A DNA stretch of 61,556 nt, filler included, from Circinaria calcarea (GCA_051942165.1; 5 parts of 5 records of this genome joined end to end with filler, not necessarily neighbours in it); one strand, 5' to 3'. Shown: positions 1 through 61,556, counted from the first letter of the whole stretch. Notes: generated by a model from the letters alone, not told the origin. Numbers and translations are program-made.

Positions 1-135
1 GATGCGAGGAGGTCGAGCGTGGCTTTGCCGGGAGTGGGGAGAGGGCGGGAGAGGGAGAGGGAGAGGGAGAAGGAGAGGGAAGAGAAGCCGGTGGTCTTTG
101 ATGGGCTGGACTTGTATGATCCGGATGACGACTAG
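1..135 (+). CDS. 3' end of an unidentified gene, truncated by the contig start (...GRGRERERE...KPVVFDGLDLYDPDDD*)
   Basis: Frame 1 is open from base 1 to TAG at 133-135, with an RE-repeat and an acidic C-terminal motif. No family recognised. Confidence 0.4.
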   Translation, partial: DARRSSVALPGVGRGREREREREKEREEKPVVFDGLDLYDPDDD

Positions 136-497
136 GAAGTAGTACTTGTGGCAAAAAACACAGTACTGTCATCCATCCACTTGCGGTTACGAGAACCTTC
201 ACATCAAATGATTACTCGCTCTAATGAAAAGATTGCATGTTTCCCTATCAAGCCTGCAACAGCTGATACGAAAGGAGTAAACTACATGAAGTTGGGTTCG
301 CTACCTTCCCTGCAACGTCGACGACCTTTCAAGACCCTTCATCATATTATCGTACCATCAACCCCATTCGTCCGCCAGACGACTTGCTCCTGCACCAAAC
401 TTTTTGCAATCTCCCTACCCTTGTCGCATACTCAACGTTAACGCCCTTTTGCTCTCTCATTCTTTAGATCTCAAGCGATTGTCGACAAAATCGGAAT

Positions 498-2112
498 CTA
501 GTAGGATGCTTCGGCCTGTCCACCAAACTGAGAGTTCTCGTACTGCTCTTGATGAGATGTCACACCTGGGGTGGGTTCCTGCTTCGGCGCATGTGGGAAG
601 TCCGATGAGCTATAAGAAGGTGGCGACCCAGGCCCTGACTTCATCGGGGTATTCGACTTCATGGGGGTGCTGGGGGAAGATTTACCAGTAACCTCGGGAG
701 AAGTGGAACGGCCACGAGCGCTGCCAATGTATTCCTGTGCCTTGGCGCTATAGTCTCCAGCATATGCCTTGACAGTTTCGGTGGCACGGGTAGTATGATG
801 ACCCGCAAGATCCTTGACTTGAGTAGCCTGGGAGTTGATAATATTGGAGAGATTGGTAAGGTGGTGATCAATGAGATCTTTGTTGCTGATGTAGACGAGC
901 GGGCCGAGATAGGTGATGGAAGTAGCAATGAGACAGAGGCCCCAGAGCGGGACGAATTTGATCAACCAGTACGAAATGAATGCCGAGGCGAAAGCCTAAG
1001 TAACTTGTCAGCTAGATAAAGGTGGGTGTCCGTCGATTGGACTGACAGCAATCGTGTGAGCCAAATTCTCTACAAAGAGGATGCGCTGGAACTCGATAAC
1101 AAAGAAGTTGATCAACTGCTCAACATCCTCCAAGGACGCCTCGAGAGATTCTCGGGGGATGGTGTAATACTTCCTCGGGCGGAAGGAAGACGCAAGGCCT
1201 TGGTTAAGAATCAGCTTCCCGGCGACTTCGGAAGCGGCGGTGACTGTGCTCTGTGTTAGATGCAGTTCCAAGCTCTACGTAGCACGTCCACCTACTTCCT
1301 AAAACAATATACAGCGCCTTGAAAGTCCATCGAAGAGCAGGCAGGTAACGAGCAGCAAAAATTGCGAAGATCGTAAAGATGAAGGACAAGGCGGTGGCCC
1401 TAGGCTTGCGCCACTGCAATTCTTAGCATTGGTATCAGCGTTGAAAGTTAGGAAGACCTACGCTAAGGAGATCGTAGAAGAAGGAGTGGTAGTCTATCGG
1501 CCAGTTAGCTTGTTGGAAGAGTCCCGATAGAAGACCATGACGTACGGGTCAACGGCTGCCCGGTCGCAGTACGCTGGTCGGGTACCGTACGAGAGTCTGC
1601 AAGCTCACGGAATTCAGAGCTAGTCTTGGCAGTCTCGTTTTTGACATTTTCTGCTACCGGGCCTGTACAATGGTCAACAGGATACCCACGTACGATGGCA
1701 GCAAGGAGTAGCTATGATATGACAGTCAGTTGGATTGGTCCACAATGAGGCGTCCGGAATACACGCACCTAACCTTGGCTAACGGTATTCTTAATGTTCT
1801 GAGTCATTGGGTGGTTCTGAACGGTGTCCATGGCCGACTGAGCATCTGTGAAGATAATTCAGATACCTTGCCAGTGTCACGCGAGCTGTTGAGGAACTAC
1901 GTAAAAGATCGAATCAGTGGTTGTTAAAGATTCAAAGGAATTCAAATACTCACCTTACTGCTATACATCGTGTCCTTTGCGTTCTGCACCGAACCATTGA
2001 CGTGTGAGGTCGGCGGGGATGAGTAGTCATTGGAGCTCAAGCCCAAGGTCGGGAGCTGCATCTCATACTGGTGAGGAATATTCCCGAGCTGTGGGGGTGC
2101 GTCCGACGACAT
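498..2112 (-). CDS. RTN1: Reticulon-like ER-shaping protein (Rtn1/RtnA/Cwl1 family), multi-exon
   Basis: Spliced reading MSSDAPP...GPVAENVKNETAKTSSEFRELADSR...GQPLTHYHSFFYDLLSWRKPRATALSF...EDVEQLINFFVIEFQRILFVEN...LIKFVPLWGLCLIATSITYLGPLVYISNKDLIDHHL; two long hydrophobic segments of the reticulon domain. ATG at 2112, stop at 498. Confidence 0.9.
1663..1773 (-). other. Candidate second [D5,6] stwintron, reticulon intron 2
   Basis: GTTAG|GTGCGT...ACTGAC...CATAG|CTACTC...TTGAC...TACAG. The 57-nt internal intron (1768-1712) interrupts the donor; its removal rebuilds GTTAGC of a 54-nt external intron. The frame joins SQ-GPVAE. Confidence 0.7.
1846..1958 (-). other. [D5,6] spliceosomal twin intron (stwintron), reticulon intron 1
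   Basis: GTAAG|GTGAGT...CTGAT...GTAG|TTCCTC...CACAG. Removing the 57-nt internal intron (1953-1897) rebuilds the consensus donor GTAAGT of a 56-nt external intron. The frame joins YS-NAQSAMD. Confidence 0.75.
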
Positions 2113-3166
2113 GTTGATGCGTGTCTACGTGGAGGATGATGGATTCTCTCAGTTGGAAGGGTGAATCAAAAACTGTAATGGATGAGAATTACGTTGTTGG
2201 AGAGAGGAGGGTGTTTGGGCTGTTGACGTCGAGAGGAGAATGAATCTTGATTGTGTTCCGTAATTCCGCAGGGCTGGCCGATGACGCCGCAGCCGGTCAG
2301 CTTTGGCCTTTACCTTTGGCCTTTGGGCAAACGGGCCTTTTCCTTGACCGATTCCAAACACAAACGCCCGTTGATTTCCAGACATTCTCCTACGCAGTCT
2401 CCTGGAGAAGACAATGGAAGTACTCTACGGATCACTTGTCCAGTGATTGCTACGATGGCCGCTCCTGTCAACTCACCAGAGGAAGAATTTCACCCTCTCG
2501 ACTTTTCTCTCTGACATGTGACAGCGAATTTTCCAAGCCGGATTGGGCCGGCACCGGTAGGGCTCAGGCTGTCAATTGATATCGCTACAGCACTGCTGTC
2601 ATGGTGGCAGACAAGATCACTGCAGGTGGTAAGCTTCTATCTGGTATCAATGCATTCAATCGTCTGCTCTTGCTCTATATTCGTGGCAGAATAAGGATGC
2701 CGGCTGGTCCTCAGCTAGTGGCCTCATTCCGTCACTTCTCCATCAGACTCGGTCGTGGAATTCAATCAGTGATTGGACTGTGCTCCGCTCATACCTCTAG
2801 CATCATCTTATCCCCCAAAGTGACGGATAGTACAGAAAAGGGGCTGGCTCTACCCACACAAGTATCGGTAAATGAAGCGTCTACTATACTTGCAGTTGAT
2901 ATCCTTTACCATTCCCCAGATTACTTTTCATTGACGAGTCATAGAAATCGGCATAAAGGGCCTCGGTACTTTCATAGACTTCATTGCACTCCCAGATGAA
3001 TTTCTCTACTCCAAGTAGCTAAACACTACTCTTTCCCAATCGACGACCGTCTATACTCCCCTGGAAGTGCATGGCGTCTCGTGCTTACATTCATTACATG
3101 TCCCAGACATCAGTAAACATAACCATAATCATCAACTCATGCTATCCGTCAGCCATCATTTCATGT

Positions 3167-4631
3167 TCAGGATGATGCCCGGCGCCTCTTGGAACCGTGG
3201 TTACCACCGTCCTTCAATGTCCTGTCGGCAATGTGTAGTTGCATCAACAGATACGCGGCTCTTGTCTCCTTCGTCGACGTGGTCACTCGTTTTGGACGCT
3301 TAGTAGGCAATGAGTCTTCCGAAGAACGAGGAGATAAGCTCTTCTCGTGATAACTCTCGTCCACATCTTCGACAGCATGCTTGGTGGGATAACTCTCTTC
3401 GCTACTTGAACTCTCTGGTGAATTCGGCGGAGCGTCACAGCCTCCAGGAACGGCAGCATCTGCCAGAAGCTCCCGCGGCGAAGGTAGTTTGTATTGCTGC
3501 GAGCTTGCGGACCTCGGCGTATTCAAGGCGGTCCACTGAAAAGCTGACTGAGGGGAATGAAGGTACTTGTCGCTTCTGTCTGTATCGGTTCCGTAACCGC
3601 TTTCTACGTCTATGGGCTTTGTGGGCTTTAGCCGTAACGACTTGGACGACCACCTTAAAGGAGCGGAGGATGCTGGCGTTCTAGGACTTCCTGCTCGGGA
3701 TCCTTCTCTCGACATTGTGCGGTACTCTTCTGCCTCTTCGGTACATTTTCGAACAATACTACGGTCGATGACCATATGACCAAATCCTTCGGTCCCAGGC
3801 TTAATGCAAAGTGACAAGAAATCCAGGCCAAAAACCGGCGTCAAGGCATATCGAATATTGTAACAGAAAGTTGCCGCGACTGCTTTGGCGGCTTCAAAGG
3901 GCATCCAGTACCCTATCGTGGCACGGTCAGAAGGGCATCAGAACTCTGGTCAAGGCCTCTACCGTACCTTGAGCTGCCAACGCACCACCTGTAATACTAT
4001 GGCATATTTCGCGAAGCCCCGGGTTGTTGTTCAGCATCTTCGCTGGCATTGTCTGGCACGAACACGTCATTTCATGCCTTAACCTCGTTTGTATCGACAA
4101 GACTAACCTTTGCGTACTGACAGCATTTGAAGAAAGGGGTGATCCTAACCAATCCAACATTATAATCCCACATAACCGTATAGGTGCGCTCGTCTCCAGG
4201 GACCATGAATGTGTACTGATAGACTATTGAAACACGGTCAGTAGTGCAGGCTTTCGTCTCAGCATCGGACTACCGTGTTTCGTACCTTCGAAGCTTTCTC
4301 TTCCGGTCTTCTCCAAGAACGACTTCTTCTCACTATTGTATGGAATATGTCGACGATACTCTGAGATTTTACCCATGGGGTATATCTGAAACCTTCGGTG
4401 CTCTGCGGCAATTTTCTCATCCTGCTTTTCACATGGCGGATACCTGTTCATGCCTTGGAGCTTGCCCTTGGCAAAGACAGCCGCATCCTTTGTCATCTTC
4501 TGCTTCTTGAGGGGTGGAGGAGGTGGTGAGTCAGCTTCAGACTGGTATAGTGCCGAGCAAGGGCTTGGTGGCTGACGATAGTCATCAAAGGCTGACGGGG
4601 CTGGGTTGAGAAGGGAAGCAACGGAGACCAT
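3167..4631 (-). CDS. APSES (KilA-N-like) transcription factor, Xbp1-like, 3 introns
   Basis: [10 protein letters not shown] start; spliced domain [26 protein letters not shown]...[18 protein letters not shown]...[58 protein letters not shown]-terminal AAYLLMQL motif. Confidence 0.9.
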
Positions 4632-7600
4632 TGCGGCAGCTCGAAGTTCGAAGCGAATTCGGGCAGACTAGTGAGTGGTGCTGTCTCTTCAGGTGGCAGA
4701 GTGAATGATTCGCTGAGATGACGAAATTTGCTCGAGCGGTAAGGGGCAATCCAACGGTGCAGAGGCAGTCAAGTTGAGGAACTTTCGAAGATGATGAGGG
4801 CTCTCTATATGCTGGCAAACATGCATTCGGTAGAGTCTCCGGATGTCAAGCTCAACGGTGACCCGCAAAATAACGAGTCAACAACGCCCTAAGCCAGAAG
4901 TAGATCCCGTCTTTGAGGTCAGACTAGTAACGAACTCTTTCGATGGAGCGGAAGGGAAGAAGGAAAGAAGAGTTATGGAAATGCAAGTCAGTCTTTCAGC
5001 TCTTTGTTGGCGTTAGTGCAGGTATCGATCCAAGTCCCTTCGTCTCTGTCTGAGTTGCAGGATACGGTGAGCAAGCGCTTTGCTAGGGTTGGCGTGGCGA
5101 GTGGCTTTTGTTTGTCTTGAAAGCCGCAAGGCTACTTCTAGCGTCAGATCTCTAAATCTATCGAGGCAAGCTAATTGCAGCAGACAAGGCAGCGGTGAGG
5201 CAAGCCAAGTACACCGATATTGAGCTGTTGATACTAAGCTATGCGAGGTAGTATTGTGTTTTAGGGTGAGCGGTGTGAGCAGGAATTATCCAAGAATTTG
5301 ACGCTTTATGTACTTACCTACTTAACTATCAGTCGTCGTCCCATTTCCACATCTAAACAACTCTATTCCCCGGATCATCTGCGGAAACAGCCGCCAAAAA
5401 GCATAGCGGCTTCTGTTCCAGCATGAAGCCATTGGACGCTTACCGGACCGTATCAGGACGACGCCCCGTTGGAAGATGCGGATTATCGAGGTATCTTTGT
5501 GTGTGTTTCACTAGCTCCGGCATGTAGCCGTCTTCGCAAGCTCAGACACGTTGCTAGCCTTTGCTTCTTGCATCATCAGCCCTGTTCCCCATTCATCAAC
5601 CTGAGGACCGGCCACGTAAAGACATGTCTCTGTGGGTCATGTTCGCGACAACTCGGACACTGCTAGGTGCTATGACTGATGAGGTGTTTGCCCGACCGTA
5701 TTAGCCCTAGTATCGGGCCTCAGATCGTCTGTCAGGAGTGTCAGCCATGATTTACACCGTTGGCTACTTTTCCTCCGATCGGGTAGCTGCAGGCAATGGT
5801 CTGAGTAGCTCGGATGGCAGCCGATGTCAAAACAAGCGGGACAAAGAAAGCGTGACTTTGAGCTTGGGAGGTAGCAATGGGACTCGATGCACGTGTGCCC
5901 AAGAGAGTGGTGATGACTACAGTATTGCCCGACTTCGTGTCACTATCCATCACAGGGAGTTTCCTTGTCGTCGAAAGCAAATACCAAATACCAAAAGTCA
6001 TTGATGGGGAGGAGCTAACATTGAAACGGGTTTATGTTGAAAGCACCATTCCATTCGGTATGGGCCTCCAAGTATCCTCACCGTTCTCAACGCTTGTTTC
6101 CAACTACCAATCAGTTTTCTCCACCCCAGAGCCCAAGCTCCTTTACCATTGCAACTAGCCGTGGCGTACCCGCAGCGTAAGCCACACTTTCACCATAAAC
6201 AAAGGCATCAGTACCTAGGCATGATAGGAGACTTCTGGAAGACTTCCATAAGGCTTCGAAATGTGCATCTAGCATCGAACACTCTTATGCTCCCGATAAT
6301 AATGCCGACACGGGAGTGTACATCGGAGGAGATTGGATAACGAGGGGAATGGTGGAGAAAGGGACAAAGGGGAATCACGTGCTCACAGGAGAAAGGCCGC
6401 TTGGCATAACCGATAATCACTCAATCCTACTGTTCAACCCAGAAAGGCATATATATGAAGAAGAAGCTTCACGGCTCCAAAGTTGGATCAGCGTACAGTT
6501 GACCCATTAACGGTTCCATATTACCTCCAACCATCGCGCCAGCCATGTGATTGAGTTCTCGGTGCAAGAGTCCAATTGTGTAAGCAGTACCCGATGGAAA
6601 ATATACCATCCTTGCTTCCTATTGGTAGACCAACTCCTTAGACTAATCAACGGAGTCACTTGAAGACGTTAAGGTTCGGAGATGACAACCACATCACTAA
6701 GAAAGTCTTTGCCGACTTGTGTAACATGTCTAGCGCTTTGCGGGAGTCATTCCGTGTGCATCACGATCATTCTACTATTCAAAGCATACTGCCAGCACTC
6801 ACGAATCGGCACCAGTATCCGGAGAGAGCCTCCCTATACCCGAAAACAAAGTTGATATTTGACAATCCTTGCGGATTGTTATTCTAAACTAACCATCGTT
6901 CATGCAAAGCCGGGATGCGTGTGGATATCATGAGTCCGCTTCCATCAATCCCGTTCGTTTACTCGCTGTTTCCTCACAGTTGCGTCGGGTACGGCGTCTT
7001 CATGTTCATGCCTAGGGTGTGACATTGACAACCACTTTTCCCCGCCAACCTCTGCGCCGGCTGTTCACATTAAGCCTACTTGCAACACGAGAAAAAGGAC
7101 TGTCGATCGCGATCAAAGCCGGACGAGGAAGCCGAGACGGAGGCGAACTCAAAGGATCCCGATACAACCACTCTAGCAACTATTATGTTCCTCACGGTAT
7201 CAATGACACGTTCTTATGGGGGAGTTTGTTCATCGATACTGCAAGTACCCTTTTTTCTCCTTCCGAAGATGCAGGTATCCTAAGTTCCTCCAAAGTCCGA
7301 GGCATTGCGGTTCTAGATTACATTTCTTACTAGGACGTTAGCTAGAGTTCTGAAACTGGATAACTCGCTATACTTGCTAAAGTAATGCTGTTACTTATTC
7401 ATGCTTACGTCATATATCTTTACAATATCCAGTTCTATCTTCCAATGCTAGTCAAGTAACTGCCAAGAGATTTCAACATTCAATATCGAGAGGTAGAAGA
7501 TATTTGATCAGCCCAGAATCTACTATCTTACCCGCCCACAAATGCCTTCGCGGTACTCGCGGAAAAGAACTCGCTAAATACACCTATTTTCGCGGTTTCT

Positions 7601-8100
7601 GCATGATTCTGACCTTTACTAACGGCTAAAGACTTAATTCTCCATAGGTTCATAGAATGTACATCCGCACTCATCATCGGATGTCTGAAACAATCCCATG
7701 TCAGGCCTGCACTCCTGCATTTCAACCGACCACCACCCGAATTCAAGTTCGTCACGTTTGGTACATCACCGGTGGGATAGGATACCCGTCCTTGGCCCCG
7801 CGACTCTTAGTCCCCGTTCCCCTCGGTCAGGTATAGATCTATCTTGAACTGAATCGGATTTGGGTTTATCTCCGACAGCCAAGTGAGGAGATGTAAAGAT
7901 TAGAAACCTTGCTTTGTTTCAAAGCCGGCCAACTACCATCGTTACCGGTATCTAGGCATTCTCATCAGGGAAAATAAACGGGTATCATCTGTCGCTTTTC
8001 CTATGATGATCGTATGTTGATTATTTACACGCAGGCTCTGTCTGTCAGACTTTTCTTGTACGCTCCGCTTGTGAACGAAAACCCCTGTCTTGTCCTTTTT

Positions 8101-8310
8101 CTTTGTACCCTCTTTTCTTCCCCTCCTTCTCCCTTCTTTACGCATCTAGTTCTACTCAATTCCTTTTCCTTTCTCCTCCTCCTCCTCATCCTTCCCCTCA
8201 TCATTCTTATCCTCCTCATCTTCTTCCTCCTCTTCCTTCCCCCCCGTTCCTCTTCCTCCTCCTCTTCTCTTGCTCATACCTCCAACTCTACTCAATTCCC
8301 TCTTCCCTCC
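8101..8310. repeat. CT-rich low-complexity tract, possibly the decayed acidic stretch of a minus-strand gene relic
   Basis: Runs of CTT/CCT/TCC; the minus strand reads ...EEEEEDEEDKNDEGKDEEEEEKGKGIE* with nearby stops. Confidence 0.6.
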
Positions 8311-9718
8311 TATGCTTGCCTTCCATTATTTGCAACAGTCCGAATCATCCAGATCTTACGCTTGGGACTCGACTGGGCTATTGTAGAAGAGGGGGGTTTG
8401 GACCACACATTTCCATTCATTTGGGACTGTCGGAACTGAGCATGATTTGTAATCACAAAATCTAAAAACCTCATACGCACGTAACCTTTGAGTCATTGGA
8501 AGCATGTGACCTAAGCAAACCTTAAGTAGATAGAGAGGTCTCCTGTTCTTCAGGGGTAGAGTAGAGTGACATTGACTCCACTTGCCTCGGGGTAAATAGG
8601 GTGGGGTTGGGGGGATACTGCGAGTTGTTTTTGCCAGGGCATTATTACGGAAATATATCCATGGGGTTGGAACTTGGCTATGGTGTTTGCAATAAAAGCA
8701 GTTTAGTTATTTAAATATACATAGATTACCCGTTCTACAACGTTAGTATATGACTTTAATCATAGTGAATTAGGGCATTAAATATTGAGTTGGATTTTCT
8801 CTATTGGCAATTGTTATTAGAAACTTTAGTCATATTATATACTAGCTTCAGCAACACTAGAGCTTCTATTACCAAATAAACAAAATGCAACTAGGTGTGT
8901 ATGGTATTTCTATAGCTAGCGAAACCCTTTTCTCCCGTGCCTCCCTATGGTATCGTCATGACCGAAGCGACTATCCCTTAATCTTCCAGCCATAGCCCGA
9001 CTCCACACGCGACATTTCTAGCAAACGGGAGCACGAGTTTGCTTTCACGTGTGCGTGTGAGGGTGCAATCAGTGGTGCAAAAGACCAGTTGTGTCGAGCC
9101 CATTTGCTATAGATGGTTAGTGATATAGAAGCTGGTATATCGAATAGGAACGACAACTTACTTGGCGTGATTCCTTCATGTTTGCACGATTGCTGAGGAG
9201 CAGCGCCTACTCATTAGGGAGAAGGGATAAATCTGAATCTAATGGCGTTGGGGAGCGATACTGAGATCGGCGGCAAATGATGGGAATAGCACTTTTCCCG
9301 GGATGTTGTAGAGTGAGACTTGGCCGCAATTTTGGGAACACGGCTGCTTTATCCAGTTTTCCATTTTATTCAGATACGTCGATTGTGGCCATTGAGTTTT
9401 CAAGATATCCAGAAGATAGTCGAGGACTTGATCTAAACTCTTTGCAATCAAAGTCTCGGCCCAAAACGTAGTTTCGACCTTGGGGATATCGAAAGATACT
9501 CATCTTCAATGTCTTTTAAATCTACAACAGGAACAAATCGCTTCTCCACCTTCAGGTTTTTGCTGGGCAATATCATATCCGAGTCCGATGTTTTTTGACA
9601 CTACATTTCGGCATTCGATGATTCGTGCGTCTCTGGACTGCGAGTCCCAAGCCTTGCCATATATAGAAGAATAGAGATTCTCTCAGTAGGGTTGTGGCGA
9701 CAAACGCAAAACTAAATC

Positions 9719-10525
9719 TTAAATCCTCACTGCGTTCTGAAGGATAGTCAGTTGATACCAGAGTAATATTTTTCCAAATCTCGAAGGAAATCTAATCAAA
9801 GCTCTATTAAGGATCGATTTTTTTATATCCGTTTTATATTGGTCGAGCCAAGCGCAAATCGCTTTGCCCAGCTTCACATTTTTAAAATCATTGCTTTCCC
9901 TTGGTAACCACGGTTCGTAATCTAGTAAGGGGTAGTTCGTTAAGATCTCTTGGTTTGCCTCGTTCCAAAAGTCGTGCATCGATAGATACGGGCAACGATC
10001 TAAAATTAGGCCTGGGAGATCCGGCAACGAGCGGGATAGTACCAGAAGATACTCAAATATGATAAGGGACGACTTAATATATTCAAGTCTAGAAATAGCA
10101 CGATATCTCTGTAGAACCTTCAAAATACATCGGAGGTTACATAATTCATATATACCATTATTCGGGAATATGGAGTCATAACCTTTCCAAATTAGTACTG
10201 CCAGGGATGTATCTGGTTGCACAGGAAAAGACTTAAGCCGCCAAGCCCATTTGCCGAGGGATTTCTTCTTATTCTCCTCTTCCACGTCTTTTGGAATCTG
10301 CCAAGTACATTTCTTTGCCTCTTTGAACGTGTACTCAATTGTTAGCTGAGTAAATTCAGGAGGGAAGCAATCAGTATGACTCTCAACAAACGTTGTTGTT
10401 TTGTCATGAACCAAACGATGCATTCGAGGACATGTGGCAGCAAAGGACGCTCGTCCAGTTGCATCCAAAAACCCCCAGAGGCGAATAACAATCTCGGTGG
10501 GTAAGGTCGTAAGTCTATATCTCAT
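9719..10525 (-). CDS. Orphan 268-aa protein with an N-terminal F-box-like motif
   Basis: 807-nt uninterrupted ORF in AT-rich DNA. N-terminus LTTLPTEIVIRLWGFLDATGRASFAATCPRMHRLV fits the F-box pattern L..LP.EI...I..FL......LA.TC..L..L. Remainder unrecognised; the true start may lie in an upstream exon. Confidence 0.6.
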   Translation of the reverse strand: MRYRLTTLPTEIVIRLWGFLDATGRASFAATCPRMHRLVHDKTTTFVESHTDCFPPEFTQLTIEYTFKEAKKCTWQIPKDVEEENKKKSLGKWAWRLKSFPVQPDTSLAVLIWKGYDSIFPNNGIYELCNLRCILKVLQRYRAISRLEYIKSSLIIFEYLLVLSRSLPDLPGLILDRCPYLSMHDFWNEANQEILTNYPLLDYEPWLPRESNDFKNVKLGKAICAWLDQYKTDIKKSILNRALIRFPSRFGKILLWYQLTILQNAVRI

Positions 10526-10968
10526 ATATAAAACAGCTTGCTACAAATAACTCGAAACCTTGATCCCTTCTTGCTTTGCTGCATTTCCACGGAAGAAACA
10601 TCCTGTAAGATGGTCGTCTGGGAATAGACGGTTTAGGAATCGAGGAGACATTATCTTTGTTGTAGCGATAGGTGAGGATGGTTATTGAGAATTTGAATAT
10701 CATATATAAAACGAGTTTCTTCTGGCAGAGGTATAGGTTGCTCTTATTTACTTTGTGAATCTACCGGCGCTATATCTAAAAGGCCACGATGTTGCTCATC
10801 CTCAGCTGCGTCGCCTTTCTCCGGCACAACTTTAAACCTGTAGTCGTTGCTGTGATCGGGAGGGGGTTAGTTTACGAAAGCTTGGAAATGGTTCTCTCAT
10901 ACGAGTCCTCGTCAAGTCCTGTAATATATACTCGATTTGGGGTTGATTCGTCATGATGAGGCGTTGTG

Positions 10969-11431
10969 TTATTGATTCGCAGTAAATCTAACAGAGATTG
11001 CCTGTGTATTTCGTACCAGACCGATGTGGTCTTGGTGAAGGCTGATCAACACGATCAGGGATGAATGATCGAAAGGTAGGCTGGTCTTGCTGTTAAGACT
11101 GAATGATGGAGGCTGATCAACAGGATTAGGAATAGATGATCGAAAAGTAGTCTGGCTTTGGCTGGTTGCGATGGAATGGTGGGGGCTGACCAATAAGGTC
11201 AGGAGGGAAGGTTGACGGGGTATATCCAGGATTGCGCCCGTCTAAAAATCACCAGTTGGCCTAACACTAAGTAATTAGAATGTGAAGAAACTTACTCTGT
11301 ACGAGGTGGAGAACTGCTGCGTAGTAATCATGAGTGGTGCGACGATAATCGGCCTCTGGTTGCGGAAATGCACTCGTAGATTGTTCGTTGCCTCGTTGGA
11401 GGCATTCCAAGGTGTGGTGGAGAAGGTCCAT
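10969..11431 (-). pseudogene. Possible decayed gene with an internal direct repeat
   Basis: ATG at 11431 (MDLLHHTLECLQRG...) followed by a GTAAGT...TTAG intron, then a Pro-rich frame broken by stops. Two ~46-bp imperfect copies at 11039-11084 and 11110-11155 have a period of 71 nt, not a multiple of 3. Confidence 0.3.
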
Positions 11432-11528
11432 GGCTGCGTTACTGCAAGCCAGCCTTTGTTAATATCATATATATATATTATATATGCCCCGAGATGGGGG
11501 TGAGCCCGATCTGTTTTCAGTGTGGAAA

Positions 11529-11672
11529 GGGAGCAAGGCCGTTTTAAGAGGGAGCAGCGAGAGAGCAGCAAGGGAGCACGAGGGAGCAGGGAGGGAGCAG
11601 GGAGGGAGCAGGGAGGGAGCAGGGAAGGAGCACGAGAGAGCACGGAGAGAGAGCAGAGAGGGAGCACAGGGA
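11529..11672. repeat. Degenerate tandem repeat of GGGAGCA(G)/GAGAGCA units
   Basis: More than 10 imperfect copies, e.g. gggagcagggagggagcagggagggagcagggaagggagcac. Confidence 0.8.
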
Positions 11673-11699
11673 GTAGAAACAGCTGAATACGGCTTAATA

Positions 11700-12244
11700 A
11701 AGGGGGCAGCCTGGTTGTAGTTATCTAATAACCTTATAAAGACGTCAGCCAATAACTGCTGCCTAAACTCAGTTATTTCTTTTAAAGCCTAAAGATATCA
11801 CCCGGATCAGAACGAAGGAAGCCCGGTTAATAGAGGAAAGATCAGCGATCATAGAAATTATTACGGTATTATAATGGCTAGGAACGACTGAAATTATTAT
11901 TATAATATAGAATATTTACGTGCAGGGGTAAAGTCCCCGGAATCTAAAAATTTATTATAATTCTAAAAACCTTTATTAGGCGAGCAACTATAGTGGGGAA
12001 AATTAATAATTAAATACTTTTTTTATTATACGCGTGATTGGTTTTCCCTTAATATTTTAAAATATTTAAACTTTTCTTTAATAAAAATACTATTACGATT
12101 TCTACCGAATTGATTTATATTTACTTTATTATTTATATAAAATAATATAAATACGAATCCGTCGAATAATAAAAATTTAATGAAATAATATATATTTTTT
12201 GAATATATTTTTTAATTAATATAAAAATATATAATAATTAAGTA
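11700..12244. repeat. Very AT-rich, TpA-rich tract at the contig end, probably a RIP-mutated repeat or transposon relic
   Basis: GC content falls sharply towards 12244, TA dinucleotides are abundant and there are no ORFs. The assembly breaks here, as expected at repeats. Confidence 0.55.
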
Positions 12245-12344
12245 NNNNNNNNNNNNNNNNNNNNNNNNNNNNNNNNNNNNNNNNNNNNTTAATTAATTAA
12301 NNNNNNNNNNNNNNNNNNNNNNNNNNNNNNNNNNNNNNNNNNNN
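12245..12344. other. Artificial contig spacer (N44-TTAATTAATTAA-N44)
   Basis: 100-bp linker with stops in all six frames; identical at four positions. Confidence 0.98.
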
Positions 12345-13283
12345 CTCCTCGAACCCACGCACACCCCTCCACGTACCCTCTCCCTAGCTTCCAACGCCAC
12401 CGTCGTCCAAATCCACTACCGTTTCTCCGCCCAGCACCCTTTCCCCACTCCGCTCCACGACGTCCTCGCCGGCTACGACTGGATCCTCAAACACCTCCTC
12501 CGCGGCTCAGCAGCCCTCAATGCCTGGCAAGCCTCACCCAGCAAGATCGCCGGTCTGGCCGTCTGCGGGGAACTCACAGGCGGGAGTCTAGCGGCTATGC
12601 TCGCGCTGACGGAATGTCATATGGGAAAACCGGGGATACGGGCTGCGATGATGGGGAATCCGATTACGGATTGGACGGCCTTTCACGATCCCGCGGATAC
12701 GGATGGTCTTTCCCCCTCGATCCGCCAAGGCAATGATCCAGCCGCTTCCCTCTCCACACCCTCCCACCTCCTCCATGTCCGATCCTCCCTCTTCACTAAA
12801 CCATCCCACTACTTCGACCCCTTCGCCTCCCCCCTCCTCTTCTTCCGTACCCCGAGCAGCGATCTCCCGCCTGATTTCTCCCCGCCATCCACCTCTGATG
12901 ACTCTCAAGCACCACCCTCACCCACCTCCGATTCCCAACCCTCCTCCGAGACCCCCATCGAATGGATCAGAAAGCGCCGAGCCCATCGGCGACACCCACC
13001 CTTGCTTTCCACCCTGAGACTACCGACCATCAGAGTGGATGTGGGGAAGGAGAGCGCATTGAGGAAGCAAGGATGGGAACTGGTAGAACTGTGGCGGAGG
13101 AGCGTGGACTTGTACGAAGGTGGCGGGAGAGGCGAAAGGTGGAGGTATCCGGCGAATGGAGTAGATCGGGCCGGGGAGGGAGAAGCAAGGGCGGAGGTGA
13201 AGGAAAAGGATGGAGTGGGCCTGTGGACGGAAGAGGATCTGGTTGAGATTGGGAGGTGGTTGGCGAGGAGGGTTTTGCGGTGA
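12345..13283 (+). CDS. Alpha/beta-hydrolase fold (Abhydrolase_3/HSL-like) protein, 5'-truncated, nucleophile motif degenerate
   Basis: Open from the contig start: ...SNATVVQIHYRFSAQHPFPTPLHDVLAGYDWI...LAVCGELTGGSLAAMLALTEC...NPITDW...DPFASPLLFFRTP. The YR.S...PFP..LHD motif is typical of HSL-family esterases. Confidence 0.8.
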   Translation, partial: LLEPTHTPPRTLSLASNATVVQIHYRFSAQHPFPTPLHDVLAGYDWILKHLLRGSAALNAWQASPSKIAGLAVCGELTGGSLAAMLALTECHMGKPGIRAAMMGNPITDWTAFHDPADTDGLSPSIRQGNDPAASLSTPSHLLHVRSSLFTKPSHYFDPFASPLLFFRTPSSDLPPDFSPPSTSDDSQAPPSPTSDSQPSSETPIEWIRKRRAHRRHPPLLSTLRLPTIRVDVGKESALRKQGWELVELWRRSVDLYEGGGRGERWRYPANGVDRAGEGEARAEVKEKDGVGLWTEEDLVEIGRWLARRVLR

Positions 13284-13565
13284 AAAAAGGGGAGAGATGA
13301 GGGATATGGAGAGTGAAAGGGAAAGGGGATGAATGAGAATCTATATATGCATTCTGTATGTATAGGACGACATCAACAACCAAGACGATTACAGGAAAGA
13401 AAGGAAACGAGAGACAATGTTTTTTGACCCATATATGTTCCTCTCACCGCCTCCATCTCATTTACCCCTTCTCTCCCTCTTCCATTCCTCTTTCCAGTCC
13501 TATTCTGAATCCAAAGTGCCCAATGCCCCCGCAACCCATGCCAAGTCCAAATTTGGCCAACACCC

Positions 13566-16500
13566 TCAAGTCTTCTTACAGCGATGGCCCCCCTCTTCCT
13601 CCGCTCCATCCTCCACCATCTCACTGATCCGCTTACTCGGATCATCCAAATCCAGCGGCGTCTCCTCCTCCTCCCCGTCCTCATCCTCGCCGTTCTTCGG
13701 CCGCACCACCTCCACGCAGACCCCGCTATCCTTGCTAAACACCCTCAGGCCCACCACGCACACGGCGTTCCACGGATCATTGACAAAGTCCTCATTCTCA
13801 TCGTCCGAATGCCCCATGTCGGCCGGGTGGCGGTTAGGGCGGGGGAGGGGATCGGAGGGCTGGTCGGTGTGGCTGGGAAGGGATTCGAGGTCGAGATCGG
13901 AGTCGATGGAGGTGACAAAGGAGAGAACGGAGCATGAGTCGGAGATGGAGTGGTCGGAGTTGTCAGCGTGGTCTTCGTTGGCGTTGGAGGCAGGGTGGTT
14001 GTCATTGTTGATGCGAACCGATGGAACGGATTGGAGGTCCTTGTTGAACTTGTCGATTCGAGCTTGGGTGGTCTCGTCTTTACCCGAGGGTTGATCAATG
14101 GTGTTGGTTTGGGTTTCCGTAGTCTCGGCAGGTGGAGATGGGAGGTTGGCCGCCACGACAGGGGATTCTACGGGGTCTATGTGGGTGGCACCACCTGTAG
14201 CTTGCTCTTCGAGCTTGAATTCAGAGTTGTTCAGGACGGGCTCATTGGTTTGCTGTGCGGGCCCGGCATCGGGAATATTGACGGCTGAGATATTGGCATC
14301 TTCAGCAGCAGTGTTGCTATTGGTTGTTTTCTCGGGCGTTTTAGCAGTTTTGCGTGCTTCAGCCTTTTTGCGACGGTGCTCTTCTTCCCTTAACCTTCGT
14401 CTGTGGTTTCGTTCCCTGATTTTCTTGTTGATGAGCCAATCCTTGTACATTCGGGCCCTCACCTCCTCCCGCTGTTTCTTCCGGAGAGCGAGGTTCTTCT
14501 TTTGATCACGTTGTGCTTTCAGCTTCGCTTCCTGCTCAGTTTCATTGACTTGACCTCTTGCATGTGCTAGGTCGTATGCAAGGCCAATCCGCAAAAGTTT
14601 CTCTTGCCTCCACCTGCAATTTTCTCGGATGGTCTGTTCAGGCGTGGGTATGTCACTATATCGTTGAGCGGTAATCCTCATCAAGACCGAGTATGTGCCG
14701 GCTTCTAACTCGAGATCGGTACTAACAGAGCGCCTCATGAGGTAGTTACCGTGGCTTCGAACGATATAGTCATCTTCACCGTCTTTCTCAAGCCTGAAGT
14801 GCAAAGAGAATCTATACTGGCCCTCGAGACCTCGATAATATCGATCGTCAAGCTTAGGAGCGTAAGTCATCATATATGTGCGTCTGGATTAGATTGTTTT
14901 TGCTCACCTGTGATAGGACAATTACGATTGGCCCTTTCTTTTCGAGAGTGACACTGAATTTGGTGTCATTGTAATCCGCAGTCCAAGGCACATCTACTGT
15001 AGTCCACCGCTGTGTGACTGTCCACTCAGGACCGAAGAGGCGTGTGCGGTCAAAGCTTTGATACTTTCGAAGTATATCTTCGTACGAAATCCAAAAAATC
15101 TGGAACAGTGAGCCTCTGAAGTCGACTGGGAGCGAAAATTCCTTACACCGTCGTTACCAAATTTGTGCTGCAGGAGTTCCATCCATTCTGGAGTCCACTC
15201 CTCAGAACCATCGCTCCATGCTCCTTGCCATTCTGTCTTCCCCCATGGATTCCTAAGGGACTCCCTTTAAGTCATTGGACAGGAGACGAGTTTGTTTGGA
15301 CTGTGAATCTTACCTGATCCTCAATAGCCTCTTACCTTTCACCTCCCTGGCCTCCATGATTGAATAGGCGTGCATCGAGACAACACCTTTCCTATCCGTA
15401 TATCTGGCACCATTCTTCCAATTGTCAAAGCAACCGGTAGCGCAGCCGAACAGGAATTCCTTGTTAACCTTCATAATTTCATCGTTCCAAAAACGGTCCT
15501 TATCAAGGATATCTGTAGTGAAGAGCTCGGTGGTGACACCACCAGTGAGATCCTCAATTGCCTCGCTAGTCTCATCAGCCTGAAGCAATCAAGAGTTGGA
15601 TACAAGGCAATACGTACCCGGTGAATCCACCGTAAATTGCACGATAGTCTCCATGAGCCTTAGCAAAGGCCTTCTCCAGTAATGGCAACCATGTTTCATT
15701 CTCATTGCTACATTGTGCGAAGTATAGGGCACGAGAACCTGTCTGATATGCTTTCCGGTACTCTTCTTCGGCGTCTTGTCGATTGAAGACCTTGTCCCAG
15801 TTGAATTTCTCGTCTTTGCTTTCATCGTAATCGGGGACGTTGAGATAAAGCTTATCGTCAATGACTGTCTGGATCCATTCCCCATCTGCAGGAGTTAGAT
15901 TGGTAAGCGTGGAGGTGATTAGTCCTTACCTTGGTGGAATACAAAACCGTACACGCCTACCTTCTCATCTCTGGCAACACAAACCCGGTCTATCAAACCT
16001 TCTTTGTTGCCGAGGGCGCAGAGTGCAGATAGAAACCAACAGTCCCCATCATTACCCTGACGTACGTCGCTGGCAGTTGCACCCTCGATGTAGAATTGGG
16101 GGGTTTCGAATATTTCCTGATGTATCGTGAGTGCTGGCTACTACGAAGCTACTAGATAATCATAATAGAACATAGTGGTGCATCGATCTTCCCTTACTGG
16201 ATCCAGCGCAAGTAGGTATCCATAGGAGAACCTCGTCCGTTCCATATAAAACGTAAGAGCTGAAACCATGATAGAGAGAACAAAGTGAAAACTTCAGAAG
16301 AAGCCATTACATACCGGAACTCGTTTGACCGAACCAGGCTCAAAAGGTTCATCGTCACGCCCAAAACCTTCCAGGCAATCCCTTGCCCTGCTGTTCTGCT
16401 TAAGATCGAATTCGATGTCGAAGTGAGGATCACGGTATCTCATGTTCACCCTCCTACATTCGTTTGCGATCTTATCGACCGCGGCCTGACAGTCGGCCTT

Positions 16501-16770
16501 GGCTTGCTCGTATCCCTTAAGAGCTGCTTGGCCGTGCACAGCACCTTTTGGCGTATGGCGGGCCTTGGACTTGGCATAGTTGTCCTGTGGCAAGATGGTG
16601 TGGATCTTCCCCGGAAACTTGGTTGTGAATTTGTCCCAGAAGTCATCGACGGTTTCTTGGGGAGTCTGCCTCCTGTGCTTCCGGCATACTCTTCTGATCG
16701 ACGGTGGTGGAGGTGAAGGAAGAGGCGCATCAGAGCCTTCGCTCCGATAAGTGTCTGCCATGCCCCCCAT
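13566..16770 (-). CDS. Calpain-like cysteine protease (peptidase family C2), multi-exon
   Basis: Catalytic Cys motif DVRQGNDGDCWFLSAL (~16020-16070), WLPLLEKAFAKAHGDY, AIEDLTGG, catalytic His/Asn HAYSIM...LLRIRNPWGK, LSQLDDRYYRGLEGQY, C-terminal DPWNAVCVVGLRVFSKD. Start at ATG 16770 or 16761. Confidence 0.9.
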
Positions 16771-17753
16771 TATGTTTGATTGATGGGAGCGATCGAACAC
16801 AGCGGACAGCGGATTGTTCTGCAGGATGTGGATACGAAGGGAACTCGCGCGCAACGGAGTACAACAGCAGAGATGCTCTGCTTCTTATAGCCCGCAAGCG
16901 TAAGCTGAGCGAGCAGCAGGAAAATAGCCAATTGTCGAAGCTGACGGCTAAGATTTCCATCAAGGGAAGCCAAGCTCCACGGAGAACATGGGTGATGATT
17001 GGCCATTGTCCAGAAGGGGCGGAGAGCTAAACAGTAACTGGTATGGCTTTGCGGTTCGCAGGACGAGGCGTCAGGCATGGCGGAGTTCCCGCCCCCAATG
17101 GATGTTATTCTCGGCTTCGTCGTCGATGAATGGGCGTCTTTAATCCGTAGCCGCAGAATCAAGCCTGCGGGAAGAATAGACCCCACTACAGCCCAGGGCA
17201 AGAGAGCAGCGGGGCGGCAACGGAAGCAAGCGCCTACGGTCATAAGTTAAAATGTGCTCGGCGTATGGGACGTGGGGACTTAAAAACTACGCCTAACAAA
17301 TATGGGCACGCTCGGTCAACTTCATCCCGAGGGAGCATCGCCACGATTCTCACAGAGGCAAACACGGCACAGATATGCAACGAGTGAATGATGAAGAAGC
17401 TGGCGGTATTCCCCGGCATTCTCTTCAGAGGCAGGTAGCTAACGGGGCAATGATTACGATAGCCATCGGTGCTGTGTCAATGTCCATGTTACTCGGAAAT
17501 GTGCAGACATCAGCTCACCCCAACTCCTTTGGTAGCCAAATCCTCCTCCTTCCCCGATCCAACGGTCCAATCCGGTCGCGTGGTGCGCATAAAACGTTAG
17601 AACTCGTTCGATACCAATACACGTGCCCAGTAGAAGGCAACGAATGCAATGCTATCCGGCCTGTGTGTGCAATACAGCGTAACAGATGGACACCAATTAA
17701 CTCTATCGGGATGGCGTTTCAAAGAAATCATAGATCTGTCCAGCTTCTACCCG

Positions 17754-18885
17754 TCAATGGTAGCCATTCATCTTGCCTCGTCCTGAGTAAGCACTGCTGC
17801 CAGCTTCAAAGTAGGGGTGAATGCAAGCTTGTTTTGCCGAGATACGTCCGGCAGGATCGTATACAAGCATTGCATCGAGGAGGTCGAGTCCATTCTCCTC
17901 AAGACCAGGAACTAAGGCTTTTGACATGTCACGCGACCATTTGGGAAAGGAGGACTTGAAGTCAGGAAAGGAGGTAACACCCGGCCACGCTAGCTCATCT
18001 GGTGTTCCAAGTAATCTAGCAGGGCGTCAGCGTTACTATTTGAAAACTGAGACGTCGTGACAAACCGAAAAATCTTAAAGATCTCATCTATTTCAGAGTC
18101 ACCAGGGAAAAGAGGCTTTCGAGTACACATCTCGGCGAAAATGCAGCCAACAGACCACATGTCCACCCCTGTGGAATACTGCCGACCGCCGAGTAGGATC
18201 TCGGGGGATCGGTACCAAAGGGTAACCACCTGAGTACCATTAGCAATGTCATGAAAACAGTTCCCGGCAATCGAGCGTACCTCATGTGTATATGTTCGTA
18301 GTGGTACACCAAAGGCTCGAGCTAGGCCAAAATCCGCCAGCTTCAAGTTCCCATCCCGATCAATCAACAAATTTTGGGGCTTCAAATCTCGGTGGAGCAC
18401 ACGATGACTATGGCAGTATCGAACTCCCTCCACTAGCTGACTCATAAACTTCTTGACCATATTGTCTCCAAGCCCTAGTCTACCAAGATCAGGACCTGAA
18501 CCTTCAGGTAGAGCTTTACCTCTTCCACCGTCGCTGACTGGTAATGCCTCCATGTATTTTTTCAGATCCAAGTCAAGAAACTCGCAGACAAGGTACAATT
18601 TGTGGCCGTCTGCATGGACGATGTTCAGTAGCCGGACGATATTTGGGTCGTTCATCTCCTTGAGTAGAGATATTTCCCGTATGGCGGTGCTAGGAACACC
18701 CTCATCTTCAGCTTCTAGGCGAATTTTCTTCAGCGCAACAATGCGGGTGGGGTGTGTTAAATCGCGAGCTTTGTAAACAACTCCATATGTTCCTAAGAGA
18801 AGGCCTCAGTCAGTAAGGCTATCAAGAGAGACTCTGGGTCCGTCTTACCTTCTCCAATTTTCTCGATCTTCTGATAGTTCTCCAT
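17754..18885 (-). CDS. CDC28: Cyclin-dependent kinase 1 (Cdc2/Cdc28/NimX), 3 introns
   Basis: [21 protein letters not shown]...[16 protein letters not shown] (PSTAIRE), [42 protein letters not shown]; ends [21 protein letters not shown]. Confidence 0.97.
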
Positions 18886-19377
18886 TGGTGAATGTACTTC
18901 TCACTACGTTAAATGATGCGTGGTTCCCAGACTATCACTGCTCTCCGCGCTGTTTTGTTAGTAGTCTGGCGTTCGATCGTATTAGTCTGAGTAGTGCATA
19001 GTCGAAGACAGTTGCTCCTTTTAACTGCCCTTATCTAGTTGTCCAGCGCAGGTAAGTTTTAATTGGTTTGAAAAGGGTCGTGGTGGATTTCGCAGAGCTT
19101 CGAATTTGTGTTGTAGGTGGGCAATATTTTTGTCATCAGCCGCCGTAAACACTGGGAATCCCTGGACTCGATCGTACTGGCTCTAAGGGGCTTTCGCGCT
19201 AGCTCACGCGCAGGGGCGTGACAAAACCAGAACACAACAGTCAAGAAATCGAGAGATCAACTATTATTTACGATCTTATCGCGCATCTGATGACGCTTTG
19301 GAGCCAAGAGTGAGATATTCTCGTGGTGGAGGCAGTGAGGTAAAATAAGCGTTTACGGTAGAAAGAGAGCTGCGATA

Positions 19378-20535
19378 ATGCATGCATCAAAGCTCAATCC
19401 ACATCAGAAGCCTCCTGAACATCTACGAATCATCTACAAACGTTATCAAAAACTTAACCTAGCTGACCTGGGGAAAGACCCAGACTTGGTAGATATCTCA
19501 CATGGTCTTGGCACAAGACACATCAATATCGTTCGCTGTTCTCGTTCAATTGATGCTACTGCTTCCCAGGAACCTTTATCGTGGTTTGAGGAAAAGAAGA
19601 TATCACAACCTTCATCTTCCCCTACCCTCGTATATGAGCATGTCGCCTTGCCGGGTAGGCTTGCAATAGTCTCATGATGGCGGTGATGCGCTGCTAATTA
19701 CATAGGTTTACAAATTATCCCGTCGTTATTATCGCAAGAGGTCCAATGGCAACTGCTCACTCGTCTCCTCCATAGAGATTTAGCCGATGAGCGGCATAAG
19801 ACAAATATCCATACGCATTACAATGTACCATATGAGCTATGCAATCTTGAGAGAACTGATCACCCAGGAGATCTTATCAAGTCTCAGGATACGGGCTTTG
19901 TGTCGTCCTTTTTCAACTGCTCTCCTAAATCAACAGCGCTAATCCAGCCAATCAATCCAAAAGTCCATAAACCGATCACCATTTCCGAGTTCTTGTGTCG
20001 AAAGCTACGCTGGATCACCCTCGGTGGTCAATATGATTGGACCAAGAAAGCGTACCCTCAAACTGTCCCACCCGCATTTCCCAAAGACGTTTTGGGCCTG
20101 ATACACCACCACTTTCCGGACATGGTACCAGAAGCGGCCATTGTCAATGTTTATTCGCCGGGAGACACACTTTGCTTACATCGGGATGTCAGCGAAGAAT
20201 CCAAGCGAGGCTTGGTCAGCGTAAGCCTCGGCTGTGATGGTATCTTCGTTATTGGGCTTGACGAGGACGAAGGAAATGCACATCGCTCTATTGCTCTTCG
20301 TCTTCATTCGGGGGATGCTGTTTACATGAGCGGTCCGTCCCGATATGCATGGCATGGCATTCCTCAGATTGTGCCAGGCACCTGTCCGAATTGGCTAAGT
20401 ACATGGCCGATGGGCCAAGATGAATCCGGATCAGAAACGGTCGGAGGTATCGAAGCAAGAAGGTATGGCGACTGGCGAGGGTGGATGGCACAGAAGCGCA
20501 TCAACCTCAACGTTAGACAGATGCGAGATCAGTAA
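19378..20535 (+). CDS. AlkB-family 2OG-Fe(II) dioxygenase (ALKBH1/Abh1-like), 1 intron
   Basis: KLRWITLGGQYDW, AAIVNVYSPGDTLCLHRDVSE (HxD), SRYAWHGIP (distal His), KRINLNVRQ (RxxxxxR); intron ~19655-19705. Confidence 0.92.
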
Positions 20536-20851
20536 CATCAACCAGGGTTTCGTAGGGAGACTAGAAAAGAGGGATGCTTGGTAAGCGCATGAGACTATAA
20601 ATGAGGCAGGCGGTTGGTGTGCACTTCCGGTCGCGGGGGTTTTCTTTATCGCGTTCGAGTTTGGAGTCCAAGCCATGATATGATACGATCGCTGCCCCGC
20701 CAACACTAAAGCTGTCTTGTGGGGATTAGGAAGCTGGACGTTTATATCTCTCAAATCCTTCATTGGATGATTTAGACGGATGAGGGAGCTGGACTTTTCA
20801 ATTCCAATTGCTCTCTCGTCTCCGTCTTGCTTGAGGGTTGAAATAATTACA

Positions 20852-22858
20852 ATGGCTACAACTGCAATGACCTGGCAGGAGCAAGCAAAGGCCAAGCGAG
20901 ACTCCATCAACAACCTGATCCCGGAAAACTGGCGATTGCCGTCCCCCATTCCGTCTGCAGAGGAGCAGCGCGACGTGACTGGAAAATACCTCTGGCAGTA
21001 TTTATCTGAACGTGAAGTTGAAATTACTGAGACCGACGCTGTAGTAATCACAAAACATACCACCGCTGGCGAATGGAAAGCAGAGGAAGTGATAAGGGCA
21101 TTCTGTCACCGGGCGTCCTTGGCGCATCAAATTGTGAATTGACATGAACAGACAAGTCAAGTCAATATCTCACAGACAGATCGACTAATTGGAGTCCTAG
21201 ACCAACTGCCTCCACGAGGTATTCTTCGATGCAGCCATTGAGGACGCGAAGAAGCTCGACGAATATTATGCCCAAAACAAAGCACCCAAAGGCCCCTTGC
21301 ACGGGCTACCCGTCAGCCTAAAGGACCAGTTTCACGTAAAGGGTGTGGAGACTACTATGGTAAGGGCATAACTGTGCAGGACTTTTACATACAATGAAAG
21401 AGTCGCAAGTCGCTAAACAGTCTCAGGGCTATGTGGGATGGATTGGAACCTTCCAAGGCAAGAAAGGTACAGGTCTGGAAAAAAGATATGAAAGTGAGAT
21501 GGTTCGCGAGCTACGCGCACTAGGGGCGGTCCTTTACTGCAAAACGAGTGTTCCACACACACTCATGTCCGGCGAAACCGTCAACAACATCATTGGTTAT
21601 ACATGGAACCCGAAGAACCGACATCTCAGTAGCGGCGGGAGTTCGGGTGGTGAAGGTGCTTTGATTAGTCTCAAGGGTAGTCCTCTGGGATTTGGAACAG
21701 ATATAGGGGGCAGCATACGCATCCCTGCTGCTTTTAACGGGCTCTACGGTATTCGACCTTCTGCTGGGCGCATGCCTTATGAAGGTATAGCCAATTCGAT
21801 GGATGGCCAAAATACGGTTGTGTCGGTTGTTGGACCCCTTGCACACTCTGCTGGAGGTCTCCGGTTAGCCATGAAGTCACTTTTGTCTCAGCAGCCTTGG
21901 CTGCACGACCCGCTTGTGCTGGAAATTCCTTGGCGGGACGAACAGGAAAAACAAATATTCGATCTCATTAAGTCAGCGCAGGACAGAAAGGGCCGACTGT
22001 GTTTTGGATTGCTAAAGGATGATGGCGTTGTGACGCCCCAACCACCCGTGCAGCGAGCACTCAATATCGTTGCAGCAGCACTTGAGAAAATGGGTCACAA
22101 GGTATGGGCTCTTGTTTCGTTCCTTTAGCTTATTGTGTCGCGCCAGCCAACGCAGGCTTTCTAGGTAATCGAATGGGCACCGCCGTCGCATAAACGTGGT
22201 AACAACATACTGGTAAGCCTCGTGTGCACTCGTCTCATTGATACAGCCTTAAATCTCGTGTTAGTTCACCACGTGGGCCTATGATGGAGGTGTCGATGTG
22301 CATGAAGCATTTGCACTTTCTGGCGAAGACATATCACCTCAAGTCCAACGGGCTTTTGGGACGAAACCACGGGAGCAGGCGAATGCAAGCAAGATTGCAG
22401 CTACGAACGTACTAAAGCGGGAATACCAGAAAGAGTATATGGAATATTGGAATAGCACTACCGAACTGACTGGGACTGGACGACCGGTGGATGCCTTTAT
22501 AGCAGCTCTTGCTCCTTATCCAGCTGCACGTCCGGAGTTGTATACCTATTATGGCTACTCGACAATTATCAATCTTCTCGACTATACATCCTGCATAGTC
22601 CCCATAACTACTGCCGACAAAACCACTGATCTCTTGAGGAAGGATTTTCAACCTCTCAGTGATGAGGATAAGAAAGTAGCTGAATCATGTGGGTTTTTTT
22701 ACTCGGTCGCCATCATTTCGGGATAAACTAATCTGTTCCATCTTCCAGATGACCCCGATATATACGACGGAGCCCATGTATCGGTCCAGATTGTTGGGCG
22801 CAGATTGCAAGAGGAGAAGGTCCTCGCTTTAGCAGAGTTCATTGGAATTTCGATTTAA
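20852..22858 (+). CDS. Amidase-signature family amidase (acetamidase/general amidase-like), multi-exon
   Basis: GPLHGLPVSLKDQF (catalytic Lys), GGSSGGEGAL, GTDIGGSIRIPAAFNGLYGIRPS (Ser-cisSer), C-terminal VQIVGRRLQEEKVL; stop TAA at 22856-22858. Confidence 0.95.
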
Positions 22859-23249
22859 GAATATCGTGGCGGAGGCGTCAGTCAATCAGGGAACAGGATA
22901 TCGATCTCTAATCCTTTGGTTGCTACTAAACCTTTAGACGGTACAAGGTCTTCGCGTGCTTAAGATGAACATACCTGCACTCTGATTGTCGAGTGATCTC
23001 CATGTGAATAGTAGATGGAAAACATGTACTCCTTGAAGCAAGACCTGAAGAACTAAGCGAGCCACTTGAATCGTAGCCTACGCTGCCCTGTGTACCTGTG
23101 TAACTTTGGGACCTCCTAAAATGCATACTGCCATCACTGGAACGCCCGGCGATTACCGCTCCTCCGGCTTCTTGATGTCTCGATGTGAAGCCCGTTAAGT
23201 CGTCTACACAGGCGCTATCACTTGGCGCAATCGACCATCTTCTTAAATA

Positions 23250-24586
23250 ATGGCCGAAGCCTCTGTCGGTACGCCCGGCTCCACGGCCGAAGGTACGCCA
23301 GCCAAATCGTTGGCTACCAAAGACAGAGCTTGCCCATACTGCAATACCTATTTCACTTCGTCGTCTTTGGGCCGCCACCTCGATCTATACATCAAGGAGA
23401 AGAATCCTAAACCGCCCGATGGCGTCCACGACATTGATCAGATTCGAAGGTCGCGAGGAAACATCACCCGCCGGCAGGCGCGTACTTCCTCTGTAAAGCG
23501 CGATGGTTCTTCACCATCGAGCTCCAAGCCAACCCCGTCGCAGGGCCGATGCTCGCCGTCAATTGCCGGGCAGTATAGCAATGGGGACCTTGCAGAGAAG
23601 GCCCCAATGACGCTAATTCTCAACAGACCGAGCTGGCAGGCAACGGGCGTGATCAACGATTTACCCCAACCGTCTCGTGATGGTGGAGGGCCAAAATATG
23701 ACCATAGGCGAGACCAGTTACGAAAGGTGCCGGCCAAGCAAGAGATGGCTCAGAGGCAGAAGATGCTGGAGGAGAAGGATGATGGCCGTGCTACAGAGTT
23801 AGCCTTGAGGGAGGTCTTGGATAGCATAAAGTCGGCGAAGTATGTGATTCATTTTGTGCGTTTGATATGTTTTACTAAGTCCGGTGATTTTCATAGTGCT
23901 CGAGTCCTTGCGCCTCACCCATTCGAGTTTGACTGGTTCGGACAAACGTTTCCATCCCTGTGTCTACGCTGCCTATCCAGGCCATCGGGCATTTTATCCA
24001 ACACGCCCGTTTGTAGTGACTTGTCATGGCCTATATCAATTCCAGGATCGTCACAAGTTGATGCTATTCGAAGACGCCTGGATGATAGACTCAGGTACTG
24101 GAGAAAACATAGGGGTGACCCGAACCGCTCGAACCGTGAAGGCGAGTCGGAAGAAGACCAATCATACCACGAACACCTTCGTAACGCCTTCAACAATTAT
24201 AGTTCTCTTCCTGAGCCTAAACAACGGGAAGTTTGGCAGCTTGAGAGTTTACGAGCGTTCGCGCGCGAGCAAGAAGAACATGGTGAAACCCACATAAAAT
24301 TACAACGCGCAGAGCAGGAGGCTGCAAATTTACGCATCCAACTCGATCGGCTAAACAAATATCAGCAGCCGCGCGAGTATATACTGTTCCCACCTTCGAG
24401 TATACCTATTCAACGGGAGGCTGTGGATCTGGTGTCCGAAACTATACCTAGCGATACTTGGGACTATGATAAGTTGGTCTCGAAGTGGAAAACCAGGATC
24501 CAGAGTAGTCGAAATAGCCAGCAAAGCCTCTCAGCACCATCCCAGATCTTCTCCACCCCAACGACACTTCTCAATCGTAGCAACGG
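23250..24586 (+). CDS. Conserved fungal protein of unknown function with an N-terminal CxxC...H motif, 3'-truncated
   Basis: KDRACPYCNTYFTSSSLGRHLDLYIKEKNPKPPDGVHDIDQIRRSRGNITRRQAR, then a coiled-coil region. Probable 57-nt in-frame intron at 23840-23896. Runs into the spacer. Confidence 0.75.
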
Positions 24587-24686
24587 NNNNNNNNNNNNNN
24601 NNNNNNNNNNNNNNNNNNNNNNNNNNNNNNTTAATTAATTAANNNNNNNNNNNNNNNNNNNNNNNNNNNNNNNNNNNNNNNNNNNN
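24587..24686. other. Artificial contig spacer
   Basis: N44-TTAATTAATTAA-N44. Confidence 0.98.
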
Positions 24687-24944
24687 AAGGGCTTTCGCAT
24701 GGCGGTCAAGAAAATGTACGAGTGGTTCAAACCGGCGATTTATACTCCTCGTTTTACTTGAAACTGCATGCTGCTGGTCTAACTGGCGCACTTGGAAGAG
24801 TACCTGTTCTAAGGTGGCTGCTGTGAAATCCGGGATTTCCCCTTCCCTAAGCGTGTTTCTAAATCGCTGGAAGGCTTTCCAAAGAGGAGTGTCATGCTGT
24901 TGATCGTGCTGAGAAAAAAGTCTTGGAGAAAATTCCGCAGTCAT
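24687..24944 (-). CDS. 5' fragment of a probable NACHT/STAND (fungal NLR-like) protein N-terminal helical domain
   Basis: LWKAFQRFRNTL...FTAATLEQVLFQVRQLDQQH...RRFEPLVHFLDRHAKAL resembles helical N-termini preceding fungal NACHT domains. Cut by the contig end, so no P-loop is visible. Confidence 0.5.
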
Positions 24945-25510
24945 TTTGAGAGATTCATCGGAATGTTAATGAACCAATTCATAAATAATTAATATATCAA
25001 CTCAGCAGCCTTTAATACCTAGATAAACCCACCACGCAGTGCGGGATTTTCGCCTTAGTGTAGGACAAGGCCAATAACAAAGGTAAAATTCTGCCTACTT
25101 ATCCACCCTACCTAGTACGCCTTCTATATTCAATGTAACCCTATGATTCAAGCCTTCACGGCGTTGCAAAGCACCCCTTTAACTTAAGGGGGGTTGCCAA
25201 GCTTTCCGGGATTGGTCGTCCGGTATCTAATTTTCGCCCCGGTATATAATATGGTAAAAACTGGGCGCATTCGCTCTAAGCCAGGCGTATTCGCTTTCTG
25301 CATGTAAAGGTGAGCGGAATACTTCGTATACATTGCGCATATGCTGCGTGCTCTATGTAGTGGTTTGCAGAGTACGCAGCCAAGAAAAAACCTCTACAAC
25401 ACACGTTACTACTAGTGCCAGTAGTGCAGTGCCTAGCCTCTCGATACCATGCCGAACTTCGCCCTATAGTATGCTAACTCCATTGTTTAACAGCTATTAA
25501 ATGAAAATAC

Positions 25511-25909
25511 GGAAATATGCGATTTTATACCCCAAAAGTTTGAAATATGCAATTCCATCCCACAAGTTGCAATTTCATACCTCACACCCAGTTTTCAAGG
25601 GGTACCCCGAAGAACACACTACTGTTAGGAGGGTATTAGCCTAACAACCCGGCCCTAGGTTAATAGGCTAAGTTCATTGTCGCGGTTTTCAGTGGGTCGC
25701 TGTCGCCGTCGCAGCTGTCGTACTGTGCCGCAATGCCAATGTCTCGCAATGCCAATGTCTCGCAATGCTAGTATCTCGCAATGTCACTATCGCAATATCA
25801 TTATATCGCACAGCAACCTTCCGCCGTGACCTTAAAAATAGAAAAATTTGGGGGTGGGGTATGAAATTGCATATTTCAAGCTAGTAAGGAATCGAAATTG
25901 TATGTTTCC
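25511..25909. mobile_element. ~400-bp non-autonomous DNA transposon (MITE), possibly Mutator-like
   Basis: Imperfect terminal inverted repeats: left GGAAATATGCGATTT...TTGAAATATGCAATT...GCAATTTCATACCTCACACCCA; right end reverse-complemented GGAAACATACAATTT...TTGAAATATGCAATTTCATACCCCACCCCCA. Flanks ATGAAAATAC and ATCAATATAA match 7/10 (possible decayed TSD). No ORF. Confidence 0.6.
25729..25810 (+). repeat. 16-bp tandem repeat (CGCAATGCCAATGTCT, about 5 degenerate copies) inside the MITE
   Basis: cgcaatgccaatgtct cgcaatgccaatgtct cgcaatgctagtatct cgcaatgtcactat cgcaatatcattatat cgca. Confidence 0.85.
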
Positions 25910-26299
25910 ATCAATATAAATTATAGTTTCGGGTAATACTTCGCTTGGTATTTACCGGTCGACCGGAGCTTAAGCGACGATCCCCCGCCCGCCCCCAAGG
26001 GGGCGAAGCACAGCGTAACCCCTTCATATTCAATGTGACCTTTGTGATTTCACGCATATGGAGAATGGCTCAATAATAATCTACATCCATGACGGCTGCA
26101 ATGTATATTGTAGTCACGGTTTAGCCTCATGCTATCCATTTCAAGCTACTATGGCTTGGCGCACACATGGCTCGCATACAGAGCATTCAGGGTGCATAGG
26201 GGACAAGTCCCTATGTTGTATGCGAAAACACTACTGTTACTACGATTCTGTAAGATAGGGGCTATACGTACATCGTTTTTCCTCTTCATAGAATATGTA

Positions 26300-28070
26300 A
26301 ATCATTAGCAATTTATGTTAACGTCAAGGCGATTCTTTTGTGCTATGGTTATACTTCCTAGTTGTAAGTCCCCTACTGTAATCTGGATATCAGTTGAAAT
26401 GTACGTCCATGTATTCCAGACCCCTGACCATTGTAAAACTGTCCTTATAATTGTCGAGATGAACGTCCATATGTTCATGAGGTGCCGCAACGTCATCATC
26501 CGAAACGTTCTCGAAATCGACTCCCTCCTCGTCTTCGCATAGATTTTCAATCTTAAGTGGGTGATCCAGTCTTCGCAGCTTCTACCAGCCGAAGCTCGGC
26601 CACGATATCAACGAGCTAAGCTTCCATTTTAATTTTTGTTAGGATCCAAGTCTTACTCTGCCGTGCCGGAACCACGCCAGTGATGATCGGCACCTTCGGT
26701 AAGTCCTTGTTTGGCTGAACAGAAAGGGGAGAAGCCACAAGAGAAGGGAGAGCCACAAGAGAAGGGAGAGCCACGGCAACGGCAGGGGAAGCCACATTGC
26801 CCAGGCCAGCCATCCATTAAGCGCCTTCAGAAGTGGGAGCGCATTGGAGGCATTCCGCAAATTAGGGCAACGCAAGTGTTAATGAAAGAGCTTCAGTGGT
26901 CTCTGAAGCTACCATCAATCCAGGTCGTAGATCTCCGTAGAACTCATCACCCGGAACCCCGCTGGCTGGTGAGTTCGCACGTAGGGCATTTTCATGTACA
27001 CTTAAGTAGTACCTCGTATCCTCGAAGAGGTATGACCATCTTGAATAGGGGGAGAATTAGCTGGGGCAGTTATGAATAATTCATCCACTGAGACGTTGTG
27101 GCGTGAATCTGTTTTTCTCGTAATCAATCGACAGACATTCGAATATTTTTTCTTTAAATATAATATATCCAGTGACCTTGTCTGTAGTCCACCAAGTATT
27201 AGGCGGACATAATAGCTTCAACGCGAGCCGGGTATGCTTTATAGTTGAACAAAGTTCTCGATACTTGCGAGAATGTTATTTAGTTAGTCGTCGGCCTTTT
27301 CGTACATTTGAAAGTCTCATCCGAGGATTGTTATTAAGAGTCAATATTATGACTAACCTCTTCGTTCTCCGTAAAGTACTGACTAATCTGATATATTTTA
27401 AATAATCTGAGATCAGATGATAGTGTTTCTGCTTGAGTTTTAAAAGCTTTAACAGTCCCCAAGTAATTGATCCCCCGGATAAAGCATCCACGTTGTTATC
27501 TTCTTTTCGACAGCGATTGCATTGTCTGCCGTGTTCCTTAGAATTGCTCTAAGCTTTGCACTTCTCTTCGATATTTTTCGTAGTGAGTGCTTCCATCAAA
27601 TATCCTAATCTATACTTCTTTGGGGTTCCCAATTCTTTGCCAATGGCCACCCCAGCTAGGCCGAGCAGCTAATTTGAGTCCGATTTTCAGATTCTCTCAA
27701 GCTCTCTGGCTTGGGAGGAAGAACGTATCGAGCCAGTGTATATGAATGTGAACATCCCATGGCATGGTCATTGGTAATATTGTATTATTGATCTTATATT
27801 GAGTCAGGAATATCGTGCCTCCTGTAGATGAAGTAAGAAAATGTAAGATTCTAACATGGAGGGGTGAGAAAAGATCGTCTATCCGGGATCAGGTGTTCTC
27901 CAGCCATATATCCAAATCCTGGTATGAAGAATCTTCCAATATGGTAAAATAGCGTATTACGGTCTATTTGCACGTGGCTAGTCATATGTCTGGATGTCAT
28001 CTTCTCGGCTTTGCGGATACCGGGTAACTTTCACCAATTCGTATTCCAATAGAATTTCGGGGAGGCTTTT
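26300..28070 (-). pseudogene. Decayed coding relic(s) of unknown family
   Basis: Protein-like minus-strand segments broken by stops and frameshifts, e.g. YWEDSSYQDLDIWLENT*SRIDDLFSPLHVRILHFL, ENLCEDEEGVDFENVSDDDV, and a VALPSL repeat at ~26727-26775. Confidence 0.35.
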
Positions 28071-28549
28071 ATGCTGACAGTAAAACAAGAACGATGATCT
28101 GGGACAGAAAGCAACATGTCAATAAAGAACGGGAACGCCGCCAAGCAAACATGTCGCGAAGATTAACGATCCAGAATTTATATTATAGCTACCAATGGTA
28201 AATGCGGTTTGTGGGAAGGCTTTTATAGTTCGGAGACTCAACTCCGCACTATGAAGAATCACCACTCGGATAAGCCTTTCGAAAAGGGACAAAAGAGAGC
28301 TAGATAGGTCTCAATCATATATATATCAAGACTAGAGCTGGCCATATTCTAATGTTAGGTTCTGTGTCTTAGTTACCAGTTTCGATAAATCAACATGGCG
28401 TAGACGCCAATATAGTCACCCTCCGAAAGACTTATTTAGAACCACCGTGACAAGAGTAGGAGACAGCTCTGATTAAGAAATACCTATGCCTATCATATAC
28501 AGTTTTGTAGATCCATGAATCTCGTAAGTTGAATAGAGCCATGATCAAC

Positions 28550-30460
28550 TTAGTTTGCTTCGTGTACTATGGCTTTCAAGTATCCCCTAGGAACCGTAAC
28601 AAAGTAGTCTCCCCATTCCACATCTGCCGCAGTAGTCTCGCGTACCAAGAGGTCAAATTTGCGAAAAAGATGTGCGAAGACAAGGTAGAGCTCTGCGTAT
28701 GCAAGACTGCGACGGCCATTTAGTATGTAGTATATGTGTTGGATTTTGCACTAATGATGTCGAAGGGTAGAGACCCTTATGACTATTGGAAAATAGGGAA
28801 GCCAGGTTGAGGAGCGGAAGGACAGCGAGATGAAACCGAGTTGACGTACTTAATCCCGAGGCAGCCATGTGATCCATGAGAGAAGGAGACTATATTTCGA
28901 TCCATCTCAGCAAAGCCGTCACCAAGTCAGCGCTCCGGGCTAAATACTGTAGCGTCTCGAAACTTGGATTCGTCGGCATGGTAGACATAACTGCTGTGAG
29001 AAACAACTGTCTGTCACTGGAGTCAGCGATCAAATGCGTAGGCTTAGAATGGAGAATCTCGAGTCCTTACTCCTGGAGGAATATCCTGCTCACAGAATGT
29101 CGCTCCTGACGCCGGGACAACCCTCGGTAATCGACCCGGGACACCGTAAGACGACCGGAGACTTTCTTTAACGACAGCGCGCTATAGGATATTAGTCTCC
29201 TGCAAAGACTGATATGGTAGATAACTTACAAGGTAGGGGAGGTTCTCTAAAACAGCCAAGTCGTACATTGCATCCTTATCCGGCATAGCTTCGCTAAGTT
29301 CCTCATAGAGTATTTGGTGAATGCGGGCATTGCATAGCACGTACCAAGTCCCTTAAACAAGAGTATGCGAGGTAGTATCCATGCCCGCACTTAGCATCCG
29401 CATGGCTTCAGCTGTGAGGTCCTGGTCAGATGGAGTGTATTGACCCTTTGCCGTATTGGGATTAAGCATGGTGTCAAAGATCGTTGGGAAGGGAACGTCA
29501 GTAGATCGGGGGCGGTTTTTCAAAGCAAGGATTTCTTTGCGACATCCCTAAGTAACTTATCAACCCTACCTGTTAAGCTGTATTCATAGCCTTACAGTCT
29601 GCATGAACTGGATCGAAGACAGTGGTGGAAGGATCCGCCGAACAATGCTGAATGGTATTACATCCATGACGGCGTTAACGATTGCAAAGGCCTTAGGGAA
29701 GTAGTGTCATATGGGCCAGCTGCAGCGTATTTGTCAACTGTCACGATTAAGGGAAACTTGAAGTCCGGTGCAGCTAGTGCTCCAAAAGGCTTTTGGTAGC
29801 AATAGTTCATGATCATGTCAGCGGTCAAGCACCGAAATCCAAGGCTTAAGTTGACAGCTTTGCGGTTTCGACCTGCCATCTTAAGAACTTCCAGGAACTC
29901 CGATACGGACTGCTTCAGTAAGGGCTGTACGCGTACAATGGCTGCTTTGCTGAAGTACATTTGGAACATGTCCTTCCGCTGCTTGTTTGTCTTCAAATCG
30001 AAAAAGTTAAACATGGATCCGTTGAAGTACGGATTACTGTAGTACGGTGGGTCCTTGTCAAACTTGGTTCCAATCTTGGAAACCCTAAATCCATTGGTTA
30101 CTTCTGCTCTTGCTGTTGCCTTTAGTGGTATTACTCATTGTATGCCGCCGAATCTGGTATATGAAGCTCGTTAGGGTAAGTCCGGATGATAGGTCCTAGT
30201 CAATGTTTGAATTAACGACCAGACACCGAGGTTCGTTGCATACCACATTTATCATGCCATTCGGGAAGATGTTTGACATAGTTGCCACCCTCGACCAAAT
30301 CATAGTAAGCCCCAAATAGATTAGTGGCAGCTGCTAGCTTTGGGCCGGGGAATTTTGCCAGAGGATGAAACGTGAAACGGTATATTACATGCAATACCTT
30401 AACCACAAGAACGAGGCAGACTAGCCAGAAGAAGCTATCGATGGTACAAAGACCTATCAT
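28550..30460 (-). pseudogene. Full-length cytochrome P450 pseudogene (trichodiene oxygenase/CYP58-like clan)
   Basis: FHPLAKFPGPKLAAAT, GPIIRTYPNELHI, I-helix AGMDTTS, heme motif FSHGSHGCLG, LAYAELYL. Lesions: frameshift near 29710, in-frame TAA at 29353-29355, PERW to PER* at 28927-28929. Confidence 0.9.
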
Positions 30461-32435
30461 GGCCGCTGAAGAGTCAAGGAAGAAATATAGAGATCAAACC
30501 GTCAACTTGGCACGAACGTAGTGGAGATGTGTCCCCCATTATATGTCCATATTAGGCGGGAAGGGAGGGAAAGAAATGGGAGCTTCTTTGAAGGGCCAAG
30601 AGACCTTCCCATCTCCGTTGACCACAAAGCCCCCGCCGAAACACCGCCACAGAAAGGGGGGGGGAGTTACGAGCTACATGGGGTAAAAAGGTAAAGAATT
30701 CCCCGATCCTGCGGCGGTGGTGTGATTGATTGCAGTTTCACGCATGAGGTACCCATTGTCTGATGTGGTGCAGCATGCACGAGATAGCGACATGACGTGC
30801 CCCACCGTTCGTGGGAGAAAGCCCGGCCACTGAGTAAGCGTGCTTTACGTAATGTGGGCTCGAATGGTTCTATTGGCCAGAAATGTAAAACGAGATTATG
30901 CAGTCAGATTCTGGACCATCTATTACTAACGTACCGTGTGGATCGCGTAATCAGGAATGATGTGCATAATCCTACCCAAAGAGTACTAGGCACCTAGACT
31001 CGAAGCGAAACCCCCAAGGAAATCAGTCAAGCACGTGACATTGACCGATCCGAGCACTCAATAGCCAGAAGACCAGATCGAGATAAGGATAGGTAGGGTT
31101 CTTATGCATTCTCGATCAGTTTCCTGGTGTTACTCTTTACACCAAACACTCGGGCGCGACCAAGTATACCCCCAGCTGTAGTGACACTCGCACCCTCAAC
31201 GCATATATACCGTATCAACTGCCTCCGTCCCTACCTCCCCTTTGGCCTTCAGCCACAGCCCAAAGCTACGAGGCATCCAAAGCGTGTCATCCCCACATTG
31301 TACGCCACCGCCCAATTGAGGTTCTCCTGGCAAAGAAGGGCAGAACATCGGATTGGAAAGCTTGGTTGTAGAACGGAAAGAATTTCGTTCGGTCAAGGCG
31401 CACGGCTAGGTGTTGTGACCTGTTGGCCGGCACCTGGGCCGGGCGTTCTCGTTCGCTTTCACTGTGCTGCGGTTTGTAGAGCATTCAGTCTCGCTCGCGT
31501 TTGCTCTTTAGTTTGCTATCCATGTTAGCTTCGAAAGACCGAGTGCACCTTACTTCGGGTTTCGAGGCTTGCAACCAGTCCTTGTAATCTCATAGACTCA
31601 TAGAGTCATGGACCGGTTTAGGCCATGAACACATGTGTTGTAGTAATAAGTAGGCAGAAGGAACGTTCTCGGTAGCAGTCGTGATGATTTCAGCCAGGAG
31701 TGACATGTAGTAATAGCCGTGTTTAGCAGTTCAGACGAGGAAGTGATGTATACTGATAGCCAGTCAATCTCCTTTAGGTCCCCTGCGGCGCCCGGGATGG
31801 CTGTTCAATATCCATGTTGGTATGGTGTGAGGAACATGCATGGCATCGGCCGACGTATCTGATTACCAGGTGTATGATCCTGACAGGTAGCTTGGTAGGA
31901 AATCTGTTGATCAGCCAAGTATACAAACTCCGTCCAACTTGGCAAACAAGAAACTGCACTGCGATAGTGCGAACATTAATCAACCAGCAGACAATGGTTC
32001 GCATTCAATCTATCACTGTCCTATAAACCATCCAGCAACCCATGGTATCTTCCTTAAATCCCTGACAAGAATTAACAACGAAGTAAGATACAACAAAGCT
32101 GTGCCTGCGCACTTGGGTCTCTAGAAAAAACTGATGCCCGTCTTCCCTTGCCAAAAATCTGTTCCTGCCATTCTGCCTTCGGCTCTTCAAAGTACTTTTA
32201 TTATGAAAGTAGGTGGTAATGGTACATGCATTGTACTTCCGCGTGCCGTGGTCCGACATATGAGTACACTGGAGAAAGGGGTTCCGTCGATAAGTCGTTG
32301 TTGAGATATGTACAATGCGACAAAGGATTGGAGGCGTACTGTAAGCCCTCTGAGATTTCTTTCGGCTTGCAATGGCAGCCGAGAGAGCCAACTTGAGCTC
32401 GCATTCGATGCAGTTGCTAATTGACTGATAGGTTC

Positions 32436-33613
32436 TCAATATGGATCAGAGTTAGGACCGTTGTGAGGGTTGGCGGGAGGATAGACGTTGCCAAACGGGT
32501 TCGTGTCCTGTTCGGTGTTTTCAAGCTGGGTTGCCATCAGATTGTTCGTGGGACCTTCAGATTGTGTTTGATATGCCGACGAAGGGACAGGGTTGGGAAC
32601 GCCACCAGGCGGTCCGACATTAGCCCCTGACGGACCAACAGGTGGTTGACCACTGGAGGGACCGTAGCTACTGCTGGGCCGGTTGGGATTTTGGTTGTCG
32701 CCTCGCGCGGATTGAGTCTTGATCTGACCGTTAACACCACTGCGCAAAGAAAGCACTATTCAGGGAGGATCGACTGTGAAAAGGCGGATCTTGGAAATCC
32801 CACCCCTCTCGATTGACTTACCTCACGATATTTGGACAGATAGATCTTGAGTGCTTCGGCGTAGTTTTCGAAACCTAACGATGTCATGGCGAAGAGGATA
32901 TCTTCTCCATTCACGGTTTTCCGCTTTTCTTGTTGGCATTTTTCCGAGGCTAGAAGCCATGGATGGGATTTAGCCTCTTCCTTGCACTTAGTCAGGGGAA
33001 ATCCGCGGACCACGTACCTTCGCTTGTAATGAAGGATATAAACTCGCTCACGCATTCCTGCATGCATTCTTTGGCCTCTTTTGCGATCTTCGCGTTATCT
33101 GGCAGAGCCGTCTTCATGATCCGAGCAACTGGAGCAAAGTTACGAATATTAGCATCAGAAAAGGCATGAGAGTCACTACTTCTAGAGCGACATTGGGGTG
33201 AAATTGATTGCGGGGAATTGCGGGACATGGTAGACCTCCTACTGGTCATGGGAAATGAACCATAGAAAGAAGAGTTGAAGAATGCCGGCGCAAATCCTCG
33301 AGTCTTCATGGAAGACCAGTCAGAAGCGCATTCGATGAGGGGGTCAGTCGCAGAAGCGACACCAATACGAGAGCGCTTCTTAGGGTGCAGGCGGCGCGAT
33401 TGGGGTACATAGATTGATAGGAGAGTAATGCATCATGAGGAACCAACCATTTGCTATCGGTAACCAGCGATCCTGCTCCTTCACCTCAAACTCGTAGGCA
33501 AGTTCTCGCGCTTGTCCCTCGGGGTCGGTTCTATTGTCCATGTGCTCGGAATTATCAGGAGACGGATCTCCTTGCTCCACGTCCGTTTCTTTCACAGGTG
33601 GGGATACCGACAT
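32436..33613 (-). CDS. HAP3: CCAAT-binding complex subunit NF-YB (Hap3/HapC), 3 introns
   Basis: [93 protein letters not shown] histone-fold domain. The 3' end is taken from the ORF stop at 32436. Confidence 0.96.
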
Positions 33614-36054
33614 GATGTATATGGCCGGAGTGGTAGCCTGCAGCTCGCAGAACGCTACTCCGAGAGACCGTTGGCTGCCCAACGAATCGTAATACGGCTG
33701 ACCACGTCAGTGTTCCGCTCACCTTTCACTCGGATTGCAATCGCTGTGTTGAAGCACGTCAGACGGCCAATGGTCCTTTTGCTTCACCACCGCCTAGGGT
33801 ACGAATGCTTGGGCACAATGCACCGAGTTCTTTGGTTACTAGTAAGCTACTGCTGCGCTCACCACATAGGGCATTTGGCAAAGATGCACGCGCAGACGAG
33901 GATCCGGACACGCGAGGTGTTGCAAGGAACCCCCCCGATCTCCGTGCCAGACCCCAATCAACAGACTGTAATACCTGTCCTGCTAATGCTGATACAAGCT
34001 GTCCCTGCAAGGTTGTAGATTTTTCTGCTAACGGATTGTAGTAATCTTCCGGTTGGGGGCGATTGGAGGGCGGCGGCCGTTACAAAAGTCTATCAGCAAG
34101 GCCCTCAGGCTACGAGGGTACTGCAAGTCATGAGATCAGCGTAAGCTACAGGCGCATGAGCATGAGGTCTTCTCAACTTGAACGGCGCGAATATCGGTGA
34201 GTCGCGCAATAGTGCCTTGGGATTGCTTTAGGCGCAAACTGTATACTTGAAGCGCAGAGGGCAGAAACCAGGAACCGTTGTGTGGCCGAGTCCCCTGGCC
34301 CGTAGATAGCCACCGACAGTTCTACTCTGGCAGCTTCTTGCCCGCGGTATGGTAGGGACTTTGGATTCTTGCCGTTACGTCAATTGACGGTGTCTGGGGT
34401 CAATTGGCCAACGTTGCAATGTTTCGGACGACAGAAAAGTCCACGACAGCGGCAATCGCGTGTAGCAGGAGAGGTGGTGGGGGTTGTGTGGTGGTTAAGG
34501 GAGAGTTCGCGTGGTTGGGCAGCAGCAAATGAAGAGTAAAAGGACAGCGGTCAATTGACGATGACCCATGATCGCCCCGCGAGCCTTGGGACATGGGAGG
34601 AGTGCCGCCGCGGAAACTACGGGAGAAGCAATTAGAGAAGACGGTTTAGGCTCAAACAAGGGACCCGTTCCTCCCCTCCGTTCCGTTCACAGCGGTCGGA
34701 TCGGTACGGTAATCGCTGAATAGAGCATATCTCCCCACCATCTGCTCGAGGTTCGGTGGTCCGACAGCATCCGTCGCTGCAATGTATGTCATCGATCCTT
34801 TTCCCCGGTCCGAACGGGGCACCAACTGACGGAGGGTTGTGGCAACGCCAATCATGCCCATGCAGGAGTGACGGTCATCCGAGGCCTTATGTCGGCTTCA
34901 TCAACGCCTGATGTGCCTAGTCCGGCATCGAATCCTCTATTATCGGGTATTGCGACGGCGAGCCTACAAGGGATGGAGCACTGGACGACGGATTGACCGG
35001 TCACGGTGTGGGTAGCACAGCATGAGCTCAGCCTCAAACGTGGGTTTAGTCGTAGGAGCATGTTTCCTCATTCAGTCGAATCTCGACTGCCACAGCGGAT
35101 AGTTTGTGCAAGCCGGCGCATATGGTCTAGTGTCTAACATGCAAAGCATCAGATTACCCCCACGAGTCATTAATTCACAAAGGCAGATTCGCTGGCCAGG
35201 CATCACAATGAGGATTAGGAAGCCAGAGTGTGTGGTGGAGGGGCAGAATCTGATCCGCTGCATTAATCTCCTTCTCAGCTCGGGGATTTGGCCGGGGGGC
35301 ATTGACAGTGCTACAGAGAGGCGCTGACACGAGCTGACACGTAGCGGCCGACCGGACTGTGAGGGAAGAATCTTTTCTCGACCTTCACATGTACTCTGTC
35401 CGATAGTTGTCTACCAGCCTCACTACCGTGGAAACCAACGAGAGCGACATGACGTTAAAGCGTCCACTCAGAAGACACTCTCCTTTCCGTCGTACCTGAT
35501 CTGACCTAAGATGACACATGACCTATGAGTGACTTGCCCACGATTGTGGGTGTGTCGGTGCATGTTAGGCGTCGGTCTAAATCAGTGCTACATTGGCGAA
35601 GCAATGCCAGCTCACCGCGGCCACACCTTCGGCAGCCTCATGTTTGATCCTGCATGCCAATTGGTTCGGCGTCATCGAATAGCCAGTCTGATGGATCTCA
35701 GGTCTCGTAGACGGCCGCGACGCCTGCGCCTCCGCATAATGAACCCTAGCCATCCGAGAAAGAACCCTAAGGCTTAATTAATCTATGCGAACTTGGGCAT
35801 GACTGCAGATTGGACGAGGCGACCATATTCTCCGATGACTTCAGGTGTATTCGATGCGCCATCGTCCCTCCATTCCGGGTTTCCACATCGAGAAGTTCAG
35901 CCTCATTGCGCTTCCTCTTGCAGACCAGGTAGGAAAGATTGCGATCGGATTTGTAAATTGTCTGACGTTTCGCCGCAGGGGTGGCGCTTTTATTACTGCC
36001 CGTTAGGCCTCGCACTGTAGGCGCTCTATCTTTAAACTCCGTCCTAGCCTTGGG

Positions 36055-36690
36055 CTACTGTTGCACAACTTGAATGTTGTTCTTTTTCTGGGCAGGGCAT
36101 CGGTGTTAGCCTCAAGGAGTACCCAATTATCAAAGCCAGGAAGGCCCCGGAGTGATGAATACGGAGTGACACCTTCTGCAACTGGAATACGAGCGCCTCA
36201 CCTTCCATTTCTCCATGTCGTCTTGCTGTTTCTTGTATTGCTTCAACAATTCATCAAGTACCTTTTTGAGACCTTCGGAGTTTGTTTTCAGCACAGGTAT
36301 AACATCTTCCACTGTCCTCTCCACTAATACTCCATTGATCATGCGAAAGCATTTTCGATCCCAAGGTAATGAACTCAAGGTTTCGAGAACCAGCCTAAGG
36401 GGACAGAAGAGCGGTAAGCCTATGCGCTGGCGGTGTGACCTCTAACTGGGAAATTATGACCACTAGGGTCTAGGATCAAGGTGATTTTGAACGGTGATGT
36501 TCGGCCGACGTACTTGTGTTCCTCCGTCTCCTGCTCGACGTCGCCGATTTTCTGAGCTAGCTGCTGGAGATTGTTCTTGTAGTTTGTGTACTGAAGTTGG
36601 AGCTCTGGGAGTACACGTCAGTGGTTGCAAGTGTGAATGTTCGGATATCATGCCTTGCTGCTTCTTAGCAGTAATCTGCTGTTGAGCCAT
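36055..36690 (-). CDS. GIM4: Prefoldin subunit 2, 3 introns (first intron GC-AG)
   Basis: MAQQQITAKKQQELQLQYTNYKNNLQQLAQKIGDVEQETEEHKLVLETL...RKCFRMINGVLVERTVEDVIPVLKTNSEGL...KWKKKNNIQVVQQ*. Confidence 0.93.
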
Positions 36691-36926
36691 TGTTGTAGAT
36701 AGATCAAAGTAGAGATGGTCAAGCTCCTTGCCTTGGACCCAAAAGCAATAATACACCGATTTCTGGCGCCTCTGAGTGCTAAATCCAGGATGCCTTTGCG
36801 CTTACGACGTTGCTTTAGCCTAGGTTGGAGATTGTCAGAAAGGGAATCCTTTGTCGAAGTTGAAAAGTTGAGACACTTGCCAGCGATCAGAGATCGATAT
36901 GTAGAAGTCCTCTCCGATAACGAATC

Positions 36927-37026
36927 NNNNNNNNNNNNNNNNNNNNNNNNNNNNNNNNNNNNNNNNNNNNTTAATTAATTAANNNNNNNNNNNNNNNNNN
37001 NNNNNNNNNNNNNNNNNNNNNNNNNN
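36927..37026. other. Artificial contig spacer
   Basis: N44-TTAATTAATTAA-N44. Confidence 0.98.
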
Positions 37027-37992
37027 CCCGCCCTTCGCCCTTTCCTCGACTCCCTCGACCCAACCCACGTCTACATTACCCACCTCGACATGCACCCCCT
37101 CACCCTCAAACGCCGCGTCTTCACCGTCCCCGTTCTCATGAACATCGCCATCATCCTGCTCCTCCTCTGGCGTGCCCGGATCGCCCTGCCCCAATACGGC
37201 GCCCTCTTGCTCGCGGCTCTCGGCTACGATAGCTCGGCGAGAATCGACACCGCGAGTGCGGATTGGATCTCGTTGGGGAAAACAGGCGCCCGGCGGTTTC
37301 TCATGTTCTTCCTCGACTGGATCCTCGTGGCGTATATCCTACCCTGGCCCTTTGATTTCTTCTTCGGCTCATCCTCCAGGATCGCAAGTCCCGTTTCCTG
37401 GCGGCGCGCTATCGGCTTCCAAGACCAAGAGGTTATTGTGCGCATATCGCGCCAGTGGGACCGGAGTCTGCCGAAAAAGTGGCCGTTGCAAGAAGCGGAC
37501 GACACCTTCTACCAAGAGCGCATCATGCCCGCGCTGGACGAGAGCCGGCGGGCCAAGACCGGCTACCTGACCATGGATAAGAGCTGGGATCTCGACTTCG
37601 CCGGCATGATTACGGCGCACACGCTAATCTCCCAGTCCAAAGCCAGTTTCGCCGACTTCCGAAACATCGTCATTGTCTACTCGGAAGAGCACAGCTGGCT
37701 CGTATGGGAACTGGACCGAGGGCAGCGAGAAGAAAGGCAGGAGGAAGGGAGGAGGAGCATTGTCATGTTCAAGGATCGGCTGACGGCCATGGGCAAGGAA
37801 AACCTGTTCTTCAGGTGGATCGAACTGGTAGAGAATGAGACATCGCAACCGGGAGGGTCCACGCCGGAGAAGCAGGCAAATCTGACGGTCAAGGCTAGAG
37901 AGCTTTTCGAGTCTCAGGGGGTCGATTATGAGCGGTGTTGGAAGGACGTGGGAGGGATTCAGGGTTTACCTGGCATGGAACTTGCTAGTTGA
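37027..37992 (+). CDS. Conserved fungal membrane protein of unknown function, 5'-truncated
   Basis: Open from the contig start (PALRPFLDSLDPTHVYITHLDMHP...), two hydrophobic segments, motifs SPVSWRRAIGF, KTGYLTMDKSWDLDF, LTAMGKENLFFRWIELV. Confidence 0.8.
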   Translation, partial: PALRPFLDSLDPTHVYITHLDMHPLTLKRRVFTVPVLMNIAIILLLLWRARIALPQYGALLLAALGYDSSARIDTASADWISLGKTGARRFLMFFLDWILVAYILPWPFDFFFGSSSRIASPVSWRRAIGFQDQEVIVRISRQWDRSLPKKWPLQEADDTFYQERIMPALDESRRAKTGYLTMDKSWDLDFAGMITAHTLISQSKASFADFRNIVIVYSEEHSWLVWELDRGQREERQEEGRRSIVMFKDRLTAMGKENLFFRWIELVENETSQPGGSTPEKQANLTVKARELFESQGVDYERCWKDVGGIQGLPGMELAS

Positions 37993-38046
37993 GATAATTA
38001 ACACATATAATGAATCATCCAGCTTCCGTTCCATCCTATGCAAAAA

Positions 38047-39129
38047 TTACTCTACCTTTTCCACAGCAACAGTAGCTCCAGCCTTCTCCTCACTTCCATC
38101 CCCATCTTGCCCCACCGCTCCTAACCCCTCCAGAAACCTCTCGGCCAATCTCTCGCCCCTCTTCTCCCTAACGACCCTCCGCCGCTCCTCTAGAATCGCC
38201 TTCCTCCTCTCCTTTTCCCTCTCTCTCTCCCCCCTCTTCCTCTCTGTCTCCAGCCTCTCTGCCTCCAACCCTTCCATATCCTTCTGCCTTCCCTCCGTGT
38301 CCCCGGAAAACTGATAGAACCCGACTCCCTTGCTCCGGACCTCTTTCGTGGCATCGTAGTGCGTTTCCTCCGGTGGAGTAGCACTGCGATCCCGCTTGCG
38401 CGCCATCTCTTCCATTTGCAGGGCGATGGGCTCGTCGGGGTTGAAGGCGGCGGTTTGGACAGTGTCACCGTATATGAGGTTTTGCGGCATTGATGGGCGG
38501 GCGGAGAGCTCGGCTGTTTCTTCCTCTGCGCGGGTGGCTCTCAATCGCCGGCGTCTCTCCCGCTCGGCTTCGGTTTTCGTGCCTTGACGCAGTCTCCCAA
38601 ACTCGTCTTCGTATTCGACCATCTCTTCGTCTCCGCTCTCTCCAGAGTCCGACGAGGTATCGTAATTTGTCGGTCTTCCGGCAGCTTCATCTTCCGCCCA
38701 CTTGCGATCAAAGTCTACCAAGGCTAGCCGCTCATCTTTACTAGAGTCTCCGCCCGAGGGAACGTAATCTCCACGTTTCATAGCAGCGTACAGACGGGCT
38801 TTCTCTTCCATTCTGCGCTTGGAGCGATGGAGGGTACTAGGATCGACGCCGCCGATATCTTGGTTGTGGGCTTGGGAAGCAGGAGTGGAGGCATCGTGAG
38901 CGAGGTCGGCGAGGGCGCGCTTTTTAGTGTTTTTGTTGTGGACGGTGAAGATGTCGGCTTTGCTTTTTGAGGGACGGGGACGAGCGGCGGAGGTACTAGT
39001 CTGAGGCTTGGACTGCGCAAGGAGGGAACTGAGCTGGGAGGAGAATGCTAGGGTTGTGGAGGAGGAGATTTCTTTGGTTTTGGAGGATTTGGTGGGGCGA
39101 CTGCCGTACAGGGAGGAGTTGGAAGTCAT
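38047..39129 (-). CDS. CCDC174-like / DUF4078 coiled-coil protein
   Basis: 360-aa intronless ORF with SKRRMEEKARLYAAMKRG, LVDFDRKW, VEYEDEFGRLR, HYDATKEVRSKGVGFYQFS and a charged C-terminal coiled coil. Confidence 0.85.
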   Translation of the reverse strand: MTSNSSLYGSRPTKSSKTKEISSSTTLAFSSQLSSLLAQSKPQTSTSAARPRPSKSKADIFTVHNKNTKKRALADLAHDASTPASQAHNQDIGGVDPSTLHRSKRRMEEKARLYAAMKRGDYVPSGGDSSKDERLALVDFDRKWAEDEAAGRPTNYDTSSDSGESGDEEMVEYEDEFGRLRQGTKTEAERERRRRLRATRAEEETAELSARPSMPQNLIYGDTVQTAAFNPDEPIALQMEEMARKRDRSATPPEETHYDATKEVRSKGVGFYQFSGDTEGRQKDMEGLEAERLETERKRGEREREKERRKAILEERRRVVREKRGERLAERFLEGLGAVGQDGDGSEEKAGATVAVEKVE

Positions 39130-39623
39130 GGGTTTTTAAATCAATGGGCAGGTCCCGATGGTGAGTTTCAGTGGCGTTTGATTCGGTGCTGTGCGTCAAC
39201 TAAATACCTTGAGTGCAAAGGTACCCCAAGATATTGATGATTGCTATATCTTTGATGATCAGGGTCCAAAAAACTGCAATGTTTCCCCGCCAAAGGACTA
39301 ACTTTTGGTCTGTACATTCCAAACTCGTTAGATAAGGGTTTACGAATGATGCCCTCCAACGATTAGATGAAACTTCACGGAGTAGTATGTATTTCACTCA
39401 ACCTTTTGTAGGATGTAAGATTTAGTTATTCTCATTCTCGTTTAATCTTGCAGTAACCAAGTCGCAGTAAAGTAGCAATAGCGGTAGCCCACCAAACCAA
39501 ATAAGAGATCAGCACAGGGCCTCTCCCTCTCCTCATTCTCTGTTTGATCAAATAACAATTCCCCTTAAACAATCTTGAATGTAAAAATCACCCCATTTCC
39601 TAGACAGCTCGCTCGACTCCCCA

Positions 39624-40534
39624 TCATGCACCATATCTACACAACTCCCCTCCCCTTCCCCCGCTACTCCTCAACTTCTCCCCTTCCACCAACTTCCACG
39701 CACCTAGATACTCCCACAGCGACCATAGTTTCACTTGTCTCGCTCTTGTACTACTGATCACGCCGTGGCTATCCCGGGGACTATGCTGATTCAGGGGCCT
39801 GAGATCGAGGGGGAGCCGGTAGGCTTGCATTATGCGGTCGAGCTGGGAGTCTGTAGTAGGGAATATCAGCAGTTAGTCTAGAGAAAGGGGAAGAAGGAAA
39901 GCGAAAAGACGTACTGTCGAGAACTTTCATGACCTCGACGGTTTTGGGGAGGTTAAAATCGGGAGGGTACCGGCCGTCGTCACAAATGTGAGCTAGGTCT
40001 TTGTTAGTCTTCTAATTATGGCGATCTTGTAGAGCGAGAGGAGGAGAGCTTACGGAAGACCTTTCCATACTTGGACGAATGTGAGATTTGACAGTTGACA
40101 AGGGTGGCCGCGAGATTTGTCCTAGAGATGTTAGATCGTATCCGCTCCGTGCCATTGATGTGTCAACTGAGGGAATCCATGTCGGTAACTTACCTGCAAA
40201 TCATCTCCGGCGAGTTACACTCCCCTTCATAAGGTCCATATCTCTCGCCTTCTAGTTCAGTAAAATGCGGAGATCTCGGTCTCATTCCAGTGCTGTACCT
40301 CGGCCCAAGCGATGATGATGCGCCGGGGTGAAAGTAATCGGGTATTTCTAACGCCATTCGTGCATGATTCATTGCCAAGTTAATGTCTGTCGGTGCCATA
40401 GACCTGTGATCCATTCCCAAAGGCGTACCGGGAAGAGACCTGTAAGCTTCGTGAGGGGAGCGAACGGACATGATGGGTGGGTATGGCGACACCATCGGGT
40501 CAGGATATACCATATATTTCTGGTGGGAGAGCAT
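39624..40534 (-). CDS. Hypothetical multi-exon protein with a Mug135-like C-terminal domain; start uncertain
   Basis: Three canonical introns join a Pro/Ser-rich exon to NLAATLVNCQI...HICDDGRYPPDFNLPKTVEVMKVLD.SQLDRIMQAYRLPL...RQVKLWSLWEYLG, resembling the P..FP.T...L..L...LD.L...Y.L......KL..L...LG pattern. Confidence 0.55.
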
Positions 40535-41416
40535 AAGGAGATTGTAATGGAGTGCTGATCAAGATCGATGGGGAATTCCTTCGATCAAGAGATAGGTTTT
40601 ATATCCCGGAGCATTTGCTCCGGGATTGTACCACCATCTCGGATTGCTCACGCTCAACCACTTGGAAGGATAATGAAGCTAGTAACGCAAACATCCTAAC
40701 AATCAAACAAGCGGACTGAAAAGAGGAAAATTTTGATCCACAATACTGTTGACGCTGCACGACGGGTACCAAGAGGCCAGGGCGTACGGCAATCTGCATA
40801 GACGGAATACCATTCATGGTGAGCTGAAGTAAGGTCGCCATACATATCTGACATGTCCCAAGAGGATGAATGTCAGATGCCGCATGGAAGTTCTCGATCG
40901 AGTTTCATGCATTATACTATTGAATGTGACAAATGCAGATATAGAGAATAATTGTGACACCATTCGTCCATTCATCACGGTCGCCTCTCTTTTTTGGTTG
41001 ACCGCCTTGCTTCAGGACGATTGCCCAACGCATTTGGCTTGGAAGAAAAACAGGACACGCAATCCTGCTGTGACCATTGCATGAAACAGGTGTTGCAACG
41101 AATACCTAAATCGTTCTTGCATGATGCACACCATAGCCCACCTCCAAAGTGTGATCCTTTGCCATGAAGATGCTCATTGGAATGAGTCGAGCTGTTTGTC
41201 CATGAGTACTCGTTATTCAGGCAATCTATCATGCTTTGCAATGCATATCAGGCGTTGATTTATATTCGTCTGATTTGCCCAGACTTGTTAAATCATGTAG
41301 CTAAAGCTCTGGCGTACGGTCGATTCTACAAAACGGGGCCCGCGATGTTATGTTTTTGGCAAATATGGCATGGCAGATCTTGAGCTCTTCTAGAGCCGTA
41401 CCATTCATGTTGACAA

Positions 41417-41847
41417 TCAGTGTCCATCAGCTCTGCTGGTCAGGTCGACTTCGTCCTTTCCTCCCATATTCCTCAGTCTCTCTCTTATATCATTCAAGCC
41501 TTCTTGCTGGTCCCTCTCCCCTCCCACTATAATCGAACCTCCAAAGCTAAACGTCCTTCGATGTCCGTTAGGCCGCTCGGCAAGAGTTGGTGCACGGGGT
41601 CTTTGCCTGCCCCGTGCTCGACCGCCAACGTATGGTATTTCATGGGTCGCTGTACGAACAACGTAGAGGAGTAAATCGTACATGAGAAACAAGGCCCAAG
41701 GACCAATGGTAAGGATACCGAGTAGAATCTGCAGAACCATCAGTCTATGATTGCGGTTGGTAGCTGGAATGATGTACGTACGAAGAACCTAATTATCCAG
41801 GTCTCCAGGACATTCCAGCCGGCGGGTAGAATAGAGAACCAGGCCAT
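41417..41847 (-). CDS. Small conserved fungal membrane protein, 1 intron
   Basis: MAWFSILPAGWNVLETWIIRFF|ILLGILTIGPWALFLMYDLLLYVVR...EIPYVGGRARGRQRPRAPTLAERP; GTACGT...CTGCAG intron. Confidence 0.75.
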
Positions 41848-42582
41848 ACTCCGTACTCAGGACCTAGTGCTACCTGGTTGAGTCTGAGATGTCTGTCTCC
41901 TCTGCGAATGAAAATTGCTCGCAGCTTCGGATTAGATGTTCGGGGCCGCTTTGGACATAGAAGTAGCCTGCTCGGTATGATGTTTAGGTTGGGTGTACCA
42001 AAGGCCTCGGAGCAGGTGGCAAGCTCGAGGGTCTGGCTTCCATTGCTACAAGGCCGGCAGTCATCGTGACTGTGTAGGATCGATCTGATGTAAACTTGTA
42101 TGGAAGGCGGATGGGAACTTAGGGTTTCACACTCCCGACATAACCCGACAAGTAGGCGAATCCAGGCATCCAGGATATACCAATCTCATCTAAGCACAAA
42201 GCGTTTGCCAAAGCATTATACTATCCTGAAGGGCCTTTCCTTTAAAGTTTATATATCTACCAATTAAGCTTAATAAATATTAAATGTTTTACCTTCAGCT
42301 TAAAAGATTCGTATATTTAAACCAGATATTATGACTACGAGGCAGTCTTCGTGCCAATATATTCCACCAGCAGCGATATTTGCATGTTAGTCTAATGTAG
42401 TTTACAACCACTTAATTGGACTACATCAATGGCACTATGTGTCTTCATCATGTCCGCAGCTTACAATCCCCCATCGGAAGACATCTCAGAATAAAGGACA
42501 ACATGCTAAAACCGACTGGCTACCACCTCGCTTTTCCTTCCCACCAATCTGCGCCGACAGTTGCCGCTGTACTCGAGAGCAC

Positions 42583-44455
42583 TCACAACTCCTCCTTCAC
42601 CTTGTCAGATGCTTGCTGTGCCTTCTCCCCTGCGTAGTGAGTCGCGGAAGTTAAGCCCTCATTTGCATAATCTGCAGCCTTCTGACCCTGGTAGCTGGCC
42701 TCCTGGCGTCCACTTGAAGCACTAATCTTAAGTTGATTGAGCACCCACTGAGCAGCACCCTGGATCCTGCTATAGATTGTAGCCGGTGGGTTTGACGTTC
42801 CGTAGCGGAAGTAGTTTGCATTGCGTCGAGCCATCGCTCTCAGTTCATTAGTGTTGCTGCCTTGATAGTTTGGAACGCCGTATGAGTCAAGGTAGGACTT
42901 GAGCTCGGAATCGCTCCACGTATCAAAGGTAGTGTCCTTGGCACTATCCGTGGCTGAAGCTAGGTATGAAGTCACCGAGGCATATGAGCTACCCCCTGAC
43001 TTCGACGCGCTGGCGTATACATCCTGAGCCTGCTTTAGAAGTTCATCGCGAGTTGATCCGGCCTTTGTTGCCGCTTTCTTGGCCGTCTTTGAGTTTTGTG
43101 TAGATAACCATTTTCTAAAGTTATATTAGTAGAGATATGTTTAATCGTGCAGGTTGGAAACCTTACTTGAGGTTCTCGGTGGTCCAGGTATCAAATGTCC
43201 ACGCGGAGTACCCGGATGTAGCCTTGTTCATGTTCAGTCTTACTTGCTTTATGAGTTCATCCTTGTTGCCTCCTTGGGGGACTGGTACGCCACGTGCATC
43301 CAAGTAAGCTTTGAGGCGGTTATCGCTCCATGTCCCAATAGCGGCGTTAAAGGCATCCTCAGCCTTCATTGATGCATCGTCTGTCGCCTTTGCAAACTGG
43401 TTACCTGCCTTTGTCGTGGCGGCAGTAAAGGCGGAAGATGCGCTGGAAGCCACTTTTTGACCAGTTAAGGAGTCACGATGCTTACGTGCAAGTGCAATAA
43501 GCTCATTACGCTTCGAGCCTTGTGGAACCTTGATGCCATTCTTGTCGGCCCATTCTTTGATCTGGCTGTCGCTCCAGGCATCAAAGACTGCGTTGCTGAG
43601 ACTCTCCTTTGCGGAGTTGGCGGAAGCAGATGCTGAAGCCGCGGCGTCTTTCATGTTCTGCGCCGAGAGTCGAGAGTTTCGGCGAACAGATGCAATGAGC
43701 TTATCACGGGTAGTCGGCTGTGGGACAGGAACCCCGCGTTCATCAAGGAATTCCTTAAGGTCAGACTCTGACCAGGTCTCATAGAGCCAGTTTCCAGGAT
43801 ATTGGGCAGTTTCGCCAAGTTTCTTCGCAATGGAATCATAGTTGTCACGAGCCGCAGCCAAGAGAGAATCACGCTTGTGGGGCTGTGGAACTGGAACGCC
43901 ATTTCTGTCGAGAAACGACTTTAGCTGCGAGTCGGACCAGCTGCGTAACGAAGTCAATAAGAGAAGTTCTCGGATTAAGGGTTTTGTGGAGCACCTATCA
44001 AAAATCCAATCCTTGACACTATGGTATGAATCAGACGCGGAATCGGCAGTCTCATGCCAGTAGCTCTTGACCTGACTGACAAGACTCTCCTTGTTGGATT
44101 GGGCGCCTTTCTTGACGTCTTGACCCTTTGACTTCAAATACGACTGAAGCTGAGCCGGTTCCCAATCCGAGTATGGAGTGCCGACCTTGGTGTCCCAGTT
44201 GGTCTTGACAAGGTTCTCCAGGTCTTTACGATCAGCAGGAGTTGGGTAAGGGACATTGTGATCGGAAAGCCAGCGCTCAAGCTCGGTCTCATGCCATTTG
44301 TTATACGCTGTCACGTACACCGTCAGTTTCATCTATTTGACACCCAGTAACAACCACTAAGGGTAATACACACCGGCTTTGCCGAACCAAGTGCTCGCGA
44401 TGGTGCCTTCAGCGGCCAGAGCCAGCACCAAAGCGGTCGAGAATGAGAATCTCAT
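42583..44455 (-). CDS. ish1: Ish1/Msc1-family stress-responsive nuclear envelope/ER protein
   Basis: Signal peptide MRFSFSTALVLALAAEG; repeated Ish1 units (WHETELERWLSDHNVPYP, WSDSQLKSFLDRNGVPVP, WSESDLKEFLDERGVPVP, WSDSQIKEWADKNGIKVP, WSDSELKSYLDSYGVP); C-terminal KEEL retrieval signal. Confidence 0.9.
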
Positions 44456-45428
44456 GATTCGCTCCTGCAGTAACTTATGAGCTTCAACGAACTGCAATCA
44501 TCGAACTACACGAACAGTATTGTAAGTGAAGGCCAACAGCTTTACTCACTAGAATTATGAGGTTTGTGTATTGTTATTGTTGTTGGAAAAGAGATGAGTG
44601 GGCTGGACGTAAAGGAAAGCTTCTAGCGAGTGAAATGCAGTAGTGACGTCGGTTGTTTGGCCCGGGCTATTTCGATTTTCTGACCGTCAGGGTGGGGAAA
44701 AGCTGAAAAACAAGCTTAAGACGGTTCGTTGCCTTGAAGTACAGGGTAGCCCGCGTAGGTAATAATGCGGTCACTGGGCTACGATTGGGGAGATAGATCT
44801 CTGTTGCATTACCGGTGATGAGCTACGATATCAGAATCGCTCCTGTCATATAATCTACAGATGGTTATCTACGAAGTTGTGTTGTTTGCGTGCAATGGCA
44901 CATCGTCGATGACGGGACCCAAAAGGGATGACGTCGACGGAGCAACGAGCCTTGACGAACCACAGTCGAGGAATCGATATGGCCATATCGGGCACAAATG
45001 ACATAACATTACAACAGAATCATCTGGCAGCGAGGAATTACTTTTTTAAACAGTATTATCGGCTAACATACTGGTAGTTCTAGATCATGGGAATAGCACC
45101 GATGGTATTTAGATCAAAGTACGCTTGATACCCGGATATTTTGTACAGATTCTTTCAGTGAGGAGTACGCGACAGATCATCGGTACAGGGCAATAAAATT
45201 GAGCACGAGCTTCCAAAGTTGGCTAGTAGTGGAATGAACGGCTTCCCTCGACATAATTAGGAGCAAAAGTTAGACCATGCTGTACAGTGATGAGATTGAA
45301 TTCGTTGAGAAATTGAACAGACAACCCCCCAACCCCCCGCCTTGAGTCCACTCAGTCAATGCCATAAAGGCAATTGGCGTGAGTTACCGTTCTCTCCGAA
45401 TGCTATGTACAAATACGGCGTTCGTCTC

Positions 45429-46035
45429 TCAGGGTTGCCTGTCAGCACCACCGTGCCCTGCGGATGTAGCAAGTCAGTAACGCCATCACGGAGGGAACAG
45501 AAGCAACTCGGCCCCGGTTTCTAAGCAGAACTTGGGTCAAGGAAACCATACCGCTCCAGAATCCTTTGCCAACCTTATCTTTGTCGTTGTGATCCGACTT
45601 ATTCTGTGCGCCATACCGGTTATCGAAGTCTTCATTGTGCTTCTTCACCTCCTCACTGGGCTCAGCGGGTGGGCTTTCACTATAAATCTTGGGCTGCGCA
45701 CCATTGCTTGCTCCTTTTGACCCTGCATCCGGCTTGCCGCCACTTCCGCTGCTCGAATCGTCCGGCTTTGCATTATGCCCGTCCTTACCTGCCTTGGTGG
45801 GTCCTCCTCCCGTACCCTGTCCCTCCGTGGGAGGTGCTGGCCCTGGATGCTCCATTTCCGCCGATGGGCTTGCTCCTTGGTTCTGTGGATCTTCTCCCTT
45901 GGGGTCTCCCTCTCCGTCACCATAAGATGAAGCGTAGAGTCGTCTCTGCGAAGAGAGTCTGGAGGATACAAGGCACCGGGCTGAGGAGCGTGCAGTAAGA
46001 GACCTCAAAATCGGGGATGATCGCAGAAGAGACAT
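45429..46035 (-). CDS. Conserved fungal hypothetical protein, probably mitochondrial, 1 intron
   Basis: Arg/Ser/Leu-rich presequence MSLLRSSPILRSLTARSSARCLVSSRLSSQRRLY, then YGDGEGDPKGEDPQNQG...EHPGPAPP...VKKHNEDFDNR...DKVGKGFWSG|HGGADRQP*. Confidence 0.75.
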
Positions 46036-47279
46036 TGTGCACGTCAATCTAAGCCTTTTTTGAGAGAAAATACACACTTGCAAATGCAGTTGAACAGAAA
46101 AGGATTTGTGACAGTGATAGAGCGTCTATGGAAGAGATGATAATAGGTGTGCTCTCAGTGTGGTATTCTCGGATGAGTGGATGATGATGGAATATCTGAC
46201 CCTGATGCTACATGGTAAGTTACTGGTTACCATACCACAGGTCTTGGCATCATCATTCTTCCGATGTCCCCATTTGGACTAGTTTGTCACTATAAGTCGT
46301 GAGGCAGGTGAGCAGAAACCGTTGCCGAAAACATCAGTAAGGTACTGGAGGGCCCCTCACGCAAAAAACATAGCTCGTTAAATGAAATTAAATAAGACCT
46401 CGAACGTAAGTTCCTGCTCCGAAGACTCGATCAATAGGTAGTGGGAACGGAGCACCCCTCATACACTAATTTTCTTTTCATCGGCAACGATTTCTGCACA
46501 TCGGCCTCGTATACGTCAATTAATAAGTATACTGAGGATTAATGTCTCTACCACCTATAGTAAATAGTTCTTGTTGTTTATACCTGAAATGCATTCCAGT
46601 ACGTGCACGAACCTCTTCCATAGTAATACCATCCCCTTTTTCCACAGTTACCCGTTTCAACTGGAATCTCGGAAGTCTAGGGAAAGACAGCCTACTGGAG
46701 CCTTCAGACGGTCGTTTCAAAGTATTAAAGAAGCTTGACTCTTCTCACGACTTCGAACTGAGTAAGTACGCAAGAGGGTTGCGAGGCTACACCGAACCAA
46801 AGACCACGGAATTCACGCAAGCAGCCAAGAAAGAAACCTGGAGATCTGAATTTAGGGCGATGTTCCGCAGCTTAACGAGATCTATTCTAGGCTCATCTTC
46901 AACCACTCTTCCCTCGCCCGATGCTAGGCAGGATGACCGTCCTCCGCCATACATAGAAAAGCAATAGCTAAACAGCCGACTAACCATTGAGGATCCCGCA
47001 TCTGAAGTGGCAAAGTGTCGGAGTATCGATGTCGTTGCTTGACCATATATATGATGTTAGTATAGGAAACGGCAGACTGAGTATTGTATGCAGGTGTTGG
47101 TTTCTCTCGAGGCATATATTCAAGGCCGTTAGTTTCTAGGGAGAATTCGAATGCCCTACACGGGAATTGATTGGTTTCATTTGGGAATGACTATTGTGGT
47201 ATTATAGTATTTTTGCACATACGATTACACTCAACTCGATGATTACGGTGATTGTACCCATTCTCCTTTGACGGAACCT

Positions 47280-47900
47280 ATGGCAAGGGCACAGCCGGCA
47301 GTAACTCGAGCCAAGCGATATGAACGAGCTAAGGTCGCCGGCGACGCATTACAAGATGCAATGGCTGAAGAAGAAAGGGATGCAAAAGGCAAAGCGGATT
47401 ACATGGACTAGTTGGAAAGAATGACGAGAATGTCCCCTGGGGAACTAGCCACGCTCAGACAGACTCGCAATGCAACATCCCATGAGAGCAAAGCAAAGAC
47501 CAGGTCTACTAGGCGGGGAGGAACAAAGGTAATGCAAATAAACTTGAACGACATAAGAAGGAGCGAGCAAAGTTGATGGAAGAGGAGAAGAAGGCATTAG
47601 AGAAGAAGAACTATGCAGATCAGGTGGAAAGGGTGGCAAAGACGCCCGAAGAGAAGCAACTTGAGTACAGAAACAAACGCTATGTCCAAAATCAAAAGGA
47701 CCAAGCCAAAAACAATCTACTGTTGCGGGGAGGGCAGGAGTTAGCGCGAGGCAGAAAAGAAGGCTTACGGAGTTGTTGGCAAAGCTGACAGAGGAGGAGC
47801 GTTTCGCCCGTACGGCTAAAGATAATGCAAGGTGCAGGGAGTATAGCGTAGCAAAGAAAGTGCTAAATTGGAGGAAACAAGCAGAAGGTATATTAGCGGA
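47280..47900 (+). pseudogene. Decayed charged coiled-coil gene relic
   Basis: MARAQPAVTRAKRYERAK...DYMD*LERM..., continuing in shifted frames as EEEKKALEKKNYADQVERVAKTPEEKQ and LAKLTEEERFARTAKDNAR. Confidence 0.35.
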
Positions 47901-48506
47901 ATCGACGCTGTCGATTGGAGTGCTTCCAGCTGACGGCGGCCCAGGCTTACAACGCAGAGTACTTTGCATGGCTGGTTCAGTGAAACATTGTGCTTGGACC
48001 AATTCTACCATGATTAAGGCTACCACTTGGCTGACAGAAGCCATATTTAGCGGTAAATCTATTGATATTGCCAATTGTTACGTTCCTATGCTATCCAGGT
48101 TGACTACAGTCAATATCTAAAGCAATGTCTCGTAGGAAGCCAAGGGCAGAGGCTCTGTTTAGATAACGCAAGGGCAGTGGAAACAGCCTGAGCTGCTGCT
48201 GCTCTCCCGGTCATCGACCGATGTGTGGATAAAATGTAATTCGCTCAGTCATGTGGTGGAATCTATTTTAGGCTTCAGTGGGAGAGATGAGCCGAGGTCT
48301 GCAAGGAGCAGATAACGGCGTGTCAATGACGGATTCGATTTGTCGCTTTAATGGATAGACGTCCAACCGTGCGTCCGTTTCTCCAAATGGCCTGGAATCG
48401 GGGATCGGTTCGGGACCTGTCTTTCACTTGGTATGCCTTGATCGAACCCCCAAACTCGTAGAGAAACAGCGACGTCAAAAATATCTATACTCTATCGTGG
48501 AAAAGG

Positions 48507-49241
48507 ATGGACACCTCGAGTCCCACCGCCCTGTAGGTCCCATGCAAACTTGGGCGCATGGAGTCTCTTTACTAATATGCTCTCAGTCTTAAGGTGGTAC
48601 TCCCCAATGTCCCGACTGTTTTGCGAGGCGCATTCTGGTACTCCTTGGGGTTCTCCCCTACCTCGAAGAAATGGGATCTCAGAACAGAACTAATCGTCAC
48701 TTTCATTCGCTCATTGCTCAACTCCCCCAAACCATCCCCCATCTCGAAGCAGCAATATCAAAGCACGAAAGACCCGGGCATCAAGGGACCCATGTGGATA
48801 TCCAAAGTAACAGTCCCAGCACCCGAAGAAAGCAATGTTCAGGAAGTGTTGGTAGATGCCATTGAAGCACTGAAAGTGGGCGGGGAGTCTTATACCCTCC
48901 CAGAAATCAAACCGGTAGAGGTAGAATGGACAGGATATCGCGCGAATGTTGATTCGAATCGGGCACGGCCTGATCTATCGGAAGAACAACATTATGACAA
49001 GCTGATGCAGGGAGTGACTAGCGATGTTACTATACTCTATTTCCATGGCGGTGCATATTAGTAAGTCTTTTGGTCTCTCCAAACACCCTCCTCTCTCCGG
49101 AAGCTAAGCAGACGCCTTACAGTCTTTGCGATCCGTGTACACACCGGCTAGCATGTTCGAAGCTTGCCAGACTCACCGGCGGCCGTTGCCTTAACGTTCG
49201 TTATAGATTAGCACCACAATATCCTTTTCCGAGCCAACTTC
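48507..49241 (+). CDS. Alpha/beta-hydrolase (HSL-like lipase/esterase), 3'-truncated, 2 introns
   Basis: KWDLRTEL, DPGIKGPMWISK, VEVEWTGYR, TILYFHGGAY (oxyanion HGG), LARLTGGRCLNVRYRLAPQYPFPSQL. Confidence 0.9.
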
Positions 49242-49341
49242 NNNNNNNNNNNNNNNNNNNNNNNNNNNNNNNNNNNNNNNNNNNNTTAATTAATTAANNN
49301 NNNNNNNNNNNNNNNNNNNNNNNNNNNNNNNNNNNNNNNNN
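49242..49341. other. Artificial contig spacer
   Basis: N44-TTAATTAATTAA-N44. Confidence 0.98.
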
Positions 49342-49342
49342 A

Positions 49343-49795
49343 CATACGGATGAACTCAAGAACTATGGACTTGTTATAAAGTACAAGCCCGGTAAAGAGG
49401 ACATGCAACGAGTGAACACACGATCCCTCAGTACGGCACCTCAAAAGGAGGAACGTGATAAACAAGAGTTGGAAAGTGCAGAAAAAGACCAGAAAGTGCA
49501 GAAGGACAAACCAAGCTCTTCTAAATCTCCACCTTTGGACCTGAGGATCCTGGCCTTCAAAGCCCTACCAGCTCGTTCGAGTTTTGCAAGTGCCAACCAA
49601 GGTAGCGAGGAGGCACAAACTCTGAGCGAACGTGAGCTGGTCGCACATATCTGTGAGGAGATCCGGAGGACGGTAGGGGTGGAGAAGGAAGGATTGGTGG
49701 AGGAGAAGGATATCATTTCGCTAGCTGAAGCAAAGAAGAAAACCGGGCTCTTGGAGCAAGGGCTCTTCTATGTCAAGAAAGCGCTGTGGGCTTGA
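49343..49795 (+). CDS. 3' end of a SacI-homology/hSac2-domain phosphoinositide phosphatase (INPP5F/Sac2-like)
   Basis: TDELKNYGLVIKYKPGKEDMQRVNTRSL...LAFKALPARSS...SERELVAHICEEIRR...VEEKDIISLAEAKKKTGLLEQ...KKALWA* matches my recollection of the C-terminus of this fungal family. Confidence 0.7.
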   Translation, partial: HTDELKNYGLVIKYKPGKEDMQRVNTRSLSTAPQKEERDKQELESAEKDQKVQKDKPSSSKSPPLDLRILAFKALPARSSFASANQGSEEAQTLSERELVAHICEEIRRTVGVEKEGLVEEKDIISLAEAKKKTGLLEQGLFYVKKALWA

Positions 49796-50233
49796 AGAGT
49801 TCGAGGGATTGAGCCAGATAAGGGGTGTAGAGAACAGTGCGAAGCTATAAGTTAGAAGACATGTATGATAAGGACCCGAAGACGACTGCTTAGGTCCTTC
49901 TTATAAATATCTTGTTGATTTATCATACCAGTAAGCCTCCCATCATGGCCAATGAATGGACATAAGGCAGATACCATGACACTATTGGAGGCCTTGCGTG
50001 CCGAAGGCAGCAGAGCTAGAAGGCTGTATTGGGAAGCGAGTAGAGAAACCATACTCCGGGCGCCCCTATCCTGCTCGCTTCCGGCTTCTCTTGTCGCTCC
50101 AAAACTCATGTTTTGTTCTCACTTCACCTCCGTATCGCGGAGAGGGACGTAACTCAAGTGTAAGTTATCCTAGGCTCTTTCTACGCCCTCGAATCCTTTC
50201 TCGGCAAATACAAACTCTCAAACCATTGCAGAG

Positions 50234-50611
50234 ATGCCTTCCACCACACTTGAGCTTCTTCATCTGCGCTCCAATGGAGACCTGCCAACCCTTAAAGAAG
50301 TCCTAAGTACTACTTCCTCGGACCCCGACATCATACAAACCCTCGTGACCGAAGTAATCAAGAACAACAATGCCGAAATTGCCCGATGTCTTCTCAGCGT
50401 TAGTCCTAATATCTCCATGGGCGAGGATGTTATCCATTGTTCTATATATGCCGGCTCTGTTCTCATATTTTCCGGTCCCCTAGCTAAACAACCTTCGATT
50501 CTCAACATGGACTTCGACATACGCGGCACGCCTCTTGCGAATTTGCTCATAAGCAAACAACCCCTTTTATTCCTCACCTTTCTTCTCTTTTCCGGCGCAG
50601 ACCCAAATTAG
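50234..50611 (+). pseudogene. Truncated ankyrin-repeat gene
   Basis: Ankyrin-like units NGDLPTLKEVL, KNNNAEIARCLL, GTPLANLL...FLLFSGADPN, stopping right after GADPN. Confidence 0.55.
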
Positions 50612-51999
50612 AAGGCCGACATTGCAAAATCAAGGATTACCCGAAACCGAGGAAGAGCTTCAGGCTGCGAATTTAGAAATTCGAGATAATAAAAAGGGGC
50701 GACTGGCTAGGACCCAAGGTCCCTAAATCTGTGAAGATGACCTTTTCTTCTTTGAAGAGAAACGGAATATAAACCGAAGCTTACTAAGGCGGATTAGAAC
50801 GAGGCACCCAAGCTATCAATCAGAAAATGGCTTCTGTGAGAATGGATCATCAGGGATCGGGTGATGTTAGGTTTGAATCAATGAGCCATGGAAGTTGGAG
50901 AACGGATAGGAGAGCTGCATTACTTCTCACAGGAGAAGTCTCTACTATTTCGTTTCGACCATCAAGCTGTACTCGCCCATATAATGCTAATGCATCCAAT
51001 GCACTCTGCACTCTGCAGATAGGAACCTCAGACCTCGATGCACCCGAGTAGAGTGCGTATGAAAAGTGTACCCTCAGACGAAGTCCTCAAAGCATCATAG
51101 CACTTTGATGGAATGCTTATTGACTCAGAATACTCATTCGAAGGAAAGCTCGTGAACTCAACGAACTCGAATAATCCTCTTAGGCACTCGATGCGCTCGG
51201 ACGAGATACTGCTAAACCCCGTGTACCCTCCGATATAGCCTGCTCAACAGAAGAGAGCCGCAAAACCCATCATCCTATTCGGAGTATAGATGAGCGCGAC
51301 GACCCCATCCTAGGCTCGAGACTACCTACACAAAAGATGAAATACACGAGACAAAGAATAAGACCTGAAGAGGAAGCAGTGTGGTTCAAAGGGTTCTTTG
51401 TTTATGAAAAGTCCGAGGACGAAGAGGATGGAGCACGGAAGCTGGCTAATCACGACCACGTGGTTAAAGCCGCCGCCGGCAACGCGAAATAAGAAGATGA
51501 CAATACATCCTCTATAATAGCGGAGATATGAAATAATGGAGGTGGAATAGGCTTGGATTGCTATGGTAACTACCTGTTTACATGCACTGATAACGCGCGC
51601 CAGCGCGCAATGCCCTGAAACGTTTTGTCTTGATGGTCATTACCCTTTAACGCTCCTGATGCCCGAAAGCTGTTGGTGCTCATAGGTGCTTGCGGAATAA
51701 GGGAAGAAGCGTGTAAAAGCGTGACGGCGTATTGGCAACTTCTCGGTTAGGAGCTCGGATAGGAACGCGGTTAGGACATTGGTTGAAATCAAAGGGCCTC
51801 CGCAGAACCGAAAGACAACGGAATGGGTATGGGAGTATATAAACATTAAGCCAACTCAACATTAGATCAAGTGAACGTTAAATTAATCAAATATTTAAAT
51901 GTGAGGCCGCAGTGTACTTGACTTGAAAAGTGTCTAAGGCTAGTGTTATGGCGCCAGGACCATATTGAGGGAAAACTAGCTCTGGAACGGAGGAACCCA

Positions 52000-52145
52000 T
52001 GAACCGGCTGCTTAATATGCTCATGGAGGTGAGCAAGGTGAGCACGGAGGATTGCTCAGTATGCTTATAGAAGTGAGCAGGGTGAGCAACGTGTTATATA
52101 AACGAGATATTCCCGCTCTTTAAAATAGTATGCTTATAGACACAC
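52000..52145. repeat. Cluster of short direct repeats (GTGAGCA(A/G)GGTGAGCA x2; AGTATGCTTATAGA x2)
   Basis: Copies near 52030 and 52073, and near 52059 and 52127. Confidence 0.6.
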
Positions 52146-52199
52146 ACGGAATAACAATAGACCAATATTACGTTCCAGGTAACCATGCACCACGGAGTG

Positions 52200-55100
52200 A
52201 CTCTATCCCTCATACAAGTCTAGCCTAGCCTATCCTAACACCCCCCTTTACAAGGCTCTTTGATCATTCCCGTTAAAAGCCTCCGAACCGACCATAGCCC
52301 TTAGTTTAGATTTATCCAAGATCATCGACTCAATCTCATTTCCTTCTGCCGCCAGCTTGATCGTCTCGGTTTTGTTATTAAGCTGTCTGACCCGATGAAC
52401 CCGGAAATTCGCTTGAAACTCTCGATACCTAGGCGCTAAAATGGTTTTCGATTAATATAACGAACCGAGACCGGATTAAGTGTACACCCTTGCCCATGAT
52501 ATCCGTAGTCGAAATGAGAAACCGAGGGTTTCTATCGGGGTATAATAAGCTGTCATCGGGCCCTGTCGCCTCTTCGAATGTTGGACGTATATACTCGCGC
52601 TTATCGATGGTGTATTCTTGAGTGGACGAGTATGATCTATTCTGCCCCATAACACCACTCGAGGCACTGTATTCATATTAGCAACTCCATAAAAAGACCC
52701 CTGATAACCGCACTTGCTACCCACCAAAAAAGTAAGATATATAAATATAAGAAATTCCGATAAAAGACTGACTACCTTTTCCGTTCTGCCGACATCATCC
52801 TTCTCCCAACCATCAATCCACTCTCTTAAACGCTGGAGTTTGTCGAAGAACGCAGTGATTTTCCAAACGTTCTTACGAAAAACGTAAATAGGATCAAGGT
52901 AAAAATCCTTTCCGGGCTGAAAATCATCCTTGGTCAGGGTAAATCATTCCTCGCTAGGCGTTTCTGCGGATTGAGCGTATTTAGAATCGATGATATACGG
53001 GTACGACGCCGTAAGTAAACTGCGTGTATAGTTTCGATGGGAGATGGTGTGGTATGAATTTCACATCCACTTCTTCTTTAACACCATCTAAATGCTTTTA
53101 AGCTCACGTTATCGATTTCGTTTTCAATACCTTAAAAAACTTTCATCGATTATTTCTAGATCTTGCCCTTATCTTAGAATTTCTTATAGGCTTTCTTGAT
53201 ATAGATACTGAGGTGGGCTTAAGTATATTGAGTTGAATATTCGGAAAGTTTCTCTAATAATTATGATCCAGGTCGAACCGGGAGCACTTAATTCTTTATA
53301 TAGAATTTCCACCCGCCTTTATACGGTATTATTCATGCAGATCAGAGTCCTTGATCGAAAACATTAGACTTATTCTGGTTGATCAAGAGCGGGTTATATA
53401 TAGGTCGGGTTATGTGTACTGAGACGTCCCCGTAGCTGCGTGGATATAGTAGATTTGCCCGATGGCATTCGAATGCTGATGCCATTAGCTGTTGGTAAGC
53501 ATGCCTAGGTAATAAGTGACTGGGTTGGAGGGCATGACCTCCGTTTTCAGCGGTAAGACTCGGGAGGGGATGGCAGCGCCAGGGCTGGCCTTGGCAACCA
53601 CACCGAGTTCTAATTTCATCGACTCATATTCCTCCCCCAGTTCCCTTAATGCTTTTCTTCAAGATTTCCAAGCTATTCAAACCAAGAAAAAGTTGGCCCG
53701 AATTTGTTTTCCCGGAAGTGCATTCGTGCTTTTTTGGTTTAAAACCCCATTGGACACACCCTCTCTCTCTTCTTTTTTGTCTCAAGTTACAACGAGCATA
53801 TCACGTTTGTGGATATAGTATGAGTAGACTGCTCCCTTCCCAAGGAGAACTATACGCGACCCGCTAGCTCCATGGCTAAATGAGCCAGAATCCTCTTCCT
53901 AATCCGGGACCCCGAATCGTATTGATTCGATTATCTGCGTTTAATCTCTTCTAAATCAAGAGAAACCTATCTCCGCTGCTTGAGTGGCCGGGCTATGTGT
54001 GTGACTCTAGAATGTGGATCTGCAGAAGGTTTTTCAACTTTTATAGAATAGCGTTTCCTGAGGAATTTCGAGGCACATCCCTTTTTCCTCGAAGAACGAA
54101 TGGACCTCCTTATTGAGATCAACATGTTTCGATTTCTCTCCATTCGACAATACCTCGTAAAATTTCTAGGTAGCTCAATCGCATTGGGCCGCTGGGCGTG
54201 TGTGTTCCACGGTCCCCGAACACGTTCTTCTCGTTATCGTTCCCACCGGCGGTAACCTAGTATTCGGAGACTGCATGGGTCCCGAATGGACAGGCCCATA
54301 ATAAAGGGGCACTGGTGATGCGTACCAGCTTTAATCTATTTCAAGGCCCGGACGCTCGCTGCTCATTCTAATTCGGTATAAATCAATCCGAAACAAGCGT
54401 ACCGGCAGCCTCCGATCGGTATTTCTAGCGCATTGGAATTCGTCCATGTAGACGTCTGAAAAGTGCGAGAGTGAAAAGCCCGGGAAACCTCGCATATCGA
54501 CAAAGAGCTCGATGGCCTGTTTTCCCGGGTCTAGCAACTTCGCGCTTATAGGAACTTGGCCGCTTTCCCAAGAACCACTCGTATCGTGGCATTTGCTGAT
54601 GTTACCTTGGACGTATCTTATCTCACAAATTGCTTTTGGTAAGTTCTCATCGGCTCGGGCTATGCGACAGCTGTTTTGAAATATGCATCTGTATTACTGC
54701 GTAAGAATCGCACCCACTCAACCGAGCAGTCATTTTTCCGCGGGAAAGCCTTGAATAGATGTTTATTTGTCTTCGGAAAACACTGATAGGTACTTCTTGA
54801 ATATTAGTCCTAGTTTTCACGTAGCGGTTATCCCAAATCGGAGTTTTATTGAAAGAGACTGTCTCTATAACCTGGTAACATATCTATAATGATGACTCTC
54901 TCATATCTTACCCACGGTTATTAAAGATTACTTTCGGTGTATCAATCCGTCCTAGCTTATTCCCTTGTGACAAGCTGAACGGAAACGCCTTAACGTGAGT
55001 TCGAATGATATCGAAGTCGATCATGACCAATAATGGAATACGTGCTCACCAAGAAAAGAAAGGTACTTGGAAATCTTTCTTAGTCCAATAAACCGGTAAA

Positions 55101-58100
55101 GTTAACAACTTCGCTTTCTCGACAGCCAAGGTATCGTCGGAAACGACCGCATTCCCCTTACCGGTTGGATTTGCCATAAGACAACGCGAGAATCAAAGCT
55201 CAAGACTAAGCACTCGATATGCGCCTTGGGAAACCAGCCCTTGATGTTAAAGCAATTCTCTCCCTCGAATGTGGATCCGGCGTATTCCAACCCGGGATAC
55301 ATGATATTTTAAAGGTGATGGACGGTCTTCACATAATCATCCTCCATATGCCACAGCGGTACCGGATGTCCTAGGAAGATCAACACTTTTTCCTTCAAAC
55401 TTACACAGTAATGATGCAGCAAGCCAGAGAAGCTTCGGTGCCAAGGCCGACATGTACACGGTCATGCTCGCTCTGTCGCTGTATAGGGGCGCATGTGGCA
55501 CACCTATGGTTTTCTTAAAATAGTAGAACACCCCGCAATCTTGGAACTGTTCATACCACCGACTAACGTTCTTTGCGGCACTTTTGACGGACAATTTGCT
55601 CAGTTCGGAATTACCTGTAATTTGGCGGAGAGCCTTATGAACAGCTATGTAGACGTGTTCTTCATTTGATTGCTCTGTGTGAATATCGGTAACTTATTAG
55701 CATTCATTCAGCATTTCATTAGAGGTAAATAACCGATTTCAATTTCATCGTCTTGATATCAACAATTCTCTTCCCCGTCGTCGATTGCTTTTCTTTTGGT
55801 ATGTTTAGGTTCTCATATTCCTGCTCGATATCATCAGATGTACGCCTCGATGTGAAAGTAAATGATGGATTAAATTTCTCGCTCTGTAAGTTTGATTTCG
55901 ATCCACAAGATCACGGATACCAGGATTGTGCCATACTGAATCATGTTAGCGAAGTAGAATACCCTTTGCGTAATTCAATCCTCCTTCGGTCCAATTGCCA
56001 GCGATGAGGATGCTCCCCCACTGCCCGAATTTCTCAGCACCTCTTCTGTTCTTTTCCTTGGATGTACCATTGGGGTGCTGGAAATTTTAATGTTTTCCCC
56101 AGGCAAACGCATCCTGCCAGCCTTTCTCCGAGTTTCCGCGGGCTTTGTTATTCTCACCCCAGATACGTCCCCTGAGGTCTCCGAGATGTTGAAGATGTCG
56201 AAGACTAGCCCACCCATCTCATGCCAGAAAATTTTGGTTTGTCCGCTGCGACTATCGCTTTCGGGGCGGAGGCTGTCGGCCGGCCTGCTTAGGACTGGGT
56301 CGCTGGTGCTGAGCCCGATGGGCCAGACCGTCGGTATTAGCTTTAAACAATCTCCCGCTCCTCGCCAGTTGTCCTTGCGTGTGGTGGAACGTAAGGGGGC
56401 GGGCTTCGAGGGAGTCGGCTTGAGAAATGATAGGGTCTCATTCGTTATTGCGTTCTTCTAATCCTCAGCTATTTCGGCGCCACCGTAGATATCGATTTCA
56501 AAATCGTCGACCCCCTTTATTTGTTTGTCGGGCTGAATGTCTGGTATCGTATACAAGGCCTGGCTGACAAGACCTTGCTTTAAGTAGCGCCTGTTGTTGT
56601 CGACATATACCTGAACGTTTCATTTTTTAGCGGCTATAAAATCGGCCTAGAACTCGGCCTCGAGCTCGTCTTTAAGCTCGTCCCCGTCGTAGTCGGCGAC
56701 GATTTAATTAGGATCGTCCAGCGGAGCCCGATCGCGTACTTTACCGCGTTCTCGCGAGAATTTCGCCACGATAGGTGGTGATGCTCCGCGTTTCTGCATA
56801 AGAGGGGCTAGCAGCCTCAGAAAGCCAAAGGCTAATAGCCGAGAGTTTGAGCTTCCCCCAGCACTTAGCCCTGCCGTGCTGACCTAGCATCATTTGACTC
56901 AGACCTTAGTGGCTGTGAGAGTCGTGAGGAGATTCCGGGTATAGCCTTCCGTTTTTCCGCAGTCCTAGATTCTTTACCTTCACCGATGAGCTGTTCAGGC
57001 TGCCCCATACTTATTCTTCCGAACGATATCTTAAGGGTCCAGCATCAATAAACGTTTTTTCACATAAATATTTGCCCACACAGGTGGAGAAAAATAAATG
57101 CTGGACAAATGAGCTGCCTTTTCGTCCTCCAAGCTCCCATTGTTAACGAAACGCAACCCAGAAGTTCAATGAGCCATAGCGCAGATTCTTCTTCAATAGA
57201 TTTCAGACAATTAGTGCCGAGTCCTGAAACTCGTCTGTTGCTTCTCAGTCTTCCCTCCCCGTATCCAACGCTGAAGATCGCCCTAGCTATAAAGTGCCTT
57301 TCCGGGAAATGTGATTCGAGATAATCGGCTTTTACCGCGGTGGAAAATAGTGGAGCGTTCTGACCTTCCCTCCGTACCTCCTTCAAATTTGGTATGAAGT
57401 TCATCAGCTATCCTGCCTTTAATCTGAAAGGCCTTTCGGTAATTCCTGGTCTGCGCTATACGGTCTGCATCTGCGTTTGTCATGGCTGAAATTTCGGTTT
57501 CCTGTTCAAGATCGTGCGTGCCGTCAAAGATTCCCAAGGTCGTAACAGATTCAACTCGAAACAGAATTCTGTAACGAAATGACGTAGTAGACTTGCAAGA
57601 ATTGCAGGACATGAGAGAAATTCGGGTGAGTTGTAAGGACGGTCCGTAACGAAGTCGAATATTTCGTTGCGGCCAGAATAGCTGACAATATAATAACATA
57701 TATCTAATGCACTTCTAGCTCTAACGTCCTGTGTTTTTTAATCCATTCCTAACCCGAATGCAAAGCCAAGAGCCCGCAGTCTCGTAGAAGGATATCTCGG
57801 CGATAACCTTCTTCGAGTCCAAATGCCAGGATTGGAGGCCTAATACTCCTACGCGTATCTGTTGCTAAGTTGTAGGTTGCTAACAAGCTCGATTATCCCG
57901 AATGAGATGGGCTCATGGGATCTCGAAAGGTTGTATTTCAAATTGTCAGCTTTCATTCAGTCCGCCAGCTTCCGTCGAGAACGTTTGCTGTCATCAGGAA
58001 CAGCGACTCTCATTGGTTTTTTCCTACTCTTTATGGTGGTACAGACCTTAATACAGTGATCATAACCCGTCCCTGGATTTCCATATTTCGCTATCCCAGA

Positions 58101-59700
58101 TAAGTCTGCACCCGTCTGCACGACTCAAGCCCTTCCTGCAAGTTGAACGGTTGAAGTGCTTCCCAATAGTAGCCCTGCTACTTAAGCTATATTCGAAAAT
58201 AACGTACTCGTCAATTCCCATTACTGCAGATGCTTTATACCCCATCTAACTCATCAACCTCCAGTGAGAACTGCCCAGCGGACACACGACGTGGCCGGTA
58301 GTATATCTGTCAATTTTGTTGTTCAAGACTCGAAGCCCACAGTTTCGCGAACAGGCGTCGTTCGCCTGACTCTTACCATCTCGTTCAAGTAGAGTGTAGA
58401 ACAGGACAAATCCGTTTTGACTTTGGAGTCAAGATTCCTTTCGAGAAATACTGTCCAAATATATCCCCGACTCGAAGTCAAGTTACTCTGTCACTGCTTT
58501 GAAAACAGTCCTCTATATCTCTTTTGCAGATTCAAAGAGGGACGTCTCCTGAAGCACATTTGCTAACGCGTGTCAGGGTTAAACAACTTCCCGACACAGT
58601 TCCAACCCACCCTGACGATAAGGTCGCCGGTCCGGATGCCGGTGGTCCCTCTATAATATTAATTTTTATCCTATCGGTTGGTATCCGACTCGCAATATGA
58701 CCAGATGCAGTCGATCCCTCGTTGTCGATCGCTAGCGGAGCTCTTGGAATTAGGTGAGTTCTAGCAGTCCCTTGCTGGCGTTGAGCCTCGCCTTCATCAG
58801 CAAACTAGACTCGGGCTTATGCCAAAGGCTAATTCGGGTGTTCGACACTCTGGCGCACCAACCGGCCTTGACTCAAATTTGCGTTTGACTCAGGCGTACG
58901 TCTAATAAAGGATTCTGGACCGCGAGAGATCGCCGATAGTCAGACTCTTTTCACCTAGCCCTTAAATTTTTCATTACCATTTAGAGATCTCCCTCTTTCT
59001 TAATATGGACCATAAATCCCACTCTTTTTTGGAGAATAACAGTCACTCTTCCAGTAGGCTTCTTTGTTACCACATCGTCCCATTCGATTTCAACTACTGT
59101 CATCTTCTCCTCAATCCCTAGAGCAATAGTATTGATGTTCTCTTCCAATTATCTTGCATATCTTTCGTCCAAGCGGCGTATGCCGATCTCCGTCAAGAAC
59201 ACCAGCTCAACCAAGTCAGCAGTACCGGGAGATTTTCAAGCAGCAAAGACTTATATCAAATCTCTTACCTTTGCACAGCAGCGATAGCAGCAGCGAACAG
59301 AATGAGTACTTTCCGTAAGTTGATATAGCCTTCAAAGTTCCGAGGTTCGCGAAAGTACCTCTTGGCTGCAGACCGTCGCAGTTAAAGACAAACTCCTCGA
59401 CCTAATTTGAACTAACCGTCTGCGCCGGCTTCGCCGGACCAAATGATTCGGCATACATGCACTGCTTTCGGTCTTGGGTATATTTCGTCATAGACGTAGC
59501 CAGCTAACCTTTCAAAATATACAAGGTAGACCACCCTCTTCCCACCCGCGGTTCTGCTCTAGGAACCAATTCGAATTCTTCTACCGATCCTAGCCTTCTT
59601 CATCCGAGAAACGCTTTCAAGGATCTCACTATGTTGAATCTGGCATGGGGAATGTGGGGCTTGCACATGGCGAATTTATAGACCATGTTGCGGTCTTCGG
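52200..59700 (-). pseudogene. Long, heavily decayed coding region with SNF2-family helicase-like remnants
   Basis: Protein-like frames broken by many stops. Ordered traces: GLQSWH / ILLRDCGL (~57850-57773), YGPSL (~57640), RIADELH (57414-57394), EEHVYIAVHKAL (~55660), APKLLWLAA then KEKVLIFLGHP (~55440-55360). Confidence 0.4.
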
Positions 59701-60581
59701 TTGGGAGACGCTGAAAGGGAGGATTGCTGCACAAGTGACATTGCAGCTGCGGTGTTGAAGGTCTGCATGTGGTAAAGTGTCTCGATTATACGTAGTCCAG
59801 CTTCAAACCAACGCATTGAATGTCGGAACCACAGATGACCATGTCTTTTTCACAGGTGTAGAAAAGCCTAGGTCTGGAATTCGCTAAAGAACGGTCTTCG
59901 AATTTCTCTTTTGTTCTTATCCACGTAGGTCACTAGTGTCACCAGATTCTAAGCTACGTCCATTAAGGGTCATGAATTTGTTGCTGTAAGGTGATTTGGC
60001 GGACCAAATTTGACAAATAAGTCTCATATATATCTCTGGAAAAACACGCCAAGGCCGGTAGACATGTTCATCCGCATTAGCATGGCACGTTGTCATAGGA
60101 AAGAGGAAAGGAGGAGGGAGCAGGCGGGCCAGCGGGCCGGCGGGCAATAAAGCTTTCGAGTAGGCAGTAAATGGAATCAATCAATTCTATTTCCATCATC
60201 TGCATGTTTGCACTCCCGTGACACACGTACTTGGTTGCAGTAAAGTAAACAGCATCCGTACATGTATATACCGAGGAAGGATGGTCTGAGCGCAAATCTC
60301 CTCAAAAATAGAAATATCCTACCATAGACTCCTATAATAAGTACTCTAAAACCTCAAAGACGAAACGGAAATAACGCATACTATGAGCGCATGAAGTATA
60401 AGATACATATATGTACGCACATATAACCGCAAGCAAGCCTTTAGGCTTTGGCTCCTAGCTCCTCTTGTGCTCCCGAAACCGAGACAGCCACCAGGTCTAT
60501 CGTCGGCAAGCCAGACATGTGGTACGTAAGCAGACCGTAAATCCAAATTCGACACGGCTTTCCTTTTTCTCTCTCCATGAA

Positions 60582-61556
60582 TCAGAGCCAAACACTCTCC
60601 CCAGACTTCGAAATCACAAAGTGACAGCCAAGCCCAGCCTCCTCCTCATGTTCCTGTAGTTCCGCTAAAATAGTTTCGCTTACAGGTGGACCATCCCGTA
60701 GGGTATCTTTGATATGGATTATGATAATCTGTAAGCCTTGCAATGGTTTCTGGTCTAAGGATGAGCGGCGCAGCTCTTTCAAGGGCGAAGAGGTGTTCGG
60801 GTTCTCGCCAAGGTCATTTGAAGTCCGGCCCATTACTAGGGGTAAAGTCGCTGATTCACTAACCATAGGGTCTTCACACATGCGTGACGGGGTTCCCAAA
60901 CCTGAATCGATGACTCGCCTACGTGTCTGTTGCAGGTCTCTTCCCCGTAGCTTCCAAGCATCAGGATCGGGCTTGCCGAATCCGTTACTTGGCCTTTTTC
61001 GTTTTCGCAGCGTTTCCTCTGCATGTGATTTTTTTGCCAGTTTTACCTTCTCTGCTAAAACCTGCAATTCTGCAACCAGATATTTAGGGGCCAAATGACC
61101 AAATAGTAAATCATCTCGCTGGGAGTCGTCGTATGAGCACTCGATAAGGATACCGGTCAGCAATCCAGCCGCAATCTTTGGAGCCGCATCATTCCATACA
61201 CGCGCTGTGCGTGGATATTTAGATAGGACGTCGGGCTCAACATCGCCGAATATCAGGACCTCTCGTCCAGTCTTCTCATCGCGGATGAAGAATGCAGAGC
61301 TATCGTATACACATACGTTATCGATTTCGACATTACCTTGGCTGCCACGGTGGGAACGAAAGCTGGAAGGGGAAGTGGCAACTCGTGAAGCCCTCCGTGA
61401 AGAAGGATGCTGCACAATTGAGTCTTGGGAATTGCTAGTGGAACTGACTCGATGGCTTGGTCCTTTCATGCAGCTGCCATGACTAATGCTCCAAGATTTG
61501 ACAGTAAGGCCATCGACGACTTCAATGTAACCTCTGCCTTCGCCGTCACCTAGAGC
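60582..61556 (-). CDS. PDE1: Class II (low-affinity) cAMP phosphodiesterase, 5'-truncated
   Basis: ...GYIEVVDGLTVKSWSISHG...YDSSAFFIRD..TGREVLIFGDVEPD...ILIECSYDDSQRDDLLFGHLAPKYLVAEL...LQGLQIIIIHIKD; PDEase_II motifs. Confidence 0.93.
   Translation of the reverse strand, partial: ALGDGEGRGYIEVVDGLTVKSWSISHGSCMKGPSHRVSSTSNSQDSIVQHPSSRRASRVATSPSSFRSHRGSQGNVEIDNVCVYDSSAFFIRDEKTGREVLIFGDVEPDVLSKYPRTARVWNDAAPKIAAGLLTGILIECSYDDSQRDDLLFGHLAPKYLVAELQVLAEKVKLAKKSHAEETLRKRKRPSNGFGKPDPDAWKLRGRDLQQTRRRVIDSGLGTPSRMCEDPMVSESATLPLVMGRTSNDLGENPNTSSPLKELRRSSLDQKPLQGLQIIIIHIKDTLRDGPPVSETILAELQEHEEEAGLGCHFVISKSGESVWL

Follow-up and report, generated by a model that had tools for sequence, protein, structure and literature searches.

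The question raised by this locus is how the first two introns of a reticulon-like gene, both of them unusually long, are removed from the transcript and whether the short exon that they enclose is always kept. The gene is found at positions 2112..498, on the minus strand, of a 61,556-nt stretch of DNA (filler included) from Circinaria calcarea (GCA_051942165.1), which we call the window. An original prediction, made from the sequence alone, had described both introns (here IVS1 and IVS2) as nested structures in which a complete internal intron interrupts the donor of another, and had proposed that the exon between them could be skipped. We used gene modeling, orthologous loci from metagenome contigs, assembled RNA contigs of a relative and the published literature to examine both parts of this proposal.

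The host gene and the anatomy of its first two introns

The gene is comprised of seven exons and six introns, the same count as in the rtnA gene of Aspergillus nidulans (PMC6616335). The exons are located at 2112-1959, 1845-1774, 1662-1546, 1493-1462, 1413-1296, 1243-1047 and 995-498 (minus strand), with the ATG at 2112 and the stop codon at 500-498. This seven-exon model is closed and in frame and yields a protein of 395 aa; without exon 2 the frame is kept and the protein has 371 aa. Exon 1 (2112-1959) is 154 nt long and has phase 1, and exon 2 (1845..1774) is 72 nt long, has phase 1-1 and encodes the peptide AQSAMDTVQNHPMTQNIKNTVSQ between its split codons. Because the four downstream introns are only 52, 48, 52 and 51 nt long, IVS1 (113 nt) and IVS2 (111 nt) are about double-sized. 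Comparison of the Pfam Reticulon family (PF02453) with single exons gave an E value of 1.7e-7 for exon 7 alone (31.8 bits, which equals the gathering cutoff) and of 4.4e-7 for exon 6 alone (30.4 bits, 1.4 bits under the cutoff). A search with exon 7 identified 226 homologues at E<=1e-5, and the top match, P0001, which per its source is a deposited MAG protein of Circinaria calcarea, is 100% identical across exon 7. The matches that follow belong to lichen-forming Lecanoromycetes at 57-76% identity, the exceptions being two Xylographales proteins at 38-39%, and the orthologues are labelled Reticulon or Reticulon-like by their sources. The predicted gene model identifies the host gene as the rtnA orthologue of a lichen-forming Lecanoromycete, with a conserved intron-exon layout.

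IVS1 (1958..1846, minus strand) has the structure GTAAG/[GTGAGT..GTAG]/TTCC..CACAG. Its outer donor GTAAG (1958-1954) is followed by an internal intron of 57 nt (1953..1897, minus strand) with the donor GTGAGT, the acceptor TAG and the branch site ACTGAT 13 nt ahead of the acceptor triplet, and the body of the external intron occupies 1896-1846. Taking the internal intron out gives the donor GTAAGT and an external intron of 56 nt, the branch site of which is TCTGAA, not YTRAY; most relatives have ATTGAC there. IVS2 (1773..1663, minus strand) is GTTAG/[GTGCGT..CATAG]/CTAC..TACAG, with the outer donor GTTAG at 1773-1769, an internal intron of 57 nt at 1768..1712 (donor GTGCGT, with C at +4, acceptor TAG, and branch site ACTGAC 10 nt ahead of it) and the external body at 1711-1663. 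Removal of this internal intron gives the donor GTTAGC, which has T and not R at +3 (the reference consensus that we used for a rebuilt stwintron donor is GTRWGH), and an external intron of 54 nt that contains a good branch site, GTTGAC. Read as sequence, both introns hold a complete internal U2 intron, with donor, branch site and acceptor, between nt 5 and 6 of the outer donor, which is the arrangement termed [D5,6]. The coordinates and lengths originally given for IVS1, exon 2 and IVS2 were all exact when we re-derived them, and the [D5,6] nested design that had been proposed for the two introns is supported by this anatomy and is conserved in relatives.

Neither intron matches the published strict [D5,6] motif (the pattern of the authors of PMC6616335): IVS1 departs from it in its external branch site (TCTGAA), and IVS2 at +3 of the outer donor (T) and at +4 of the internal donor (C). 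Both pass when relaxed [D5,6] motifs are utilized. The loosest motif has 9 matches in the window on both strands, so the bare motif is not rare; in the size range of 109-115 nt its three matches are IVS1, IVS2 and 53047-53159. As a chance control the interior of each intron was shuffled with the RNA-confirmed borders fixed (n=200,000 per IVS), and the nested architecture was obtained in 107/200,000 shuffles of IVS1 and in 51/200,000 shuffles of IVS2; it was also present in 3 of the 474 GTNNG..HAG pseudo-introns of 109-115 nt within the window. The nested architecture within fixed borders is beyond chance. The other [D5,6]-like matches that we followed were rejected: the one at 32826 is CGTGAG at the end of an exon with an ordinary GTAAGT donor behind it, and those at 31820-31987 and 53047-53159 are in no evident gene.

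Conservation, RNA contigs and the order of splicing

A profile made from 15 orthologues found 194 encoding stretches in metagenome contigs, from which 80 loci were retained. Lichen-type genomic loci account for 26 of the 80; 10 distinct ones were aligned with the window, and the remaining 16 duplicate these exactly or almost exactly. The nested geometry of IVS1 is present in 10/10 of the distinct aligned lichen-type loci, and all 11 sequences (the window and these 10) have GTNAG/GT, an internal intron of 55-58 nt, an external intron of 55-57 nt, a total length of 112-114 nt and a consensus internal branch site 11-13 nt ahead of the acceptor. Ten of the 11 have T directly behind the first candidate internal acceptor; the remaining locus (L003) has G at this point, and its later acceptors would give A or C.

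Position 2 is more varied. By exon coordinates, a long IVS2 is present in 14 of the 26 lichen-type loci, which form three lineages in our own grouping (L003/4/16/17/19/22; L006; L011-14/18/20/60). Two of the 26 (L024 and L026) have a plain 52-nt GTATGT intron at this position and 10 have none, exons 2 and 3 being contiguous; an ordinary 59-nt intron is found there in L069. All six long IVS2 sequences that were aligned have G/GTTAG/GT without variation. The internal intron of the long IVS2 is 56-58 nt long, with a consensus branch site 10-11 nt ahead of YAG and T or C as the next base, and the interiors are otherwise unalignable between lineages. Because the internal donors of IVS2 are weak throughout the lineages (GTGCGT, GTCGGT, GTTCGA, GTACGA) and that of L020/L060 (GTACAA) is without G5, the model may overstate the constraint on the internal intron of IVS2. 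Exon 2 measures 72 nt in the parsed lichen loci. Alignment of orthologous genes had been suggested in the original prediction as a check on the nested donors, and it finds the internal signals conserved at IVS1 in every one of the 10 loci and at IVS2 in three lineages. The mature junctions named there, 1959^1845 and 1774^1662, were likewise found, in RNA contigs of a relative.

These RNA data are assembled contigs from four biocrust metatranscriptome runs of one study (word share 0.10-0.13), matched at 90% likeness. The contigs are 90-99% identical to the window and therefore come from a relative and not from the window's strain. All six rtnA junctions are represented in them. The joint 1845/1959, which skips 113 nt, is present in 4/4 runs, and the joint that skips 111 nt is seen as 1661/1773 (cut +1) in three of the runs and as 1660/1772 in the fourth, X1. 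Farther downstream, 1493/1546 and 1413/1462 are present in 4/4 runs and 1243/1296 in 3/4, while 992/1046, with two letters between, is present in 4/4; we infer that this last joint is the predicted 995^1047 junction combined with one substitution at 993. In the mRNA of the relative both long introns are missing as a whole, precisely at the predicted outer borders, and exon 2 is kept in all spanning contigs of the four runs. The relative's assembled contigs from the four runs, which drop rare isoforms, contain neither of the exon-skip joints 1959^1662 and 1954^1711, and they contain no inner-border joints, on which assembled contigs say nothing since they drop rare forms. For the same reason the contigs confirm the mature product and do not address intermediates and minor isoforms, nor do they give the level of the transcript. 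Short metagenome contigs that we had considered as captured intermediates turned out to be mRNAs from distant fungi with all introns spliced out (43-56% identity, single HSPs), and an apparent retained intron in L021, L044 and L068 is an in-frame tandem repetition of an NHPxTQ unit.

The reading that we prefer, and that we consider quite probable, is that IVS1 and IVS2 are donor-disrupted [D5,6] spliceosomal twin introns (stwintrons), that the internal intron leaves first and that exon 2 is included. In the first step the spliceosome would remove the 57-nt internal introns (1953-1897 and 1768-1712), so that the base behind the insert would come to follow G5 of the outer donor directly, giving GTAAGT in IVS1 or GTTAGC in IVS2. 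A second ordinary U2 splice would then remove the external intron, of 56 nt in IVS1 or 54 nt in IVS2, and exon 2 would be included in the mRNA as a normal conserved coding exon. The internal intron is expected to go first because the internal donors have the better context, sitting behind AG (AG/GT...), and because +6 of the outer donors is G up to the first splice, which exchanges this base. The two-step route is further suggested by intron sizes that fit intron definition and by homologous introns that work in this way in other fungi; by homology with these experimentally verified cases, it is the most likely order. Two consecutive U2 splices with the internal intron first appear very probable for IVS1 and likely for IVS2, where the outer donor would still have T at +3 after the first splice, a point against the two-step model. 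The weak internal donors of IVS2, the external branch site of IVS1 and the mismatch of both introns to the strict motif also speak against it.

One-step removal of IVS2 is the main rival to the two-step reading. It supposes that one or both long introns, IVS2 above all, are excised as a long canonical intron from the outer donor (GTTAGG or GTAAGG), the internal signals being in decay or used only occasionally. This would fit the poor internal donors of IVS2, which have even lost G5 in L020/L060 and yet accompany an invariant outer GTTAG. It would also fit the finding that position 2 works without nesting, since L024/L026 and L069 have plain introns there, and the relative's contigs cannot separate the two routes. 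One-step and two-step excision coexist in a stwintron of Lipomyces (PMC7138796). However, the outer donors are worse than the internal ones, because +6 is G in them and, in most lineages, +3 is C or T, and a consensus branch site and YAG are found 56-58 nt into IVS2 in four lineages the interiors of which cannot otherwise be aligned. Two-step splicing has moreover been demonstrated for the homologous IVS2 of Helminthosporium solani (PMC6616335). With this evidence on both sides we regard one-step removal as unlikely.

Exon 2, the deposited protein model and an invariant block in IVS1

The second part of the original proposal makes exon 2 a regulated cassette. A splice from 1953 to 1712 would build GTAAG/C, a second splice would take the remaining 54 nt and the protein would lose 24 aa. 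On sequence grounds alone the acceptor at 1712 could serve as such a distal alternative, since the GTAAG/C donor would be followed by a 54-nt intron with the branch site GTTGAC; the geometry permits skipping and the frame is kept (371 aa). In A. niger and N. crassa, exon II (15 and 33 nt, respectively) is skipped through 3'-extended secondary stwintrons of a comparable kind (PMC6616335), and an automatic gene predictor picked exactly 1953 to 1712 for the deposited model. Against this stand the RNA contigs of the relative, among which, in each of the four runs, all those that span the region contain exon 2 and neither skip joint was found, and the peptide of exon 2, which most orthologues in the 65-protein alignment conserve and which is among the best conserved N-terminal parts. 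Under intron definition, furthermore, an acceptor 57 nt away should win over one 242 nt away. A regulated cassette is therefore very unlikely in our judgment, and exon 2 skipping at this locus is speculative.

The deposited protein P0001 differs from the seven-exon model only in this region, where it splices from 1953 to 1712, translates the remaining 54 nt and omits exon 2. That this model is correct, with a single 242-nt intron (1953..1712), the next 54 nt coding and exon 2 intronic, is scarcely credible, for although the reading frame remains open, the relative's RNA contigs hold exon 2 with both outer junctions, the exon 2 peptide is conserved and nothing in the alignment of 65 proteins corresponds to the 17 residues peculiar to P0001 (KLLLAAIVRGYPVDHCT). 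We attribute the absence of exon 2 from P0001 to the gene predictor, which spliced across both nested introns; our model corrects the deposited protein by restoring a conserved exon of 24 residues. Many other deposited lichen models have insertions or gaps at the same two junctions.

The external intron of the first stwintron contains an 11-nt block, GCTCGCGTGAC (1886..1876, minus strand), that is invariant in 11/11 of the IVS1 sequences in the alignment, beginning in each case 11 nt past the internal acceptor. It occurs as a single copy, always in IVS1, in 26 of the 80 loci, and once in the window. The block pairs in one exact register with the 11-nt hybrid donor GTNAG/GTNNGN. In a sample of 12 sequences from 9 lineages (the 11 aligned sequences and L022), the pairing covers 9/11 positions in five sequences, 8/11 in six and 6/11 in one. 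The mean over the 9 lineages is 8.22, compared with 0.9-6.2 for other registers. Random 11-mers reach a mean of 8.22 in 972 of 200,000 trials, a figure to be read with the idea being post hoc and the lineages non-independent.

Several searches around the block were negative. RNAalifold gave -0.82 with only a 4-bp helix, in the pre-mRNA and in the intermediate, and no conserved local structure; Rfam had no match at E<=1 in 1500-2150; and the folding stability of the two introns (z = -0.91 and +1.84) was unusual in neither. An anti-donor element in IVS2 was considered and rejected: the best complements of the hybrid donor there are branch sites, as the inherent complementarity of GTYAG and CTRAC would lead one to expect, and IVS2 has no block that is conserved in position. 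The idea does not extend beyond IVS1. Part of the complementarity of the IVS1 block may be this generic GTYAG/CTRAC effect. The string GCTCGCGTGAC is not in the main text of PMC6616335, and a dedicated control element for a stwintron is not described in the stwintron literature that we searched. We offer as a doubtful suggestion that, in the rtnA transcript of Lecanoromycetes, the block acts in cis as an RNA element and, by pairing with the double donor, decides which of the two donors is used first. If so, it would set the order or the efficiency of both splices, or the inclusion of exon 2. The block is better conserved than the splice signals and, if it functions in the RNA, would provide a handle on how the nested splicing order is enforced.

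We also compared the last 11 residues of exon 1 with those of exon 2 in 66 aligned rows. Both segments are ungapped in 37 of these rows, and in 20 of the 37 the end of exon 2 is the best match to the end of exon 1 in the whole protein. The NHPxTQ unit is present as 2 tandem copies in transcripts of other fungi. An old duplication of a unit made of the exon end plus its stwintron is modestly supported by these findings; the main text of PMC6616335 does not discuss such a duplication ('duplicat' occurs once, as 'in duplicate').

Comparison with published stwintrons

The original prediction noted that intron 1 of the Aspergillus reticulon-like gene is a stwintron linked to exon skipping, and this is indeed documented. 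Kavalecz et al. (2019, Sci Rep 9:9940, PMC6616335) described rtnA intron 1 as a [D5,6] stwintron in nearly all Pezizomycotina, with 754 orthologues. Position-1 intermediates were obtained by RT-PCR in A. nidulans, A. niger, B. cinerea, T. reesei, N. crassa and M. cinnamomea, and via an EST in T. melanosporum. The same paper predicted that many Dothideomycetes, Xylonomycetes and Lecanoromycetes have another [D5,6] stwintron as their second intron, and verified both stwintrons experimentally in H. solani. The original prediction had left open whether the double arrangement was already reported; it was in print in 2019 and is not new here, being already predicted for Lecanoromycetes and verified in H. 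solani (PMC6616335).

Table S1 of that paper (PMC6616335) lists two stwintrons for Gyalolechia flavorubescens, Lasallia hispanica, L. pustulata, Umbilicaria muehlenbergii, Xylona heveae, Symbiotaphrina buchneri and H. solani, and one for Cladonia, Cetradonia, Evernia, Pseudevernia and Ramalina. Circinaria, Aspicilia, Pertusaria, Megaspora, Ochrolechia and Graphis have 0 entries in the table (PMC6616335), and none of the 'stwintron' papers from 2019 on that we found is about lichens, as judged by title or the start of the abstract. The double form described by Kavalecz et al. and the one in the window share the gene, both intron positions, phase 1 and the [D5,6] split (PMC6616335). The lengths are also close, with 113 and 110 nt in L. 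pustulata versus 113 and 111 nt here, and exon II, computed from the Table S1 coordinates, is 72 nt in L. pustulata, L. hispanica, U. muehlenbergii, X. heveae and H. solani (PMC6616335). In the cDNA and the intermediate MK410466 of H. solani the second stwintron is located between the homologous exon II peptide and a GPVAE motif (PMC6616335), and the position of IVS2 in the window is homologous to it. The two differ in the outer donor, which is GTTAG here and in the lichen loci and GTGAG in H. solani, and in length, the second stwintron being 290 nt in H. solani and 111 nt here (PMC6616335). Circinaria is one more species with the double form, from an order absent from the published table, and brings no conceptual change. 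The three states of position 2 in lichen fungi (stwintron, plain intron, none) offer material on the origin and decay of stwintrons.

Skipping of exon II by way of a 3'-extended secondary stwintron has been demonstrated in A. niger and N. crassa (PMC6616335), and the route considered above would be like it in joining the internal donor of stwintron 1 to a distal acceptor. In these two species the joining brings the acceptor of intron 2 within reach of the rebuilt outer donor, and the route from 1953 to 1712 would be a variant of this. Intron 2 is canonical in those two species and exon II has only 15 or 33 nt, whereas here intron 2 is a stwintron and the exon has 72 nt (PMC6616335). The skipped mRNAs were observed in A. 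niger and N. crassa (PMC6616335), in contrast to the assembled contigs of the relative, in which none is seen.

Two more distant systems complete the comparison. The [D] stwintrons in the reticulon gene of Lipomyces (Ag et al. 2020, PMC7138796) resemble those of the window in being donor-disrupted, nested and in a reticulon-like gene, and one and the same sequence can leave there in a single step or in two. They belong to a different subphylum, have the splits [D4,5], [D6,7] and [D7,8], and are of recent origin through stwintronisation of one long intron (PMC7138796). The internally symmetrical [D1,2] sister stwintrons of Hypoxylaceae have complementarity between the 5' end and a downstream segment, loosely like that between the hybrid donor and the 11-nt block. 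They have 45-55-nt terminal inverted repeats and are proliferating repeats of the [D1,2] type (PMC8469720). Unlike these, IVS1 of the rtnA gene described here has a single internal 11-nt complement and is an ancient stwintron present as a single copy.

The 11-nt block of stwintron 1

The external intron of stwintron 1, the first of the two stwintrons of the reticulon-like gene rtnA, contains an 11-nt block, GCTCGCGTGAC (1886..1876 of the window, minus strand), that is found in the lichen-type rtnA locus L001 (3202-3212) and in 25 further loci. Sequence comparison showed that GCTCGCGTGAC is unchanged throughout the lichen-type rtnA loci, where it is more conserved than any splice signal, and that a constant spacing of 11 nt separates it from the internal acceptor of stwintron 1. 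The hybrid donor of this stwintron, which joins the GTNAG of the outer donor to the internal donor, and GCTCGCGTGAC are complementary in one register. The more distant loci L067, L071 and L075 carry degenerate forms of the block.

Intron position 2 and a possible N-terminal duplication

Three states of rtnA intron position 2 occur among the lichen-type loci (L001-L032, L060): a [D5,6] stwintron, ranging from 107 to 123 nt, in 14 loci, a plain intron of 52 nt in two (for example L024, 2950-3001) and the lack of any intron in 10 (for example L001, at 3314). Similar peptides precede both stwintrons in the window, SVQNAKDTMYS at the end of exon 1 (about 1992-1960, minus strand) versus MTQNIKNTVSQ at the end of exon 2 (about 1807-1775, minus strand), and transcripts of other fungi contain two tandem copies of an NHPxTQ unit (L021 230-450, L044 240-430 and L068 480-600). 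Judged by these sequences, the N-terminal region of the rtnA protein looks to be built of duplicated units, which could explain the source of the second stwintron.

Deposited models and other motif matches

The deposited Circinaria calcarea protein for this gene, P0001, is modeled with the first internal donor spliced to the second internal acceptor and the leftover 54 nt translated (1953..1663, minus strand), so that 17 unrelated residues stand in place of the conserved 24-residue exon 2. Many of the other deposited lichen rtnA models have gaps or insertions at the same two junctions.

Elsewhere in the window, [D5,6]-type motif matches lie on the plus strand at 31820-31987, which passes the published strict motif, and at 53047-53159; both are probably due to chance, because the ORF lists of the window gave no convincing coding context at either site. 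A minus-strand gene at about 32440-33100 encodes a histone-fold peptide that would fit NF-YB/HapC, a subunit of the CCAAT-binding factor; the donor behind CGTGAG in this gene is a plain GTAAGT with no nesting.

Donors of the two stwintrons

At the start of the second stwintron in L020 and L060 (about 3324-3334) the internal donor is GTACAA, with G5 lost, and it is GTACGA in the near-identical L011 and L018. This loss hints either at relaxed constraint on the internal donor or at the use of another route in the L020/L060 lineage. Among the window and lichen sequences, the outer donor has a pyrimidine at +3 in the first stwintron (GTCAG in 7 of 12, GTTAG in 1 of 12) and in all six long sequences of the second (GTTAG). 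The +3 pyrimidine may limit the strength of the outer donor as long as the first splice has not taken place; it is unusual against GTRWG, the consensus for fungal donors used in PMC6616335.
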